A stretch of 64,000 bases of DNA. Source: an archaeon. Its GTDB lineage: Archaea > Asgardarchaeota > Thorarchaeia > Thorarchaeales > Thorarchaeaceae. The notes under the pieces were generated by a model. That model made no database searches, was not told the origin of the DNA, and saw only the letters and a program-made list of their open reading frames with translations. Of this stretch, positions 1-64,000 are shown in pieces. Numbering within the stretch: position 1 is the stretch's first letter; the number at the start of each line of letters is the position of its first letter. Location of the stretch: NCBI GenBank assembly GCA_024276825.1, contig JAJRWI010000004.1, forward strand, positions 1 through 64,000. The letters run 5' to 3'. The position numbers and the translations under genes were made by a program.

Positions 1-335
1 ATCTCTGGTCTGATCCTATTGATACTGATACTCCTCGAATGCAGAGTCCCGCTGAGCGTAAGAAGATTGAGCGGTATGTCAATTGCATTCTATGTGCACT
101 CTGCTATGGGTCTTGCCCTGTGAATGCAGAACATGAAGAATATGTTGGACCTGCAGCCTTGGCCAAATCTTGGAGGTTCGCTCAGGACTCTAGAGTCCCC
201 AATCCTTCGAGATATAACGAAGAAGCAAAGAAACCGAATGGGGCTCCCATGTGCGATCTCATAATGAATTGTGTACGTGTCTGTCCAAAGGGTGTTGCTC
301 CAGGCGGAGCAATTCGAAAGATCAAGAATTTGTGA
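1..335 (+). CDS. sdhB: Succinate dehydrogenase/fumarate reductase iron-sulfur subunit, C-terminal part (5'-truncated by window)
   Basis: CILCALCYGSCP, GPAAL and CDLIMNCVRVCPKG ferredoxin motifs typical of SdhB/FrdB. Confidence 0.85.
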   Translation, partial: LWSDPIDTDTPRMQSPAERKKIERYVNCILCALCYGSCPVNAEHEEYVGPAALAKSWRFAQDSRVPNPSRYNEEAKKPNGAPMCDLIMNCVRVCPKGVAPGGAIRKIKNL

Positions 336-452
336 GAAATCTTGCAATTCATTCATAATTATTGAAAGATGACCAATATAGGCCAAATTCCCCCTCTAAT
401 CGAGATTAATCAGATTTGACATATCTTTTCTAATTTCGGCAATGATATTAGG

Positions 453-3212
453 ATGATTGAGCTTCATCTCAGACCTTGTGCATTTGCAAAGGAGAATGTG
501 TCCAGCATGAAGTTGGGAAGATTACTTCTTGTTGCTATGTTTGCCAGCATTATGCTTTTGCCTGCTGTCATGGTGGGGTTTGTACTAAGCACTCCTCTTC
601 AACCTGCTCAGGCGAATGAGCCTGCGAATGTTGCAGTGGTTGGTTCAACAAGAGCTCCTGCAGTCTTATCTGCCCTTCAGCTCGATGAAAGCTCAATCTC
701 TTTAACAATCTTAGGTTCTATTTCTGATGCACTTGGCGTGGCAAATGTTGAAACGATTATCATAGTTGACACTCAATTGAGTTCAACTGAAATTGCATCA
801 CTCTATACTTTTGTTAGTAATGGTGGTGGGCTGTTTATCTTTCTCGGTCCACAAATGACCACAAACGGCAGCGGTCTTCAAGGTCTAGGAGTGACGGTTT
901 CAGATGTTATGACCTCCTTTTCCAGCAAATGGGGTGCTGTGGTCAGGATGATGAACACGACCCATCCATTGATGACTTACGACTGGGCATCTGCACCGGT
1001 TTCCAAGAACATGACAATTCTCCCGCAACTGACCAGTCAGACACAAGTTCTCCTTGCAAATGACACAGGATTGGATGGTGGAGCTCCTGTTCTAACAGAC
1101 ACATCAATAGGTCTTGGACATATCATTGTTTTCACTCCTTGGGTCACGATGGACAATGTAGGTGATGTGGCTCAGACAAACAACGAACTCGTTCTATGGC
1201 CATATTTCAATTATTTTGTCTATTCGACCTCTCGCTATCTGTCCAGCAAGACCATCTATACATATGCTGAATGGTCATACTCACCTGTGCCCCATGAGCA
1301 ACAGCAGATCATCATCGGCATCATTGTTGGTGCCATTGCTGTTCTGACAGTACTAGCTTATCGTTCAATGAAGAAGAAGTCGAAGGAGCATGTTGAGATT
1401 CTCACAGAGATCGAACGTGCTGAACTTCTTGTTAAGATTGAAGAGAAAATTGATGATTGGGAAGACATTGGTCTCCACAGGCAGGTTGGCGGATTTCTCA
1501 TTCAATTGTTCATCACCCTACTCATTGTGATTCCCCGAGTTGTACTCAGTATTATGATTTATCCGCGATTCATCATGCCGTTTCCAACAGCAGCTGGATG
1601 GTACAGTTTCAGTGTAAACCTCTTCTTAGGCCTGTGGACGGTCTTCGATCTGGGGACCAGTGTTGCATTGGCCAAGTACTTTGCAGAGTACCGAGTGACA
1701 AAACCTGAAGAGGCAATCAAATACGCACAGATCTTTGTTTGGTTTCAATGCTTCACAGGGGTCGTTCAGATCAGTCTTGTGGCGTTCGTCGGATCTATTG
1801 TATTCCCCCACACATATCTTGCTCATCTTTCCTATGTATTCATTGCACACTCTCTGTTCCAGTTCCCTGGATTCACTCTGCTCTTTATTCATGTATTTAG
1901 GGGAATGAATAGAATTGACTATCAACAGATTGTGAACATTCTATACTATGCGGTGTTCAACATTGTTGCACCCTATGCCATGATTCTTATATTCAGATGG
2001 TGGGGCACTCAGAATCCAATCTTTGGAGAGGCTCTCGGTGGTGCGATCGGTCAAGCAGTGGGCATGTATTTCACTGAATGGCTGACGTTCGCAGTTTCAA
2101 TCTATCTGTTCAAGAAGCTCGGATTTAAACCCATGACACTGTTCAGAGTTGACTTTCGGTCGGAGCAGATAAAGAAGGCTCTCAAATTCGGTGCTAAATG
2201 GGCGTTTGGAGCAAGTATTGTGCCCATCGTGTGGACCTATCAAATGATTCTTGTCAGCACGCATCTCCTTAACTGGTCAGCACTTCAAGGGCAATTCCAG
2301 CTCGCTTGGGATCTTGCTATCATGGTGAGTGTTGTCGGTCTGTTCATGGAGAGCATGCTTGGCGGAATCTCGGAGGCCCATTCGCATGTGAAGAAGCGTC
2401 TGACAGAACTTTATACCGTGGAGGGTCTCAAGTGGGGCGCCTTCTTTGTATTCTGGCTGGTGTCTTCTCTTGCAGCGGTTGGTCCTCGGGCAATCCTCGG
2501 TGCGGCAGGTTCAGACTGGGCATATGCAGCTGTTCTCTTCCAGTTCTTCCTGATATTCCAGATAATGGGCTTCTGGTCGTGGCTGGGTGATTGGGTGTTT
2601 GCAGGTGCTGAGAGAACGGGTCTCGCAGCAGGAGTCTGGATTCTGGAACAGTCCATCCGAGCAGTGGCCATGACGTATTTTGTTATCACCGCACCTGTTG
2701 TATTTGGAATCTATTTGGGCGGAATGCCTGGAATCATAATTGGCTATTGTGTGGGTCTCTTTGTGAAGAATATTGCAGTCTGGTACTTGATCAGAAAATA
2801 CATTGCGGCTCCCAAGTTCTATGTGTGGCAGACTTACATTGGTCCTGCTCTGGCAGCTGTTGTCAACTACATCTTGTTAGAGATGTTGTCACGCCTTCTC
2901 TGGGGTGGCATTGATGATATCGGCTCTTCTGCGCTACTATTCTTTATTGGTGTCTTGCCATCTCTCTACATTTACTCATTTGTGAGCGGACTGTCAGGAA
3001 CTTGGGACGATAACACATTGAATGAGTTCAAGAGAGCTTCAAGAATGGTCAGAATTCGTGGCCTTGGCTGGCTATCACGAAGGTTCTATGGCTCAGTAGC
3101 CCTAGGTGCCAGAATATCTCCCTTGCACAATAGATTCCCAATAGACATCTATGATGAGGCAATGCAAGAGGCCAAAGAACTGACCCTTGCCAAGAAACAA
3201 TTAGTGATCTAG
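453..3212 (+). CDS. Membrane protein: signal peptide, extracellular GATase-like domain and MOP/Wzx-type flippase-like multi-pass domain
   Basis: N-terminal hydrophobic leader, FVSNGGGLFIF motif, then many TM segments with FDLGTSVALAKYFAEYR flippase-like motif. Confidence 0.6.
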   Translation: MIELHLRPCAFAKENVSSMKLGRLLLVAMFASIMLLPAVMVGFVLSTPLQPAQANEPANVAVVGSTRAPAVLSALQLDESSISLTILGSISDALGVANVETIIIVDTQLSSTEIASLYTFVSNGGGLFIFLGPQMTTNGSGLQGLGVTVSDVMTSFSSKWGAVVRMMNTTHPLMTYDWASAPVSKNMTILPQLTSQTQVLLANDTGLDGGAPVLTDTSIGLGHIIVFTPWVTMDNVGDVAQTNNELVLWPYFNYFVYSTSRYLSSKTIYTYAEWSYSPVPHEQQQIIIGIIVGAIAVLTVLAYRSMKKKSKEHVEILTEIERAELLVKIEEKIDDWEDIGLHRQVGGFLIQLFITLLIVIPRVVLSIMIYPRFIMPFPTAAGWYSFSVNLFLGLWTVFDLGTSVALAKYFAEYRVTKPEEAIKYAQIFVWFQCFTGVVQISLVAFVGSIVFPHTYLAHLSYVFIAHSLFQFPGFTLLFIHVFRGMNRIDYQQIVNILYYAVFNIVAPYAMILIFRWWGTQNPIFGEALGGAIGQAVGMYFTEWLTFAVSIYLFKKLGFKPMTLFRVDFRSEQIKKALKFGAKWAFGASIVPIVWTYQMILVSTHLLNWSALQGQFQLAWDLAIMVSVVGLFMESMLGGISEAHSHVKKRLTELYTVEGLKWGAFFVFWLVSSLAAVGPRAILGAAGSDWAYAAVLFQFFLIFQIMGFWSWLGDWVFAGAERTGLAAGVWILEQSIRAVAMTYFVITAPVVFGIYLGGMPGIIIGYCVGLFVKNIAVWYLIRKYIAAPKFYVWQTYIGPALAAVVNYILLEMLSRLLWGGIDDIGSSALLFFIGVLPSLYIYSFVSGLSGTWDDNTLNEFKRASRMVRIRGLGWLSRRFYGSVALGARISPLHNRFPIDIYDEAMQEAKELTLAKKQLVI

Positions 3213-3245
3213 AGTGGGGACATCCCACTCTTTATTTCTTTTTCT
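3211..3245. terminator. Hairpin plus T-tract between convergent genes
   Basis: AGAGTGGG-gacat-CCCACTCT followed by T-rich run. Confidence 0.55.
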
Positions 3246-3262
3246 AAGAATAAGAAAGGATT

Positions 3263-3511
3263 TTACATCTCCATGTCGCCAACAACTTCCTCGCCACCCT
3301 GCTGGGCCTCAGCGAGTTCGTCAGCCATTCTAATCCTGACAAGTCTGACTAAATACCCTGCTATGCGGTTACGTGCCTTCTTTGCCTTCACATCAGTGTA
3401 TTGTTCCACCAATCTCTTGTTTGTTTCAAAGTCTGTGGTAAACTCATCTGGATAGTGGTGTAGCAGGGCCTTTGCTGCCTTCTTGATGTGTCTCTGTCTA
3501 ATACTTCCCAA
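3263..3511 (-). CDS. rps17e: 30S ribosomal protein S17e
   Basis: MGSIRQRHIKK...FTTDFETNKRLV...RNRIAGY signature. Confidence 0.95.
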   Translation of the reverse strand: MGSIRQRHIKKAAKALLHHYPDEFTTDFETNKRLVEQYTDVKAKKARNRIAGYLVRLVRIRMADELAEAQQGGEEVVGDMEM

Positions 3512-3591
3512 TTCAAATTCACCGCATTTTAGTCAGTCAACAAGGATTGCCCAAGACTTTGTTTATAAACAATATGGTGCATACTGTCTGA

Positions 3592-4195
3592 TTATGGATC
3601 ATATGGACCTTTTATCAGTTTCTTGATCAGTCTGAGAAGAAACGAAATCTCATTATTGGTCAAGTGTTCTAATGACTTCTCCAACTGTGTTAATGCTTCT
3701 GATTTGAAGGCGGTATATACCGTTCATTGTAAGTTGGACATTCTTGGACATCAGAGTCCAGTCCTTCCTGGAACGGCACAGGACTGCTTTTCTCCTGTAT
3801 ATGTCACACAATTTAAGCTCCTACATTTTTCAAGGGTTCTATCAAACATTTATTTGAAGAGTGTCCAAGTTTGTCCCATTTCTCAGCATCTGTGCACAAC
3901 CCTTCTTCCTCTTACAGTCATCTTAATTAAGATTCGCTGTCTGTCATCCTTCCACTTACTTCGAATGACATATTTCCTATCAACTAGCCTATCAACAAGA
4001 CCAGCGGCTGTGCTTGGGGGCATTGAAAATGTAGCAGTAATATCTTTCATTGAACAGCTTTCAGACTCAAATATTAGATTAAGAATCATGAATTCTTTAC
4101 GAGTAATCTTTGGAGATCCCAAAATGCCACTTTACCTTGCTTAACCGTCTAAGTGACTCGACAAGCTCATAAGTGAGTTCCTGGCGGGACTTCAT
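3592..4195 (-). pseudogene. MarR-family regulator pseudogene (paralog of 15765-16187)
   Basis: MKSRQELTYELVESLRRLSKVKW, then +1 frameshift near 4125, ...MTVRGRRV / 180-bp insertion / YTAFKSEALTQLEKSLEHLTNNEI; collinear with the intact copy. Confidence 0.9.
3720..3901 (-). mobile_element. Non-autonomous mini-element, copy A (GG-bounded)
   Basis: Removing 180 bp restores the MarR codons AGG GTA TAT; ends GGTTGTGCACAGATGC...TTACAATGAACGG; homologous to copies B and C. Confidence 0.85.
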
Positions 4196-4262
4196 TTCAT
4201 CTCATTATTCCTCTCTCGTTGAATGATATAGACCTATCGCATGGATATATTTCTATGTCGAA

Positions 4263-4280
4263 TATTTCGTATACGAAATA
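4263..4280. promoter_or_regulatory. Candidate MarR operator (pseudogene copy)
   Basis: Perfect palindrome TATTTCGTATACGAAATA; equivalent to 15665-15682. Confidence 0.6.
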
Positions 4281-4310
4281 ACAATATATGGGTTGATGGG
4301 GGTCTTGACC

Positions 4311-4406
4311 ATGAGCGTTCTATTGACTGGAGCATTTGGAAATGTGCGCGAGAGTGCAGTTCTCCCTTTTCTTAAAAGCGAACAAGAACTGGTGTGTTTT
4401 GACTTG
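4311..4406 (+). pseudogene. 5' fragment of NAD-dependent epimerase/SDR (paralog of 14653-15639)
   Basis: MSVLLTGAFGNVRESAVLPFLKSEQELVCFD vs MRVLLTGAFGNVGESAVISFLGSEHQLRCFD; similarity stops after ~32 codons. Confidence 0.85.
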
Positions 4407-4419
4407 CTTGTGAGTTATG

Positions 4420-4491
4420 TCCTCTCTCAATCACCCCCTCTAATGACTTTGCCAATTTATCAAAGCTGAAATCATTGGGGCCATCTGACAT
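4420..4491 (-). pseudogene. Truncated N-terminus of an unknown gene family (copy 1)
   Basis: GGTGA RBS then MSDGPNDFSFDKLAKSLEGVIERG; matches 12990-13060. Confidence 0.6.
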
Positions 4492-4559
4492 GGCAATCAC
4501 CAACGAAACAATCTAAATTCTCAGTGGTTAACAAACATACATTGGTATTTTCAGGTTTT

Positions 4560-5828
4560 CTATTGATTAGGCGTTTTCGGAATGACTACTTGGAGTTTAT
4601 CCAATATTTCCCTGCTGAATCTTCGTGCGTCTTCTGAACTCATTTGCTTCAGAAGATGCGCGTAATAGATTGAATCTAGCACTTCAGGCCTCTCAATTAC
4701 AATTGATCTGGTTTTCATACTGACAAGTCCTAACATGATGGTGCCTACTAGTTTAAGTACAATCGCAAAAACGAGTCCGCCAGCTATTGAGAGAATTATC
4801 CCTCCACAGAATAGAACAAGAATAATTGCCAGAGTTGCAGACCAGTATGTGCGAAGCCCCCTCTTCAAATCCTTAATGACAAGGAATACAGTCAAACTCA
4901 AAATAATTGCCAACAAGAATGAGAGAGTGATTATTAGATTGAGATCTGTTGTAGGTAGCGACCCATATGTTGAATATCCATAGTCCATAAACGCACTAGT
5001 GATGAGAAGTATTATTGTCTTGGCCCACATTACAGAGGTTTCACGATTGAATACTTGTATCTCAAGTCTGGAATTGGGCATTCGTGATAAATCTGCAAAT
5101 GGCCATCTCAGGATATTGTGTCCCACAAGATGGGCACGAACCGCAACTATCTGTCCTTCCAATCGAATAAAACTAGGATGAAACCTACGTACGCACTCGC
5201 GACCAAGCCCAATAAAACATAACCCATGAATCATTGCAATTACAAAAGACGCGCCAAGAATCAAGATGTAGATTTGGCTGGCACCTTCTGGAAATAGGTC
5301 TAGTCCCCAGACAATCGTTGATTCAAGAATTATTCCCAGTCCAATCGATAGTAAGAGCCATATTGACAAACTCAACATCAGCCAGATTCCCAGACTACGA
5401 GGTCTATCTCTGAGTAGCCAATACATTGGTAGATCAATTGTCATTATTATTAGGGTGCCTATGAATAGTGAGATTGGTACCAGGATATAGCCAGTCAGGA
5501 TGAAAACAAGTCCCCCTTGCAGAGAAACAAATGCACTAAGAAGACTATTCCAAGGGTTTCCAGATAGAGTGATTCCTGTAGAACTATTTTGAAATGAGGC
5601 AACCATAATAGATGTGGAAGCCGCAAGAAGAGCAAGGCGAATCGCAATCAGCACTCTCCCTTTGGCTTCTCCAATGAGTGAAAGCAGTGTCTTCAGTCTC
5701 GGAATGCCAATATGAGAAATGATGAAACCAGTTGTCGGCTGCGGCAATGGAATATCATGTTCATTCATTACATCTTCGAGTTGATCAATGATTGTTTCTT
5801 GTTCAAACTGACTTGCCGAGTCCATCAT
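4560..5828 (-). CDS. Multi-pass membrane protein, possible immunity partner of the upstream secreted protein
   Basis: 422 aa, about 9-10 hydrophobic segments, 16 bp downstream of 5845-6975. Confidence 0.55.
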   Translation of the reverse strand: MMDSASQFEQETIIDQLEDVMNEHDIPLPQPTTGFIISHIGIPRLKTLLSLIGEAKGRVLIAIRLALLAASTSIMVASFQNSSTGITLSGNPWNSLLSAFVSLQGGLVFILTGYILVPISLFIGTLIIMTIDLPMYWLLRDRPRSLGIWLMLSLSIWLLLSIGLGIILESTIVWGLDLFPEGASQIYILILGASFVIAMIHGLCFIGLGRECVRRFHPSFIRLEGQIVAVRAHLVGHNILRWPFADLSRMPNSRLEIQVFNRETSVMWAKTIILLITSAFMDYGYSTYGSLPTTDLNLIITLSFLLAIILSLTVFLVIKDLKRGLRTYWSATLAIILVLFCGGIILSIAGGLVFAIVLKLVGTIMLGLVSMKTRSIVIERPEVLDSIYYAHLLKQMSSEDARRFSREILDKLQVVIPKTPNQ

Positions 5829-5844
5829 CTCTCACCATGTTGAT

Positions 5845-6975
5845 TTACATTCCAACAAAGATTCTGCCATAGATACTATCTGAATCAGCCATGTCATTGA
5901 GCATATTGCTTACAAGACTCACCATTCCAATGATCATTATTATCAATGACACAAGTTTTGCAACACCCATCAGAACCGCTTCTGCTGAACTAAGTATTTG
6001 TACGTACCATGGAGCACATCTTATTATTGCGTAGACCACTGACCCCATTGTCGAGATTAGTTTTGATGCCACTGTCAATGGCGAGAGAGTCCCACTACAT
6101 GCACCACTCATGAATACTACAAAGCCTAGAAGGACAGACAAGAATTTCATTGCAGCGGCAAACACCACCATCGTAGATTGAGGACTGAGTGTCCCTCTCC
6201 ATATTGCAAAAGATGTAGATAATGCACTGACCATGAAAATTGCCGCATCAATGCCAAACCATGCCTTTTCTGTGGCTGACCAATATAGATTGTCAGCTTC
6301 AGCCATGCCACCATTTAGCTCTTGAACTCGTTCATATGCACTGATTAGCGTTTGTCTTGAGTCAGTGAGAAGCCATGCAACAAACAAGCCCTCAAGTTTC
6401 GCATCAACAGGTCCATCAAATCCCAGAGCTTCTTCATAAGAGACAAAATCATTAACTTTTGCTGAGTCGTATGCTAAAATGATGTCACTTGATGGCGTAG
6501 TTCTAATCCTACTTGTAAACTCTTGCCATGACAAAATCTCATCGTTAGCAAGAATTCCCATTTCAGATCCATGTGACACCCAAGCAACATGACCCATTAC
6601 TCTATGAATGATCAATGCATAATCCAAAGCTCCATAATCCACAATGCGAAGTCTGCGTGCATTTTCCCTAATTGCCTGAACTGCATTGAGAACAGATTTA
6701 TCATTATGCATAACGACAACGACATCTGAGATTACTGGTGTTGACAACGGCATCAGCCATACCGGCGATATTGCCAATAGCGCAATTAGCAAGGAGCAAA
6801 TCTTCAACTTCTCATTACTGCATGAAAAAGACACTACACTAAATAGCGATCCACTCTTTTTCATACTGCCTAGTTTTTCCCCTTTATTCACGCGATACCT
6901 CTCCCAAGATTCGTTAGTTATAGATAATTTGAAAATAAATTTAGCGACTAATTTCTGAAAAAGATCTATTATCAT
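5845..6975 (-). CDS. Secreted protein with caspase-hemoglobinase-like domain and hydrophobic C-terminal domain (true start probably downstream)
   Basis: Signal-like segment, SHGS...IILAYDS...GFDGPVDA pattern, ~140 aa hydrophobic helical tail. Confidence 0.5.
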   Translation of the reverse strand: MIIDLFQKLVAKFIFKLSITNESWERYRVNKGEKLGSMKKSGSLFSVVSFSCSNEKLKICSLLIALLAISPVWLMPLSTPVISDVVVVMHNDKSVLNAVQAIRENARRLRIVDYGALDYALIIHRVMGHVAWVSHGSEMGILANDEILSWQEFTSRIRTTPSSDIILAYDSAKVNDFVSYEEALGFDGPVDAKLEGLFVAWLLTDSRQTLISAYERVQELNGGMAEADNLYWSATEKAWFGIDAAIFMVSALSTSFAIWRGTLSPQSTMVVFAAAMKFLSVLLGFVVFMSGACSGTLSPLTVASKLISTMGSVVYAIIRCAPWYVQILSSAEAVLMGVAKLVSLIIMIIGMVSLVSNMLNDMADSDSIYGRIFVGM

Positions 6976-7249
6976 CTGAACTGAATCTCACTCAATATCC
7001 TCAGATTCCGACTGACAGTCTTGAAAAACTTCTATAGTATCACTATTCTAGCTACACTTGCATGTTCATTGCGGGGATTACGTTATGGGCTCAATTGCAA
7101 GCTAAATAACAACAATCAAGACTCGCTCTTTAAGAAGCATTAATTAGCGAGAGCCCTTCATATTGATGTGAGTTGAAGAAAGCGCACCAACATGTCTTGA
7201 TACCACAAGGCTTCGTAGCAGTGAATGGCACTCAATCGAGGGATAGAAC

Positions 7250-9013
7250 TTGATGCTTTATGAAGAACTAGCACTTGCTTACGACAAAATAGAGAACACT
7301 TCTGGCACTCTTGATAAAATCGACATCTTGACAGAGGTATTTAGAAAAGCAGATGAATCTGATATTGCAAAGATCATTGCTCTAACAACCGGAAAACTGC
7401 ATCCAGACTGGAAGGGTGAGCCTGAATTGGGAATTGCTGAGAGAATGGCAATTCAGGCGGTTTCGACTTCTGCTCTTGTGTCTGAATCTGAGATAAACAA
7501 GCTACTCCAAAAACTTGGTGATATTGGAGCAGTAGCAGAAAAACTGCTGAGAGAATCCGGTCAGTCCACATTATTCGCTGAAGAATTGACAGTTGATTAT
7601 GTGTATGAGAAATTGAATGAGATTGCTAGTGTTTCTGGCTCTGGAAGCAGCAAGCAGAAGATAGCGCTTCTCTCTGGCTTATTGACCAATGCCTCTCCTA
7701 TTGAAGCCAGATACATTCTTCGCACAGTTACTTCGACTCTACGTCTTGGTCTTGGTGACATGGGCATTCTCGATGCACTTGCATTGGCATTTACAGGCAC
7801 TCGCGACAACCGTCCAATGATTGAGAGGGCATATAATATATGTAGTGACCTTGGTCGCATTGCGCGGGTCCTGGCCGAGAAGGGTCTTGAAGAGATAAAG
7901 AAGTTCAAGGTGGAGGTAGGTGTTCCCATAAGAATGATGGCTGCAAAGAAGCTCTCAAGCGCTAATGAGATTCTTAAAAAAGTGGGTGGCAGGTGTATCG
8001 TCGAGTACAAGTATGATGGAGAAAGACTGCAAATACACAAGAGTGATGATGATGTGATTTTATACTCAAGACGTCAAGAGCGAATAACTGATCAATACCC
8101 GGATGTTGTTGAATTAGTAAGAAGGCATGTAAAAGCCAAGTCTTGTGTGGCAGAGGCGGAATGTGTGGCCATAGACCCTGAAACTGGAACAATGCGGCCT
8201 TTTCAGGAACTTATGCGAAGACGTCGAAAAACAGACATTGAAGCAACAATGGACGAAGTGCCAGTTGCCTTGTTTTTCTTTGATATTCTCTTCCTCGATG
8301 GCGAAGACACTACTCAGAAGCCCATGCTTGAGAGAAGGGCTCTTCTTGAACAAATTATTGACACTTCTGATAGAGTTGGTCTGACCAAGGGGGAGGTGAC
8401 TGACGACCCGACTCGACTTGAGGAGATATTTCAGGATGCCATATCAACGGGACATGAGGGAGTCATTGCAAAGGCCATTCACAAGAATGCGATATATCAG
8501 GCAGGATCCAGAAGCTGGCTCTGGATCAAGCTGAAAGCGTCATACAAGGAGGGAATGACTGACTCAGTTGATCTCGTTATTGTTGGAGCATTTCATGGGC
8601 GCGGTAAGAGGGCAGGCGTCTATGGGACAATTCTTGCTGCTGCATATGATGACACAAATGATACATTTCCAACTGTCTGCAAAATTGGCACTGGTTTCAC
8701 GGATAATATGCTTGAAGATATGAAGAAACGTCTTGGGCCTCACATCATCGAGAGAAAGGATCCCAGTGTCATATCTGATATGAAGGCTGATGTATGGTTT
8801 CACCCTGTTGAGGTGATTGAGGTGCTTGGTGATGAGATCACTATCAGCCCGGTTCATCCTGCGGGAAGAGGTCGAATTCCAGGATTTGAGGGTGGCCTTG
8901 CTATAAGATTTCCAAGATTCACGGGTCGATGGCGAGATGACAAGGAGCCCACACAGGCAACTACTGTTGAGGACCTCATTGACATGTTTCTCAGCCAGAA
9001 ATCAAGGTCATAG
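7250..9013 (+). CDS. lig: ATP-dependent DNA ligase
   Basis: EYKYDGER adenylation motif, EGVIAK, WIKLK, RFPRF. Confidence 0.97.
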   Translation: MMLYEELALAYDKIENTSGTLDKIDILTEVFRKADESDIAKIIALTTGKLHPDWKGEPELGIAERMAIQAVSTSALVSESEINKLLQKLGDIGAVAEKLLRESGQSTLFAEELTVDYVYEKLNEIASVSGSGSSKQKIALLSGLLTNASPIEARYILRTVTSTLRLGLGDMGILDALALAFTGTRDNRPMIERAYNICSDLGRIARVLAEKGLEEIKKFKVEVGVPIRMMAAKKLSSANEILKKVGGRCIVEYKYDGERLQIHKSDDDVILYSRRQERITDQYPDVVELVRRHVKAKSCVAEAECVAIDPETGTMRPFQELMRRRRKTDIEATMDEVPVALFFFDILFLDGEDTTQKPMLERRALLEQIIDTSDRVGLTKGEVTDDPTRLEEIFQDAISTGHEGVIAKAIHKNAIYQAGSRSWLWIKLKASYKEGMTDSVDLVIVGAFHGRGKRAGVYGTILAAAYDDTNDTFPTVCKIGTGFTDNMLEDMKKRLGPHIIERKDPSVISDMKADVWFHPVEVIEVLGDEITISPVHPAGRGRIPGFEGGLAIRFPRFTGRWRDDKEPTQATTVEDLIDMFLSQKSRS

Positions 9014-9071
9014 TGTTTCCGACAATTTTAACACAAAGCGGATTCCCATCTGCTATAGCCCGGTGAGTCAT

Positions 9072-9557
9072 ATGCATAGTATTAGAATCGCAGATCCTAA
9101 GGCGCACTTCAGTGTGGCCCATTTTGTCTGGAGCTCTGGAAAACTGGAGCCTCTCCACGGTCATAATTACACAGTTAGTATCGAAATATATGGGACTCTT
9201 AATGACTTTGGCATGGTCATGGACTTTAGGACAGTCAAGGAACAACTTCGCAGAGTGTGCAAGGTCCTAGATCATAAGATTCTACTCCCAGGTGAATCAA
9301 CAATAATCAGACTTAGAGATCTTGATGATGCAATTGAGATCAGGGCAGAGAATAAGCGATATTTGTTTCCAAAGGAGGACTGCCTGATTCTTCCAATTAC
9401 TGCATCCACCGCGGAGCTTATTTCTGAGTTCATTGCCGGGCAATTGGACATTCCTGAAGCATTTAGACTCAAAGTGTGTGTGAGCGAATCGCAGGGAATG
9501 GAAGGCTGCTTTGAGAGAGAAAATAAAAAACAACGAGGCGAAACTATTGGTCATTGA
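9072..9557 (+). CDS. 6-pyruvoyl-tetrahydropterin synthase/QueD-like protein
   Basis: FSVAHF, LHGHNY, MDF, LDHK motifs; start placed at ATG 9072. Confidence 0.85.
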   Translation: MHSIRIADPKAHFSVAHFVWSSGKLEPLHGHNYTVSIEIYGTLNDFGMVMDFRTVKEQLRRVCKVLDHKILLPGESTIIRLRDLDDAIEIRAENKRYLFPKEDCLILPITASTAELISEFIAGQLDIPEAFRLKVCVSESQGMEGCFERENKKQRGETIGH

Positions 9558-10377
9558 CACTCAAAACTCGCGACCCAAATATCAGATACGACTACAGAAG
9601 GTCGGTATTCGTGGACTAAAGACCTTCTTCATAACCGAAAAGGGCGGTCTTAGACATCATTACATTCCCACTGTTGAACTCACCATCGATCTACCTGCAG
9701 ATATTAAAGGAATCCACATGTCTCGACTCGTTGAGAGCATGACTGAAATAATCACTGATCAGTTCAGTGTCCACCCCTCTGTTGAAGAACTGCAGATTCG
9801 CATACTTGAGGCCTTGGCTGAAAAGCATAACTGTGAACAGGGCGAGATTAAGTTTGAGTTTGAGTTTGGATACCAGAGTCACACACCAGTTTCAAATAAA
9901 CGGACCTGGGAGGTGTGTGACGTTGTTGCTTCTACAATAATTGAGAAAGACAAGCCAATCATTCACGATATCAAGATCAGTGTGATTGGAAATACCGTGT
10001 GCCCACATTGCATGGTAAATAACAATGGTCTCACCCATATGCAGAGAGCAATCGGAGCCCTAAGAGTTGTAGGAACAACCGATCAGATTCCGAATTATGG
10101 TGATATGATCAAGATAATTGAAGACTCATTCTCAAGCAAAACTTACTCTATCCTCAAGCTCGAGGATGAGATGCATGTCACAAAAGAGATGCATGACAAT
10201 CCCTTGTTTGTTGAAGATGTCTGTAGAAACATCCTGCAAAATGCTAAAGAAAGGTTCAAAGATAGAGACCTGGAGATTTGCGCTGAGGCACAGTCTCTGG
10301 AGAGTATTCATAAACATGATGTGATTGCTCAAGGCATGCTAGAACTCAGGGGGAATAACAATCACTCACATGGTTAA
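9511..10377 (+). CDS. mptA: GTP cyclohydrolase MptA/FolE2 family
   Basis: KGIHMSR, CPH, HMQR, NPLFVED, ESIHKHD motifs. Confidence 0.9.
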   Translation: MREKIKNNEAKLLVIDTQNSRPKYQIRLQKVGIRGLKTFFITEKGGLRHHYIPTVELTIDLPADIKGIHMSRLVESMTEIITDQFSVHPSVEELQIRILEALAEKHNCEQGEIKFEFEFGYQSHTPVSNKRTWEVCDVVASTIIEKDKPIIHDIKISVIGNTVCPHCMVNNNGLTHMQRAIGALRVVGTTDQIPNYGDMIKIIEDSFSSKTYSILKLEDEMHVTKEMHDNPLFVEDVCRNILQNAKERFKDRDLEICAEAQSLESIHKHDVIAQGMLELRGNNNHSHG

Positions 10378-10474
10378 TCTGCACAGAACCTGTGAATTAT
10401 GATGATAATAAGACTCGAAATTATAAATGTCTGTTCTCCTGACAGAACCATGATGCATGCATGAGATAGGTGAA

Positions 10475-10954
10475 TCATTGGGCAGTCCATTTGTGAAAAT
10501 GAATTCCTTTCCAAAAATGAATGATCTTTGGTGTTATTTCGATTACAACTCTAGAGCCCATAGGGAATCCAACCTTGAGGAAAGTCAAATACTTCTGCCA
10601 GTATTGATTCATTAACACATCTCCCATTTCCTCTATCTTGATGACTCTTGCAGTGCCACGTATCAAGACCCCGCAATTGCCCTCAGGTGAAATGGGATCT
10701 CTCTCGTCGATGGTTAGCGCCACATTAGGATTTTGTCTGATGTTTTGTAGTTTTTTTGTTGAGCGGGAAGTGATGACATAGAACTTGTTAGGCTCTTCAT
10801 CCCAGATATAAAACATCGTGGTAATGTGTGGTGGGGCACCAATTTCTCCAGTGGTGAAATAGGCAAAGAAGCCATCTCTTATGATTCTAGCCGCTTTGGG
10901 ATGAAGTAGGTTTGCACTCCTTTTTTGTCTATGTTTGGAACAAGTTTCACTCAT
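10475..10954 (-). CDS. Pyridoxamine 5'-phosphate oxidase-like (split-barrel flavin/F420) protein
   Basis: PHITTM, SRSTKKLQNIRQNPNVALTID, GVLIRGTA. Confidence 0.8.
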   Translation of the reverse strand: MSETCSKHRQKRSANLLHPKAARIIRDGFFAYFTTGEIGAPPHITTMFYIWDEEPNKFYVITSRSTKKLQNIRQNPNVALTIDERDPISPEGNCGVLIRGTARVIKIEEMGDVLMNQYWQKYLTFLKVGFPMGSRVVIEITPKIIHFWKGIHFHKWTAQ

Positions 10955-10958
10955 GATC

Positions 10959-12227
10959 TCACACTCTCAGGAATGTTGGGGCTGCCTTTCTCCAATATAT
11001 TGCACTCTTTACTTGAAGTCTGACAACAACTCTTGAAACAAACGGTTTTTCCTTCCATGCAAGTGGAATTGATTCTGCTTGTTCTTTGTAGTATCTCAAA
11101 TACATCGGATATTTCCTTCTAAAGAGTGAGCGAACACGAAGCAGCCAAAGCCCGTATATGAGCAACCTAGCTATACCAAAAGGACTGAACTGACCAAGAA
11201 TGAGTCCCTTCCCTCTCAATAAGACGGACCTATTATTCATTGGATTCTTGGAATCTCGCATATCAACCAGCACTGCAATGCTATTATTCTTCTTGATGAG
11301 TCTGTATTTCGCTGACTTCACGCTTATTGCAAAGTAGATGTATTTTCCATCATAGACAAAGATTACTGGAGTTGTATGCACTGTTTTCTTGTCATAGACA
11401 GCAACATATGCGAAACGTTCCTGAAAAAGTATATTTTCAACGTCTGGTGGAAACCACGGAATTGTTTCCATTGAGAGCAAGCTAATAAATGATAAGACAA
11501 GAATGGACCCGAAGAAAGCGATAATACTAAAGAATAGCAATTGAGATGAAAGAGCGATTGGGAGAAGAAGTATTGCAGAGCCGGCCCAATAGAGATTGAT
11601 GATGTCCAGCGATATTAGTGTTTGAACCTCCGAATAGGCAGTGTACTTCAGTCCTCTTCTTTCCTTGGCAGCACGAGCAAGAGCTATTGACCGACGAGCC
11701 GCCGAGAAAGTAGTGAAGAAAGATAACCAGAGTCTATATGCTATATCCCAAGAGAGGATAAGAATTAAAGCATACAAAAAGAGATTACCGTACCCCTGTC
11801 CAAGAAATCGCTGCAGAAGGTCCTGATCATAGATTAGGTACGATGAGATTCCGATAAAGCAGGCAATGCTTCCTATCAGCTCAATCATCTTATTTTCTAA
11901 GAGATTTTGCTTATAGCTTCTAAGAATCATTAATTCTTTCTCATTAGTGGGATTCTTAAGTTTCCTAAGGAGGGGAATGACATACAAACAGCCAGCAGAC
12001 CAGATTACAGTATACAAGATTGCTAGAGACCCAAAAATGAGTGATTCGGTTGGCATTTGAAAGTACAAGAATGCAAATATTCCAATGGTTTCTACAAGCA
12101 TCAACTGCGCCAGAATATCCAATCTGGGCGGTAACCATTTGAACGGAGGGACATTCTCAACAATCTGCTCATAAAGCCAACGGTCTTCAATCGGTCTTTC
12201 GCTAGGCATATCAACAAGTATTGGCAA
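10959..12227 (-). CDS. Membrane domain fused to a C-terminal PNPOx-like split-barrel domain
   Basis: About six TM segments then HTTPVIFVYD...SAKYRLIKKN..IAVLVD..VLLRG. Confidence 0.7.
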   Translation of the reverse strand: MPILVDMPSERPIEDRWLYEQIVENVPPFKWLPPRLDILAQLMLVETIGIFAFLYFQMPTESLIFGSLAILYTVIWSAGCLYVIPLLRKLKNPTNEKELMILRSYKQNLLENKMIELIGSIACFIGISSYLIYDQDLLQRFLGQGYGNLFLYALILILSWDIAYRLWLSFFTTFSAARRSIALARAAKERRGLKYTAYSEVQTLISLDIINLYWAGSAILLLPIALSSQLLFFSIIAFFGSILVLSFISLLSMETIPWFPPDVENILFQERFAYVAVYDKKTVHTTPVIFVYDGKYIYFAISVKSAKYRLIKKNNSIAVLVDMRDSKNPMNNRSVLLRGKGLILGQFSPFGIARLLIYGLWLLRVRSLFRRKYPMYLRYYKEQAESIPLAWKEKPFVSRVVVRLQVKSAIYWRKAAPTFLRV

Positions 12228-12251
12228 TCTTGTCTTATTTGGTTATCTGTA

Positions 12252-12439
12252 CCACTCATTCTTAGCTCAATAGAGTTAGATATGCAGGTCTTACCCGCAC
12301 AGGAACCTCACTGGACCCGCTCGACACATGGTGTCCGACAGAACTATCTGAACTCACTACTATTTTTATCCAATTCGCTTTAGATCTTCTTTTTATTGCT
12401 ATTCGAGATCATCCAACCTCTACGCATCTCCGCGAAACC
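12252..12439 (-). mobile_element. Non-autonomous mini-element, copy C (most diverged)
   Basis: GGTTTCGCGGAGATGCGTAGAGGTTGGA...CAATAAAAAGAAGATCTAA...GTCCAGTGAGGTTCCTG...AAGAATGAGTGG, collinear with copy B. Confidence 0.75.
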
Positions 12440-12989
12440 CCTCTCCCCTAAACTTCTCATGGAACACTATTACGACCCCCCTGTAGAATGCCCTAATTTG
12501 CCCTGAAACATCGCATTTTTGCAGTGATACTAGCATGTTCTCAATATATTATCCCAGTGATATTAAGATAAGGTCTTCATTTTACCAAACCTTATATGGG
12601 AATTCAGTGGAAATAGAGGTGGGTTATATCACACATTCAAAATATAATGGAGAATTAAAGAATTGACCGAAAAATCCAGACCTCTCTCAACCCTGCAAAA
12701 GAAAGCTAAGATCCTGCATGTACTATACGGACTGCTCGAGAGCGACCGTGACCCTACAGATGAAGATGCTCAAAGTCTGCGATATCTCTATGCCAGCTCA
12801 TAATTATGCTCATCATTAGATGAGGTCATTCTTCTGTTCTCATGTCCCTCCCGGCGCGAGACGGAGGAAAAGTGAGGGCCGATTCCCCCTATGGCCCTCA
12901 CACCAACATCATGTCCTCTTTTAACAGTAATTTTGATTAGCCACGACATTAATGCCAGTTTGATAGAACTGCAGAGAGAGTTGGCCATT

Positions 12990-13060
12990 ATGAGTGAGAA
13001 TCCAGATGATTTTAGCTTTGATAATCTATCACGGAAACTGGAGGGTGCAATCGAACAGGG
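12990..13060 (+). pseudogene. Truncated N-terminus of an unknown gene family (copy 2), interrupted by element copy B
   Basis: MSENPDDFSFDNLSRKLEGAIEQG; matches 4420-4491. Confidence 0.6.
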
Positions 13061-13245
13061 TTGCGGGTAGATGCGCAGAGGTTGGACAAACTTGACACCA
13101 ATAAAAAGGACATCTAAGAGATATACTACAAAATTGTTAGGAGTTTAAATAGTATCATCAGGAACAATGGCGTGAAATGTGTCCACTGCTGTTCGTGGGC
13201 GGACAGGACTATAATGTCCAAGATCGTCCAATTTACAATGAACGG
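13059..13245 (+). mobile_element. Non-autonomous mini-element, copy B
   Basis: GGTTGCGGGTAGATGCGCAGAGGTTGGACAAACTTG...TGTCCAAGATCGTCCAATTTACAATGAACGG; homologous to copy A along its full length. Confidence 0.85.
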
Positions 13246-13270
13246 CATATCCGATAAACTAGTAAATGGT

Positions 13271-13630
13271 ATGATGAACGAACTTGAGCAGGATTATTTT
13301 GAAACCATCAAGCGAGCTAGGACTGCAATTGTGATGTTCTATAGAACTGCATGTTCGTATTGTAAGAGGCTGCGACCAGTCCATGAGGACTTTGCTGATG
13401 AGTTTGAATCATCAGTCTTTTTCACTACTGTGAACATTGATCTTGTAGATGAAGCTCGCATAAAGAACAACATCCTAGGAGTGCCGCTGGTAATCGCATT
13501 TAAGAAAGGAATGTCTGTAGATAGTGTCGAGGGACTTCGTTCAGCAGAAGAGTATCACAAGTGGATTGACCAGATTAGAAAGGGTCTAAGACCAATGCGT
13601 TTAGACCATGGTCAGGCAACCAAGTTATAA
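13271..13630 (+). CDS. Thioredoxin-family protein
   Basis: MFY..ACSYCK CxxC motif, GVP cis-Pro; the upstream part of ORF 13172 lies within element B. Confidence 0.85.
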   Translation: MMNELEQDYFETIKRARTAIVMFYRTACSYCKRLRPVHEDFADEFESSVFFTTVNIDLVDEARIKNNILGVPLVIAFKKGMSVDSVEGLRSAEEYHKWIDQIRKGLRPMRLDHGQATKL

Positions 13631-13694
13631 TTAATGGCGTTGAAAATTACCTTTTAATGCGAGCAAAATGGAGTTATCATAAAGGTGCAGATGG

Positions 13695-14513
13695 TTGATT
13701 AAGAAACGAAGAGTTCCAAAGAGTATTGAAGAGATTAATGAGAATATAATCTGCGAGAAGTTTGAATGGTTTGCAAAACAACCATGGTGCAGGGGGATCA
13801 TGCTATGGGGAAGTAGGGCCACAGGTTTTGGTGCATCTGATAGTGATTGGGATGCCCTCATATATGTGACCGACGAATATTTTGACTCACTCAAGCTCGA
13901 AGAAACATTATTGCTTGAATACGACGAGTCGGTTGAGCCAAAGCGACTGGTGATTGACTTCTCACCAATTTCAGACAAGTGGTTTAAGATTCAGATCAAT
14001 TCACCATTGGACATCGATCACTTCGCATATGCTGAAGGTGTTACCATTTACGATCCAACAGGAGAGTTGGAGGAGTGGCGACAACGACTGGCCAGATATC
14101 CCGAGGAGGAGCATACTGACAGGTTGAAGAACAAGTACTTGCTTATGATTAGATCGTTTGGCTATGCTATGATTGACTACAGACGTGAATTCGAATTGGA
14201 CTCGAGAATCAACCTATACAGGTCTGTTGTTGCTGCGGTGAATCTCTGGTTCACTATCAAGAGATCGTGGACTCCTCCATTAAAGTGGTGGAGCAAGCAC
14301 GCTAGAGAAATGGGGATGACTGATGAAACATATGAAATTTTTAGGAGTGCCCTTGTTGATACCAATTTAGAGAGTGTCAAATCGCTGATATCTCATCTCA
14401 AGCAGATGATATTAGATGAGGGATTTGAGTTTCCAAATGACACACTAATTGCATTTCTTGAAACAATCCACCCCAATGGCCGTGCCATGCAAATCAAACA
14501 TTCGTATCTGTAA
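13695..14513 (+). CDS. Pol-beta-type nucleotidyltransferase domain protein
   Basis: LWGSRATG..SDSDWD motif plus helical C-terminal domain. Confidence 0.75.
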   Translation: MIKKRRVPKSIEEINENIICEKFEWFAKQPWCRGIMLWGSRATGFGASDSDWDALIYVTDEYFDSLKLEETLLLEYDESVEPKRLVIDFSPISDKWFKIQINSPLDIDHFAYAEGVTIYDPTGELEEWRQRLARYPEEEHTDRLKNKYLLMIRSFGYAMIDYRREFELDSRINLYRSVVAAVNLWFTIKRSWTPPLKWWSKHAREMGMTDETYEIFRSALVDTNLESVKSLISHLKQMILDEGFEFPNDTLIAFLETIHPNGRAMQIKHSYL

Positions 14514-14652
14514 AGTTCATCTTAGTCGATTGTGACTTCCACCAATCCTACGCCTATTTCACACTGTGACTGATTTAACTCTCACACTCCATATTGGTAT
14601 GTCTTTGCAATATTATTCACTACAATCACTGTGGGCCGACCTCATCAATCTC

Positions 14653-15639
14653 CTATTCACGATTTCTATAGTATGGTGACATTCTCAGTAAGCGTCTTCT
14701 TGCTATTGGCCTGAATAATCGTATAATATGACGCTTAAATCCAAGGGCTTCCCGTAATTCGTTCAGATAATCATCAAATGTGTGCTTCTGGAAATTCAGC
14801 AATTTCTGAGCCTCCAGCGTTTCCATGAAATCAGTATGAAACCAGTCCTCGTCGCGAACGGGTGTTAGAAATGCACTGTCAGGCAACATGCCAATGCCCG
14901 CGGTTTCAAGCATCCGCGACACAAAATCCCGATACTTCATTCTGCATTGTTCTCCACCACCGAGTAGCAATATTTTTCCCTCAGTGGGAGCAACGACCAC
15001 GTTTCGAAGGGCAAGTCCGAGATCTCTTGTGTGAATGAATTCCAGTCGCTGTTCTAGAGGAATATTAAACATCATGGAACTCATTTCCTGTTGCAGCCAT
15101 CGCTCGCCCAAAGGAGGTACTACACCAAATCTCAGAATTGTCCATGGCAAGCCACTCTCCCTCACTTGGCGCTCGCACTCAATCTTTGTCTTTGTGTAGT
15201 TATCAGTCACGACTTGAGGATCATTGGCAGTTTTTGGTGGGCCATTCCCCTTGTTATGGCCATAGGTGGCAATGGAACTGGCATAGACAAACTTTGGGTT
15301 CAGACCTGTTTTCTTACTCTCCTCTAGTAATGACTTTGTGCCCTCAACATTTACTGCCCATGCTAGGTCTGGCTTACTCTCGGACAGAGGAGGAATAATT
15401 GCGGCCAAATGGATTATGCAATCGATGTCTTGGACTATCTCATGGACAATGTCCCTGTTTCTAATGTCCCCCCATACAATCTCGAACTTGCCCCTCTTAG
15501 AGAGTTCTCTTGCGACTTTGTCCGTCATGGGGTTTTTAATATCAAAGCATCGTAACTGATGCTCGCTTCCCAGAAACGATATTACCGCACTCTCACCCAC
15601 ATTTCCAAATGCGCCGGTCAATAGAACTCTCATGTTCAA
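14653..15639 (-). CDS. NAD-dependent epimerase/dehydratase (extended SDR)
   Basis: TGAFGNVG, HLAA, YTKTK (YxxxK). Confidence 0.9.
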   Translation of the reverse strand: MNMRVLLTGAFGNVGESAVISFLGSEHQLRCFDIKNPMTDKVARELSKRGKFEIVWGDIRNRDIVHEIVQDIDCIIHLAAIIPPLSESKPDLAWAVNVEGTKSLLEESKKTGLNPKFVYASSIATYGHNKGNGPPKTANDPQVVTDNYTKTKIECERQVRESGLPWTILRFGVVPPLGERWLQQEMSSMMFNIPLEQRLEFIHTRDLGLALRNVVVAPTEGKILLLGGGEQCRMKYRDFVSRMLETAGIGMLPDSAFLTPVRDEDWFHTDFMETLEAQKLLNFQKHTFDDYLNELREALGFKRHIIRLFRPIARRRLLRMSPYYRNRE

Positions 15640-15664
15640 TTTTAAAAAACCATGGATATATAAT

Positions 15665-15682
15665 TATTTCGCAAACGAAATA
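15665..15682. promoter_or_regulatory. Candidate MarR operator in the divergon
   Basis: TATTTCG-caaa-CGAAATA, conserved in the duplicate at 4263-4280. Confidence 0.6.
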
Positions 15683-15764
15683 TTCAATAACGAAAATTTC
15701 GAAACAGAAACATATCTATTCGATAGACCTATATTCCACAATTATTCTGAATAACTGGCTCAAA

Positions 15765-16187
15765 ATGAAGACCAGGCAAGAACTCACCTACGAACTAATC
15801 GAGTCGTTAAGACGTCTGAGCAAGGTGAAGTGGTTTCTAGGCTCCTCAAAACTCACTCTTGAGGAGTTCATGGTTCTCGACCTTATCTACGAGTCTGAGA
15901 ATTGTTCTATGAAAGACATCACGACTACTTTCTCAATGCCCCCAAGTACTGCCACAGGCCTTGTGGATCGACTTGTTGAAAGAAAGTATGTCACACGTAG
16001 CAAGTCCAAAGATGACAGAAGACGAATTCTCATCAAGATGACTACAAAGGGCAAGAGGGTATATACAACTTTCAAGTCTGAAGCACTGGCTCAACTGGAA
16101 GAATCATTGAGTCATTTGTCTAATAACGAGATTGCAACTCTTCTTAAACTAATAAACAAGTTGATTGATGGACTTCACGAATCGTAA
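15765..16187 (+). CDS. MarR-family transcriptional regulator
   Basis: STATGLVDRLVERKYVTR..DDRR wHTH motif; start inferred from the paralog. Confidence 0.9.
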   Translation: MKTRQELTYELIESLRRLSKVKWFLGSSKLTLEEFMVLDLIYESENCSMKDITTTFSMPPSTATGLVDRLVERKYVTRSKSKDDRRRILIKMTTKGKRVYTTFKSEALAQLEESLSHLSNNEIATLLKLINKLIDGLHES

Positions 16188-16421
16188 GGATTCGATTTTC
16201 CTCTCATGATCATCACAGCTCAACCAGCCCTCTCTCATAATTTCACAACCCGTTAATCCAAATAGCAAAACCTTTAGAACACGTGTTCTAAATCCATTTA
16301 TTAGTCTTGGTCCAATGACCATCATTCATACTTTCCAATGGATTGAATAATGAGTCAAATTGCATCGTCCAAAATTGTTTTGAATGAATGTTTAACCGCA
16401 AAGAGTGTTTATTTCTGGTAG

Positions 16422-16895
16422 ATGAGCAGGATGGTACTGGAACGACCTCAAAACGCGAAGCAACTTGAAGACTTTGTTGAGAAAGCGATTAATGAGTACA
16501 AGCTCAGCTCCATTAGAGAGATGAGCGAGATCGCAAATGTCAGTAATGATACTATTGTTGAAGTGATTCAGAAGCTTATCACTGAGAACCGGATTGATGG
16601 ACGCATAGACCTTGAGGATGAACGGTTCTTCAGCAGCAGGATTGATGTCTCTACTGCTCCAACAGTCAAGAGCTCAACAGAAGCAAGGATAGTCCAGCCA
16701 GATAATAAATATGGGAAATATGCGATATTGTCCGGTGCTGCCATCATCATTGTCGACGAGCTTATCCCAATATTTACTATCAACTCGATCTCCATGGCAG
16801 ATGTCAAGGGGATCCTATTATTGATGGGTTTGGGCCTAATTATTGGAGGTCTATATTATACCAGCCAGAGAGGCACAGAGATAGTCACTGAGTGA
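16422..16895 (+). CDS. PCI-like winged-helix protein with two C-terminal TM helices
   Basis: IQKLITENRIDGRID motif plus two hydrophobic segments. Confidence 0.5.
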   Translation: MSRMVLERPQNAKQLEDFVEKAINEYKLSSIREMSEIANVSNDTIVEVIQKLITENRIDGRIDLEDERFFSSRIDVSTAPTVKSSTEARIVQPDNKYGKYAILSGAAIIIVDELIPIFTINSISMADVKGILLLMGLGLIIGGLYYTSQRGTEIVTE

Positions 16896-17081
16896 ATGCT
16901 AAATGACCAGTGATTGGCATGTCCCTGAAGATAGACCTCGTACTCACAAGAAGTATCGCTAACAGGCAATTGGCAACTGACTTACGACAGTTGCTGTGAT
17001 CTGAACAATGTTAAATCACTTTCGTTGGATCTTCTCATGTTGAAAGTTCAAATGAAAATGTATTTCTTATGCAGTTCGTAA

Positions 17082-17948
17082 TTGTTCGCTATGCCTACTC
17101 CGTTTATGCGTAATGGCAAGTATCTAGTAGCAAAAGCCACTTTGGATCCAGGAAAGAGCCTGAAAGCAGTCATTACTACAGCCATTGATGCTATTGGCGG
17201 AATTGATAGGGTGATTCAACCCGGGGACAGGGTGACCATAAAGCCCAATTTAAACACCTCAGATCCTTACCCTGCATCTAGCGATCCCGCCTTTATTCAG
17301 GCTATTGGTGAATTAGCCCTCGAAGCAGGGGCTGCAAAGATCGAGATTATAGAAGACTCGATGTTTCGGCTCTCTACTCGCGAGGTGGCACAAACTGTTG
17401 GTATTGAAGAGGTTGCACACAAACTCGATGCTGACCTGATATTTCTTGATGAACATGAGTGGGTGAAGGTTTCTTTTCCACGTGGAAAATATCTCAAGAG
17501 TGGTTCAATTGGAAAGCCCGTTTTGAATATTGAAAAGCTAATTCTTGCCCCATGTTTAAAGACACACTTTCTTGCTCGCTATACAGGGAGCATGAAGCTA
17601 TTTGTGGGTTGGTTGAAACGAAAAGAACGCCTTCGGATGCATCTTAGAAACCTTGAACATAAAATACCTGATCTTGCATCCTTCTTTTCACCAGACCTGA
17701 TAGTCATGGATGCTCGCACTTGTTTCATCGAAGGTGGACCTGCAACAGGTACTTGTTCTTATCCCGGGTTGATTTTGGCGAGTGGAGATATGGTTTCAAT
17801 TGATGTTGAAGGTGTGCGAATTATTCAGTGCTGCAACGGTAAGAACAAGCTTAATCTTGATGTCTGGGAAATCCCGCAGATAAAGAGAGCTGTCGAGATT
17901 GGCATTGGTGCAAAGAGTGATGAAGACATTATTGTCATAGAAATCTAA
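17082..17948 (+). CDS. DUF362-family protein
   Basis: IKPNL, LKTH, GSMK, EGGP, DMVSID. Confidence 0.85.
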   Translation: MFAMPTPFMRNGKYLVAKATLDPGKSLKAVITTAIDAIGGIDRVIQPGDRVTIKPNLNTSDPYPASSDPAFIQAIGELALEAGAAKIEIIEDSMFRLSTREVAQTVGIEEVAHKLDADLIFLDEHEWVKVSFPRGKYLKSGSIGKPVLNIEKLILAPCLKTHFLARYTGSMKLFVGWLKRKERLRMHLRNLEHKIPDLASFFSPDLIVMDARTCFIEGGPATGTCSYPGLILASGDMVSIDVEGVRIIQCCNGKNKLNLDVWEIPQIKRAVEIGIGAKSDEDIIVIEI

Positions 17949-18015
17949 TTGATTGGAATTCAATTCGAAATGCACCCCGGTAAATCATTATGCGAGACTC
18001 AATTATGTAGTCACT

Positions 18016-21000
18016 CTAAGTCCGTTGAATTGCTCCAAAAATCTCCCCCTTTGCCCTTTTTATTGCGGCCTTGATCTCAGGGTCCTCTCGCAGCTCTGCC
18101 CATTTGTAGATTGCACCAACAATCTCCATGGGATTGTATAACTCAGTAATAGCTGCTAGTATCTTATCCTTAACGCTCAGCACAGCTGCTCTGATTATTG
18201 GGTCATTTTCCAATACCCTCCATCCGCCAACAGCATCTAGAATTATCCATGGCTCATTGTCACTTTTAATGGCTATTGCAATAGTTTTGTTGCTATTTTG
18301 AATCGATGATATTATCAGTGTGTCATGCATTATGTTTTCCCACTTTCGAATGGCACTTATTATTCTCCAAGAGGCGGAGTTTTGCTCAATGGCCTTTGCT
18401 ATTGCCTGTCGTATTTGTGGGTCGCTAGTTAATTCACTCCAGCCACTGATATTATCAATTATTGTCCATGGTGCCTCATCATGTTCTATGGCCTCAGCTA
18501 TTCTTCTTTCGACACTTTCAATTGATTCCAGTATCATTGGGTTATTCCTAAGTTCACTCCATTTCCGTATCTCATGAATCATCATCCAGGGTGTTTCACC
18601 ATGTTCAATGGTCCTAGTGATTGCTGCTATTACATTAGGGTCACTTCTCAGATCTGCCCATTTACTTATCTCTCTAATTAATAGCCATGGCATTTCATGT
18701 TGTTCAAGAATCCTTGCTATCATTGCTTTAATTTCTGAGTCGTTTCTAAAATCATCCCATTCACAGACTTCACGTACTGTTCTCAAGTTTTTGATTGACT
18801 CTGTTATTGCTTGTCTAATATGAGGGTCGCTCCTAAGATGGTCCCATTTACAGACCTCACGAATTATCCACCATGGTTCGAAATCCAGTTTAATTGCATT
18901 AGCTAATGCCCTCGTAATTCTGGAATCATTTCGAAGCTCATCACGCTGCAAAATCACGCGGGTAATTCTCCAAGTCTCATGACCCGTTTCTAAGGTGCTT
19001 ATTATCTTCCCTTTTACTCGTTCAACTGCAGCGCATATTTCAGGATCATCTCTTAGTCCCTCATTACTTAAGATGAAACTAATAACACTCCATGGTCTTT
19101 CATGCTGTTCAATACTATTCCTGAATAATTGGTGCCACTCCGTAGAGAATTGACGCCCCAACATCTCATCAATCATCACGGTTGTGCCTAAAAGTCCTCG
19201 GAAAAGATTCTCATATCTTGATATTGCTATATTGAAATAATTGATATAATCCATAATAGTTGATGGGATTATATGACTTGCATAATACTTCTCTATATTA
19301 ATCACTATTAAGTTATAGATGGTATTTTCTAGGAGATCTGGGGCATTATTTCTGCACCACTCAAGAAGTGATAATATGAGTGTTTCATTAATTGTAATCG
19401 GTTGGTCCGCGATCGTATCTGATGGTAGAAAGAAAACACTACTCTCATCTTTTGGTGTATGTCTCCAGAACTCCTCGGCCAATGTTCTATGGGGCAATTG
19501 AACCAGATCCAAGTCTTGCATATTTACAATGATTAGCTCTCCCCATTCAACTAGCTTGGATATTATCATCTCTAAGTCAAACTTTAGGTTTCCCCTGAGC
19601 CTTTTCCTTACAGCTGTTATGTCCTCAGTAGACTCAATTAGATAATCTATTGGAACTGGCATATCATGCGCATTGAAGAAAGAAATGGTTGAAACTAATG
19701 CCTTGAATAGCCTTTCCTTTTTTGATCTATTCACAGTGAATGGTGTGTCAAACACATGTTTATGAATCCGATACAACAGCGAATGAGTCGAATCAAGGTC
19801 ATAATAATACTTGCGAATTTCATCCCCAATATCAAGTTCATCTATGTCCTGACCCGCTCTAAGCGAATTGAGGGCAAATGAAAGAAGCCATAGACTACCA
19901 CGGGACTTCTCAGATATTTTTCTGACCAATGTTGAATCAATGTCTATCTTCTCTTTGAATTGGCTTATGATTCCCTCAATTGTTCTATCAAATTCCTCCT
20001 GTTGAAGCTTTGTTGTTGGAAGAAGTTTAGATGGCTGCTCATCATATGACTCTGCAATCCTTCTCTGCAAATCCATTACTGACCTGTCAAAATCATTATA
20101 GAGTGGACGTGCTAAAAATAGGAAATTAATGGCCCTATGAATGCTTTCTTTATTATGCTTTGAAGTCCTGTATCTTGAAAAGATCTCATTAGATACATCT
20201 ACATTCACATGAATATTGTCTATTATGAACAGCACTCTCTCTGGTAAAACCTTCTCGCCCAGCGATTGAACTGCTGAAACATTGTATAATGAGTTGATGG
20301 TTCCGAGAATCCGTTCAATATCCTCTATTATTTTATCTGCGATTTCTGCTCCAGTCTTGGACTCGAGATTCAGATAGTAAGTGAAATGTCCCCATTCACT
20401 GATCCGCTTAAACCCCAGGATAAAGCTAAGAGTAGTCTTGCCCGCGCCTGACTTTGCTACTATCAGCTGCATATTGGAGGTGTTTTCAAAATTGTGTTCA
20501 ATGCTTTCAATCAGGTCGTTTCGTTCATAAAAATATTCTTCAATGAGATCCAGCCAACTTATGTGCGGCTTTCTGAAAAACATTGGCTTCGGCCGATGGC
20601 CCCCATATAGTTTCCATTCTTCAATGTCATTCAACACATCCTCAAAGAAAAGAACACTTTGCAACGAACGAAAGTATGTTGACCTGATTGGAGGAATCAA
20701 TGTTTGTGATATATATTGTTGAACGGTATTGATGTTCTCATGTACGGTGAACAGCAACTCCAGAATACTGGAGTCTGATGCCTGAACAGCTACGACTCTT
20801 GCAAGTCTAAGTCTTAGATGCATGGCAATGGCTTGAGAAGTCTGTTGGTCAAATCCAGCACCTGTCAATATTGCTGAGATAATCTCAATAAATGACCTGT
20901 TGTTTTTTATGCTCTCAAATACAAGGTCCTTCTCTTTGTGAATATGGTCTACAAGGCCATCAAGAACCTTCTTTTGCTTCCTGTCCAGTGTCCTGTAAAT

Positions 21001-21228
21001 CTCTAGCTCCTTGATACTCTTTCTTATGCTCTTTCTTATTGCTCTTTGACAGTTCTTATTCCATAGCCACTCAAGAACCTTTACTACCGAGTCACCTGCC
21101 AGTTGCGAAAATGCTGATGATGCAAAATTGCCCGCCACATTCAACAGTGTTTTTATACTCTCTGAACTTGTAAGAATAAGAGCAATTCTTGAAAGGATAC
21201 TCGGCGCGTCATTGGCATCGTCTGACAT
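18016..21228 (-). CDS. STAND-like P-loop NTPase with C-terminal Trp-rich helical repeats
   Basis: Walker A AKSGAGKTT, Walker B LFIIDNIH, SRGSLWLL (GxP-like), LPHRTLAE (MHD-like), ten repeats. Confidence 0.7.
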   Translation of the reverse strand: MSDDANDAPSILSRIALILTSSESIKTLLNVAGNFASSAFSQLAGDSVVKVLEWLWNKNCQRAIRKSIRKSIKELEIYRTLDRKQKKVLDGLVDHIHKEKDLVFESIKNNRSFIEIISAILTGAGFDQQTSQAIAMHLRLRLARVVAVQASDSSILELLFTVHENINTVQQYISQTLIPPIRSTYFRSLQSVLFFEDVLNDIEEWKLYGGHRPKPMFFRKPHISWLDLIEEYFYERNDLIESIEHNFENTSNMQLIVAKSGAGKTTLSFILGFKRISEWGHFTYYLNLESKTGAEIADKIIEDIERILGTINSLYNVSAVQSLGEKVLPERVLFIIDNIHVNVDVSNEIFSRYRTSKHNKESIHRAINFLFLARPLYNDFDRSVMDLQRRIAESYDEQPSKLLPTTKLQQEEFDRTIEGIISQFKEKIDIDSTLVRKISEKSRGSLWLLSFALNSLRAGQDIDELDIGDEIRKYYYDLDSTHSLLYRIHKHVFDTPFTVNRSKKERLFKALVSTISFFNAHDMPVPIDYLIESTEDITAVRKRLRGNLKFDLEMIISKLVEWGELIIVNMQDLDLVQLPHRTLAEEFWRHTPKDESSVFFLPSDTIADQPITINETLILSLLEWCRNNAPDLLENTIYNLIVINIEKYYASHIIPSTIMDYINYFNIAISRYENLFRGLLGTTVMIDEMLGRQFSTEWHQLFRNSIEQHERPWSVISFILSNEGLRDDPEICAAVERVKGKIISTLETGHETWRITRVILQRDELRNDSRITRALANAIKLDFEPWWIIREVCKWDHLRSDPHIRQAITESIKNLRTVREVCEWDDFRNDSEIKAMIARILEQHEMPWLLIREISKWADLRSDPNVIAAITRTIEHGETPWMMIHEIRKWSELRNNPMILESIESVERRIAEAIEHDEAPWTIIDNISGWSELTSDPQIRQAIAKAIEQNSASWRIISAIRKWENIMHDTLIISSIQNSNKTIAIAIKSDNEPWIILDAVGGWRVLENDPIIRAAVLSVKDKILAAITELYNPMEIVGAIYKWAELREDPEIKAAIKRAKGEIFGAIQRT

Positions 21229-21634
21229 TGTGGACTCTCCATATATGCAAGGTTTCTAAACAGAGAATAGAATTTGAATCTTGTTTATCTAGAAACCATT
21301 GTGATGACTTTCTCGAATCTGGCATTATGAAACAAATAGTGCACTATTGAAGAGTGGTACTACAAATCATTATGATATGAATATGGTCATCTGCATATTT
21401 CGATCTTTGAAGATTATTGTTCATCGTTACAGTTATATTTGCTTTTAGTAGTAAAGACTTGACCACCAATCGAAGGCAGGTATGAAAACTCACAAAGGAC
21501 AAGACAAAGACATGTGGTATGAAAATCAGCAGCCTGAGAATCGCTGCAGTTGATATTACGTGTCCTATTCTACATGGTTTTTAATGCCTAGAGGAGACTA
21601 GGTGGTATGCCCGCAATAAGGAGTGTGATAAAAA

Positions 21635-23680
21635 ATGAAGACCTATCCTACTGACAGACCTGTTCTTGTGACATGTGGATTGCCTTATGCAAGTGGAACC
21701 ATGCACATTGGTCATCTTCGCACTTATGTGCCAGCTGATGTTTTTGTCAGACTCCTCAGAAAAATGCGGGTGGATGTGACCTTTGTGTGCGGATCGGACA
21801 CCCATGGTACTCCAGTTGTGACCGCCGCTGAAAAGGAAGGTGTCACTCCAAAGGAGTTGTACTCAAAGTACCACCAGCATTATCTCGAGATGTTTCCAAA
21901 GATAAACATAATCTTCGACAACTATGGCACAACTGATGACCCCGAGAATATTGAACGGACAACTCAGATTGTAAATGAGTTGAAGAAGAATGGATACATC
22001 TATCCAAAGGATTTAGAAACCCCATATTGTGACAAGTGCTGACGGTCTCTTCCTGATAGATATGTACGAGGTGAATGCCCTTACTGTGGTGCTGATGCAC
22101 GTGGCGACGAATGTGATCAGGGATGCGGCAGGTATCTCGAGCCCGGTGAGATTCTTAATCCACGATGTGCCATTTGTGGGTCTCCAACAAGGCCAGTCAC
22201 GCGTACTCATTACTATTTCAAACTGACAGCATTTGAGGAATTCCTGAATGAATATCTAAAAAATGTCGATGGTACCAAGAACGCAAGAAACTACGCGTTG
22301 GGCTGGGTAAAGGAAGGTCTTAAGGACTGGTGTATCACACGAGACCTTGATTGGGGCATCAAGTTCCCAGGAGATGAGGATCTGACCCTATATGTTTGGG
22401 TCGATGCTCCAATTCATTACATGTCAAGTACTGAGCAATGGGCCAAGAAGACGGGTAATCCTAATGCTTGGGAGAAGTTCTGGAAACCCGGCGATGGTAT
22501 TATCGTTCATTACATTGGTCAAGACATTGTATATCACCATTGCATATTCTGGCCATCTATGTTAAAGGGAAGTGGATATAATCTCCCATACGCAATAGTT
22601 GCATCGGGCATGGTCAAGGTTGAAGGACATAATTTCAGTAGAAGTAGGGGATATGTTGTCTGGATAGAAGACGACTATCTTGCCAAAGGAATGGACCCAG
22701 ACTATCTACGATACTATATGGTGAGTGCGACCAGTCAGACCAAAGATCTTGACTTCTCATGGGAGACCTTGAAGGACAAGGTGAACAATGAATTGGTAGC
22801 AACTCTTGGTAATTTTATCTATAGGGCTCTTCATTTCACAAGGAAGAAGTTTGGAGTCATACCCGATGGTGTTCTTGATGCGAAGTTGAAGGATGAGATT
22901 CAAAAGACGGTTTCCACAGTAATAGATGCAGTCAATGAATATGAACTCAAGAAGGTCAGTGACACAATACTTCACCTTGCCACAATTGGAAACGAGTACT
23001 TCCAAGAAAACAGGCCTTGGGAACTAATACACACTGACAAGGAGCAATGCGGTCGCGTTCTGTTTAATGCGCTGAGTCTAGTAAAAGCCCTTGCAATCTT
23101 GATTGAACCCATAATGCCCTCGGTTGCTGAGAAGGTCTGGGGTCAGATTGGATACTCATCAAGTGAAATCCATTCAACTACTTTTGATGAAATTCTCTGT
23201 CCTCTTGAATCTGGAAGGGAACTCCCCTCCCCAGTGCCAATAATCACAAAACTGGAAGATGACGTGCTAGAGTCCCTGAAAGATGTCCTAACAACAAGGA
23301 TTAAAGCGGCAGAGGCTTCAGAGCGAGGTGAATCATCGGAGGAAAAAACCGTGGCAGTGTCTTTTGAAGAGTTCAAAAAGCTTGATTTGAGAGCAGGCAA
23401 GATTATCGAATGCGAGAAGGTACCAAGAACCAAGAAGTTGCTAAAGCTCACTGTTGATATCGGCGACGAAGTCAGGACAATTGTCACAGGCCTTGCTGAT
23501 CAATATGAACCGGAGGACCTGAAAGGAATCACAGCTCTGTTCTTGGTGAACCTCGAGCCAAAGAAATTTGCTGGGATTGAGAGCAAGGGGATGATTCTTG
23601 CTGTTGAGAAGGCCGATGAGCCCGGTCGTTGGATTCCAGTGAAGGTGGATGGCGTTCCGCCGGGAAGTAAGGCTGCATAA
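21635..23680 (+). CDS. metG: Methionyl-tRNA synthetase with C-terminal tRNA-binding domain; one in-frame TGA at 22040-22042
   Basis: LPYA, HIGH, Zn knuckles, YVWVDAP, GQDI, NFSRS; both ORF pieces are in the same frame and the gap is open. Confidence 0.92.
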
Positions 23681-23691
23681 GGGAGACTAGC

Positions 23692-23732
23692 CGGGAGCAT
23701 CCTTAGCATGATGCCCCCTGTTTTTTCTTTTC
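23692..23732 (+). terminator. Hairpin plus T-tract after metG
   Basis: GGGAGCATC...GATGCCCC followed by TGTTTTTTCTTTT. Confidence 0.55.
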
Positions 23733-23829
23733 CAATCTTGATGTATGTGGTCTGATCTTCTGATGCCATAATCGATACATGATATGATTTTATGCACCTT
23801 GTTGTAACTCAGCATAACATTCTCAGGAC

Positions 23830-24399
23830 TTGATCATATTGCCTGCTCTGTTGTATCTCTTGAACCATACAGAACCTGAGGTAGAGTATGGTGAGATACC
23901 TAGCAAATGGAACCTCTCTCGAAAGGGCCGTGAGCAGGCTGTGGCTCTAGCACTTTCTGGAGTCTTCTCATCAGTTGATGTGATTGTGTCATCATCAGAA
24001 CCTCGAGCTTTTCAGACTGCCTATCCAATTGCTATTCGAAACAAAGTAAAGGTAATCAGAAATCCTCTATTCAATGAATTAAACCAAGATGGCGGGTTCT
24101 TCATGACCTCAAGGGGCTATGAAGAATCGGTAAAGATGGTACTGATGGACCCTGACTACAAAGTATATGGCTGGGAAACTCATCGTGCTGCTCTGGCTAG
24201 ATTTCAAAATGGGATCAGGGAAACTCTTGATGAGTACAATGTTGGGAGCATTCTTGTAGTCTCACACAATATTATTCTAACATTGTTCTTTTGTTATGTT
24301 CTTGGAGCTTTTGAATCAGCAATAGAAAGATGGCAGTCACTCAAATATGGAGCATGGGGCATCATAAATGGTGATGTTGTGGTTAAAGACATAGTCTAA
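23830..24399 (+). CDS. Histidine phosphatase superfamily protein
   Basis: LS..GREQA, SS.EPRAFQTA, NE, VVSH; RHG motif degenerate (NHT). Confidence 0.75.
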   Translation: MIILPALLYLLNHTEPEVEYGEIPSKWNLSRKGREQAVALALSGVFSSVDVIVSSSEPRAFQTAYPIAIRNKVKVIRNPLFNELNQDGGFFMTSRGYEESVKMVLMDPDYKVYGWETHRAALARFQNGIRETLDEYNVGSILVVSHNIILTLFFCYVLGAFESAIERWQSLKYGAWGIINGDVVVKDIV

Positions 24400-24407
24400 A
24401 TTCAATT

Positions 24408-24938
24408 TTACTTTTCTGCCATGCTCAATACGCTAATAGGAATGTTGTCTGGAGTAGTCTTTTCAAATGCTCCTGCAATAAGCTTGGCTACATATCCAAC
24501 TATTGGAATATACAATAATAGGAATAGAGCTAAAATCAGATTAGACGCCAGACTGAATGGGATGAAGAAACCTCCTGTAATCCTTACGGGAATATCAATA
24601 ATGAATAGAAAGACTATAAGGCCGATGCTATGCATGAGTTGAGATGAAATGCTATTATTAATCTCAATCTTCCAAAGAACTCGAGATATATATGCATTGA
24701 TTAATCCGAAAGAAACTAGAAACGCAATGGCGAAAATGAAATGGAACAAGGCCAGGATTTGAAAAGTTGCATAAATGAAAATAATGCAGACTCCGTGAAT
24801 CAAATAGAGAAGCCAAGGCGATGGTCCAGCTTGAGGTTCTTCTTCAGTTGAGTTGTCCCCTTCATAGATGGCCAAGGATCCTCCCCAATTTCCTACTCGA
24901 TTCAAATTGATATTAACTTTGTGAATTTTTTCTTGCAT
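24408..24938 (-). CDS. Hypothetical membrane protein
   Basis: About four hydrophobic segments; true start probably downstream. Confidence 0.5.
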   Translation of the reverse strand: MQEKIHKVNINLNRVGNWGGSLAIYEGDNSTEEEPQAGPSPWLLYLIHGVCIIFIYATFQILALFHFIFAIAFLVSFGLINAYISRVLWKIEINNSISSQLMHSIGLIVFLFIIDIPVRITGGFFIPFSLASNLILALFLLLYIPIVGYVAKLIAGAFEKTTPDNIPISVLSMAEK

Positions 24939-24992
24939 ATTCTGAGAATCGTTATAAACAGATGGTGTAATCAGTTATCATTGGTGAAATTA

Positions 24993-25511
24993 ATGAAAAA
25001 ACTCACAAAGAGCCTTATCACTGACTATGAGAAGTTCAAGTCCGAATGGGAAAAGGATTCTGGCACTCCTGAAGAAACTATAATGTATTATATTATTGCA
25101 GCATTGAACTTGGAAAAGGATCGCAAACTCGGAGAAGCAATGATGACAGTGGTCGTTTCAAAAAAGGACCTAGTAGAAGATAGCAAGTCCCCCTCTGGAT
25201 ACAAATTGCGAAGAACTGGTTCTGGTTATTATATCGGACAATTTCTAAAGGACAAGAACATTGCAAGATCGTATGTGGGGGGCACGCCCGAGAACGACTA
25301 TGAGATCAGCAAAAACAATCTTGTTATGTCTGTTGTCAAGGTTATTGATAGAAACGAGAAGACGAAAAAAATATTCATCCAGAGCGGTGGCAAAGACAAC
25401 CCCACACCAGTGACGCTCAAGATGAACCGCCATGGACAGTGGAAGTTGGTCGAATATTCTTCCATATGTACAGGTGTGAAGCCTCCTGCCTCTCAAGTTG
25501 ATGATTTTTAG
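24993..25511 (+). CDS. Conserved hypothetical protein (DUF6935-like)
   Basis: ARSYVGGTPENDY, SGGKDNPTPV motifs. Confidence 0.6.
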   Translation: MKKLTKSLITDYEKFKSEWEKDSGTPEETIMYYIIAALNLEKDRKLGEAMMTVVVSKKDLVEDSKSPSGYKLRRTGSGYYIGQFLKDKNIARSYVGGTPENDYEISKNNLVMSVVKVIDRNEKTKKIFIQSGGKDNPTPVTLKMNRHGQWKLVEYSSICTGVKPPASQVDDF

Positions 25512-25823
25512 GAAGCCATTGGCTTCTCCTTTTTTGCCAAAAGTGCTTTGAATCACCATTCCTCATTATGAAACATATGGTTTGACACAACTACTGACTA
25601 AATCATTAATTCATTTTATGGCAACATGGCATTTATGAACATAGAACATCCTTCCACAGATAATAAATAGAGGAATAATTGCCTCTCATGGCAGAATCAT
25701 GGCTCCAAAAGGAAGGAGTCCCTTAAAAACCACGGACGGCAACTTTCTTAAGAGGTCTGTGGACAATAGATAATAATTCAAATAAATGTCGAAAATGAAT
25801 TCATCCGTATATGCATTGAGGAG

Positions 25824-26876
25824 ATGCTAGTTATGGTTGGTATCGTCGGCTATGGAGTATACATACCAAGATATAGAATAAAAACGGAAGAGATCGCCAG
25901 AGTCTGGGGTGATGATGGCAAAAGGCTTGCCAAAGGTCTCGGGGTTTTTGAAAAGTCCGTGCCTGGACCTGATGAAGAAGTGGCGACCATTTCCGTCGAA
26001 GCGGCCAGAAACGCTGTAAAATATGCAGGAATTGATCCAAAGGATATTGGGGCAATCTATGTGGGTTCTGAATCCCATCCATATGCGGTAAAGCCCACTG
26101 GAACTATTGTTGCAGAAGCACTCAGTTGTACAACTGATCTGACCTGTGCAGACTATGAGTTTGCATGTAAGGCGGGAACTGCGGCAATCCAAACCACGAT
26201 GGGTCTTGTCCAGTCTAACATGATCAAGATTGGGTTGGCAATAGGAGCCGACACTGCCCAGGGGCGTCCGGGTGATGCTCTCGAATACAGTGCAGCAGCA
26301 GGCGGTGTTGCAATACTTGTTGGAATGGACAATGTGGTTGCCACCATAGAAGCGACCTCCTCATTCACAACTGATACCCCTGACTTTTGGCGTAGAGAGG
26401 GTGAAGACTTTCCTAGCCACGGAGCTCGATTTACAGGAGAACCAGCCTACTTCCGCCATGTGGGAGAAGGAGCTCGATTGCTCATGAGAAAGACTGGAAC
26501 TACAATTGATGATTTTGACTACTTTGTGTTTCACATGCCAAACGGAAAGTTTCCGCTTGCCATGGGTAGACAGTTGGGAGTTCCAAAGGAAAAACTCGAG
26601 GACAGTCTTGTAGTCAGACAAATCGTAAACACATATTCGGGCTCAGCAATGATGGGCTTAGCACGAGTGTTGGACATTGCAAAACCTGGTGATAAAATCT
26701 TCATGGTAAGCTATGGTTCAGGTGCTGGAAGTGATGCCTTTATTATTCGTGTGGAGAAAGAGATTCTGAATCATCGTGGCAAAGTCCCGACAGTAGATGA
26801 TTTCATTGCGAGGAAGACCTACATTGACTACTCAGAGTATGCCAAATACAGGAGAAAGATCAAGGCTCTTGCCTAA
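25824..26876 (+). CDS. Hydroxymethylglutaryl-CoA synthase
   Basis: [34 protein letters not shown]. Confidence 0.95.
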
Positions 26877-26888
26877 GGAGGAGATTGA

Positions 26889-28049
26889 ATGGGAAATAGA
26901 GTAGCAATTGCTGGAGTTGGACTTACCAAATTCGGTGAACTCTGGGATAAGAGTCTTAGAGACATCACGCTTGAAGCTGGAATGTATGCAATATTTGATG
27001 CAGGAATCAAAGGAAGCGAAATTGATGCCGTGACCATTGGCAATATGAGCGCCGGCAGATTCACTGGACAGGAGCACCTAGGTGCCCTTGCGGTCGATCA
27101 GGGTGGCCTTGGAACAATACCTGCGTATAGTGTTGAGGCCGCCTGTGCCAGTGGTGGTGCAGCTGTTAGACATGCCTACATGGCAATAAAGTCTGGCGAG
27201 CATGATGCGATTCTCGTTCTGGGTTCTGAAAAGATGAGTGATGTGAATCAGTCACAAGCAATGGACACAGTTAGCGTTGCCTCAGACTGGGAGTGGGAAG
27301 GTCTCTTTGGTGCAACTTTTCCGGCACTCTATGCATTTATGGCACGAAGGCATATGCTCGAATATGGTACAACTGAAGAACAACTGAGTCTTGTAACAGT
27401 CAAGAACCATGCAAATGCGGCCAATAACCCATGGGCTCAATTTCAGAGGCCTGTACCATTGGAGATCGTGATGAACTCTGGGCTTATCGCCGATCCAATC
27501 AGGGTCTTACACTCATCACCAATCAGCGATGGTGCAGCAGGTCTGATTATGTGCACTGAAGAGAAAGCCAAGGAACTCACAGACATTCCCGTTTACATTG
27601 AGGCATCCACACAGGCCAGTGATACATTGGCCCTACATGATCGTGAGGACATTACAACAATGGCTGCCGTGAAGAAGTCATCTCGCGAAGCACTGCAGAA
27701 GGCGGGTCTGACCATTAATGATATCGATGTCTTTGAGGTCCATGATAGTTTCACAATAGGTGAGATAATAATCACCGAAGATATTGGGATAACTGAAAAG
27801 GGAAACGGTGGTAGGATAGTGGAAGAGGGACTCACAGCCCTCGATGGTAAATTCCCAGTCAATCCCTCTGGTGGCCTTAAAGCGCGTGGTCATCCAATAG
27901 GAGCCACAGGTGTCGCTCAGATTGCTGAACTGGTCCTTCAACTCAGGGGCGATGCTGAGAAACGACAGGTTGATGGTGCTGAGACCGCTATGGCAGTTAA
28001 TATTGGAGGCACGGGTGCAACCTCAATTGTACACATCTTAAGGAGGTAA
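26889..28049 (+). CDS. Acetoacetyl-CoA thiolase (archaeal mevalonate pathway)
   Basis: EAACASG, KNH, NPSGGLKARGHPIGATG. Confidence 0.93.
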   Translation: MGNRVAIAGVGLTKFGELWDKSLRDITLEAGMYAIFDAGIKGSEIDAVTIGNMSAGRFTGQEHLGALAVDQGGLGTIPAYSVEAACASGGAAVRHAYMAIKSGEHDAILVLGSEKMSDVNQSQAMDTVSVASDWEWEGLFGATFPALYAFMARRHMLEYGTTEEQLSLVTVKNHANAANNPWAQFQRPVPLEIVMNSGLIADPIRVLHSSPISDGAAGLIMCTEEKAKELTDIPVYIEASTQASDTLALHDREDITTMAAVKKSSREALQKAGLTINDIDVFEVHDSFTIGEIIITEDIGITEKGNGGRIVEEGLTALDGKFPVNPSGGLKARGHPIGATGVAQIAELVLQLRGDAEKRQVDGAETAMAVNIGGTGATSIVHILRR

Positions 28050-28053
28050 TCGA

Positions 28054-28482
28054 ATGGGAGAACAAGGTGTAGCACATGTCTGGAGAAAACTGAGAGCCAT
28101 CTACAACATTGAAGGTAACCACTGCAAGACCTGCGACTCATACTTCTTTCCGCCACGTCTGGTCTGTCCCAATTGCAGAAGAAAAGGACAGCTTGAAGAG
28201 CATCATTTCAAGGGCCTTGGAAAGGTCCATACTTTCGCAATTGTTAGGCAGGCCCCAGAGGGCTTCAAGAGACAGGTCCCATATATTGTGGCTCAGGTTG
28301 AACTCGATGAGGGTGTGCGTCTGACAGCGCAGATTGTCAACTGTGATCCTGAGGATGTAGAGATTGGGATGCGTGTTCGTGCATGCTTTCGAAAGATCAC
28401 CGAGTACGGCGAACGTGGAATCATAGTTTATGGATACAAGTTTGAACCTGTGCTGAAGGTCACTGGACACCCCTATCCTTAA
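28054..28482 (+). CDS. DUF35 Zn-ribbon/OB-fold scaffold of the thiolase-HMGS complex
   Basis: CxxC...FPPR.CxxC, YGYKF; canonical gene context. Confidence 0.92.
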   Translation: MGEQGVAHVWRKLRAIYNIEGNHCKTCDSYFFPPRLVCPNCRRKGQLEEHHFKGLGKVHTFAIVRQAPEGFKRQVPYIVAQVELDEGVRLTAQIVNCDPEDVEIGMRVRACFRKITEYGERGIIVYGYKFEPVLKVTGHPYP

Positions 28483-28495
28483 ACTGATAATGCTG

Positions 28496-29185
28496 TTAGA
28501 GCTCTATCTCGGTAATGGTGCCAACTGCTGGGATTGATACATTGTATACGAGTGTCTTTCCCAGCTGAGCTCTATATCTTACAGATCCATGCACATGTCC
28601 ATGAATCACCAAATCTGGTTGATGCTCCATTATCACTGTGTAAAACTTGCGACTTCCCAGCCATCCAAAGGTTCTGCTGTCCTCTCCTTCACAGGTTTCT
28701 AGACATGGACTATAATGCATTAACAGGATTCTAAAGTCAACTTTGTTCATTAACTTGTTCAATAGAAATGCAGCTCGTTCTGCTCTCTGAACATATAGCC
28801 TACGGATATTGGGGATCATTCGTTTCTGCCAGTTAGTAGGTCTATCAAGAGAGCCCTGAGTTCCTATGATGCCCACTTTTATGCCTTGAATTTCTTGGGT
28901 CACTAACTTTTCGTCCAAGAATATGACTCTGTGCCCATCTGATGAGAGCAGCTCCTTGCGCGACTCTGCATATTCCTCATTGCCAAAGCACGCAATGATT
29001 GGGAACCCATCCCCTAGAATCTGATGGATCAGATCGACAAGTTTTGGAAACTCATCAATTTTGCCACGATTTATCATATCACCTGCCATCAGAAACAGGT
29101 CAGGAGTGTTAACCCGTTCGAGACCCCTGATGAAATCATCATAATAGCGGGGGCTGTGAACATCTGACACTGCTAGTATTCTCAT
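28496..29185 (-). CDS. Calcineurin-like metallophosphoesterase
   Basis: SDVH, AGD, GNEE, HGHVH. Confidence 0.85.
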   Translation of the reverse strand: MRILAVSDVHSPRYYDDFIRGLERVNTPDLFLMAGDMINRGKIDEFPKLVDLIHQILGDGFPIIACFGNEEYAESRKELLSSDGHRVIFLDEKLVTQEIQGIKVGIIGTQGSLDRPTNWQKRMIPNIRRLYVQRAERAAFLLNKLMNKVDFRILLMHYSPCLETCEGEDSRTFGWLGSRKFYTVIMEHQPDLVIHGHVHGSVRYRAQLGKTLVYNVSIPAVGTITEIEL

Positions 29186-29245
29186 GGCATTTACGAATCA
29201 TGATTAATGAGTAGAGTTATTAAAGTTTAGACAATCGGGTAGAAT

Positions 29246-30247
29246 GTGAAAGAAGAAAGGACAATTGCACTCAATCTTTTTGATCGGCTGCATCTTGGAC
29301 ATCAGGTGCTTATTGACCGCCTTTCTGAGATGCCCAATCCAATCGCAGGAGTGAGTGATGGCGGTCTAATAGGCAGTGAACTCGAACTTGCTGAAATCAT
29401 ACAGCCTGTTGATTTGCGAGTTGAGAACTTAAAAGCGTATTTGTCCGAATCAAGGCTTGATAGAATTGATGTTCAAGTGTTCTCTAGTTATGATGCCCTT
29501 TTGAACATACAAGGACCAGTCAGGTTTTTGATGTTCATGGGCCCATGTTGTAGTGAGATTGAAGAACACATAATCAAATCACTGCAGGCAGATTCTAAGC
29601 CGAAAGTGTCCTTTGAATTCATGAAGCCCGTAAGGGCAAATGATGGCGACAAACTGTCATCTGCAAGAATTAGACTGGGGGAGATTGATCGATCGGGTCG
29701 CCCACTCGTAGGCACTGACGAACCCCCCAGAAGACTCGGCGAAGAACTAAGGAAGGACCTCCAGACCCCGAAGGGCGAGGTCTTTGCAGCCAAGGATGGA
29801 AATCCCGAGGAACGAGTAGTAGAGAAGATCTATCATGAGGGGCCGCCTTGCATTATTGCAGTTGGCGATGTCACATGCGCAACCCTTGCTGAAGTTAATT
29901 ACTTTCCTGATGTTCAAGTGATAGATGGCATAACTAAGCGTGGACGATATGCTCGTGAATTCAAAGCCCACATCGAGTATACGATATACAATCCCCCTGC
30001 TACTATTTATCCTGAAGCATGGTCAGCGATGAAGACTGCCATCAAGAATAAAAGAACTACTCTGATCAAGGTTGAAGGCGAAGAAGACCTACTTGGATTC
30101 CCTGCTGCATTACTTGCACCTGATGACGCTGTCTTGCTCTATGGCCAACCCGATGTTGGAATTGTCTGGGTTCCAATAAATGATGAGAACCGACGGCGTG
30201 CAAGAGCGTTTCTTGAAGCCATGCCAATCATCACTTGTAATGACTAG
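29246..30247 (+). CDS. Fusion of phosphopantetheine adenylyltransferase and GTP-dependent dephospho-CoA kinase (DUF359)
   Basis: FDRLHLGH and KLSSARIRLGEID; then VGDVT, NPPATI, VEGEEDLL, YGQP. Confidence 0.85.
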   Translation: MKEERTIALNLFDRLHLGHQVLIDRLSEMPNPIAGVSDGGLIGSELELAEIIQPVDLRVENLKAYLSESRLDRIDVQVFSSYDALLNIQGPVRFLMFMGPCCSEIEEHIIKSLQADSKPKVSFEFMKPVRANDGDKLSSARIRLGEIDRSGRPLVGTDEPPRRLGEELRKDLQTPKGEVFAAKDGNPEERVVEKIYHEGPPCIIAVGDVTCATLAEVNYFPDVQVIDGITKRGRYAREFKAHIEYTIYNPPATIYPEAWSAMKTAIKNKRTTLIKVEGEEDLLGFPAALLAPDDAVLLYGQPDVGIVWVPINDENRRRARAFLEAMPIITCND

Positions 30248-31759
30248 CTAACGCATGGCATCTGGAATTTTGGAAATGCAGTCTGTGGCTGTAATATGTT
30301 CTCCATGATCTTCAACAGCCTTCTCACCTGCAAGTCCCGAAACATACGCTGCTGCCGCAGCTGCAAAGAATGCTCTCTCACCTCTCGCCATAAATGACGC
30401 ACAGATTCCTGTAAGCACATCGCCTGTTCCTCCAACCGTCATTGCAGGAGTCCCAGTTCTATTTAATTTATAACTTCCATCTGGCATTGCAATAACGTCA
30501 ATTGCTCCTTTCAAAAGCACCGTGGAATTGTACATCTTTGCTGCATCATTTGCTTTCTCAATGCGCCTTTCTAGACCCCCTGAATCCTTGATGTGCGAAT
30601 GCAGTAATATATTCAACTCTCCCCAATGAGGCGTAAGGATGCATCTTTCTGGGTCAAAGGTAAGACCCGATCCTGATAATGCCTTAAGACCATCGGCATC
30701 AATAACTAATGTTTTCTTCAGCTCAGTCAAAGAATGAGCTAGCTTCACAACTGCAATGCTTGTTTCGTGGTCAAGACCTAGACCCGGACCTATCACAATC
30801 ACATCAGAACTCTGTGAAGCCACTATTATCTTATCAATTGACTCATCAGTCAAGATGTTTTCATCAAGTGCTTGGACCATTAGGTTGGGACTGTAAGAAC
30901 GGATGGCAGGAACTACTGGATTTGGTGCCATTATTGAAACAAGATCGGCACCTGCACGCAGAGCCGCCATGCCTGCTAAGGCGGGGGCCCCGGAAAAGAC
31001 ATCACTCCCCCCAATTATGAGAATTCTTCCAAAGTCTCCCTTATGCGAATCAGGTTTTCTGGGTCGATTGAACAGCCACAGGTCGCCAGGTCCAGCAGTA
31101 ATTTCAGCTTCTGGTGGGATCCCAATTGGCACTAGATAGAGTTCACCTACATATTCCTCAGCATTTAGAAGTCCTGTCTTGGGCGCATGAAGTGTGATTG
31201 TGGTATCAGCCTTAACTGCCATTCCCATGACCTCCCCCGTGTCTGAATTGATGCCAGTTGGCACATCAACCGAATACTTTGTTGCTGATGCCTTGTTAAT
31301 CACCTTGACCGCTGTCGCTATTGGTTCTCGAAGTTTCGACTTTAAGCCAAATCCCATAAGTGCATCGATTATAATGTCAGCTTTGCTAATCGATTTGCAA
31401 CTCTTGATCTGTGACTCTGTTGGAAGTGCGACATTTGGGATTGTTCGCATGCTATTCAAGATGTCCCAATTGAATACAGTGTCCGGACTTGAAATATGAC
31501 GCTCGGAACCAATGAGATAGACCTCCACATCTGCGCCAGCCTCATTCAGGTGGCGTGCGGCAACCATGCCATCGCCGCCATTGCCTCCACCTCCGCATAG
31601 GATGACTACTAGTCTTGAGTCGAGGTCTTCATTCATCTCAACTATTCTGGCAACTTCTCTCCCTGCCTGCTGCATCAACATGCTAAGTTCTATGCCCAAA
31701 TACTGAGCATTCAATTCCAGGACACGCATCTCTTTTGAGGTCATTGGAGTGTGCTTCAT
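30248..31759 (-). CDS. nnr: Bifunctional NAD(P)H-hydrate epimerase/dehydratase
   Basis: GNGGDG, DVPTG, SHKGDFG, DADGL, TPH.GE, GGTGDVL. Confidence 0.95.
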   Translation of the reverse strand: MKHTPMTSKEMRVLELNAQYLGIELSMLMQQAGREVARIVEMNEDLDSRLVVILCGGGGNGGDGMVAARHLNEAGADVEVYLIGSERHISSPDTVFNWDILNSMRTIPNVALPTESQIKSCKSISKADIIIDALMGFGLKSKLREPIATAVKVINKASATKYSVDVPTGINSDTGEVMGMAVKADTTITLHAPKTGLLNAEEYVGELYLVPIGIPPEAEITAGPGDLWLFNRPRKPDSHKGDFGRILIIGGSDVFSGAPALAGMAALRAGADLVSIMAPNPVVPAIRSYSPNLMVQALDENILTDESIDKIIVASQSSDVIVIGPGLGLDHETSIAVVKLAHSLTELKKTLVIDADGLKALSGSGLTFDPERCILTPHWGELNILLHSHIKDSGGLERRIEKANDAAKMYNSTVLLKGAIDVIAMPDGSYKLNRTGTPAMTVGGTGDVLTGICASFMARGERAFFAAAAAAYVSGLAGEKAVEDHGEHITATDCISKIPDAMR

Positions 31760-31862
31760 ATCTCAATCACTCTCTAATCATATAATGCAATTTCTACTTC
31801 ATACCTATTTGTCTTTGGTTGTAATGACCTCTGAACAAGTCCTCATTCATGGGTGGTCATAA

Positions 31863-32480
31863 TCACTGTCCCTCCACATAAAACTCATACTCATCATTTG
31901 GCTTCATTTGAAGCCAATAGCAACATATACTCACAAAGATCGCAACGCCTCCAAACAATACTAGATTTCCAAAATCAATTACTGATTGAGGTTCCATGAT
32001 ATCTTGCATAGTGATAGCTTGGATTGTGGTTTCATTCCAGTTTCCGAGAGTGTCATTAGCCATAAACTTCAGCAATAACACCAATTTAGACACTCCAATT
32101 GTGCTAAATGTGATATTTCCGAGATATGTGTTGCGACTAGAATTCGTTGGAACATGTTGCAATGTTGTGTTTTTCCAAGAGTCTGTCCACTCATTTGGTT
32201 CTCTCACAGACAACTGCCATGACACAAGTGCTGTGTCCACGCCATCGATATCCCATATATCGGCCCATACTACTAATGTCTGATCAGTTCTTTGAACTCC
32301 TCCTGATATATGGATACTTTCTGTGAAGTTCTCAATTATCGGCGCATCGCTCTCAGCTAGAGTCCAAACAATGCTTTGATGATTCAGTCCTATTTGATAG
32401 GAATGACTGGACGAAACTCCCGAAATAAAAGTGAATATTAAAACAATGCAGACTATCTTACATCTTCTGAAGAGAATCAT
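31863..32480 (-). CDS. Hypothetical secreted, membrane-anchored Ig-like protein
   Basis: Signal peptide, D.DGVD...ANDTLGNW motif, C-terminal TM. Confidence 0.55.
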   Translation of the reverse strand: MILFRRCKIVCIVLIFTFISGVSSSHSYQIGLNHQSIVWTLAESDAPIIENFTESIHISGGVQRTDQTLVVWADIWDIDGVDTALVSWQLSVREPNEWTDSWKNTTLQHVPTNSSRNTYLGNITFSTIGVSKLVLLLKFMANDTLGNWNETTIQAITMQDIMEPQSVIDFGNLVLFGGVAIFVSICCYWLQMKPNDEYEFYVEGQ

Positions 32481-32667
32481 CTCTTAATCACTGAATGTTT
32501 TGAATTTTACAAGATATGTTTTTCTCAAAGAACTTGTTAAAATTAACAAGGCCAAATTGAAAACTGCTGTTTTCCGTCCAAAACCCATTTATTCGGCAAT
32601 TTTATTTGAATTCAATTTCAATTTCTTTTTGCTATTATTGTAATTTCTATAGTGTATCGGGTCCGCT

Positions 32668-34632
32668 ATGGTTGGGTGGAAGAATATGATAAGTCTGAAG
32701 AAAATTCTAGTGTTGGTTCTAGTGAGTATGATGCTATTATCTCTTAGTCCAACTCAAGGAATAGTTGGACAAATGGAAGAACAGGGGCAAATGCAAGGAA
32801 ATGTAATGGTCCTCGCAAGCTACACCCCTCATGCTCCCTTTAACATAACTTGCAATAAGGACTTTATTGATCAGGGATGGCCAGGTTCAGGCACCACAAG
32901 TGATCCATATATCATCTCAGGTTTGAATATCACCGATGAGAATCAAGCAATATGGATCTTCAACACATCCGCTTATGTTGTCATTGAAGACTGCTATTTC
33001 AGAGTCACTAACACAACTAAGTTGATTGCAATATATCTGGCAAATGCAAGCAATATTGCTTTACGTGGTTCAATATTAACAGCCCTTGGTTATAATTTGG
33101 TTGTTCAAAATATGACAAATCTTGAAGTCAAAAACTGCACTCTCAATGGTGGTCTGGGCACTAATGCTGTATTTGCAAATGTGCATAATGCCATGATCGA
33201 ATACAATCAATTCAGTCCTGGGTACTATGACACAAATGCTGTGAATTTTGCTGGCGTTGAAAATGTCACATTTCAGCACAATCTGATTGATGGTTTTCAA
33301 TGGAGTGGGATAGAATGGGGATATGCCAGCTCTGACTGCTTAGCATACAACAACACCTTAATTGGTTCCACTACTGATCCATTTTTGCAAGCATTCTATG
33401 GTATAATTATAGAGGGCGACTCGGCGGTTGATATCATTGATAACAGAATTCAAAATGCTTCAGTAGGCATCCTTCTTCAGAACTACAGTTCAACAGTGGA
33501 ATTGAACACAATCACTTATTGCACCACAGGCATTGTGTTGCAGGACTCTGTTGGGGCCTCTGTCCACAACAATTTCATCAATTGCACATTTGGAATTGAT
33601 TTGCAAAGCACTGTGGATTGCACCATTCAATTGAACACAATTAGGGCCCTACATTCTGGGATAACGCTTGCTCAGTCTCTGAGAGCCAATGTGAATAGCA
33701 ACACAATATCATCACGCGTAAATGGTATTGTTCTATATAATGCCAACAATTTTGGACAGGACGCACCGCATCTGGAGTTCTGCGATATAAGCAATAATTA
33801 CCTCTCTGGTGGTGGATTTCAATTTATGGTTAATGATGTATCCGAACTAAATCATAAAATAAGGGGCAATGTCCTTAATGGCGGTGCATATGGATATTTC
33901 CTTTCCAACGAGAGTATCACTATTGATGGTGAATTATTCAGATCATTGACTCTGGTGAATGTTTCAGATGTGACAGTCAAAGGTGGAGAGTTTCAAAACA
34001 CAACCGTGGGAATTGAGGTCTTATATTCACATGATGTGACAATCACGGATGCGATAGTTCATAACACAACCTATGGAATCAGCTTGAAAGAGTCCCTTGA
34101 ATGTGATATCACCAATAATCATCTCTACTATAATGGGATGCCTTTGAAATGGCAGCATTTGTATATACAGATGGGAGCTGCAATCTCCATTGAAAACTCT
34201 CGCAATGGCACCATGAACAATAATGACATCCACGACAACTACGATGGCATTGCACTTGCTTCCACAAACAACTTCCTCATAACTTACAACTTGATCTATA
34301 ATAATTCCAATTACGGAATCTCTCTTGATGGATTATGCTCCAATAACCGCATTTACCAAAATCAAATTGGTTGGAATGGAATCAATGCCAAGGCACAAGC
34401 GGCTAGCAACTACTGGGACGATGGTGTATCGATGGGCAATTACTGGTCTGATTACGATGGCTCTGGTGAATATGAAGTACTGCCTAATGGCCTTGACCAT
34501 TATCCAAAACTACTCACCCATCTGATGCCATTCATGACTGAGGGAATTCCCCTCGATGCCACTATCATTCTTATTGGCGGAGTGGCCATAGGTGTGATTG
34601 CAGTGGCTATAATCTTTCTAAAGAAACGATGA
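32668..34632 (+). CDS. Surface protein with NosD/right-handed beta-helix repeats
   Basis: GWPGSGT..DPYII, repeated N-x-I GI motifs, GNYWSDY, C-terminal TM anchor. Confidence 0.85.
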   Translation: MVGWKNMISLKKILVLVLVSMMLLSLSPTQGIVGQMEEQGQMQGNVMVLASYTPHAPFNITCNKDFIDQGWPGSGTTSDPYIISGLNITDENQAIWIFNTSAYVVIEDCYFRVTNTTKLIAIYLANASNIALRGSILTALGYNLVVQNMTNLEVKNCTLNGGLGTNAVFANVHNAMIEYNQFSPGYYDTNAVNFAGVENVTFQHNLIDGFQWSGIEWGYASSDCLAYNNTLIGSTTDPFLQAFYGIIIEGDSAVDIIDNRIQNASVGILLQNYSSTVELNTITYCTTGIVLQDSVGASVHNNFINCTFGIDLQSTVDCTIQLNTIRALHSGITLAQSLRANVNSNTISSRVNGIVLYNANNFGQDAPHLEFCDISNNYLSGGGFQFMVNDVSELNHKIRGNVLNGGAYGYFLSNESITIDGELFRSLTLVNVSDVTVKGGEFQNTTVGIEVLYSHDVTITDAIVHNTTYGISLKESLECDITNNHLYYNGMPLKWQHLYIQMGAAISIENSRNGTMNNNDIHDNYDGIALASTNNFLITYNLIYNNSNYGISLDGLCSNNRIYQNQIGWNGINAKAQAASNYWDDGVSMGNYWSDYDGSGEYEVLPNGLDHYPKLLTHLMPFMTEGIPLDATIILIGGVAIGVIAVAIIFLKKR

Positions 34633-34640
34633 ATATCTAT

Positions 34641-34690
34641 GAGCATGATGGCAAATGCCCGCTCATGCTCTCCCTTCCTTTTTGTTTCAT
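34641..34690. terminator. Hairpin plus T-tract between convergent genes
   Basis: GAGCATGA...TCATGCTC then T-rich run. Confidence 0.5.
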
Positions 34691-34718
34691 GTTCTTTCAG
34701 GCAGGCTCTTGGTATCTT

Positions 34719-35666
34719 TCAGAGTGAATTACTGATTTTGGTACAAAGTTCAGCCAGCATCCTAGCTCTTGGTCCGAATAGGTAAAGGATTGGCTCAATA
34801 CCAATTCCTCCGGGTACATGTATTGCAATCAGTTCTTTTGTCCTTGGTCTTCTCTTGATTGCGATCTCAGTTGCTTTAATTATGTCATCAGCATCAGCAA
34901 ATGCCCTATTCAACGAGATTACATAAAATCCCTGTTTCTTTGCAGCACTTATAATTTCTTCACTACCCCGTATGCAAAGGCATGCATGCACTGCTTCAAA
35001 CTTCTCCTTTGCCCATAATAGAATGCTTGCAGTATGTCTTGATGCACCAAACTGTGGACTGCTGTGAATTGTCGCTCGCCCATTGAATATGAATATCCTC
35101 CCTGGCACCCCCAACACATCAGCAGTTGTGGTCGCATCTTTAAGACAGACGACAAGATTTGCCCTAACCTGAGGGATCACTCTCTCAAAGGCATCATTGA
35201 CTTCTAGTATCTCCAGTGCGGCGTTCATATCACTCAATAGCTTTGCCCGTTCACCAAGTTCTATTGGCTCATTCCTGATGAGGTCACTACAAATTTGACA
35301 TTTCTCGTTTCCAAGCTCTCTAACAGACCCCTGATGAGCCTTGCATATTGCCCCTCCAATTCTCATCTCGATGCAGTGTTTGCAGATCTCATACACCATG
35401 CGGCTCACTGTTTCACTCTCATCGAGAATCATTTGTTCCAGTTTTTGGACTGCGGTATCTATCTTATCAAGAGGAAGACAAGTGGATGGCTGCTGCTTTA
35501 GATACTTGCTGACTGCAGCCTGTGTTATCAATAGTTTCTCTGCTATCTCTATCTGAGAAACTCCTCGGTCATTCAATCTCCTTGACAGTCGCGCTCTGAG
35601 AACTGGGAGGTATTCCTTTTGCACAAGTTCGCATGGTGGTCTCATTGACTTCACCCACGGCAACAT
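34719..35666 (-). CDS. thiR: ThiR-type regulator (HTH + ThiN-like thiamine-phosphate domain)
   Basis: MRPPCE...SQ.EIA..L.ITQAAVSKY HTH; IPQVRAN, VPGRI, FGASRH, GIEP; divergent from a thiamine transporter. Confidence 0.85.
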   Translation of the reverse strand: MLPWVKSMRPPCELVQKEYLPVLRARLSRRLNDRGVSQIEIAEKLLITQAAVSKYLKQQPSTCLPLDKIDTAVQKLEQMILDESETVSRMVYEICKHCIEMRIGGAICKAHQGSVRELGNEKCQICSDLIRNEPIELGERAKLLSDMNAALEILEVNDAFERVIPQVRANLVVCLKDATTTADVLGVPGRIFIFNGRATIHSSPQFGASRHTASILLWAKEKFEAVHACLCIRGSEEIISAAKKQGFYVISLNRAFADADDIIKATEIAIKRRPRTKELIAIHVPGGIGIEPILYLFGPRARMLAELCTKISNSL

Positions 35667-35684
35667 ATTTATTCAGGTGTTTTC

Positions 35685-35703
35685 TATAACTGGGTTGTAT
35701 AAC
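35685..35703. promoter_or_regulatory. Candidate ThiR operator
   Basis: TATAAC-tgg-GTTGTA overlapping a second TATAAC in the short divergent intergenic region. Confidence 0.5.
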
Positions 35704-35727
35704 TCAAATATAAAGGTGATTGGTCTT

Positions 35728-36852
35728 ATGACCTCGCAGCAGTATCCGACCCGAAGAAACCCAAAGTTCCTGATTGCAGGCGTTGTAGTCGTTTCTGTAA
35801 TAGTCATAGCATCAATAGCAATCATTACAGCTCCCCGTCCTAAATTCATTGTCTATACTTACGACTCATTCATGGTCTGGGGAGATGATCCAGACACCAT
35901 CGATGAGCGGGCGTTTGGTGCCTTTGAGAAACAATTCGGTGTGGATGTCGAGATAGTGCGTCTAAACCTAGATGCAAATGGGATTGTGGCAAGACTGAAA
36001 GCTGAGTCTGCAAATCCAGTGGCCGATGTTGTGATAGGCATCGATAACATTCTTATTTTGCAAGAGGGTGTCAAGGATGTTTTGGAGCCTTATACTCCGG
36101 AAAACATCAGCTTTGTGAACTCTGACCTCATTAATGCTCTCGACCCCGAACATTACATTGTGCCCTTTGATTATGGTCTTGTGACAGTAATCTATTCAAC
36201 AGAACTCATCAACACTACAACTCATCCCGAGCTTGCAGAACTCACATTCACCGACCTTGCAACTCCCGACCTTGCATCAAGTTTCGTCACTGAAAATCCC
36301 CAGTTCAGTAGTCCAGGTCTTGCATTTCTGCTCACTCAAATTGCAGTATATGAGAAGCTGATGGGCGAAGACTGGAAACAATGGTGGCAGTCAGTAAAGG
36401 AGTACATTGACGTACAACCAGGCTGGTCTGAGGCATGGGCGAAATGGGACTCGGACCCAACCATATCAATGATGGTGAGTTATGGCACTGATCCCGCATA
36501 TTCTGCATGGGCATCTGGAACGGCTCCCACAACTGCAATTGCTCCCATACATCATAGCGGCACAACATATGCATGGGTGCAGGTTGAAGGGATAGGTCTT
36601 GTGAAGAACGGGCCCAACCCCGATCTTGCAAAAGCATTCATTGACTACTGTCTATCAGATACCGTGCAAGAACTCATCCCATTGAACCAGTGGATGTTTC
36701 CTGCAAGCAGTCATGCCACGCTCCCTGCAGTATATGACTATGCCATTCATCCCAATGAGGTTTCGTTGCTCAACAACATTTTAACTAGGACGGAGATCGA
36801 GCAGAACCTGACTGCTTGGCTTGATGACTGGGCAGCAATAATGACAGGGTGA
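35728..36852 (+). CDS. thiB: Thiamine ABC transporter substrate-binding protein
   Basis: VYTYDSF, ADVVIGIDN, SSPGLAFL, VSYGTDPAY, QVEG, NQWMFP. Confidence 0.9.
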   Translation: MTSQQYPTRRNPKFLIAGVVVVSVIVIASIAIITAPRPKFIVYTYDSFMVWGDDPDTIDERAFGAFEKQFGVDVEIVRLNLDANGIVARLKAESANPVADVVIGIDNILILQEGVKDVLEPYTPENISFVNSDLINALDPEHYIVPFDYGLVTVIYSTELINTTTHPELAELTFTDLATPDLASSFVTENPQFSSPGLAFLLTQIAVYEKLMGEDWKQWWQSVKEYIDVQPGWSEAWAKWDSDPTISMMVSYGTDPAYSAWASGTAPTTAIAPIHHSGTTYAWVQVEGIGLVKNGPNPDLAKAFIDYCLSDTVQELIPLNQWMFPASSHATLPAVYDYAIHPNEVSLLNNILTRTEIEQNLTAWLDDWAAIMTG

Positions 36853-36862
36853 TGGCCTCAAG

Positions 36863-38515
36863 ATGAAGATTCTTCGAGGGAGAGACCCTTTCTCCCTCAC
36901 ATCTCTATTTCCAGTTGCTATCCTCATCATATTTGTTGTTCTTCCTGTTTCATATGTCATCATAATCGGAATCATGGATGATCCAGTAGGGGCATTTATC
37001 ACAACCCTCTCATCACCAGTGACTCAGAGAACCATAATCTTCACAGTTCTGCAGGCCCTTGCAAGCACCCTCTTGGCAGTCATCCTTGGGCTTCCTGGTG
37101 CATTCCTGCTAACCCGCCTTGAATTCAGGGGCAAATCCCTTGTCCGAGCATTGATTCTGGTACCGTTTGTTTTACCCCCAATCGTTGTTGTTGTGGGATT
37201 CCTGAGGATGTTCGGTCGAGGTGGAATCATCGACTCATTCCTCATGCTTCTAGCAGGCTCTGGTCAGTCGGTGATTGATCTCTCATCTGGTATATTTGGA
37301 ATAGTCCTAGCTCATACTTTCTATAACATCCCCTTGATCATACTACTGGTGTCAGCATCACTCATAAGGCTCAATCCCGAGGTGGAGGAGAGTGCTGAGA
37401 TTCTGGGGGTGTCCAACTGGCAAAAGTTCAGACATATTATATTCCCACATATTCGGCGATCACTCTTTGCTGCCAGTATTCTTGTATTTCTGTTTTGCTT
37501 CATGTCATTTCCCATAGTCCTTGCTCTTGGACAGAGTCGGCTGATGACAATCGAGGTGCAGATATTTCATGCATTCAGAGAATTGGACTATGCAGGAGCA
37601 AGCACTCTGGCCCTCATGCAGCTATTGGTCACTCTCTCACTAGCATACATCTACATTAAGGCTGGATCATCAGACAACGAGTATATGGGTTCAACATCTG
37701 AGATTAAGACGCTCTCATTTCAAAAAATGCCAATGAGATACAAAGTGACCTCAATCGTATACTCATTACTGATAATAGTGTTGGTAACAGGTCCATTCAT
37801 TGCAATTATAGAGTCCTCAATATACGACCCCTATGTTGGGGAGTTCACCTTACGAGGGTTTGCAAACCTGTTGAGCACAGGCATTGGCGGAGGGCTCCTG
37901 CCCTTGATGAACTCTCTAATGTACTCGACTCTTGCAACATTATTGACCTTATTTCTTGCAATTCCACTAGCTTACTCTCATCGTTCCAAGACATACGGTG
38001 TATCATCTACCCTATCCTCATTGACGCTGCTTCCGTTGGGAATATCTTCCATCACTCTTGCTTATGGCCTTATGATCGCCATCACCGTGCCACTGGGTCT
38101 CACAACTTACCCTTGGCCAATAATTGTAATCGCACAGACCATTATAGGGCTACCATTTGCAGTCAGGGCAATCGAGGTCTCTCTGCAAAATATAGACCCG
38201 GAGATTTTGGACCAGGCCACAGTTCTCGGGGCAAGTCGATTTCAACGCCTGTTCTTTGTAGAGCTCCCCTTGGTTGCTCCCGGTATGCTTGTTGGGGCGG
38301 TTTTTGCATTTGCCATGGCGATTGGTGAGATGTCAGCCACATTGTTCATTGCGTTGCCGCAAAACATCACACTATCTATAGCTATATATCAATATTTAGG
38401 AGTAAGAAAGTTTGTGGAAGCTGGAGCGAGTGCCTTTGTGATTGCTATGGTCTGCTTCTTTGCATTTTTAATCCTTGAACGCTATTCTGATGTCACAGCA
38501 GGAGGAAGTCCATAA
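36863..38515 (+). CDS. thiP: Thiamine ABC transporter permease
   Basis: Duplicated EAA loops, PFVLP, AH.FYN.P. Confidence 0.88.
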   Translation: MKILRGRDPFSLTSLFPVAILIIFVVLPVSYVIIIGIMDDPVGAFITTLSSPVTQRTIIFTVLQALASTLLAVILGLPGAFLLTRLEFRGKSLVRALILVPFVLPPIVVVVGFLRMFGRGGIIDSFLMLLAGSGQSVIDLSSGIFGIVLAHTFYNIPLIILLVSASLIRLNPEVEESAEILGVSNWQKFRHIIFPHIRRSLFAASILVFLFCFMSFPIVLALGQSRLMTIEVQIFHAFRELDYAGASTLALMQLLVTLSLAYIYIKAGSSDNEYMGSTSEIKTLSFQKMPMRYKVTSIVYSLLIIVLVTGPFIAIIESSIYDPYVGEFTLRGFANLLSTGIGGGLLPLMNSLMYSTLATLLTLFLAIPLAYSHRSKTYGVSSTLSSLTLLPLGISSITLAYGLMIAITVPLGLTTYPWPIIVIAQTIIGLPFAVRAIEVSLQNIDPEILDQATVLGASRFQRLFFVELPLVAPGMLVGAVFAFAMAIGEMSATLFIALPQNITLSIAIYQYLGVRKFVEAGASAFVIAMVCFFAFLILERYSDVTAGGSP

Positions 38516-39573
38516 TGGTACAGGTTGAACTAAGATCACTGACTCGTGTCTTCAAAGATGGCACGCGCATCGGACCCATTGATCTGACTGTTAAGGATGG
38601 CGAATTCATAACCCTGCTCGGACCCAGTGGGTCAGGCAAGACCACAACACTTCGTCTTGTTGCGGGGTTCATTGAACCTGATGAGGGGAGTCTTCTGTTT
38701 GATGGTGTGGATGTTATCAATGTCCCTCCCAATGAGCGACAGATTGGCATGGTCTTTCAATCGATAGCCCTGTTTCCGCATATGACTGTCTATCAGAACA
38801 TAGCATTTGGTCCTGAAATGGCTGGATGGACCCGTGAAGAGACAATCAATCGTGTTGAAGAATTGGCAGACCTACTTGGCATCAGGAGTCTTCTATTCAG
38901 ACGAGTTAATGAGATCAGTGGGGGCGAAGGACAGCGCGTTGCCCTTGCGAGAGCTCTGGCCCTGAAACCAAAACTGCTTCTTCTTGACGAACCTCTGTCT
39001 GCTCTCGACCAACAATTGCGCGAGCGACTTCAAGGCGAAATAAGAAAGATTCAGAGCAGATTGAAGATAACGACCATATATGTGACCCACAGTCAGGATG
39101 AAGCATTTGCAATCTCTGATCGGGTCGCAATATTGAACAATGGGATTGTTGAACAAGTTGGAACACCAAAGGAATTATACTCTTCACCTAGGAATGAGTT
39201 TGTTGCAAGATTTCTGGGTGGTAATGTGTTTGAAGGAACTGTCGAGAGTTCCGAGTCTAACATCTCAACAGTAAGAATCAATGGTTATTCCTTCAGAGTA
39301 CACGAACCCCTGCAGACTGGCTCTAAAATACTGTTCTCAGTTCGGCCTGAAGAGGTCAGGATTCACTATGATGATGCTGTGTCATATCCCTCTGCGGAAC
39401 TCATCTCAATAACACCGCAAATTGGTATGGCCAAGGCTTCGTTGGACTTCAACGGCCAGATTATTACTGTAGCAGTGTTTGATCTTAATCTAGTCGAACG
39501 ATTGAAACCTCTAATTGGCAATCATGTGGGTTTCTCCTTTGGCGAAAACTCCATTCATCCATTGAATAAATAG
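38515..39573 (+). CDS. thiQ: ABC transporter ATP-binding protein
   Basis: GPSGSGKTT, ISGGEGQR, LLLDEP; operon context. Confidence 0.85.
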   Translation: MVQVELRSLTRVFKDGTRIGPIDLTVKDGEFITLLGPSGSGKTTTLRLVAGFIEPDEGSLLFDGVDVINVPPNERQIGMVFQSIALFPHMTVYQNIAFGPEMAGWTREETINRVEELADLLGIRSLLFRRVNEISGGEGQRVALARALALKPKLLLLDEPLSALDQQLRERLQGEIRKIQSRLKITTIYVTHSQDEAFAISDRVAILNNGIVEQVGTPKELYSSPRNEFVARFLGGNVFEGTVESSESNISTVRINGYSFRVHEPLQTGSKILFSVRPEEVRIHYDDAVSYPSAELISITPQIGMAKASLDFNGQIITVAVFDLNLVERLKPLIGNHVGFSFGENSIHPLNK

Positions 39574-39868
39574 ATAAACTTTCTAATTGACTAGAAAATA
39601 TGTTAGCCAAGATAACATAAGAAACTTAATTACTGCTGCTTTTCAGTATGTCCTAATGTTGACCCGTGCTGAGGGTCTAAAAACTGCTATTCAGAGGATA
39701 CATAATGGTCATTGAGCATACTGATGCAAATGGGCATGAAAACGTACAGCAAACAATATTATATTACAAACTGTTAGATTTGACTGTACAAAACATGCTT
39801 TATAGTGGAAAAATATGCTGCATGGATGATTATGGTCATAGCTGAAAAAACGCAAAGTCGTGATTGTT

Positions 39869-40840
39869 ATGGTAATAGGGTACGAGGTTTCTGAGGATGG
39901 TACTGTCCAAGAAATAGAGGTCACAAAAGAAACTCTGGATCCAAAAAGCGTGATTTGCATTATTGATGAGGTTTCAAAGAGTATCTTTCTTTGGAAGGGG
40001 TCTCAATCGGGAATACGTAAGAAATTCATTGGAGCACGAGTCGCTACAAACTTGCGGTCCGAACATGGTTTTCATTTCAAAGTGAAACCACTTGACGAAG
40101 GTGAGGAACCTCCTGCCTTCTTCTCAGCATTGGATATGGTTGGGGCAGTTGCTCCCCCACCAAAACCCAAAGCTCACGGTCCTCCCCCAGCTCCTCAAGA
40201 ATCGGCCCCAGCTGGAATGCCTGCTGCTTCAGCACCAAAAAAGCCTACTGTACCAACTGAAACTCCTCAAGCACCTCCTCCAACCCCGACCGCACCTCCT
40301 CCTACAAGACCCACAACTCCACCGCCTAAGCCTCGAACAACCACAACGACCCCTCCCCCTAGACCCCCAACAACAACTACTAGACCGAGTACTACTGCTG
40401 CCCCAACTAGAGTTTCCGTGGATCAATCAATTATTGATCAAATGATCAGCGAGCTTGAGCAAACAGATCCGCCAGAGGGCTATCAACGGGAACTACTGAT
40501 AGTATATAATGAACTATACACTGTTGTTGAGCACCGAAAAGTGGTTTTTGGAAGAGAAACCGTTGAACACCGTTTTGAAAAAGTAAAAGACCCGCCCGAG
40601 GGAACATTCATGGCAGAGGGCTTTATTCCCCGAGTCATTGTGAAAGACGGAAAGGTCTTGGGTATCGAGCTTCTCAAGGGCACACCCGAAGCCATTTTAA
40701 GCCCAATAAAAGCAGAAATGAAGGAACGCCTTACTGATCTTATTAGTTTCTTCAAGTCTGAGATTGAGAGTGCTGAGTTAGATGCACCGGCAAAGCCTGC
40801 AAGCAAGAAGAAGAGAAAGAAGAAGCTTGTCGCAAAATAG
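39869..40840 (+). CDS. Gelsolin-domain protein with Pro/Thr-rich linker and C-terminal domain (1DGelX-like)
   Basis: IIDE..KSIFLWKG..S..KKF.GAR.A...DEGEEP..F gelsolin motif. Confidence 0.8.
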   Translation: MVIGYEVSEDGTVQEIEVTKETLDPKSVICIIDEVSKSIFLWKGSQSGIRKKFIGARVATNLRSEHGFHFKVKPLDEGEEPPAFFSALDMVGAVAPPPKPKAHGPPPAPQESAPAGMPAASAPKKPTVPTETPQAPPPTPTAPPPTRPTTPPPKPRTTTTTPPPRPPTTTTRPSTTAAPTRVSVDQSIIDQMISELEQTDPPEGYQRELLIVYNELYTVVEHRKVVFGRETVEHRFEKVKDPPEGTFMAEGFIPRVIVKDGKVLGIELLKGTPEAILSPIKAEMKERLTDLISFFKSEIESAELDAPAKPASKKKRKKKLVAK

Positions 40841-40858
40841 ACTAATGGAGAGAATACG

Positions 40859-41248
40859 ATGTCATCACAACTTGATCCAAACAAAGAGAAAGAACTGGTC
40901 GAGCTCCTAATGGGGCTAACGAACTACGCCGATCTGGACGCAATTGCAGTAGTGAGCAAACAGGGTGTTAAGCTTGCATACTTTGCAACAGAAGAGTCCG
41001 ATGCTGATCCAGACCTTATGGCTGCTATGAGTGCTGCACTCCTAGTGCAGGGCGAGATGGCTGCAGACAAACTGGAACTCAGTGAGCTTTACGAAGTCAT
41101 CATTCGTGGTGCTGATGGCTTTGTTGTACTGTCCCATGCAGGTGACTTTCTCCTCATGGGATCTGCACGGGATCTGCGTTCCATGGGTCTTGCCATAAGC
41201 CAAATGCGAAAATACGCAAAAGAGATCGGCAAGCTGCTGGGAAAATAG
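40859..41248 (+). CDS. Roadblock/LC7 domain protein
   Basis: AVVSKQG...D.D.MAAMSAA.L..GE....L..EVIIRG..G. Confidence 0.85.
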   Translation: MSSQLDPNKEKELVELLMGLTNYADLDAIAVVSKQGVKLAYFATEESDADPDLMAAMSAALLVQGEMAADKLELSELYEVIIRGADGFVVLSHAGDFLLMGSARDLRSMGLAISQMRKYAKEIGKLLGK

Positions 41249-41328
41249 GTTTCATCTAAGGCAAAGGCCAGAAATAAAATCTGGCTTTTACAGTAAATAT
41301 ATTTAGTCGATGGCTTGTTGCTCAAATT

Positions 41329-42540
41329 GTGAATATGATGAATCTGGGCATAACCTCTCGGGCATCTAATCTCAAATATGCAATTCGAGACATTGTTGTT
41401 GCAGCCAAGGCCTATGAGCGAAAGAGCGGAGAATCCCCATTGTATCTCAACATTGGGGATCCGATCAAATATGACTGGAAAACTCCTGACTTCATGGTCG
41501 ACGCAATTTGCGAGGCCGCTCGTAAGGGGATCAATGGTTATGCCCCTTCTGAAGGTCTTGATGAACTTCGTCAGGCCGCAGCCGAGAAAGAGAAAAGAGT
41601 AAACGGGATTGATGTTGACCCCTCTCGGATTCTTGTGACCACTGGAGTGTCAGAGGCCATTCAATTTCTTGCTGGAGCACTTGTCACTGATGGTTCTGAA
41701 TTACTTGTTCCTGGGCCCTCATACCCCCCATATCTCTCATACATACAATTCTTCGGCGGAAAACCTGTCCCTTACAGGACTGTTGAGGAAAATGATTGGA
41801 ACCCCGATGTTGATGATCTTCGTTCGAAAATCAATGAAAAAACAGTTGGCATTGTTGTTATTAATCCAAATAACCCCACAGGCTCCGTTTATAATAGAAG
41901 CACGCTGAAGGCCATAGCTGACCTTGCGGGCGAATACGAATTACCATTAGTGAGTGATGAGATATATGACCAACTCACTTTTGATAAGGATCAGACCCCC
42001 ATGGTCAAAGTTGCTAAAGATGTTCCAGTGATTGGCTTCAATGGTGTGAGCAAGGTCTATCTCGCACCCGGCTGGCGTGTGGGCTATGTGTATTTCCATG
42101 ATGGTGATGGCGAACTAGAACCTCTGCGAGATGCCATGGTCCGTCAGGCAAGAATCCGGATCTGTTCAAATGCCCCTGCTCAATATGCTTCCGCGGCTGC
42201 ACTACGAAGTGATGGAAGTCACTTGAAGGATGTCATGAAGCGGCTTCGAGAGCGTCGAGACCTCATTTACAGGCGGCTCAATGAGATTCCATCAGTTTCA
42301 AGCAGACTTCCACAGGCCGCATTCTATATCCTGCCAAAAATTGAATTGAATGGAAGGTGGAAAAACGATACAGAGTTTGTTCTTGATGTATTAAACTCCA
42401 CTGGCGTTGTATTTGTTCCCGGTTCTGGATTTGATCCAATTTACGGTGACGGACACTTTAGGAGTGTATTCCTGCCACCTCTAGATATGATTTCCGAGGC
42501 TATGGACCGTCTTGAGAGCTTCATGAACTCCCATGAATAA
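41329..42540 (+). CDS. PLP-dependent aminotransferase class I/II (AlaA-like)
   Basis: LNIGDP, INPNNPTG, SDEIYD, SKVYLAPGWRVG. Confidence 0.92.
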   Translation: MNMMNLGITSRASNLKYAIRDIVVAAKAYERKSGESPLYLNIGDPIKYDWKTPDFMVDAICEAARKGINGYAPSEGLDELRQAAAEKEKRVNGIDVDPSRILVTTGVSEAIQFLAGALVTDGSELLVPGPSYPPYLSYIQFFGGKPVPYRTVEENDWNPDVDDLRSKINEKTVGIVVINPNNPTGSVYNRSTLKAIADLAGEYELPLVSDEIYDQLTFDKDQTPMVKVAKDVPVIGFNGVSKVYLAPGWRVGYVYFHDGDGELEPLRDAMVRQARIRICSNAPAQYASAAALRSDGSHLKDVMKRLRERRDLIYRRLNEIPSVSSRLPQAAFYILPKIELNGRWKNDTEFVLDVLNSTGVVFVPGSGFDPIYGDGHFRSVFLPPLDMISEAMDRLESFMNSHE

Positions 42541-42541
42541 C

Positions 42542-44305
42542 CTAGACTGATGACTGCTTCTGATTGAATATGTCAAGCAGCTTTCTTCTTATCTGTTCAA
42601 GGCTTTCCAGTGCAACTCTTATCCTTTCTGGGACCTCTGGAACTGTTCTGTCGGCAAGATAATCAGCTTCTAGAAGTGAAGCAATATATGATTGAATCTT
42701 CTTGATCTTCTCACGTTCCTCCTCAAGGGCTGTCCTCACCTTGGTTCTTGCAGCAGCCTCAGCAGGATCTTGAGTTGAACTGGCAGTTGGAAGACCGTTA
42801 TAGATCAGCTCAAGATTATAATTGATGTCTGCAATCCTACTTTTGAGTGATGATATTGAATCAAACACCTCTTTCCGTTTTGCATCAAGGTCCATGATTT
42901 CTTGTTTCACAGGTAGTATCTTCTCCCGCAATTCCGACTCGATAGATTCCAGTGTTCCCTTAATACTCTCCTCGAGTTCTTGTAGCAGTTTAATGCCATG
43001 CTCCCTAAGTGCCTTCTCTCTCTTTGCCTTGATCTCTGAAATCATCAAATCATCGCCAAGCAACGAATCAAATGCATCAATGAGTTCATTGACTATTGAA
43101 ATGCGAGTTTTTGCTGCTTCAAGGTTCTTGCCGCTTATGTCCTCATTTACTCTCATCAGAGTACTTGTCAATGCATCAATCATCCTGCTCAATGGTTCTT
43201 GCTCTAGTATGGATTGTTCTACGGATGTTCTTAGTAGTCCTATGCGACCGTCAGTCACATCTCTATCATGCTGAAGTTTTTCTGTTTCACGAAAGTCCTT
43301 GAGAAGAATCTTTGCTGGTCCCACTTGCAAGGAGTACTCGGTGTTCAGCTGATCGCGATATGTGCCCTTCAATAACACTGAATACTCCTTTGTCCCTGTG
43401 AGTTCTTGTGATGCCTTTGCCACAATCTCAAGTGTGATTGATTCATCAGGTCCTAAAACTTCAATTGAACGCTTGATATCACCTGCACTAACCACGAGTT
43501 CAGGGTCAAGATGCCATTCAACTGCCAAATCAAATGCGTTTCCATCCCCAATGTTATTCAAAATGGCCTTTATTGTGAATTCATCGGAAAATGTCTTATC
43601 CACAGGTAATTCAATATGACTTGTGATATTTGGAGTTTTGATCTTTCCTCTAAAGATCTCACGAATCATCCCAAGTCCTTTCTCAACATACCTGTAGAAT
43701 GACTCCGCATCACGACCGAGAGCGGTCTTCAACTCTGTTGCAACTGAATTCTCAGCTGAACTGAATGAATTAATATCGACATTGACCAGAGCTGCTTCAA
43801 ACTGCTGTGGTATCTGACTCAGCCTGACCACATCCGGATACACAATTTTTGCCGAATGATCAGAGACAAACTGCCTGGCCTTTAGAAAGGCAGTGTTATC
43901 ATCACCCACCATGAAATAGATCATACAGGCTGATATTGCAAGGGCAGTGCCGCGTTTGATTTCAGCAGGATCATCCCATATCAGATGCTCCTCGGCGGCA
44001 TGAAGAAGGTCTTCTGCTGCCAAAGAATATGCATTAATAGCCTGTGTGGAGTTCCCAATCTCTGAGTACACATCGCCGGCATTACACATTAGCAAAGCGG
44101 CCTTCTTGAAACTCTTGCCCTGTCTATACTCTAGAGCCGAGGTTTCGAAAGCTTGAGCTGCTTCAATCAGCTTCTTCTCAGCCTCATGAAGATTACCCCT
44201 TTCTAGCAGCTGCTCTGCTTCTTTCAAAGATTGATTTCCCGCTGCTTGACGCATGAGATCTCTACGAATCATTTGCAAAAACCGATTTACTCTCTCTTCT
44301 GACAC
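42542..44305 (-). CDS. Hypothetical protein: SNAP/TPR-like helical N-terminus, Ig-like domain, long coiled coil
   Basis: AAQAFE..A..Y..AA...AG..Y repeats; N.GDG.A beta-sandwich; heptad-rich C-terminus. Confidence 0.55.
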   Translation of the reverse strand: MSEERVNRFLQMIRRDLMRQAAGNQSLKEAEQLLERGNLHEAEKKLIEAAQAFETSALEYRQGKSFKKAALLMCNAGDVYSEIGNSTQAINAYSLAAEDLLHAAEEHLIWDDPAEIKRGTALAISACMIYFMVGDDNTAFLKARQFVSDHSAKIVYPDVVRLSQIPQQFEAALVNVDINSFSSAENSVATELKTALGRDAESFYRYVEKGLGMIREIFRGKIKTPNITSHIELPVDKTFSDEFTIKAILNNIGDGNAFDLAVEWHLDPELVVSAGDIKRSIEVLGPDESITLEIVAKASQELTGTKEYSVLLKGTYRDQLNTEYSLQVGPAKILLKDFRETEKLQHDRDVTDGRIGLLRTSVEQSILEQEPLSRMIDALTSTLMRVNEDISGKNLEAAKTRISIVNELIDAFDSLLGDDLMISEIKAKREKALREHGIKLLQELEESIKGTLESIESELREKILPVKQEIMDLDAKRKEVFDSISSLKSRIADINYNLELIYNGLPTASSTQDPAEAAARTKVRTALEEEREKIKKIQSYIASLLEADYLADRTVPEVPERIRVALESLEQIRRKLLDIFNQKQSSV

Positions 44306-44378
44306 AGGCTACTAACCTCCCTCATCTTATATGTCCAAGACAAAAATGAAGCTTTTCATCCATTGATTGAATACTATC

Positions 44379-44696
44379 TTAATATACCTCACGCGGTGAT
44401 TGCTTCAGTCGCTCGGGAAGAGCGCCACCTTGCCCTTCAATTACAAGTTCGAAATCTCTTCCTATTCGTCCGCCTTTCTGAAGCTGAAAGCCTGATTTCT
44501 GGATTGATCTGGCATTTCTTTCTGCGGCTCGTCGCATGATCATACTGACCCCATTGGGAACTGTAAGTATCAGCTTTTTTTGAGCCATATCTATTTTTAG
44601 TGTGATCTGGGTTGTTGGAGTCCCAGTGCACTCATGAAACTTGCTATCTTTATACTCTAGAATCGTCATTTTCTTTCCCGTCCTAGATGATGTCAA
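44379..44696 (-). CDS. Small protein, probable single divergent gelsolin-like domain
   Basis: KIDMAQKKLILTV...SMIMRRAAERNARSI aligns by eye with IIDEVSKSIFLWK...GIRKKFIGARVATNL. Confidence 0.45.
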   Translation of the reverse strand: MTSSRTGKKMTILEYKDSKFHECTGTPTTQITLKIDMAQKKLILTVPNGVSMIMRRAAERNARSIQKSGFQLQKGGRIGRDFELVIEGQGGALPERLKQSPREVY

Positions 44697-44942
44697 TTAT
44701 GGATTACAACATGTATTATATTAGCGTTTACCAGATGAAATCATCTCACTCAAGCATGACAAAAGCCCTATTTATCATTTTAATGAGCAAACCTTTGCAT
44801 TCCTGATCTAATGGAATTGCCAGAGTAGGTCTTACCTATTATCCATTTTGATTATAAAAGAAATAGCCATGAGTCCTGAGAGTCTTGCCCAGAGAGCTCC
44901 TCTCTAGGACTCTATGCTCAAATAAGCTCGGTGCCTGGCGTT

Positions 44943-45260
44943 TTAGTCAGGTGGGGGTGGCGGAGGTGGTGTGTCCTCAACCCTTGTGTCAACTGGAGCA
45001 GTGACTGAATCGCGTTTCTTCTTTGTGTAGAAGAACCCAAGAATAATGAATACCAGCCCAATTATTGCAACGACTCCTCCAATCAAAGTCTGATTCATCA
45101 TAAATGATGGTCCCATATTGACCATGATTGCAAGAATGGACCCCGCTATTACCAACAACACGCCAAGGCATATCAGCCAAGACCGTGCATATTCGCGCCA
45201 TGTTAGATATGACATATCCATAAGTCTCCTTTTCGAGGTTTTTATTCCTCGTCTAAACAA
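44943..45260 (-). CDS. Small two-TM protein with C-terminal poly-proline
   Basis: Two hydrophobic segments, basic stop-transfer, poly-Pro tail. Confidence 0.6.
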   Translation of the reverse strand: MFRRGIKTSKRRLMDMSYLTWREYARSWLICLGVLLVIAGSILAIMVNMGPSFMMNQTLIGGVVAIIGLVFIILGFFYTKKKRDSVTAPVDTRVEDTPPPPPPPD

Positions 45261-45320
45261 ATTCTATTCAGTAAGATTGATTTAAGCATATCTACGAACA
45301 ATAATGCCGGTGATAGATTA

Positions 45321-46202
45321 TCAATCAACAGAGATTGTGATTATACATCCAGTGGATGAAGTGTTTATCCTTATTTTCAGGCTTGTAACCTCACTGACTT
45401 TCTCTGCTATCGCTTCATGGAATGCACAAGGAAATTTTGGCGGGGCTTTTGTTCCAGCATCCACATACCACTTGCCATCTATAAGAAGTTGACATTTTCC
45501 GGACTCAATCACCAATGTATTATCGGCTGTGGTTGGTATCTGCCCCTCATTAGTGCAGCTCATGATCATATCAACAAATAGTTGGATTGGCATTTTCGGA
45601 TCTTCATATGCGGACCATCTTCTCACAGTTGCCTCTGCAATTCTTGAGATCATTGCTTCAAGGTGTCCTTTCGGCAGGTTTGAACCGTATGCAGTGATCT
45701 CCTGAATGGCTGCAGCAAGAACCTCAATCAGACTCTCCTGTTTTCGAACATTATCCGTCGCATAGACCTTTGGAACTGCACCGAGGGGTCTGGCGACAAG
45801 GTCCCTCTGCGATGAGGAGGTTGCGTTTCCTGCGGGAATGTCGATTGCTTGTTCACTAGATGTTTCCGCAGCTCCACTCCCAGTTGTTGTGCCATCTTCT
45901 CGCACAAGGCCTGGAACTTCGAAATTTGGACATATTCCTGACTGCTGATAGCGTCTAGCAAACTGCATGAGACGCCCTGCACATTGAGCCACCTCATACC
46001 TGCTTAGCCCTGGAAGCCTTGCATGACCATAAATAACGCCGACAAAGTTGTCGAGAGTGAGGTCTGAGATAGTCTTCTCTACAAGTATCTTCCTTCCTCT
46101 AACAACCCTTGCGGCCCACATGTCATTCATAACGCCAGCCTGAGCTGCGTAGCTCGTATTCTTGATGGGGACAAGGGGCGAGATAGGATAGAACTCACTC
46201 AA
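45321..46202 (-). CDS. Hypothetical protein with possible C-terminal V4R-like domain
   Basis: C...PCAFH...GCII pattern. Confidence 0.45.
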   Translation of the reverse strand: MSEFYPISPLVPIKNTSYAAQAGVMNDMWAARVVRGRKILVEKTISDLTLDNFVGVIYGHARLPGLSRYEVAQCAGRLMQFARRYQQSGICPNFEVPGLVREDGTTTGSGAAETSSEQAIDIPAGNATSSSQRDLVARPLGAVPKVYATDNVRKQESLIEVLAAAIQEITAYGSNLPKGHLEAMISRIAEATVRRWSAYEDPKMPIQLFVDMIMSCTNEGQIPTTADNTLVIESGKCQLLIDGKWYVDAGTKAPPKFPCAFHEAIAEKVSEVTSLKIRINTSSTGCIITISVD

Positions 46203-46282
46203 CTTCTGAACCTCTACTTCTATTATTCATTGGTCTTTATCACATAGCGACTCAAAAGACTATTGTTAATGTATCTGTGATG

Positions 46283-48772
46283 TCATTGTTTCTTGAATTG
46301 TATTTTCAAGGTTGCTATCGCATGCGGGTCCAATGCAATCTGCGCTGAGTTCTTCTCAAACACAAGGTCTCCAATCTCTCTCTCAGTGAGGTCAACTAAC
46401 TTGACTGATTCAATGTCTTGTGAAAACTCAATATCAATGCACGAGGTCTCGCCATTCATCTCAAAGAGTCTGAATATGTATTCTTTCTCATTAGTGGTTG
46501 GCTTCACGCAGGTGATCATCACCTCGCCGCCACGCACACTAACCAGTGAATATTGCACTGGCATTGACCTGTCGGTCTCGTCTATTACCCTGTGCAGTAG
46601 CGGAAGTCTATGCTCTGATGCTCTCCTCCAGACTTCTGAATCCTCAGGACTGTCTTTGAATGTCGAGATCATGTACCGATAGAATAGCCTGCCTGTTTCG
46701 CGGGATGTCTTGGTTTCAACAACATCATCATCAAGGCCACGCGAGAGATGGTCTACACTCCTAAGTAATGTTGCTCTAAGTTTTCCATCGGTAAACTCGA
46801 ACTCATGCAATCCTGGAGCTGATATGCAGATGGCAAAATCTGGGCTCTCACAGAGCACCCAGTCCAAAGCACTAAATGCCCCTTCTGCTGGGTCTTCCCA
46901 TGAATAGAGCTCTTGGCTTCTGGTACTCCTGCTCTCTGCGATGAATTGTGCTCCAACTTTCACATGATCATTGAAGACGGTCAGAGGGAAGTTGAGTCGC
47001 ATTCTCTTTGAACGGCCTTTAAAATCAACCCCCAGCGTCATATCAATGCGTGTGATACTATCATAGACCATGATCTCCTGTTCAATCGCCATACCTCCCA
47101 TCTCTCGCGTGACTCTCATTACCCCTCTTACAGGACCTTCCTCAATAACCTCAAGTTTGCCCGAAACCCTTTCACTAGTGAGGTCACTCTCTGGTGTACT
47201 GAGCTCAGAACGCGAATACCTGTATAAGTCCCCAACATCATTCTCTATGGTTATGTAGTTTCCAAGATCAGATAGTACCTCAAACTGTCCTGTTTTGTCG
47301 AGGATTCGAGATATTGACCCACTAAAGTCTTCAAACTCAATTGAGAAAATCCTTGACTCAAGCCAATTCTTTCCGCTTCGTATTTGTGACTCGAACTCTG
47401 GTTGTCTTTCCACTGGAACTACCGAGAACACCTTGTATCCCAGGGGCGGGAGGTCCCTAGCAACGAATACGATATCAGCAGAGCCCGTTTCATCATTAAT
47501 TCCGTTTATCTGATACACCATGTCATTACCCTCAGTGTCCTTGATAGCAAAGAACTCGCTATCAATCTTCGAGAGGTCAATGACAGTTTCCACAACATCT
47601 GTGCGTTCCCAGTTTAGAGGGTTAAACACGGCAATGCTAAGACACTCATTAACAGTCGCAATCTTCCTTGTTAGCTTCCTAATTGTTTCATCAAGCATCT
47701 GCTTAGCTCGCTCTTTGCCCTGATTGAACCTCTTTACTGCAAGTTGATATGGCGCATCTGCACAAGTCCCTCGAATAATATTGTGATCCTGATTGAACAA
47801 TAGAATCCTCCATATATTCTCAATTGATGTGCCATTGTTCTTTTCTCCCAGAATAGAACGAAATACCTCAATCATATATAACAGCCCTTCCAATTCTCTG
47901 TTAAGAAGTTTTAACCTGATTCTTCCTGACAGTCCGCCAGACCTGATCCCTGCAAATCTCCCTGCAATTAGGGGACCTGCTATGACTGGAAACTCTGCCT
48001 GAACTGACTTGATCTTGTCAATATACTCTCGAGGGGTTGTGATAACCAGACGCGTGTCTTGAAATGTCATGTTCCATTTGTGGACAAGATCTGCCAGATG
48101 CGGGGGTGGCGGTACCAACTCTCCACCGACAGGAATGAACAGATTTGACGAGACCGATCTCTGACTACTCTCTTCAATAATCCCCAGTAAATTAGAGAAT
48201 GCCTCTCGTGCGTTCTCCGATAGCCATGCTGCTACCTCATAGCCCATTGGCAACCAGATTGCATTCACACGACTTCCATCTGGACCTTTCCAAACGAACT
48301 CGGTTGGTGCATCATATGGCATGCCCCTCCAGAAGAAGAACGAGTCAATTCCACACAGTCTCAAGATCTGAGGCAGTTGGGAACAATGACCTGCCGAGTC
48401 GATTGCCCACCCTGTCTTTACATCAATGCCAAACTCTTTTCTGAAGTAGTTCATCCCGATTAGAAACTGTCTAACAATTGACTCACCATCAGGGATTATG
48501 AAATCTGGCATGACATAGGTTCCGCCCACCAGCTCCAATTGTCCATCCAGCACCTTCTTCTGCAACTCGTCCCAGTAATTTGGAAATAGTCGTTGAAACC
48601 CTTCAAGGAGGGTGACTTGATCAATACAGAATTTGTGTTCCGACTCGATATTCAAATAATCAAGAGCGCTCTTAATGTTCCATGAAGCTATACTGATATT
48701 ATGCTCGAAGGTCTGTATTCTAGAGTTATCAAAATGCAAGAACGGGCAGACATTTACCATCCAACGTTGCAT
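46283..48772 (-). CDS. Glycoside hydrolase family 38 (alpha-mannosidase-like)
   Basis: VGG.YV.PD..IPDGES.VRQ, W..DS.GH..QLPQI, EF.W.GPDGS, NQDH..I.GT. Confidence 0.88.
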   Translation of the reverse strand: MQRWMVNVCPFLHFDNSRIQTFEHNISIASWNIKSALDYLNIESEHKFCIDQVTLLEGFQRLFPNYWDELQKKVLDGQLELVGGTYVMPDFIIPDGESIVRQFLIGMNYFRKEFGIDVKTGWAIDSAGHCSQLPQILRLCGIDSFFFWRGMPYDAPTEFVWKGPDGSRVNAIWLPMGYEVAAWLSENAREAFSNLLGIIEESSQRSVSSNLFIPVGGELVPPPPHLADLVHKWNMTFQDTRLVITTPREYIDKIKSVQAEFPVIAGPLIAGRFAGIRSGGLSGRIRLKLLNRELEGLLYMIEVFRSILGEKNNGTSIENIWRILLFNQDHNIIRGTCADAPYQLAVKRFNQGKERAKQMLDETIRKLTRKIATVNECLSIAVFNPLNWERTDVVETVIDLSKIDSEFFAIKDTEGNDMVYQINGINDETGSADIVFVARDLPPLGYKVFSVVPVERQPEFESQIRSGKNWLESRIFSIEFEDFSGSISRILDKTGQFEVLSDLGNYITIENDVGDLYRYSRSELSTPESDLTSERVSGKLEVIEEGPVRGVMRVTREMGGMAIEQEIMVYDSITRIDMTLGVDFKGRSKRMRLNFPLTVFNDHVKVGAQFIAESRSTRSQELYSWEDPAEGAFSALDWVLCESPDFAICISAPGLHEFEFTDGKLRATLLRSVDHLSRGLDDDVVETKTSRETGRLFYRYMISTFKDSPEDSEVWRRASEHRLPLLHRVIDETDRSMPVQYSLVSVRGGEVMITCVKPTTNEKEYIFRLFEMNGETSCIDIEFSQDIESVKLVDLTEREIGDLVFEKNSAQIALDPHAIATLKIQFKKQ

Positions 48773-48887
48773 TGTTCCTCAACTCGCATGTTAAGAGAAA
48801 AAATGGCATCTCACCTTTATAGGCATTCGGTGTGTCTGCCATCAACACTCAAAGGGATATTTGTGTTGACATCTTCTAAAAAGAAAA

Positions 48888-48950
48888 GTGTTGAACGCCT
48901 CTAATAGAAGGATTCAGCACTTGTGAATGTCTATTAGAGGCATTCAACAT
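48888..48950. repeat. Long intergenic inverted repeat
   Basis: TGTTGAACGCCTCTAATAGA...TCTATTAGAGGCATTCAACA with an inner ATTCA/TGAAT pair. Confidence 0.75.
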
Positions 48951-49014
48951 CTTGGTTATATCTTCTTGGCGGGTCTGTTTCATCTAGAAACTGGCCTTGG
49001 TTGAATGCTGGCAA

Positions 49015-51207
49015 TCACACAAACCCTGGTGGCTCCGCCTTTCTTGGATCCGGTCTTCGTCGGATGACTCTGTCTGCCATCTCCCTGAATCGTTTGATGT
49101 CTTCAGATGCAATGCTCGGTCTGACTTCCTCCATTGCCTTCTTGAAGTGTTCCATTCTAATGGGTTTGGCTTTCCAGTCATCACGGACAGCAGCCATTGC
49201 TGCCTCCCTGCACAATCCTTCAATGTCCGCACCAGAGTATCCCTCGGTCATATTGGCCAATTCCTCTAAATCCACATCATCATGAAGTGGCATGTTCTTG
49301 GTATGCACCTTTAGAATCTCCAGACGGGCATCTCTATCAGGAGGCGGCACAAAGATCACATTATCAAACCTGCCTGGTCTGAGCACCGCAGGGTCAATGA
49401 TATCTGCCCTGTTTGTGGCACCAATCACAAGGACATTCTTGAGACTTTGAATTCCATCGAGTTCCGCAAGGAACTGGTTCACAATCTTTCTGCCAACTCC
49501 AGAGGTCTCATCACGTAGACTTCTTGATGCAAGGATTGCGTCAATCTCGTCAAAGAACAGGACGCATGGAGCCGTCTGTCTGGCCTTCTTGAAGATCTCT
49601 CTGATGGCTCGCTCAGACTCACCGACCCATTTGTTAAACACTTCAGGCCCACGGATTGAGATGAAATTGGCCTCACTTTCGGTTGCCACTGCTTTTGCAA
49701 GTAGGGTCTTGCCAGTACCAGGAGGTCCGAATAGAAGCACTCCCTTTGGAGCTCGGATCCCCATCTCCTTAAACACATCAGAGTGTTTCAATGGTGCTTC
49801 TACTGCCTCCTTAAGCTTCGCCTTGACATCCTTGAGCCCACCGACATCATCCCAATGGACATTTGGCTTCTCAACAAGAACTTCTCTAAGAGCAGATGGT
49901 GAAACCTCTGACACTGCTGACTCAAAGTCTTCCTGAGTGACAAACAGCTGGTTCAATACATCTGATGGTATCTCACCAGTCACCGGGTCCACGTGTGGTA
50001 ATGCACGACGCAGCGCATGCATTGCAGCCTCTCTTGCCAGAGCCGCAAGGTCTGCACCAACGAAACCATGGGTTCTGGCAGCAAGGCTCTCCAGGTTAAC
50101 ATCATCTGCAAGGGGCATTGATCTGGTGTGAATCTCAAGTATCTCCAGTCTTCCCTTCTTGTCAGGAACACCGATCTCGATCTCGCGGTCGAATCTGCCT
50201 GGCCTGCGAAGGGCCTCATCGAGATCATCAGGCCTGTTTGTTGCTCCAATAACAATGACCTGACCTCTTCCTGCCAGGCCATCCATTAGTGCAAGGAGTT
50301 GTGCCACTACTCTTCGTTCCACCTCTCCAGTCACTTCAGACCTCTTTGGAGCAATGCTGTCAATTTCATCAATGAAGATTATGCTTGGAGCATTCTCCTC
50401 TGCCTCTTTGAATATCTCTCTCAGCTTCTGCTCTGATTCACCATAGAATTTGCCCATTATCTCTGGACCATTGATTGTGAGGAAGTTTGCTCCAGCCTCA
50501 TTTGCAACAGCTTTTGCAATCAATGTCTTTCCTGTGCCTGGTGGACCGTGCAATAGCACTCCTTTTGGCGGGGTGATGCCAAGACGCTTGAATAGTGCTG
50601 GTGACTTCATTGGGAGCTCGATCATTTCTCTGATCTTCTGCAGCTCCTTGCTCAAGCCACCAATGTCCTCATAAGTGACAGATGGCGTTGCATAGTCTTC
50701 TGGTGACACAGGCTTCTGCATGACTTCGACTTTGGTGTTCTGGTCAATCTTTGCAAATTTGCTAGGACTCACACTTGTGACCACGAAGTACATCCCGCGT
50801 CCGAGTACTCCAACGACCATCACATCGCCACGAGTCACTGCCCTGTACAATATCCTGTTCTTTATATACTCGTCAAAGCCACGTCCAGTTGGAATTGGTT
50901 CGGTTGGTGCAATGACCACTTTCTGAGCAACAGGTGGTTCTACCTTCCTCACTTCCACCATGTCCATGAGCTTTACACCTGCATTATTACGAATTATGCC
51001 GTCCATTCGAATGATGTCTTCATTCTCATCTTCCATCATTGCAGGCCTGAATGTGGCTATGGTCTCCTTCTGTCCCTTGATCAAGACATAGTCGCCAGTC
51101 CGGAGACCTAATTTCTCTCTCACTCTTGAATTCAATCTTACAAAACCGCGGCCATGGTCTTTGGGAAGGGCCGCGGTCACCTGTAGCTGTATTGACTCCC
51201 CAGTCAT
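49015..51207 (-). CDS. cdc48: CDC48/VCP family AAA+ ATPase
   Basis: N-domain plus two AAA modules (GPPGTGKT x2). Confidence 0.97.
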
Positions 51208-51222
51208 CTTCTTTCCCTCCTT

Positions 51223-51666
51223 TTAGATCATCCTGATGCTCCTATACTCGTCATCGTTGCTTTTTGAGTTCTCAGCTTTAAACAGCTCAACCTCGATGGT
51301 CCCGTTTCTGAATGAACCGGTTGACCTCTCTATGTCAACCTCAAAGGGCAACTCAACTGTAATCTCCTTGCCCTCTTCCTCCTCACTAAGTACTCTCATC
51401 TTCTTTCCTCTCACTAGTATTGATGGCTCTTTCTGATATGCAAATCCATCAATGACCACTAGCATCTTGTCGCCGAGTTCTATCTTCTCAACAGATGCCT
51501 TGCTTTCTTCCTTAACTCTTGGTCTTACCTGATTGGTTTCAATGTTTGGAGCACTGGTCGCATGAACTCGTATCTGAAATGCACCATTGCCACCTAGACC
51601 AAAGGAGTTTCCAAAGAATCTCTCTATTATCTCTCGAAACATTCTGTCAAACTCATCTTCTATCAT
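51223..51666 (-). CDS. Small heat shock protein (Hsp20 family)
   Basis: MIEDEFDRMFRE..., VELP..VD...S.G.FRNGTIEV; canonical position upstream of cdc48. Confidence 0.75.
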   Translation of the reverse strand: MIEDEFDRMFREIIERFFGNSFGLGGNGAFQIRVHATSAPNIETNQVRPRVKEESKASVEKIELGDKMLVVIDGFAYQKEPSILVRGKKMRVLSEEEEGKEITVELPFEVDIERSTGSFRNGTIEVELFKAENSKSNDDEYRSIRMI

Positions 51667-51890
51667 AGCTATCAACCTCCTTTGGGGAAGCCCAGGCGGC
51701 AGATGCCGCCTCAGAATCACTTGGGCTTCTTTTTGTGCGTGTTAGCTAGTGGGACTAAAGCCCTTTTGGTATATTAGTGCTAGGGACCTTTTGGTATATA
51801 AGGTTTACGTTTGCTCAAGAATACATCTGGTCTGTGCTTCACTGAAGGATGAAAAACGAAAGGTTAACGTTTAGGACTGAATTATAATGT

Positions 51891-53282
51891 TCAATCAACA
51901 GTGATGTTTTCTTTTCTTAAGATGTCCCTTGCAATTATGACACCTGATACTGAAGCCTGCATCAGCCCTCGCGTCAGTCCTGCACCATCGCCAGCAACAT
52001 AGAGGTTTTTGATCTCAGTTTCGAGATATTCATTCGTTCTCAATCGTGTCGAATAAAACTTGACTTCAACCCCGTAAAGTAAAGTTCCATCATCAGCAAC
52101 GCCTGGACAGAGTTTGTCAAGGGCATCGATCATTTCAAGTATGGAACTAAGATGTCTATATGGCAGGGCGAAGCTGAGGTCGCCAGGACAAGCACTTGGT
52201 AATGTGGGTTTTACAGCACTTCGTGAAATTCTCTCAGCAGTACTTCTTTTTCCTCTTCGAAGATCTGCTAGTCTTTGAACGAGAACACCATCTCCAAGCA
52301 TGTTTGCAAGTCCTGCAATTGAACTTCCATACCTGATCGGCTCGTTGAACGGTGCAGTGAACTTGGTTGATACAAGAAGTGCAAAGTTTGTATTGCCAGT
52401 CTTCTCATTGGCAAAGGACTGTCCATTGACAGTGAGGATGTCTTCATAATACTCAGTCGTAATCACACCCCCAGGATTGAAGCAGAACAGTCTGACCTTA
52501 TCATCGAACTGTTTTGAGTAATAGATGAGTTTAGGTTCATAGAGTGCCTTGGCAATATCTTCCATCACTGGTGCTGGGATCTCCACTCGCACACCAATGT
52601 CTACGTAGTTGTTCTCCTGAGAGAGAAACAGTCTGTCAGCTTGACTCTTGAGCCATTGACTGCCTACCCTGCCTGGAGCCGCTATGACATATTTTGAAGT
52701 TATCCTTGTGCCTCCGTTAGTGTCAAGACCCTGGACCAGCGAACCATTAACATGAAGGTCCTTGGCCTCTGTATTGAATTGAATCTCGACATTTTTGGCC
52801 AGATCATTAAACATTTTACTCATGACCTCAATGCAGCCCTCCCTGCCCATATGACGGACTCTCTGAGGTATGAGTTCCATGCCCACTAGAGCAGCCCTTC
52901 TTGAATATTCATCAATGGCATCCTGATCTGCTCCGAATACTTTTTCGGGCGCTCCATACTTGATGTAAATGTCGTCAACATACTTCATCAGTTCTAGAAG
53001 TCTTTCCTCTCCAATAATCTCATCCAGCCACCCGCCAACTCTAGTGGAGAAAGTGAGCTTGCCATCTGAAAAGGCTCCTGCACCACCCCACCCCGCCAAG
53101 ATATGGCAGGGGTTGCATTTCTTACATCCTCTGGCCATCGTAGAATTTGGACAGTGCCTCTTTTTAATGTCCTTGCCCTTCTCTATCATTACTATTCTTA
53201 GATCCTGCTTGTGCTTTATCAGCTCGAGCGCACAAAAGATTCCGGCTGGACCACTACCGACGATCGCTACATCAAATTCCAA
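51891..53282 (-). CDS. FAD-dependent oxidoreductase
   Basis: VGSGPAG, GWGGAGAFSDGK, GDGAGLTRG. Confidence 0.85.
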   Translation of the reverse strand: MEFDVAIVGSGPAGIFCALELIKHKQDLRIVMIEKGKDIKKRHCPNSTMARGCKKCNPCHILAGWGGAGAFSDGKLTFSTRVGGWLDEIIGEERLLELMKYVDDIYIKYGAPEKVFGADQDAIDEYSRRAALVGMELIPQRVRHMGREGCIEVMSKMFNDLAKNVEIQFNTEAKDLHVNGSLVQGLDTNGGTRITSKYVIAAPGRVGSQWLKSQADRLFLSQENNYVDIGVRVEIPAPVMEDIAKALYEPKLIYYSKQFDDKVRLFCFNPGGVITTEYYEDILTVNGQSFANEKTGNTNFALLVSTKFTAPFNEPIRYGSSIAGLANMLGDGVLVQRLADLRRGKRSTAERISRSAVKPTLPSACPGDLSFALPYRHLSSILEMIDALDKLCPGVADDGTLLYGVEVKFYSTRLRTNEYLETEIKNLYVAGDGAGLTRGLMQASVSGVIIARDILRKENITVD

Positions 53283-53410
53283 AGTAGAACGCTCCAGATA
53301 ATTGGCTCCGGGTCAATCGCAACTAATGTGAATGATTCTTAAGGCTTTGCGTTCATTGCAAAACTTCGACCATACCTCAAAGATTTAACTAGGATGGACA
53401 CATTCAAAGA

Positions 53411-54334
53411 TTGGTGCTAGAAATGGCAAATTGCTCCCTCTGTGGTGCCGAAACCACTGCCTTCATTTGTCCCTACTGTAAAAGCGTGTTTTGCTTTGAA
53501 CACAAATTGCCAGAGAGCCATGGATGTCCGGCATTTCAAATGACTCAGGCTCCAGGAATTATAGATAATGAAGAATATGAAGAGCCTGAGCCATCACGAG
53601 TTTCTCGCTTTCGGCCAAGAAAGAAGCAAATTCAGTCCCGGTCCATTCCATATCGCGGATCAAGAAGAAAGACTAGGTTTTCAGAAAGGGAGAAGAAAGA
53701 CCTTTTAATTGCATCAATTCTTGTGATACTGGTCAGCATATCCATGATGGGCTTTGGTCGTGGAGGAATCATTAGTGCTATTGCCAGTCTTTATGTATTA
53801 GTTATGTCGGGCTTTTGGTGGGCTCCAGTCATCACCAGTTCTATCTTCCTCTTTTCGTTTATGGCACATGAGATGGCACACAAGTTTACGGCGCAGAAGT
53901 ATGGAATGTGGAGCGAGTTTCGAATGACAGTTTCTGGCTATTATCTCTCTCTCATTGCGATTCTATTCTCATTTCCAATTTTTGGCACAGGTGCAGTATT
54001 CACTAGTGGGACTGCAAGTGAGGATGAAATTGCCAAGAGTAATCTTGCTGGCCCCCTCACGAATTTTGTGATAGCCTCGATTTTGTCTGTTGTGATCATA
54101 TTAGCAGTAGGAGCCCTTGGAAGTCCCAGTTCAAGTTATGCATTGTATGTGTTCATTGCAATGGTGAACTTTGGAGTCATTCTAAATGGTTGGCTTGGTC
54201 TATTCAACATGATTCCTTTTCAGCCCTTTGATGGTGGTACCGTGTTCGCATGGAACAGAGTTGTATGGGCAGTACTAACAATTGGACTTGTATTTCTCAT
54301 GATTCTGGGATATCTGATCTTTCCAGCGCTATAA
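53411..54334 (+). CDS. AN1-type zinc finger fused to site-2 (M50) intramembrane protease
   Basis: CxxC..CxxC...C..H....H.C; HEMAH; AGP; NMIP..PFDG. Confidence 0.85.
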   Translation: MVLEMANCSLCGAETTAFICPYCKSVFCFEHKLPESHGCPAFQMTQAPGIIDNEEYEEPEPSRVSRFRPRKKQIQSRSIPYRGSRRKTRFSEREKKDLLIASILVILVSISMMGFGRGGIISAIASLYVLVMSGFWWAPVITSSIFLFSFMAHEMAHKFTAQKYGMWSEFRMTVSGYYLSLIAILFSFPIFGTGAVFTSGTASEDEIAKSNLAGPLTNFVIASILSVVIILAVGALGSPSSSYALYVFIAMVNFGVILNGWLGLFNMIPFQPFDGGTVFAWNRVVWAVLTIGLVFLMILGYLIFPAL

Positions 54335-54417
54335 TCTAAGCCTGCATAAAATATTACCATGGTTTATAGTATTCATCGTGTTGTTCATCTTATTATCTCA
54401 GATGAGGGACCATACGA

Positions 54418-55935
54418 TTGATGCTAACCACTCACGACTCTCATGTCATCGAACTCTCCATTTCGGAATGGTTCTATCGAAATCGGAATATTGCGGGTTT
54501 TGATAATCCTGCAAGATCACTCTACGTTTCAATCAGAGAGATAGTTGAGAATGCATTGGACGCCTGCGAGTCAGCGGGAGTCCTACCAGGTGTAAGAGTG
54601 ACTCTATCTCCTGCCTTTAGACTGGACACTGAGATTGGAATTAACACGGGACCCCAGGTCTTCACTCTGACCGTCTCAGATAACGGTTCGGGAATAAAGC
54701 GGGACCATATTCCCAAGTTGATTGGCAAAATGCTGTCTGGTACAAAGTTCCAGAATCAACAGAGTCGCGGCACTTTTGGTCTCGGTGGAAGTCTTGCATT
54801 ACTCTATGGTCAGATCACCACTCAATCACCAATTGTTGTCAAGACGGGTTGTTCAGGCGAAGACTGCTATCATCATCTCTCATTGAAGCTAGACATCGAG
54901 AAAAACAAGCCACTCATCCTTGAAGAGACCATACATACAAAACCTATTCATGAACATGGAACAACAATCTCATTCAATCTTCGTGGCGACTGGTTCAGAA
55001 GTAAAAGAAGAATCATTGACTATTTTCATCAGACCAGCATCATTGTGCCATATGCTTCAATTCGGTTTGACACTCCCGATGGTGAGAGCTTGAAGTTTCC
55101 AAGACTGGTAGAGCAGCTACCTCCAGCTCCGAGAGCAACCAAGCCCCACCCCCGCGGTATTGATGTGGAGATGCTGAAACAGATGATAAACACCACCAAG
55201 AGAAGCACATTATTGAAATTCATGACCTCAAGTTTTCAGAGTATTGGGGTCTCAACAGCAAAGAAGTTCTTTGAATTTGCAAAGATTGATCCTGAGAGAG
55301 CTCCCAAGTCCCTGACATCTGAAGAACTGATCAATCTCATGGCTGCCTTTGAAATCTATGACAAGTTTAGGCCACCCTCCTCTCGTTCACTATCACCTGC
55401 GGGCGAAAAAGTCCTGAAGGCGGGTCTCACCAGAATCAGTCCCGAGTTCATTGTTGTCAGGCAGCGACCTCCGAATGTGCATGGTGGTCATCCATTCATA
55501 ATTGAAGTTGGCGTTGCATATGGTGGTGGCATTAGTCCTGGAATCTGCTTACTCAGATTCGCCAACAGAATCCCACTACTCTATGATGAGCGGAATGATG
55601 TTGCCAACCGTGTAATTCGCGAATTGAACTTGCGAAACTATGGGCTGAAGCAAGATGATCCCCTCACTTTCCTTGTTCATATCTGCAGCACTCGAATACC
55701 CTACAAGACAGTCGGCAAGGAGTTCATTGCAGATGTGGATGTGATTCGCAGAGAAATAGACCTTGGATTCAAAGACTGTCTTCGACGATTGGGTGACATG
55801 GTGAGAAGAAAGACAAGGACAATGCGCGTGCGTGCACGTGAGAATCGACTTATGAAATACTACCAGTTTATTGCTGAAACTCTTGGAGAAGCGGTGAGTC
55901 GACCAGTAAGCATTGAGCGTCTGTTTGGAGAGTGA
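54418..55935 (+). CDS. top6B: DNA topoisomerase VI subunit B (divergent)
   Basis: EIVENALDA, DNGSGI, QSRG.FGLG, KPHP.G, RFANRIPL. Confidence 0.9.
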   Translation: MMLTTHDSHVIELSISEWFYRNRNIAGFDNPARSLYVSIREIVENALDACESAGVLPGVRVTLSPAFRLDTEIGINTGPQVFTLTVSDNGSGIKRDHIPKLIGKMLSGTKFQNQQSRGTFGLGGSLALLYGQITTQSPIVVKTGCSGEDCYHHLSLKLDIEKNKPLILEETIHTKPIHEHGTTISFNLRGDWFRSKRRIIDYFHQTSIIVPYASIRFDTPDGESLKFPRLVEQLPPAPRATKPHPRGIDVEMLKQMINTTKRSTLLKFMTSSFQSIGVSTAKKFFEFAKIDPERAPKSLTSEELINLMAAFEIYDKFRPPSSRSLSPAGEKVLKAGLTRISPEFIVVRQRPPNVHGGHPFIIEVGVAYGGGISPGICLLRFANRIPLLYDERNDVANRVIRELNLRNYGLKQDDPLTFLVHICSTRIPYKTVGKEFIADVDVIRREIDLGFKDCLRRLGDMVRRKTRTMRVRARENRLMKYYQFIAETLGEAVSRPVSIERLFGE

Positions 55936-55939
55936 AACA

Positions 55940-57076
55940 ATGGCAGATTTCGGACTGAACAGAGAGGTGCTTGATCTAATAGATAATATATTGGAGACCT
56001 TGGCTGAAACAGTGGAGGATGGAGCATTCCCACAGATTGGTTATTATGGCTCTTCGAAAAAGAATGTGAAGTACTCTCCAGAAATGGGATACAAACACAT
56101 TGACTCCGTGCCCTCCATCATCGACGGCAGAAAAGTGGAGAGTGCAAAGACGATTGCTGGACTTGTATACGGGATGACACGCTTCAAGGAGCATCTTGAG
56201 CAGGGCATGTCCATGTCATTAAGAGATTTTTATTATATGCACAAGGTCAAGCATGTTCAGGACATTCTGAAGATTTCTAATCAGAACGAAACAAATCGAC
56301 TGATCAACCTCTGTGAGAGAATTCTTAGGATACGTGGGAAATTTGTCCCACGCGAAGAATTTGGAGTTGTCAGTTCTCCCAAAGGTACGTTCTATGGTGA
56401 TGTCACTCTACAAGATCTGTCAGGCAAGGTAATCAACTGCACAAGCACTGGCGAATATGGATGGTTCATCTCATCAAGACCGTTTGAGGTCAAGATTCAC
56501 AATATCAACATTGATGCTGCCATTTTTGTTGAGAAGGAAGCCATGGCACGAAACCTGATCGAACTTGGAATACCTGAAGAGCTCAAGGTTGGAGTCGGCG
56601 CTCTATTTGGCCAGCCAGGAAGAAACATGCGGGCTTGGATTCGCAGATTGGCCGATGAAGAAATTCCAATTCTTGTGCTTGTTGACATGTCCCCGTGGTC
56701 ACTTAGAATATTCTCTACAATAAAGAGCAATTCAATCGAACTTGCCAATATCAGCGGTATTTCTACACCCGAGGCAAAACTAATCGGTCTAGCAACACAA
56801 GACTTCTGGGGGCGAAAAGGACTTCTTAAGGACATCAATCACTCTCTTGAGGCCATGTCGAAGTCTGACATCAAGTGTGCGCAGCAAAACAAAAACATTC
56901 CTGCAATTGGTCAGGACCCAATACTCTCGCATGAGAATCAGGTCATGCTTAAGAATCGCAAGAAGGGCGAACTAGAGGCCTTCAAAGCATTTGGACTTCC
57001 TCTCGCAAAACTCAGACAGAAATACATTGAATACATTATAATCAAGGCACGCGAAAATGATGTTTCACTAAAATAG
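55940..57076 (+). CDS. top6A: DNA topoisomerase VI subunit A/Spo11-like (divergent)
   Basis: SLRDFYY catalytic Tyr, VEKEA, GQP; DxD appears as DMS. Confidence 0.75.
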   Translation: MADFGLNREVLDLIDNILETLAETVEDGAFPQIGYYGSSKKNVKYSPEMGYKHIDSVPSIIDGRKVESAKTIAGLVYGMTRFKEHLEQGMSMSLRDFYYMHKVKHVQDILKISNQNETNRLINLCERILRIRGKFVPREEFGVVSSPKGTFYGDVTLQDLSGKVINCTSTGEYGWFISSRPFEVKIHNINIDAAIFVEKEAMARNLIELGIPEELKVGVGALFGQPGRNMRAWIRRLADEEIPILVLVDMSPWSLRIFSTIKSNSIELANISGISTPEAKLIGLATQDFWGRKGLLKDINHSLEAMSKSDIKCAQQNKNIPAIGQDPILSHENQVMLKNRKKGELEAFKAFGLPLAKLRQKYIEYIIIKARENDVSLK

Positions 57077-57115
57077 GAAAATGTGTTCATAAATTGTTAT
57101 AAGTGAAAAAGCGCC

Positions 57116-57862
57116 TTGGCATTTGAGGAGAGACATATGTCTGCAGAGAGAGAGCAACTAGTTACAGCCATGGATGACCTGAAGGAGAAGATTATCAAGC
57201 TGATTGATGAATGTGAACGACTGGAGAAAGAAAATGAAGAGTTACGCTCCGCCCGAAGAAAGGCTGAAGAAGAGGTCTGGGCTGTTAAAGAGGAATTGAA
57301 GACAAAGACCGAGGAGTTGCAGACAGAACTTGATTCCGTCAACTCTCAACTTGAAGAGGCAAAGGGAACAATTGAAAGTCAGAAGTCTGAGATTGATGAG
57401 GCAACTAAAACAATAGAGTCATTGAAGTCTGAAATTGAAACTCTCAAGTCGGAACTTGAAGAAGCAAAGAAGTCAAGCGAGTCAGCTTTTGAAGAGATTA
57501 CGAGGGAACGCGACGAACTCAGGGCAGAGCTGGACGAGATCAACTCAAAATTGCAACGGGTTTCAGAGCTTTATCGTGAAACAGCTGCAGAGAAGGCAAA
57601 ACTTGAGGAGAAAGTGGATGTCAGTGATCTCCTTGCAATCTATATCATGCTCATTGAAACGGTATTTTATGGAAAGCCGCATGCGCGAATTCTATATACA
57701 CTTCACAATACCAAGAAACCAATCACTCGCAGAAATATTGCATCAAGCACTGGCATTCAACCAGCAGTGGTACAGAAGGCTATCTTCGACCTTGTAAATG
57801 CTGGTCTGGTCAGCTATGATGAAGAAACGCAAGAGGCAAGACTAATCAAAGAAATAATGTAG
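57116..57862 (+). CDS. Coiled-coil protein with C-terminal winged helix
   Basis: ~160 aa of heptads then ITRRNIASSTGI...V..AIFDL...GLV. Confidence 0.7.
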   Translation: MAFEERHMSAEREQLVTAMDDLKEKIIKLIDECERLEKENEELRSARRKAEEEVWAVKEELKTKTEELQTELDSVNSQLEEAKGTIESQKSEIDEATKTIESLKSEIETLKSELEEAKKSSESAFEEITRERDELRAELDEINSKLQRVSELYRETAAEKAKLEEKVDVSDLLAIYIMLIETVFYGKPHARILYTLHNTKKPITRRNIASSTGIQPAVVQKAIFDLVNAGLVSYDEETQEARLIKEIM

Positions 57863-57880
57863 AACAAAGGAGAAAGTGTA

Positions 57881-58876
57881 TTGGGCAAAAGAGTTGTGTA
57901 TCCTCCTGAATTGAAGAAATATGTCCAGAAGTATAATCTGCAAGAAAAGATGAGGTCAATCCTCGGTCTTCTAGGAACCGAGGCTCAAGATATAGTGAAC
58001 TGGGCTGCAAAAGAGGTAAAGGCAGAGTCCTCTAAAGGCAAGACTGATGTTGGAAGGAAAATCTTTCAGAAAATCGCTCGGGAAGCAGCAATCCGTCTAG
58101 TTCAGCAGAATCATCGGCGTGGCAAGATTACAACAAAGGCAGAGGTCAAAAAGAGGACAGGAATTCAAGTTGAGATGCCAGTCTTGTACAAAGATGCGGG
58201 TTTCAGGCATCCTCAAGAGGCTAGAAACCTACGACACAATATCTTTCACCAAGCCTTCCTTGCTCTCGTCATGACATACTTTCCTGATGTCCACACATGG
58301 GTGCCAGTGACAGGGCAGGGTTCACTCACTCCTGACTTGATTGTTGAACACGAAGATCCCAAATGGACGATTGCTGTTGAATACAAGGGCTATCGAAATG
58401 TGACCCTTTTGAGTGAATCTGAAATTCTGAAAGGAATGCGATATCAAAAAGTGTATGGTACAGCATGGCTAGTCACTTCAACAGAGAAGAGTGTTCATAG
58501 ATTGTATGGCCGATCACTGAATTCTGAGAGTCTAATAGATCAAGGAATTGAACGTCTTCAGCGCATTCTGAAAAAGAAGGCTTATACTTCTGAGCAAAAG
58601 GAGAATAGGGGAATTGCAAGAAAGGGACTGAAGCATCTTGAAAAGCACAGGGGTATTAACATACGATGCAAGATGATTTCTGCTGAAGAATTGATAGAAT
58701 CATGTCGAAATGGCCGCCCCCTTAAGGGTCTAGCAATCACTACGGGCATGGAATTGGTAGAAATGCTCCGTGGGGCTGGTCTTGATGAGCATGCTGACAA
58801 CATCTTACGTGTGATGAAGTCTCCAACTCGATTAGTCCACAGCGAGAGTGTTACTTCTATGCGTTTGATTGAATGA
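57881..58876 (+). CDS. Putative PD-(D/E)XK nuclease domain protein
   Basis: TPDLIV...AVEYKG...Y motif. Confidence 0.55.
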   Translation: MGKRVVYPPELKKYVQKYNLQEKMRSILGLLGTEAQDIVNWAAKEVKAESSKGKTDVGRKIFQKIAREAAIRLVQQNHRRGKITTKAEVKKRTGIQVEMPVLYKDAGFRHPQEARNLRHNIFHQAFLALVMTYFPDVHTWVPVTGQGSLTPDLIVEHEDPKWTIAVEYKGYRNVTLLSESEILKGMRYQKVYGTAWLVTSTEKSVHRLYGRSLNSESLIDQGIERLQRILKKKAYTSEQKENRGIARKGLKHLEKHRGINIRCKMISAEELIESCRNGRPLKGLAITTGMELVEMLRGAGLDEHADNILRVMKSPTRLVHSESVTSMRLIE

Positions 58877-58994
58877 AAACCTCGAATCATTAAGTAACAC
58901 AAGACTTGATAGCAAGTTATTCAAAGGATACTTGATATGCTTACATGCAACAGGCTTAAGTAAAGCTCTTATAAGAAAAGCAGGGGTTTCAACC

Positions 58995-59387
58995 TTGATA
59001 CAGGATGAGAATGACGAACTCCAAGGGCAGTTGAAGAGACTCCTCACCGAGTTTGCAAATAACACTCCTATTCTTGGAGCTGCAATTCTTTCTGTTGAAG
59101 GCCTGCCTTTGGTCAGTAATTTTCAAGCGGGCACGGAAGAAGTGGCTGTTGCTGCAATGGTTGCTGGGATTCATTCCGCCAGTGAGCAAGCTGTACAGGA
59201 GCTTCGTCAGGGAAACCTCAAGTCAATAATTATTGAGGGCGATCAAGGGACCATTGTAATCATATCAATTCGCGGTGGCTATTTACTGGCAATCACTTCT
59301 CCTGAAAATGTACGACTTGGGCTGGTCTTTAACGATGGAAAGCGCGTTGCCCGTAATGCAGCAAAGATCCTACTAAACATTGGTTGA
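58995..59387 (+). CDS. Roadblock/LC7 domain protein
   Basis: AILSVEGLP, VAAMVA, EL.QG.L..IIIEG..G, RLGLVF. Confidence 0.88.
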   Translation: MIQDENDELQGQLKRLLTEFANNTPILGAAILSVEGLPLVSNFQAGTEEVAVAAMVAGIHSASEQAVQELRQGNLKSIIIEGDQGTIVIISIRGGYLLAITSPENVRLGLVFNDGKRVARNAAKILLNIG

Positions 59388-59396
59388 GATGCAATC

Positions 59397-60212
59397 ATGA
59401 GATATCCCTTTGATTTTCACCCCTGCTGGGCTAAAGACAGACGTCATCTGTGGGAGCGCATTCATCTTCCAGTTGCGCCCAAATGCAATGCAAAATGCTT
59501 CTTCTGTGACCATAATGTTGGTGCCTCTTGCCATTTTCCAAAGCCTGGCAGAGCAAACAGGGTAATGACCGTTGATGAAGCTATTACTGTTTTGAAACGC
59601 GAGTTGTCAAGCAGGCCAAATCTTCGAATAGTTGCGGTTTCGGGTCCTGGCGAACCTCTATACAATCCAGAGTTCTATGAATTAATGAAAGCAGTTAAGG
59701 AGATAGACGCTGAGCTCAAACTTTGCACCAGCACAAATGGCATCTTACTACATAATGCAATCGAAAGTCTACTGGATCTTGGTATTTCAACAGTGTCCAT
59801 ATCGGTTCATACTCTGTCAATCGATACCGCACAGAGTATTTATGAATGGGCCATAATTGATGGTGTGCGGCTTTCAGGTGTGGAAATGGCTCATGAGCTT
59901 ATAAGGAAGCAAAGACAGGGAATATCTGCAGCTGTGGACTCTGGAATCCATGTTAAGGTGAATACTATTTTAATTCCTGGCGTGAATAATGATCAGATGG
60001 CACATATTGCTTCTGAACTGTCGGGAATGGGTGTGAGATTACAAAACATTGTACCCCTTGTCCCACTTGGGAATTGTACACCTGGCCGACCAACCCATGA
60101 TGAACTAATGGCAGCACGATTGAGTGCATCTCATCACATTAAACAGTTCTATCATTGCAAGCAATGTAGAAGTGATGTTGTAGGAATTCCTGGAAATGAT
60201 GTCATTCTTTAG
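59397..60212 (+). CDS. NifB-like radical SAM protein
   Basis: HPC, RIHLPVAPKCNAKCFFC, SGPGEP, CKQCRSD. Confidence 0.8.
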   Translation: MRYPFDFHPCWAKDRRHLWERIHLPVAPKCNAKCFFCDHNVGASCHFPKPGRANRVMTVDEAITVLKRELSSRPNLRIVAVSGPGEPLYNPEFYELMKAVKEIDAELKLCTSTNGILLHNAIESLLDLGISTVSISVHTLSIDTAQSIYEWAIIDGVRLSGVEMAHELIRKQRQGISAAVDSGIHVKVNTILIPGVNNDQMAHIASELSGMGVRLQNIVPLVPLGNCTPGRPTHDELMAARLSASHHIKQFYHCKQCRSDVVGIPGNDVIL

Positions 60213-61030
60213 CTCTTCTTGACTAGGCATCCAACTTCAACAAGCTTGTTGATCAAGAACCACAATGCAGTACTGTCATATGGGAGAGACTCTAGTACAT
60301 CCTTTATCCTTCTTATTCCATCAAATGACAGCATCACATCTTCAAGAGGCTTGCCATACTGGGCCTTGAGTCTAGTCAGCACAAACTCTTTGACTTCTGC
60401 TTTTTCAAGGATATCTGATTCACTCAGTCTACTTTTGAACTCGATGCAGTCGAATTTGCCAAGAATAGAGATCAGAGCGATGACTTCCTCATCTGGCAAT
60501 TGAATAAGGTCCATGATTTCTGCAACTGTTCTTTTTCCATTAATGAACGCTTCAACCTGCTCAAGCTTCTTATCTATGATCCCAACGCGATAGGGAATAC
60601 TATCACATGACTTGATAAGAGATGGCACAAGATCCAAGTCTGGAACAAAATATGGAAACGCTTTCAAGACATCTAAAGTGAACTCCCTATAGACTCTAAC
60701 ATCGCCTTCAAAATTATCGAGGACTGTCCCATGCTTCTCCTCAATCTCTTCTAGTATCCTTCTCATTCTCTCTCTATAGGGCTCCTCATCGGGGACTGGG
60801 TCTACAACTAATAGAATAAGCACATGCTTGCCAACTTCTATCAAAATGTCATAAATGGCTTTCCGAATTGTTCGGATTGGATTCTTGGCAAAGATGATCA
60901 CCGCAGTCACAAAGCCTGCAATGAGGTCTGGATCAACAGTCATCTTGGCGTACGGCACATTTAGGATTGATTCACCACCTTCTAGACGTATCACCGAAAT
61001 GTACCGTACTTTCGAAGTTTCCATCATCAT
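60209..61030 (-). CDS. Longin plus tandem winged-helix protein (NPRL2-like)
   Basis: VDPDLIAGFVTA longin motif; LVP; FINGKRTV and FDGIRRI repeats. Confidence 0.65.
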   Translation of the reverse strand: MMMETSKVRYISVIRLEGGESILNVPYAKMTVDPDLIAGFVTAVIIFAKNPIRTIRKAIYDILIEVGKHVLILLVVDPVPDEEPYRERMRRILEEIEEKHGTVLDNFEGDVRVYREFTLDVLKAFPYFVPDLDLVPSLIKSCDSIPYRVGIIDKKLEQVEAFINGKRTVAEIMDLIQLPDEEVIALISILGKFDCIEFKSRLSESDILEKAEVKEFVLTRLKAQYGKPLEDVMLSFDGIRRIKDVLESLPYDSTALWFLINKLVEVGCLVKKS

Positions 61031-61137
61031 TGTTCCAGACCTTCTTGCTTGCCGCTACTCACCATAATTACTTGATATGATTTCACCCTCCATGTTGTCA
61101 AGACTTACCCTGAACATTGAGGGAGCTTTTTCCCTCT

Positions 61138-62007
61138 TCAATCTTCAGCTGCCTCCTCCATGTCTGACTTGTGGGCGAGTACATTCAGAGTTATAAGTGT
61201 CTTGGCTATTGTTCTCACAACTTCAACACCCGTAGGGAGCAAGTCACAAACTTCTTTAAGAGTCCGCGTTCCATCGAACAAATCAAGGATTTGGTTCAGC
61301 TGATCGCCATAAGCTACAAAATAGCTTTTTGGCGGGTCCATCACCTTGATCAGCACGGTATTGTCTGTGAGTGGGCGCGAGAAGATGATCCATTTATATC
61401 TATCAAGCATGGAGAAAATCGCTACAACCTCTTCTTCTGGCAATCCTGAGGCTTCAATGATCTCTCTGACAGTTCTCTTTCCATTGATGAATCCGAGGAT
61501 CAGCTCGATTTTTTCATAGGTTGTTTCCACGCTCCATGGAATCTCCTGTTTGTAATCTGGTGTCGCCTCTGACTTTGCAACAATGCTTGGCACCAGATCA
61601 AGATTAACACGATTGTATGGAAACACGCTAAGAATGAATAAAGCGAACTCCCTGAATGGGCGAATGTCTCCCTTCCAATTGTTCAATTTTGTTTCATATC
61701 TCTCTTCAAATGCATTGATGATTAATTTTAGAGATTCTCTATATGGCTCCTCACTCTCGACTTTATCAATGATCAGGATTCCAATGATATGCTTTCCTTC
61801 CTCTATGAGAACAATATAGCCTTCTTTGGTGAAGTTCCTTAATTGTTGCTCCTCGTATATCACCACCGCAAGAACAAAACTGGCAACAAGGTCTGGATCC
61901 ACTTTCATCTCTCGATATGGTATTCCTAATATAGGCTCACCACCTTCTCTTCTCACAAGTGATATGTAGCGGATCTTCTCCTCATCAACAGTTTCGTTCA
62001 TCATCAA
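61138..62007 (-). CDS. Longin plus tandem winged-helix protein (NPRL2-like), paralog of the neighbour
   Basis: VDPDLVASFVLA; LVP; FINGKRTV and FDGTRTL repeats. Confidence 0.65.
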   Translation of the reverse strand: MMMNETVDEEKIRYISLVRREGGEPILGIPYREMKVDPDLVASFVLAVVIYEEQQLRNFTKEGYIVLIEEGKHIIGILIIDKVESEEPYRESLKLIINAFEERYETKLNNWKGDIRPFREFALFILSVFPYNRVNLDLVPSIVAKSEATPDYKQEIPWSVETTYEKIELILGFINGKRTVREIIEASGLPEEEVVAIFSMLDRYKWIIFSRPLTDNTVLIKVMDPPKSYFVAYGDQLNQILDLFDGTRTLKEVCDLLPTGVEVVRTIAKTLITLNVLAHKSDMEEAAED

Positions 62008-62081
62008 ACTCCAACTATTACATTTCTCTAATATATAGTTGGGTGATATATTTACTGCATGACTTGCAACAATTCAATGAT

Positions 62082-62969
62082 TCAGAAGAACTCTTCAAGC
62101 GACGATTGAGCCTCTACACTGATGCTTTCATTGATGTTAAGGTCATACCCTATAATCCCTTTAAGGTCCACGATTTGATATGAGTGTGATATGTCTGTTA
62201 TCAATAGTGAGCCCTTCATACCAACCACTTCTCCCACAATTCTGAGGTTTCTAGAATTGTTTCTCATTGTGAACAATGAATATGGGTTGCGCTTAATATT
62301 TGGAAAAGCATAATATTTCGATAAAGGAATAATCATATATTCAGGATATTCGTTTAACAGACCATTATTCTTAAGGAATGCATGGACCAGTTCTTTTGCG
62401 CTTTTCCTGTCTGGTGACTTGAACAACATCACAACTTTTCTCTGACTACGGACTTGCTTCGCAATTCCTTCAAGTTTCCCAATCTTGCTTTCAATCTGCC
62501 TTGCTAATTTTCCGCCTGTCACTCTCTCTAGGATAACCCCAAAATCTGCCCCTTGTTCAACCCACCGTGTGAAAAGGCGGTTCTCAGTAGATACCCCAAC
62601 TTTAAGAATAGAGTCACCGAAAATTGCTAGATAGACCACATAGTCAGTAATTCTACAAGTTTCCCAGCGTTCGGGAGTGGCCAAACAAGTGTTTCCAGTA
62701 CATCTGACACATGATGAATAGAAGTCAGCAGCATCACATGATTTGCATCTTGCGCCAATCGATGCACGAGCATGATCCGGACATGGGACCTGCATAGCTT
62801 CATGGTTTGCAAACCCAATGCACATCCTCGGACCTGTCACCTGCCAGCTTACTCTTTCGCCTGATTGTATCTGCAAAAACTCAAGCCTCGTTCTTTTCTC
62901 ATCCCAAGCCATGATGCCTGAAGTGAACTTGTCATCTTGTTTTTGCCATTTAATCGAAACAATTTGCAT
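62082..62969 (-). CDS. DUF2797-domain protein
   Basis: C.G...CP, VYLA, LKVGVS...RW.EQGA, G.KG. Confidence 0.8.
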   Translation of the reverse strand: MQIVSIKWQKQDDKFTSGIMAWDEKRTRLEFLQIQSGERVSWQVTGPRMCIGFANHEAMQVPCPDHARASIGARCKSCDAADFYSSCVRCTGNTCLATPERWETCRITDYVVYLAIFGDSILKVGVSTENRLFTRWVEQGADFGVILERVTGGKLARQIESKIGKLEGIAKQVRSQRKVVMLFKSPDRKSAKELVHAFLKNNGLLNEYPEYMIIPLSKYYAFPNIKRNPYSLFTMRNNSRNLRIVGEVVGMKGSLLITDISHSYQIVDLKGIIGYDLNINESISVEAQSSLEEFF

Positions 62970-62978
62970 CTAACAGCC

Positions 62979-64000
62979 TCAAAACCAACCGATTCGTGAC
63001 TTTCCAGTTACCATCCATTCAACCCCAGCAATATTAAGGTCAGCGTGACATTTCGGACATTTGCCATCTTCATCAAGATGATTTGCTTTTAGGAATACCG
63101 AATAACGATCAACTGCAATAGTCCCGCAATTTGGACAAAAAGTGTTCTCATAATCGTGTCCTGCAATGTTTCCTGAATAAACAAACACAAGACCCTCTTC
63201 TTTTGCTATTCTGATATGGCGTTCAAGCATGCTGGGCGGGGTTCTTGGCAGGTGTGTCATTTTGTAAGTCGGAGCAAATGCAATTATATGAAAGGGTGTT
63301 CGTTCGCCAAGATTCTCAACGACCCATCTTGCCAACTTTCTTGTGTCCTCTTTAAAGTCCCCAACCTCTGGAATGATCAGATTAGTCAATTCAATGAATA
63401 CACCATTCTCCTTCAGTCGTTTCATTGACTCGAATATTGGAGTGACCTTGGGCACAGACATCAGATTCTTGTAGAAATCAGGATTTCCGCTGCCTTTGAA
63501 ATTAATAGACGCTGCATCGAGATTTGGATGAATGGCATCAATGGCTTCTTTCGTCATGTAGCCGTTGGTCACAATTGTATTGAACATGCCTTTCTTATGA
63601 GCAAGTTCAGCGGTATCACAAGCAAACTCCCAGAACACTGTTGGTTCAGTATAGGTGTAAGTGATTCCTGAACATCCATAATGTTCTGCAAGGTTGACAA
63701 TGTCATCTGGGCTTAGATGTTCTCCCACAGGTTTTTCCCTATGCGCCGAGTGATAATTTAGACAGAATTGACATCGAAAGTTGCATGATGACGTACTGAT
63801 GGAGAAAGTACGAGACCCTGGTGCAAAATGAAAAAGTGGCTTTTTTTCGATAGGATCCGCTGCCATGCCGTCAATGAGTCCATATACCATCGTGTACAGC
63901 TCTCCATCCTTCATATACCTCACTCTGCAGAAGCCAAATTCCTTCTCTCTTAGAACGCATCGCCTTGCGCAGAGGTCGCATCGGATACCATTGGGAATTT
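62979..64000 (-). CDS. AmmeMemoRadiSam-system radical SAM enzyme (5' end outside window)
   Basis: CDLCARRC near 63960-63980, DPIEKKPLFHF, CNFRCQFC, YTYTEP, C-terminal CxxC pairs. Confidence 0.9.
   Translation of the reverse strand, partial: IPNGIRCDLCARRCVLREKEFGFCRVRYMKDGELYTMVYGLIDGMAADPIEKKPLFHFAPGSRTFSISTSSCNFRCQFCLNYHSAHREKPVGEHLSPDDIVNLAEHYGCSGITYTYTEPTVFWEFACDTAELAHKKGMFNTIVTNGYMTKEAIDAIHPNLDAASINFKGSGNPDFYKNLMSVPKVTPIFESMKRLKENGVFIELTNLIIPEVGDFKEDTRKLARWVVENLGERTPFHIIAFAPTYKMTHLPRTPPSMLERHIRIAKEEGLVFVYSGNIAGHDYENTFCPNCGTIAVDRYSVFLKANHLDEDGKCPKCHADLNIAGVEWMVTGKSRIGWF

Follow-up and report, generated by a model that had tools for sequence, protein, structure and literature searches.

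The three short repeats found in the window, a 64,000-nucleotide stretch of Thorarchaeaceae DNA, are very probably gene-less miniature derivatives of an IS607-family element, encoding a serine recombinase (tnpA) and an RNA-guided nuclease (tnpB), that has been active in Thorarchaeota. That the family represents an ordinary kind of non-autonomous transposon is well supported, and the known IS607 mechanism is left unchanged by the findings. The copies, their subterminal modules and the genes at their insertion sites are listed below.

3592..4195 (-): MarR-family pseudogene, split by copy A into exons 3902-4195 and 3592-3719
3720..3901 (-): copy A, 182 bp counting both GG; interrupts the MarR-family gene
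3734..3750 (-): copy A right-end motif pair, TGTCCAA-GAA-TGTCCAA, inverted with respect to the left-end pair
3862..3878 (-): copy A left-end motif pair, TGGGACA-AAC-TTGGACA, 10-bp period; TnpA is presumed to bind here
12252..12439 (-): copy B, 188 bp; lies between genes, 25 bp upstream of gene 10959-12227
12990..13630 (+): thioredoxin-like gene, split by copy C into 12990-13058 and 13246-13630
13059..13245 (+): copy C, 187 bp; inserted in the thioredoxin-like gene, whose conserved N-terminal region it breaks
13175..13245 (+): copy C right-end module; its homologue in the parent element is the terminal ~70-86 bp, running from the last codons of tnpB to GG
15771..16187 (+): intact MarR paralogue carrying the empty site, G-GG-T at 16057-16060

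Repeat family and insertion sites

The initial annotation had placed three copies at these positions and strands and had described their end motifs and the lack of a terminal inverted repeat, all of which was borne out; the three copies aligned end to end. An nhmmer search of the 2.9-Mb genome recovered 61 family matches, 33 of them full length (158-190 bp), and the E-values of the three window copies, 1e-26 to 4e-51, lie far outside what chance would give. The common ends were sharp, with copies beginning GG-TTGCGCGTAGATGC and finishing ACAATGAAC-GG. Within the window, the left ends read GGTTGTGCACAGATGC in copy A, GGTTTCGCGGAGATGC in copy B, and GGTTGCGGGTAGATGC in copy C, and the right ends read AATGAACGG in copies A and C and AATGAGTGG in copy B; no terminal inverted repeat was found in the family copies (ends GGTTGCGCG... 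and ...AATGAACGG). Inside the ends, two TTGGACA motifs at the left and two inverted TGTCCAA motifs at the right were spaced with a 10-bp period. Such arrays had been attributed to copies A and B, which holds for copy A only; they are degenerate in copy B and clear in copy C instead. The motif pairs of copy A were also present in the left and right ends of the parent elements described below.

The window copies differ in age. Copy A belongs to a young subfamily and is 96% identical to copies on contigs C14 and C73, copy C is intermediate (86% identity to its closest copy), and copy B is the most decayed, with a closest relative that is 64% identical. Pairwise identity among the miniatures ranged from 47 to 99%, and because some copies are 96-99% identical to one another, recent movement is indicated. 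Placement relative to genes was judged using a codon-usage gene call; the miniatures were mostly intergenic, the flanks of most copies contained no open frame, and among the three window copies only A and C interrupted coding sequence. Relative to the gene that follows the right end, 25 copies genome-wide had the same orientation and 27 the opposite one; as this is no bias, the idea of an outward promoter favoured by selection was rejected. Of 24 genomes belonging to the same taxonomic family, 17 contained matches to the right end, as against 0 of 16 from elsewhere. For annotation purposes, the approximately 60 loci of this genome can now be given a name and masked, as can many others in related MAGs.

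Removal of copy A with one GG (180 bp) restored the MarR frame, as the initial annotation had stated. The restored frame was gap-free and collinear with the intact paralogue located 12 kb away, whose DNA at the insertion point is AAGAG-GG-TATATAC and which serves as the empty site. Near 4115-4130 the interrupted MarR gene has a further lesion, a 1-nt frameshift, and is therefore a pseudogene with two lesions. For copy C, a protein-level comparison indicated that thioredoxin-like orthologues in related genomes run unbroken through the insertion point. Two genomes of the same genus had DNA 65-68% identical to that of this genome, and the thioredoxin-like gene was not syntenic there. The interruption of both genes is now accounted for.

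Flank logos were consistent with these reconstructions. The base preceding the left GG was G in 28 of the 33 full-length copies and the base following the right GG was T or C in all 33, so that the target can be written as G-GG-Y. One copy was nested inside another (C33:117213-117571), where the consensus TG-CCC-AG had become CC, the element, and CC-C. The nested copy, the paralogous empty site, and the flank logo together point to insertions by which a G-GG-Y site gains precisely the element and one GG, and they uphold the earlier claim of a real insertion with a GG core. A GG core was present at both junctions with no target duplication beyond it, and the ends of the parent elements agreed. 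Assignment of the core to GG is supported, with the reservation that sequence alone cannot separate it from a neighbouring 2-bp register, e.g. the G-G of GGG.

Parent elements

Longer elements with the same ends, which the initial annotation had proposed to seek, were found both in this genome and in other MAGs, and they bear out its reading of the repeats as MITE-like derivatives of an IS607-like element, in a window that encodes no transposase. In this genome, positions 166258-166825 of contig C81 hold a 568-bp, internally deleted IS607 remnant with the same ends as the miniatures, its left end corresponding to positions 1-65 and its right end to positions 120-188 of the family model. The remnant retains the TnpA N-terminus and the last tnpB codons in a 136-aa frame with a MerR-type HTH, the serine-recombinase motif YARVSS, and a tnpB zinc-ribbon tail ending HADVNAARNI, and it matched positions 2-107 of the NCBIfam profile NF033518 (‘IS607 family transposase’). 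Weak HTH matches on contigs C47, C36, and C28 come from a second mini-family of IS607 origin, which is decayed.

Other Thorarchaeota MAGs contained full-length tnpA+tnpB elements of 2.6-3.2 kb with homologous ends. The element at L071 3927-7119 comprises a left end, a 200-aa TnpA (160 bits), a 504-aa TnpB, and a right end reading ...ACTTACAATGAACGG|T; an element of the parent type in G011 spans 2.6 kb; and in G022 an intact 206-aa TnpA (195 bits), with Pfam matches to MerR/HTH_17 at residues 1-48 and to Resolvase at residues 65-191, follows a homologous left end. The initial annotation had counted a parent with a DDE transposase as evidence against its reading; the parental TnpA is a serine recombinase, and its scores of 160 and 195 bits lie above the curated NF033518 cut-off of 110 bits. 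Matches to PF07282 adjoined the right end in C81, G011, G004, and L071, and the parental TnpB scored 73-75 bits against the NCBIfam guided_TnpB model, under its cut-off of 100.

Alignment of the miniature consensus with the parent elements from end to end showed both of its ends to be homologous to IS607 ends. The first ~73 bp correspond to the parent left end up to the tnpA ATG and contain the two TTGGACA motifs, and the last ~86 bp, which contain the two inverted TGTCCAA motifs, correspond to the parent right end, beginning with the last codons of tnpB and stopping at the boundary; no source was found for the central ~30 bp. In the miniatures a TTTAAATA box lies ~25 bp upstream of the part kept from the parent right end, and the right-end module of copy C has the CCAG..CTGG and GGAC..GTCC hairpins of a putative omega-RNA 3' end. 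Together with a 730-bp deletion form in L085, these elements make a decay series visible, from parents of 2.6-3.2 kb through deletion forms of 570-730 bp to miniatures of ~188 bp.

Alternative readings and proposed mobility

The initial annotation had allowed for an IS1111-like parent, in which case the miniatures would derive from an IS110/IS1111-family element and be moved by its DEDD recombinase with a bridge or seek RNA. An IS110-family transposase (450 aa; NCBIfam IS110, 235 bits) does lie between family left-end and right-end matches at C81:172799-174510. However, it belongs to a 1521-bp IS110 element inserted within a miniature copy at model position 30-32, and a normal miniature is restored when that element is taken out; a second miniature, on contig C36, holds a 324-bp 5' fragment of the IS110 element at the same position. 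The ends of the IS110 element (AGATATGAGTGTGCAAT... and ...ATTGCACACATAGA) are unrelated to those of the miniatures, which are homologous to IS607 ends instead. Since the only IS110-family element of the genome lies inside a miniature and has different ends, this origin was rejected as highly improbable. The miniatures are also of note because an RNA-guided IS110 element of this genome has used them as its target. An even smaller probability was given to the copies being introns removed from transcripts at the RNA level, an idea in keeping with the co-orientation of copies A, B, and C with the gene that each interrupts or precedes. It was rejected because orientation is balanced across the genome (25 versus 27) and because most copies lie between genes, with flanks that largely lack an open frame. 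RNAalifold found essentially no consensus structure among 44 right ends or among whole copies, the folding energies of the copies were ordinary (z about -1), no Rfam match at E <= 1 was obtained for two copies, the C81 remnant, and a full-length parent, and the MarR host gene has its additional frameshift.

The copies might, besides being transposon miniatures, serve as stand-alone omega-RNA genes whose right ends give guides reading into flanking DNA for a TnpB acting in trans. In the parent, the right ~86 bp overlap the 3' end of tnpB, which is where omega RNAs are located; among 14 parents and relatives the closing pair of the CCAG..CTGG hairpin covaries, with UA changed to CG in 4 sequences, the G011 element folds with z = -3.2 over its 3' 144 nt, and stand-alone omega RNAs acting in trans are known from OMEGA systems (PMC10691335; PMC10055086). 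The miniatures, however, are missing ~100 nt from the upstream part of the conserved 3' region, among them a segment predicted to pair with the right end, have no conserved fold among their copies, and decay freely, as their range of pairwise identity indicates; tblastn searches of the genome with two parent TnpBs returned the C81 tail only and no cognate TnpB. A stand-alone omega RNA calls for a complete scaffold and a compatible TnpB in the genome, whereas only the last ~86 bp of the parent are kept here, and this additional role is considered unlikely.

For the IS607-derived miniatures, a route of movement can be proposed by analogy with characterised IS607 elements. Briefly, TnpA supplied in trans would bind the subterminal motifs, synapse both ends, and exchange strands at the flanking GG dinucleotides, and a double-stranded circle with the junction ...AATGAAC-GG-TTGCGCG... 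would be excised. The circle would then recombine with the GG of a G-GG-Y target, and the integrated element would thus have GG on both sides with no further duplication. The circular intermediate, the binding of TnpA to the motifs, and the source of TnpA are all inferred from that analogy. Trans-mobilisation in this organism is hypothetical because the assembly (98.3% complete, 82 contigs) contains no intact TnpA or cognate TnpB, only the C81 remnant, and the miniature copies could now be immobile. There is a slim chance that the miniatures are still mobile, using a TnpA encoded on another replicon or missing from the assembly, and at the same time have right ends transcribed into short omega-RNA-like guides usable by TnpB in trans; if so, the approximately 60 copies would be both a transposon family and a scattered set of guide RNAs.

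Comparison with known systems

The Sulfolobus elements SM1-SM4 are classical prokaryotic MITEs, that is, short, non-coding, multi-copy deletion derivatives of an IS that need its transposase. The family described here resembles them in being short, non-coding, multi-copy, mostly intergenic, and derived from an IS by deletion. Its ends are homologous to those of IS607-type parents, just as a MITE shares its ends with an autonomous IS. Unlike classical MITEs, it lacks terminal inverted repeats, nor does it have a true target-site duplication, only the GG core being repeated. These are features of a MITE in the strict sense, and the copies are therefore termed non-autonomous miniatures, which are like MITEs in their size, their copy number, and their reliance on a parent but in nothing else. 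The initial designation as a new family stands in the sense of an undescribed member of a kind that is already known.

PATEs, the IS200/IS605 derivatives that carry no genes, and stand-alone omega RNAs (PMC10055086; PMC10691335) are likewise protein-less, keep both ends including the one with the guide-RNA scaffold, occur in many copies, and are mobilised in trans, as is inferred for this family. The elements of that kind depend on a Y1 tyrosine transposase, their ends are single-strand hairpins, and their cleavage follows a TAM/TEM rule. In this family the enzyme would, by analogy, be a serine recombinase that works on GG cores in double-stranded DNA, and no more than the terminal portion of the scaffold survives.

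The closest relatives are the IS607 family insertion sequences, among them IS607 of H. pylori and the IS607-type IStron of Clostridium botulinum (Zedaveinyte et al., bioRxiv 10.1101/2023.11.20.567912). Work on the latter reported that IS607 TnpA has a strict GG requirement with a TGGG target preference, and that short inverted end motifs are needed for excision through a circular intermediate (bioRxiv 10.1101/2023.11.20.567912), behaviour with which the present family agrees. As in IS607, the parent has a gene for a small serine recombinase, with a MerR-like HTH at its N-terminus, together with an accessory tnpB, whose 3' end overlaps the right end; a GG core is found at both junctions with duplication limited to the core and no terminal inverted repeats; a G-rich base lies ahead of the core (published TGGG; here nGGG); and short motifs of 6-7 bp in inverted orientation lie inside the ends. 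Unlike known IS607 elements, the window copies encode nothing (158-190 bp in the family), number approximately 60 in the genome, and reside in an Asgard archaeon, with an extra T/C preference after the core and an associated TnpB that is divergent (under the NCBIfam cut-off) and long (504-712-aa frames). The boundaries, the G-GG-Y rule, the nested insertion, and the paralogous empty site provide a clean sequence-level record of IS607-type GG-core transposition in an Asgard archaeon.

Copies, ends and insertion sites

Miniature copies in the window
3720-3901 (-): copy A, whole-length alignment with B and C
12252-12439 (-): copy B, whole-length alignment with A and C; intergenic
13059-13245 (+): copy C, whole-length alignment with A and B

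All three copies start with GG-TT(G/T)...AGATGC and end with AATGA(AC/GT)-GG. Comparison of their ends gave no terminal inverted repeat, in agreement with the initial annotation, which had described three collinear copies without one. A profile built from the three copies was searched against the whole assembly (2.94 Mb, 82 contigs, 98.3% complete), as had been proposed, and yielded 61 matches, 33 of them full length (158-190 bp) with sharp boundaries common to them; the window contains exactly three. The family consensus begins with GGTTGCGCGTAGATGC and ends with TTTACAATGAACGG. Its left end holds two TTGGACA motifs with a 10-bp period, and its right end carries a pair oriented the other way (TGTCCAA). 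Such arrays had been reported for copies A and B; they are clear in copy A (3720) and also in copy C (13059), and decayed in copy B (12252). Pairwise identity between copies ranges from 47% to 99%, and copy A sits in a subfamily of 96-99% identity, a spread indicating that the family has been mobile over a long time span, recent movement included.

In the full copies, the base preceding the left GG was G in 28/33, and the base following the right GG was T in 25 and C in 8 (purine in 0/33). At C33:117213-117571, one miniature is nested within another in opposite orientation; the consensus reads TG-CCC-AG at this site and the interrupted copy TG-CC, inner element, CC-CAG, so the insertion added the element plus two core bases. 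The nesting also supplies a consensus-based empty site (CTG-GG-CAC). The MarR-family gene interrupted by copy A has a 75% identical paralogue at window 15771-16187. Removal of 180 bp (copy A plus one GG) aligned the two genes without gaps, bearing out the earlier claim that such excision restores the gene, and the paralogue, which reads AAGAG-GG-TATATAC at the insertion site, provides an empty site. Flanking bases, nesting and paralogue thus agree on the proposed GG core and, as judged from these alignments, insertion is exact, at GG within G-GG-Y, without duplication past the core.

Besides copy A, the interrupted MarR gene carries a 1-nt insertion relative to the paralogue near window 4115-4130 (-) (KVKWHFGI... 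vs KVKWFLGSS...), and is therefore a pseudogene with two lesions; sequencing error may alternatively account for the frameshift. Copy C splits a thioredoxin-like gene within its conserved N-terminal part; orthologues of the gene from five related genomes run unbroken through the insertion point. A 152-aa frame (window 13172-13630 (+)) has its GTG start inside copy C, passes the right end in frame and enters this gene; the thioredoxin domain may still be produced, either with its N-terminus exchanged or by initiation at the internal MMNEL methionines.

The parent element and an IS110-family insertion

Longer forms were sought by pairing left-end and right-end matches over greater distances, which gave two, both on contig C81 of the same genome. 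The first, C81:166258-166825 (568 bp), combines the family left end (profile positions 1-65) with the right end (120-188) and encloses a 136-aa frame that matches positions 2-107 of the NCBIfam model 'IS607 family transposase'.

Recognisable parts of the 136-aa frame
Part 1: MerR-type helix-turn-helix
Part 2: start of the serine-recombinase domain (YARVSS)
Part 3: past an internal deletion, TnpB zinc-ribbon tail ending HADVNAARNI, running into the right end

Related elements in other Thorarchaeota sequences
L071 3927-7119: 3.2 kb, homologous left end, 200-aa TnpA and 504-aa TnpB
G011: 2.6 kb, in a related genome
L085: 730-bp deletion form

The L071 TnpA scored 160 bits against the same NCBIfam model (cut-off 110), and the right end of the element reads ...ACTTACAATGAACGG, then T. 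In G022, a homologous left end precedes an intact 206-aa TnpA (195 bits). Of 24 genomes from the same taxonomic family, 17 had right-end matches, against 0/16 of the more distant genomes searched. The IS607-like parent postulated in the initial annotation is thus represented by the C81 remnant, by the L071 and G011 elements and by the G022 TnpA with its homologous left end, L071 carrying both tnpA and tnpB, and each IS607 feature tested was present. The G011 tnpB frame (L045 1102-3240 (-)) is unusually long (712 aa), with TnpB models matching only its last ~240 aa; in L071, a 320-aa antisense frame (4606-5568 (-)) occupies the tnpA-tnpB gap.

Alignment with the parents assigned consensus positions 1-73 to the parent left end as far as the tnpA ATG, and positions 103-188 to its last ~86 bp, from the codons of the TnpB 'ARNI' motif; ~30 bp separate these blocks. 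A TATA-box-like TTTAAATA, conserved at profile positions 87-94 (window 13144-13151 in copy C) and ~25 bp ahead of the resumption of right-end homology, is a possible internal promoter. Despite this box, the copies are not preferentially oriented towards the genes downstream of them.

The other long form on C81 (C81:172799-174510) consists of a miniature with an IS110-family element inside it.

IS110-family sequences, both outside the window
C81:172958-174478 (L031 8959-10479): 1521-bp element with a 450-aa DEDD transposase
C36:16104-16427: 324-bp 5' fragment, 94% identical, in another miniature

The element has sub-terminal inverted repeats (GTGTGCAAT/ATTGCACAC) and was inserted at profile positions 30-32, between the two TTGGACA motifs. 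An IS1111-like parent, the alternative originally offered, was rejected: the element is an insertion within a miniature, and its ends are unrelated to those of the miniature. Its occurrence at the same position in two different miniatures suggests that it targets the IS607 left-end motif in a site-specific manner.

Proposed mobilisation and relation to known systems

A published IS607-type TnpA uses a strict GG core with a TGGG target preference and requires short inverted end motifs for excision, which proceeds through a double-stranded circle and leaves a precise donor joint (bioRxiv 10.1101/2023.11.20.567912). Because this behaviour fits the family, we infer a mechanism in which TnpA, acting in trans, would bind the TTGGACA/TGTCCAA motifs, cut out the miniature as a circle and join the circle into G-GG-Y sites; motif binding, circle and enzyme source are putative. 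Neither an intact TnpA nor a cognate TnpB was found in the assembly (82 contigs, 98.3% complete). Its sole full TnpB-like zinc-ribbon match, C24:46463-46615, lies within a 560-aa open frame; the protein has no detectable kinship to the family's TnpB (tblastn, 1e-3), and no miniature ends occur nearby. A second, unrelated IS607-derived mini-family (C47:1-420, C36:1-420, C28:81800-82400) contains decayed MerR-HTH frames (GVS(A/T)STL.RWE ... VYAR(V/A)SS). Two of its copies stand at contig ends and have an identical ~120-bp terminal stretch in common, which suggests assembly breaks caused by the repeat.

Removal of the copies at the RNA level, as introns, would accord with the three window copies all being oriented as their genes; genome-wide, however, orientation is random (25 vs 27), and a crude gene call places most copies in non-coding DNA, which makes up 14% of the genome by that call; this explanation was rejected. 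That the miniatures are stand-alone guide RNAs is weakly supported by the covarying hairpin and stable fold (z = -3.2) in the 3' region of the parents, but of the parent 3' region the miniatures retain just the last ~86 bp, no conserved fold was found among them, Rfam gives no match for them, and a TnpB partner was not found in this genome.

The miniatures are a real, well-characterised feature of an already known, IS607-type kind. In the part of the literature covered, no IS607-derived miniature family in archaea was found. The miniatures resemble strict MITEs in size, copy number and dependence, whereas strict MITEs have terminal inverted repeats and a target duplication, both absent here. 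In the IS200/IS605 sister group and OMEGA systems, protein-less derivatives keep transposon ends and guide-RNA scaffolds (PMC10055086; PMC10691335).

Follow-up and report, generated by a model that had tools for sequence, protein, structure and literature searches.

The window analyzed here is the first 64,000 nucleotides of contig JAJRWI010000004.1 (forward strand) from a genome assembly of the family Thorarchaeaceae (GCA_024276825.1; 2.9 Mb, 82 contigs, 98.3% complete). It contains three copies (A, B, and C) of a short gene-less repeat with a structured right end, and copy B ends shortly before a thioredoxin-like ORF. The features discussed below are as follows (window coordinates).

3720..3902, minus strand: copy A, a member of a young subfamily, inserted in a MarR-like pseudogene
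12252..12440, minus strand: copy C, decayed, with a weak hairpin and a broken pseudoknot
13058..13245, plus strand: copy B, an IS607-type miniature element of ~188 nt (target G 13058; core GG 13059-13060; element proper 13061-13243; core GG 13244-13245), with sharp homology boundaries against ~45 genomic copies and in the alignment of 26 full copies
13082..13098, plus strand: left-end subterminal TTGGAC repeats, inverse of the right-end GTCCAA and conserved in the copies, the second repeat being eroded in copy B
13141..13152, plus strand: TATA-like box GAGTTTAAATAG, a candidate promoter kept from the parent tnpB and moderately conserved among copies
13181..13200, plus strand: nexus-like hairpin, stem 13181-13186 with 13195-13200, loop TGCTGTTC at 13187-13194
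13201..13229, plus strand: second helix, formed by GGACA 13201-13205 and CGTCC 13225-13229 around a small inner hairpin, GGAC/GTCC, at 13206-13219
13240..13245, plus strand: pseudoknot 3' strand GAACGG, whose partner in the loop is CTGTTC 13189-13194; this strand closes the element and contains the GG crossover
13246..13265, plus strand: predicted locus-specific guide flank, assigned from its position as in IS607 omega RNAs (10.1101/2023.11.20.567912)
15609..16187, plus strand: intact MarR-like paralog (192 aa), a proxy for the empty site of copy A (...AGGG↓TATATAC...)

Copies of the miniature element in the genome

The first-pass annotation of this DNA had marked three related copies in the window, and all of them proved to be real members of a genomic family. 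BLAST of the unit against its own genome yielded ~45 matches, nearly all of which share both end positions, and a covariance model of the right-end module detected 54 copies in the genome, three of them in the window (copy B, 13177-13245, plus strand, 84 bits; copy A, 3720-3788, minus strand, 80 bits; copy C, 12252-12320, minus strand, 24 bits). The three-copy pattern in the window is far beyond chance. The 26 full copies that could be aligned are 146-190 nt long. Pairwise identity among copies has a median of 76%, and copy C is 63% identical to its nearest relative; the subfamily of copy A comprises three copies at 97-99% identity, which points to recent movement of some copies. Copies C and B are arranged head-to-head, with their left ends facing each other and 617 bp apart.

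No clean empty site was found in genomes of the same genus, whose DNA is only ~70% identical and rearranged, and the MarR-like paralog was therefore taken as a substitute. Virtual excision of copy A at GG restores the reading frame of its host gene as ...RVYTAFKSEAL..., for which the paralog has ...RVYTTFKSEAL, and the comparison gives AGGG↓T as the insertion site. The MarR-like gene that hosts copy A (3560-4160, minus strand) is also frameshifted upstream and is thus a pseudogene.

Element ends of the IS607 type

In the alignment of the 26 full copies, the left end reads (G)GG-TTGCGCGTAGATGCGTAGAG and is followed by two TTGGAC repeats, while two GTCCAA repeats precede the right end, ...TTTACAATGAACGG. 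These subterminal repeats are presumed to be binding sites of a serine transposase. GG is present at both junctions, the target is NGGG↓T, and neither a target duplication nor a terminal inverted repeat accompanies the insertion. T precedes GGG in 12 of 26 copies, and the right end is followed by T or C in 45 of 46. Multiple subterminal repeats bound by TnpA, crossover at GG, a (G)GG target, the lack of duplication, and a serine recombinase are all known from the IS607 family (PMC6188088), and the Clostridium botulinum IStron likewise has a core GG, the TAM TGGG, and a scaffold ending in ...UCGG (10.1101/2023.11.20.567912). Judged by its ends, the miniature element is a non-autonomous IS607-type derivative, i.e., a MITE. 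It resembles other MITEs of IS elements in being a short internal-deletion derivative with both ends, present in many dispersed copies and presumably mobilized in trans; unlike the usual ones, it has no terminal inverted repeats and makes no target-site duplication, which follows from a parent that is a serine-recombinase element of the IS607 type.

Further evidence for such a parent comes from a 571-bp derivative (G000:C81:166258-166828, minus strand) that has kept the left and right ends of the MITE. Inside it, the start of an IS607 tnpA (helix-turn-helix plus YARVSS) is fused to the last ~50 codons of a tnpB, whose stop codon falls within the conserved right end. This derivative is the sole trace of the parent element's genes in the assembly: the only TnpA associated with the MITE ends is this truncated one, and a resolvase-domain search of the whole assembly gave no matches, so that an intact serine transposase was not found genome-wide.

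Structure and covariation of the right end

Covariation was analyzed in an alignment of 69 different right ends, of which 27 belong to this genome and 42 to relatives, intact elements among them. Three parts were modelled: a 6-bp hairpin with an 8-9-nt loop (UGCCGUUC), a GGACA/UGUCC helix around a variable small hairpin, and a 6-bp pseudoknot between the loop bases CCGUUC and the last six bases, GAACGG. In the hairpin, helix 2, and the pseudoknot taken together, 91.7% of cells are paired. Cells with changes on both sides numbered 74, compared to 22 ± 8 in shuffles, and none of 500 shuffles reached 74; when the partner was shifted by one to three columns, pairing fell to 28-48%.

The first-pass annotation had proposed a stem with compensatory changes around a conserved loop in each of the three copies. 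Both the hairpin and GAACGG lie at the positions given above in copy B, and CCTG-TGCCGTTC-CAGG and GAGCTTAAATTG are present in copy A. In copy C, CAG-TGAGGTTC-CTG could be confirmed, but the pseudoknot is broken in this decayed copy. The stem covariation itself extends well beyond the window, with both-side changes at four of the six stem pairs across the 69 sequences. Helix 2 is 93.3% paired, and three of its five pairs have changed on both sides (e.g., GCACA/TGTGC and GGGCA/TGCCC in relatives); because its 3' strand overlaps a GTCCAA repeat, part of this conservation may be at the DNA level. The pseudoknot is 93% paired in the 69 sequences. Its inner pair occurs as C:G in 49 sequences, G:C in 8, U:G in 6, and U:A in 3, and its terminal pair as C:G in 54 and U:A in 5. 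A maximum-likelihood tree of 22 nuclease sequences shows at least three independent occurrences of the G:C state (L080, the L073 clade, and L064), and the terminal U:A pair was observed in L070 (but not in its sister L069) as well as in L068 and L072. Single mismatches occur in some intact elements, such as CCGCUC with GAACGG or a terminal C·A, and many MITE copies carry uncompensated changes in the pseudoknot or stem (e.g., CCATTC against GAACGG), as would be expected from copy decay.

Two further pairings had been suggested for this region. An 8-bp pairing of the loop with the right junction is retained in part: the pseudoknot comprises six base pairs, a seventh is possible (flank position +1, the T or C in 45 of 46 copies mentioned above), and the eighth is at chance. 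The alternative pairing AGTCC/GGACT, on the other hand, did not hold up, as it is 70.7% paired versus 68.8% in shuffles with no covariation, and the partner of its GGAC strand is the GTCC further downstream. Single-sequence minimum-free-energy folding gave ordinary energies for the three window copies (z from -0.8 to -1.3); such folding is uninformative here, since a nested fold cannot show the pseudoknot and the z-scores are weak. The module had no match in Rfam at gathering score or E<=10, a look-up that does not bear on its defining features.

Association with a large TnpB-like nuclease in related genomes

Of 24 related genomes belonging to this family, 15 contain the last ~63 nt of the unit; 16 genomes taken from the phylum's other families gave no match. 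In these relatives, the module often lies directly 3' of a ~700-740-aa gene with a Cas12f1-like/TnpB zinc-ribbon domain (PF07282); the right end overlaps the last codons of this gene and ends exactly at the transposon end, ...ACAATGAACGG. Of 61 family genomes covered by a protein search, 34 carry the TnpB-like gene, as a rule in several copies with 45-100% identity. All 19 full-length members share the RuvC D/E/D triad and four zinc-finger cysteines, and matches to solved structures are weak and involve Cas12f/TnpB-type chains in the RuvC/zinc-ribbon part.

A pseudoknot between the nexus stem-loop and the 3' end of the scaffold is a conserved and essential feature of omega RNAs (10.1101/2023.11.20.567912), which identifies the right-end module as an omega-RNA core. 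An omega-like RNA derived from the element's right end had also been anticipated from the window itself, and the relatives bear this out: the scaffold sits beside tnpB-like genes, overlaps their 3' ends, and stops at the right end of the element, and its loop/3'-end pseudoknot covaries. Therefore, we consider it probable (roughly 80%) that the right-end module of this gene-less IS607-type MITE is the 3' core of the omega RNA of a ~710-aa TnpB-like RuvC nuclease. The proposed scaffold would consist of the nexus-like hairpin, the second helix, a short linker, and the 6-bp pseudoknot of the loop with the last six bases, with the flank in the guide position. The initial reading as a stand-alone guide RNA thus appears right as to kind, and activity of the RNA in this organism is putative.

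The nuclease family (loci L054-L083) is unusually large for TnpB, as a region of ~480 aa precedes the RuvC core. It is also a multi-copy family in many Thorarchaeota genomes.

Candidate promoter and probable origin of the miniature element

The middle of the MITE can be aligned with the sequence that precedes tnpB in intact relatives. There, copy B and one relative (L059) share AGGAGTTTAAATAG without a difference, and other intact elements align with it as well. The TATA-like box noted by the first-pass annotation at 13141-13152 is indeed there and is homologous to the tnpB promoter of intact elements; in copy B, it lies 31-38 nt before the hairpin. With an archaeal start ~25 nt past the box, the RNA would begin with a short leader and continue through the scaffold into the flank. 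On the basis of this homology, each copy could be a small guide-RNA unit, and the suggestion of a mini transcription unit is supported as a design.

Most likely, the MITE is an internal-deletion product of a full tnpA-tnpB element. What would remain of this parent is its left end, the promoter and leader of tnpB, and the right end with the ~69-nt scaffold. A serine transposase acting in trans would excise the element and insert it at (T)GGG↓T, with crossover at GG. If active, the retained promoter would yield scaffold plus flank from each copy. A cognate TnpB could then use this RNA in trans and cut the vacated site, and repair from an occupied copy would restore the element. A role in element maintenance has been demonstrated for other TnpB elements. 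In this assembly, neither the cognate nuclease nor the transposase was found; the copies are therefore orphans, either relics or dependents of an element missed in assembly or binning.

Alternative explanations

A stronger form of the guide-RNA reading is that the copies are working stand-alone guides, i.e., the TATA box of each one drives an RNA that is taken up by a nuclease of this cell, either one encoded on an unassembled or unbinned replicon or a distant TnpB, so that the copies form a dispersed multi-guide system. The homology of the retained box to the tnpB promoter fits this, as do the compensated stems that differ between MITE subfamilies, the 97-99% identical subfamily (recent mobilization implies recent trans-acting factors), and the fact that stand-alone omega RNAs act in trans elsewhere. 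However, the partners were not found in the assembly. Using tblastn with the proteins of five relatives, we detected no cognate TnpB in the 98.3%-complete assembly, the only hit being a 50-60-aa C-terminal remnant on C81, and a cognate transposase was likewise missing. In addition, the median identity of 76% and the many broken pairs speak against a set of guides in current use. We consider this explanation unlikely. The distant TnpB-like gene mentioned above (G000:C24:45302-46951, 549 aa) was tried as the cognate effector and rejected: it has 24% identity over the nuclease region, no similar hairpin is found nearby, and its 3' region is unrelated. As a separate observation, this protein carries an acidic/serine-rich C-terminal tail of ~110 aa after its zinc ribbon.

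The element might also have been exapted as a portable promoter or structured 5' leader for host genes. The TATA box faces outward, copy B ends 25 nt before the ATG of a thioredoxin-like gene, and copy C ends near another gene start. The guide-position flank of copy B enters the thioredoxin-like ORF (CxxC motif; in-frame ATG at 13271), and at this distance read-through from the MITE promoter would enter the gene. Nevertheless, 37 copies examined with crude ORF calls showed no clear enrichment of a same-strand ORF start downstream: a start is found within 60 nt in 3 of 37 copies (3.9% at random) and within 400 nt in 16 of 37 (27% at random). Host-gene exaptation is therefore regarded as quite improbable.

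It could further be argued that the right end is conserved as DNA for the serine transposase alone and that the RNA structure is a by-product. The GG core is a transposase feature, as are the GTCCAA/TTGGAC repeats found at either end, and the C. botulinum IStron can be excised with ~60 bp of its right end (10.1101/2023.11.20.567912). However, a serine recombinase acting on double-stranded DNA gives no reason for compensation within the stem or between the loop and the last six bases, which are 45 nt apart. Both kinds of compensation are observed, with independent swaps in intact elements. Since the parent transposase acts on double-stranded DNA, these compensatory changes argue for selection at the RNA level, and a purely DNA-level explanation is very improbable.

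Finally, the structure could be a bridge RNA of an IS110 element, or a hairpin acting in single-stranded DNA for a Y1 transposase of the IS200/IS605 type. The first-pass annotation had raised a bridge-like RNA and action at the level of single-stranded DNA, and an IS110 gene does adjoin one copy; this alternative is largely refuted and keeps next to no probability, because the genome has no Y1_Tnp match, the left end has no IS200/IS605-type hairpin in the alignment of copies, the ends carry a GG core and a serine-recombinase remnant, and the structure is tied to TnpB genes in relatives. The single IS110 gene of the genome (G000:C81:172799-174511, minus strand; 450 aa, DEDD and Transposase_20 domains) is flanked by the two ends of one MITE copy, the whole measuring 1713 bp, and is read as a nested insertion into that copy, so that it lends no support to the bridge-RNA idea. 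Moreover, bridge RNAs come from the non-coding end of IS110/IS1111 elements and have two internal loops that match target and donor; the module has a single loop, whose partner is the 3' end of the module itself.

A 5' twin of the module in the tnpB genes of relatives

In the nuclease gene of 23 intact elements from the relatives, the first ~30 codons hold another hairpin. Its 8-nt loop forms a pseudoknot with the six bases that follow a conserved ACAAUG, and the whole looks like the 3' module. Examples, all outside the window, are as follows.

L059:1336-1550: 5' twin module
L060:3536-3750, minus strand: 5' twin module
L078:535-750: 5' twin module
L075:1380-1580: 5' twin module

This 5' module is 96.8% paired, and five of its six pseudoknot pairs change on both sides, giving variants such as CCAGUC/GACUGG, UCGUCC/GGACGA, UCAUUC/GAAUGA, and UCAUCU/AGAUGA. 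The bases that follow its pseudoknot, in the guide position, repeat a same-strand sequence 115-150 nt upstream, just before the TATA-like box of the element. The match amounts to 11-14 of 14 positions in 21 of 23 elements, with a mean of 12.5 versus 9.2 ± 0.8 for shuffled guides; a guide matches its own site at 12.8 of 14 positions and the sites of other elements at 6.2. It spans guide positions 2-13 or 2-15 (~13-15 nt), and the site is preceded by YTGN-T. The arrangement looks like a candidate for RNA-guided self-repression of the tnpB promoter, and our literature search found no paper on such self-repression for TnpB. A comparable design is known from Cas9 tracr-L and the CreR mini-arrays (10.1101/2023.03.10.532045), in which a scaffold-like RNA also has a partial match of ~13-15 nt to the promoter of its own effector. 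The module of the relatives differs in lying within the first ~30 codons of a transposon tnpB instead of a CRISPR locus, and it is absent as such from the window.

The twin module bears on the MITEs, as they look like the product of a deletion in which sequence shortly past the tnpB start was fused to the 3' module. It is conceivable, though rather doubtful, that this deletion took place between the look-alike 5' and 3' scaffolds of the parent element and made the MITEs self-contained, promoter-driven guide-RNA genes; with the operator kept, ~50 units would be expressed and repressed through the nuclease, with the effector residing outside the assembly. Were the operator indeed kept, the ~50 dispersed guides would form a multi-guide set under nuclease control.

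Relation to known systems and significance

As the core of an omega RNA, the right-end module agrees with that of the IS607 TnpB in the C. botulinum IStron (10.1101/2023.11.20.567912) in its right-end origin, the overlap with the 3' end of tnpB, and the nexus/3'-end pseudoknot, and also in the scaffold end ...CGG at the GG crossover, the (T)GGG target/TAM, and the flank in the guide position. In contrast to the IStron, the elements described here are archaeal (Thorarchaeota), lack a group I intron, and have a conserved core of ~69 nt. The nuclease has ~710-740 aa compared to ~400 aa for the typical TnpB of the experimentally studied literature, and this genome holds gene-less copies only. Stand-alone omega RNAs working in trans have already been described (PMC10691335, summarising Altae-Tran et al. 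2021), so the concepts remain unchanged. As outlined in that summary, they too are mobilized scaffolds without effector or transposase genes that take their guide from the local flank. The cases presented there share a genome with effector loci, whereas no cognate effector was found here, and, unlike the stand-alone omega RNAs it describes, the unit in this genome keeps the tnpB promoter right before the scaffold.

For annotation, ~50 repeats of this genome are explained as IS607 miniatures. The fusion of the promoter of a nuclease gene directly to its scaffold represents a natural design, and such compact scaffolds, together with the TAM-like (T)GGG target, could be of interest for genome editing. 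Above all, the analysis provides a covariation-backed secondary structure, comprising the ~69-nt core and its pseudoknot, for the probable guide RNA of a large and poorly characterised TnpB-like family that is common in Thorarchaeota of the Asgard group.
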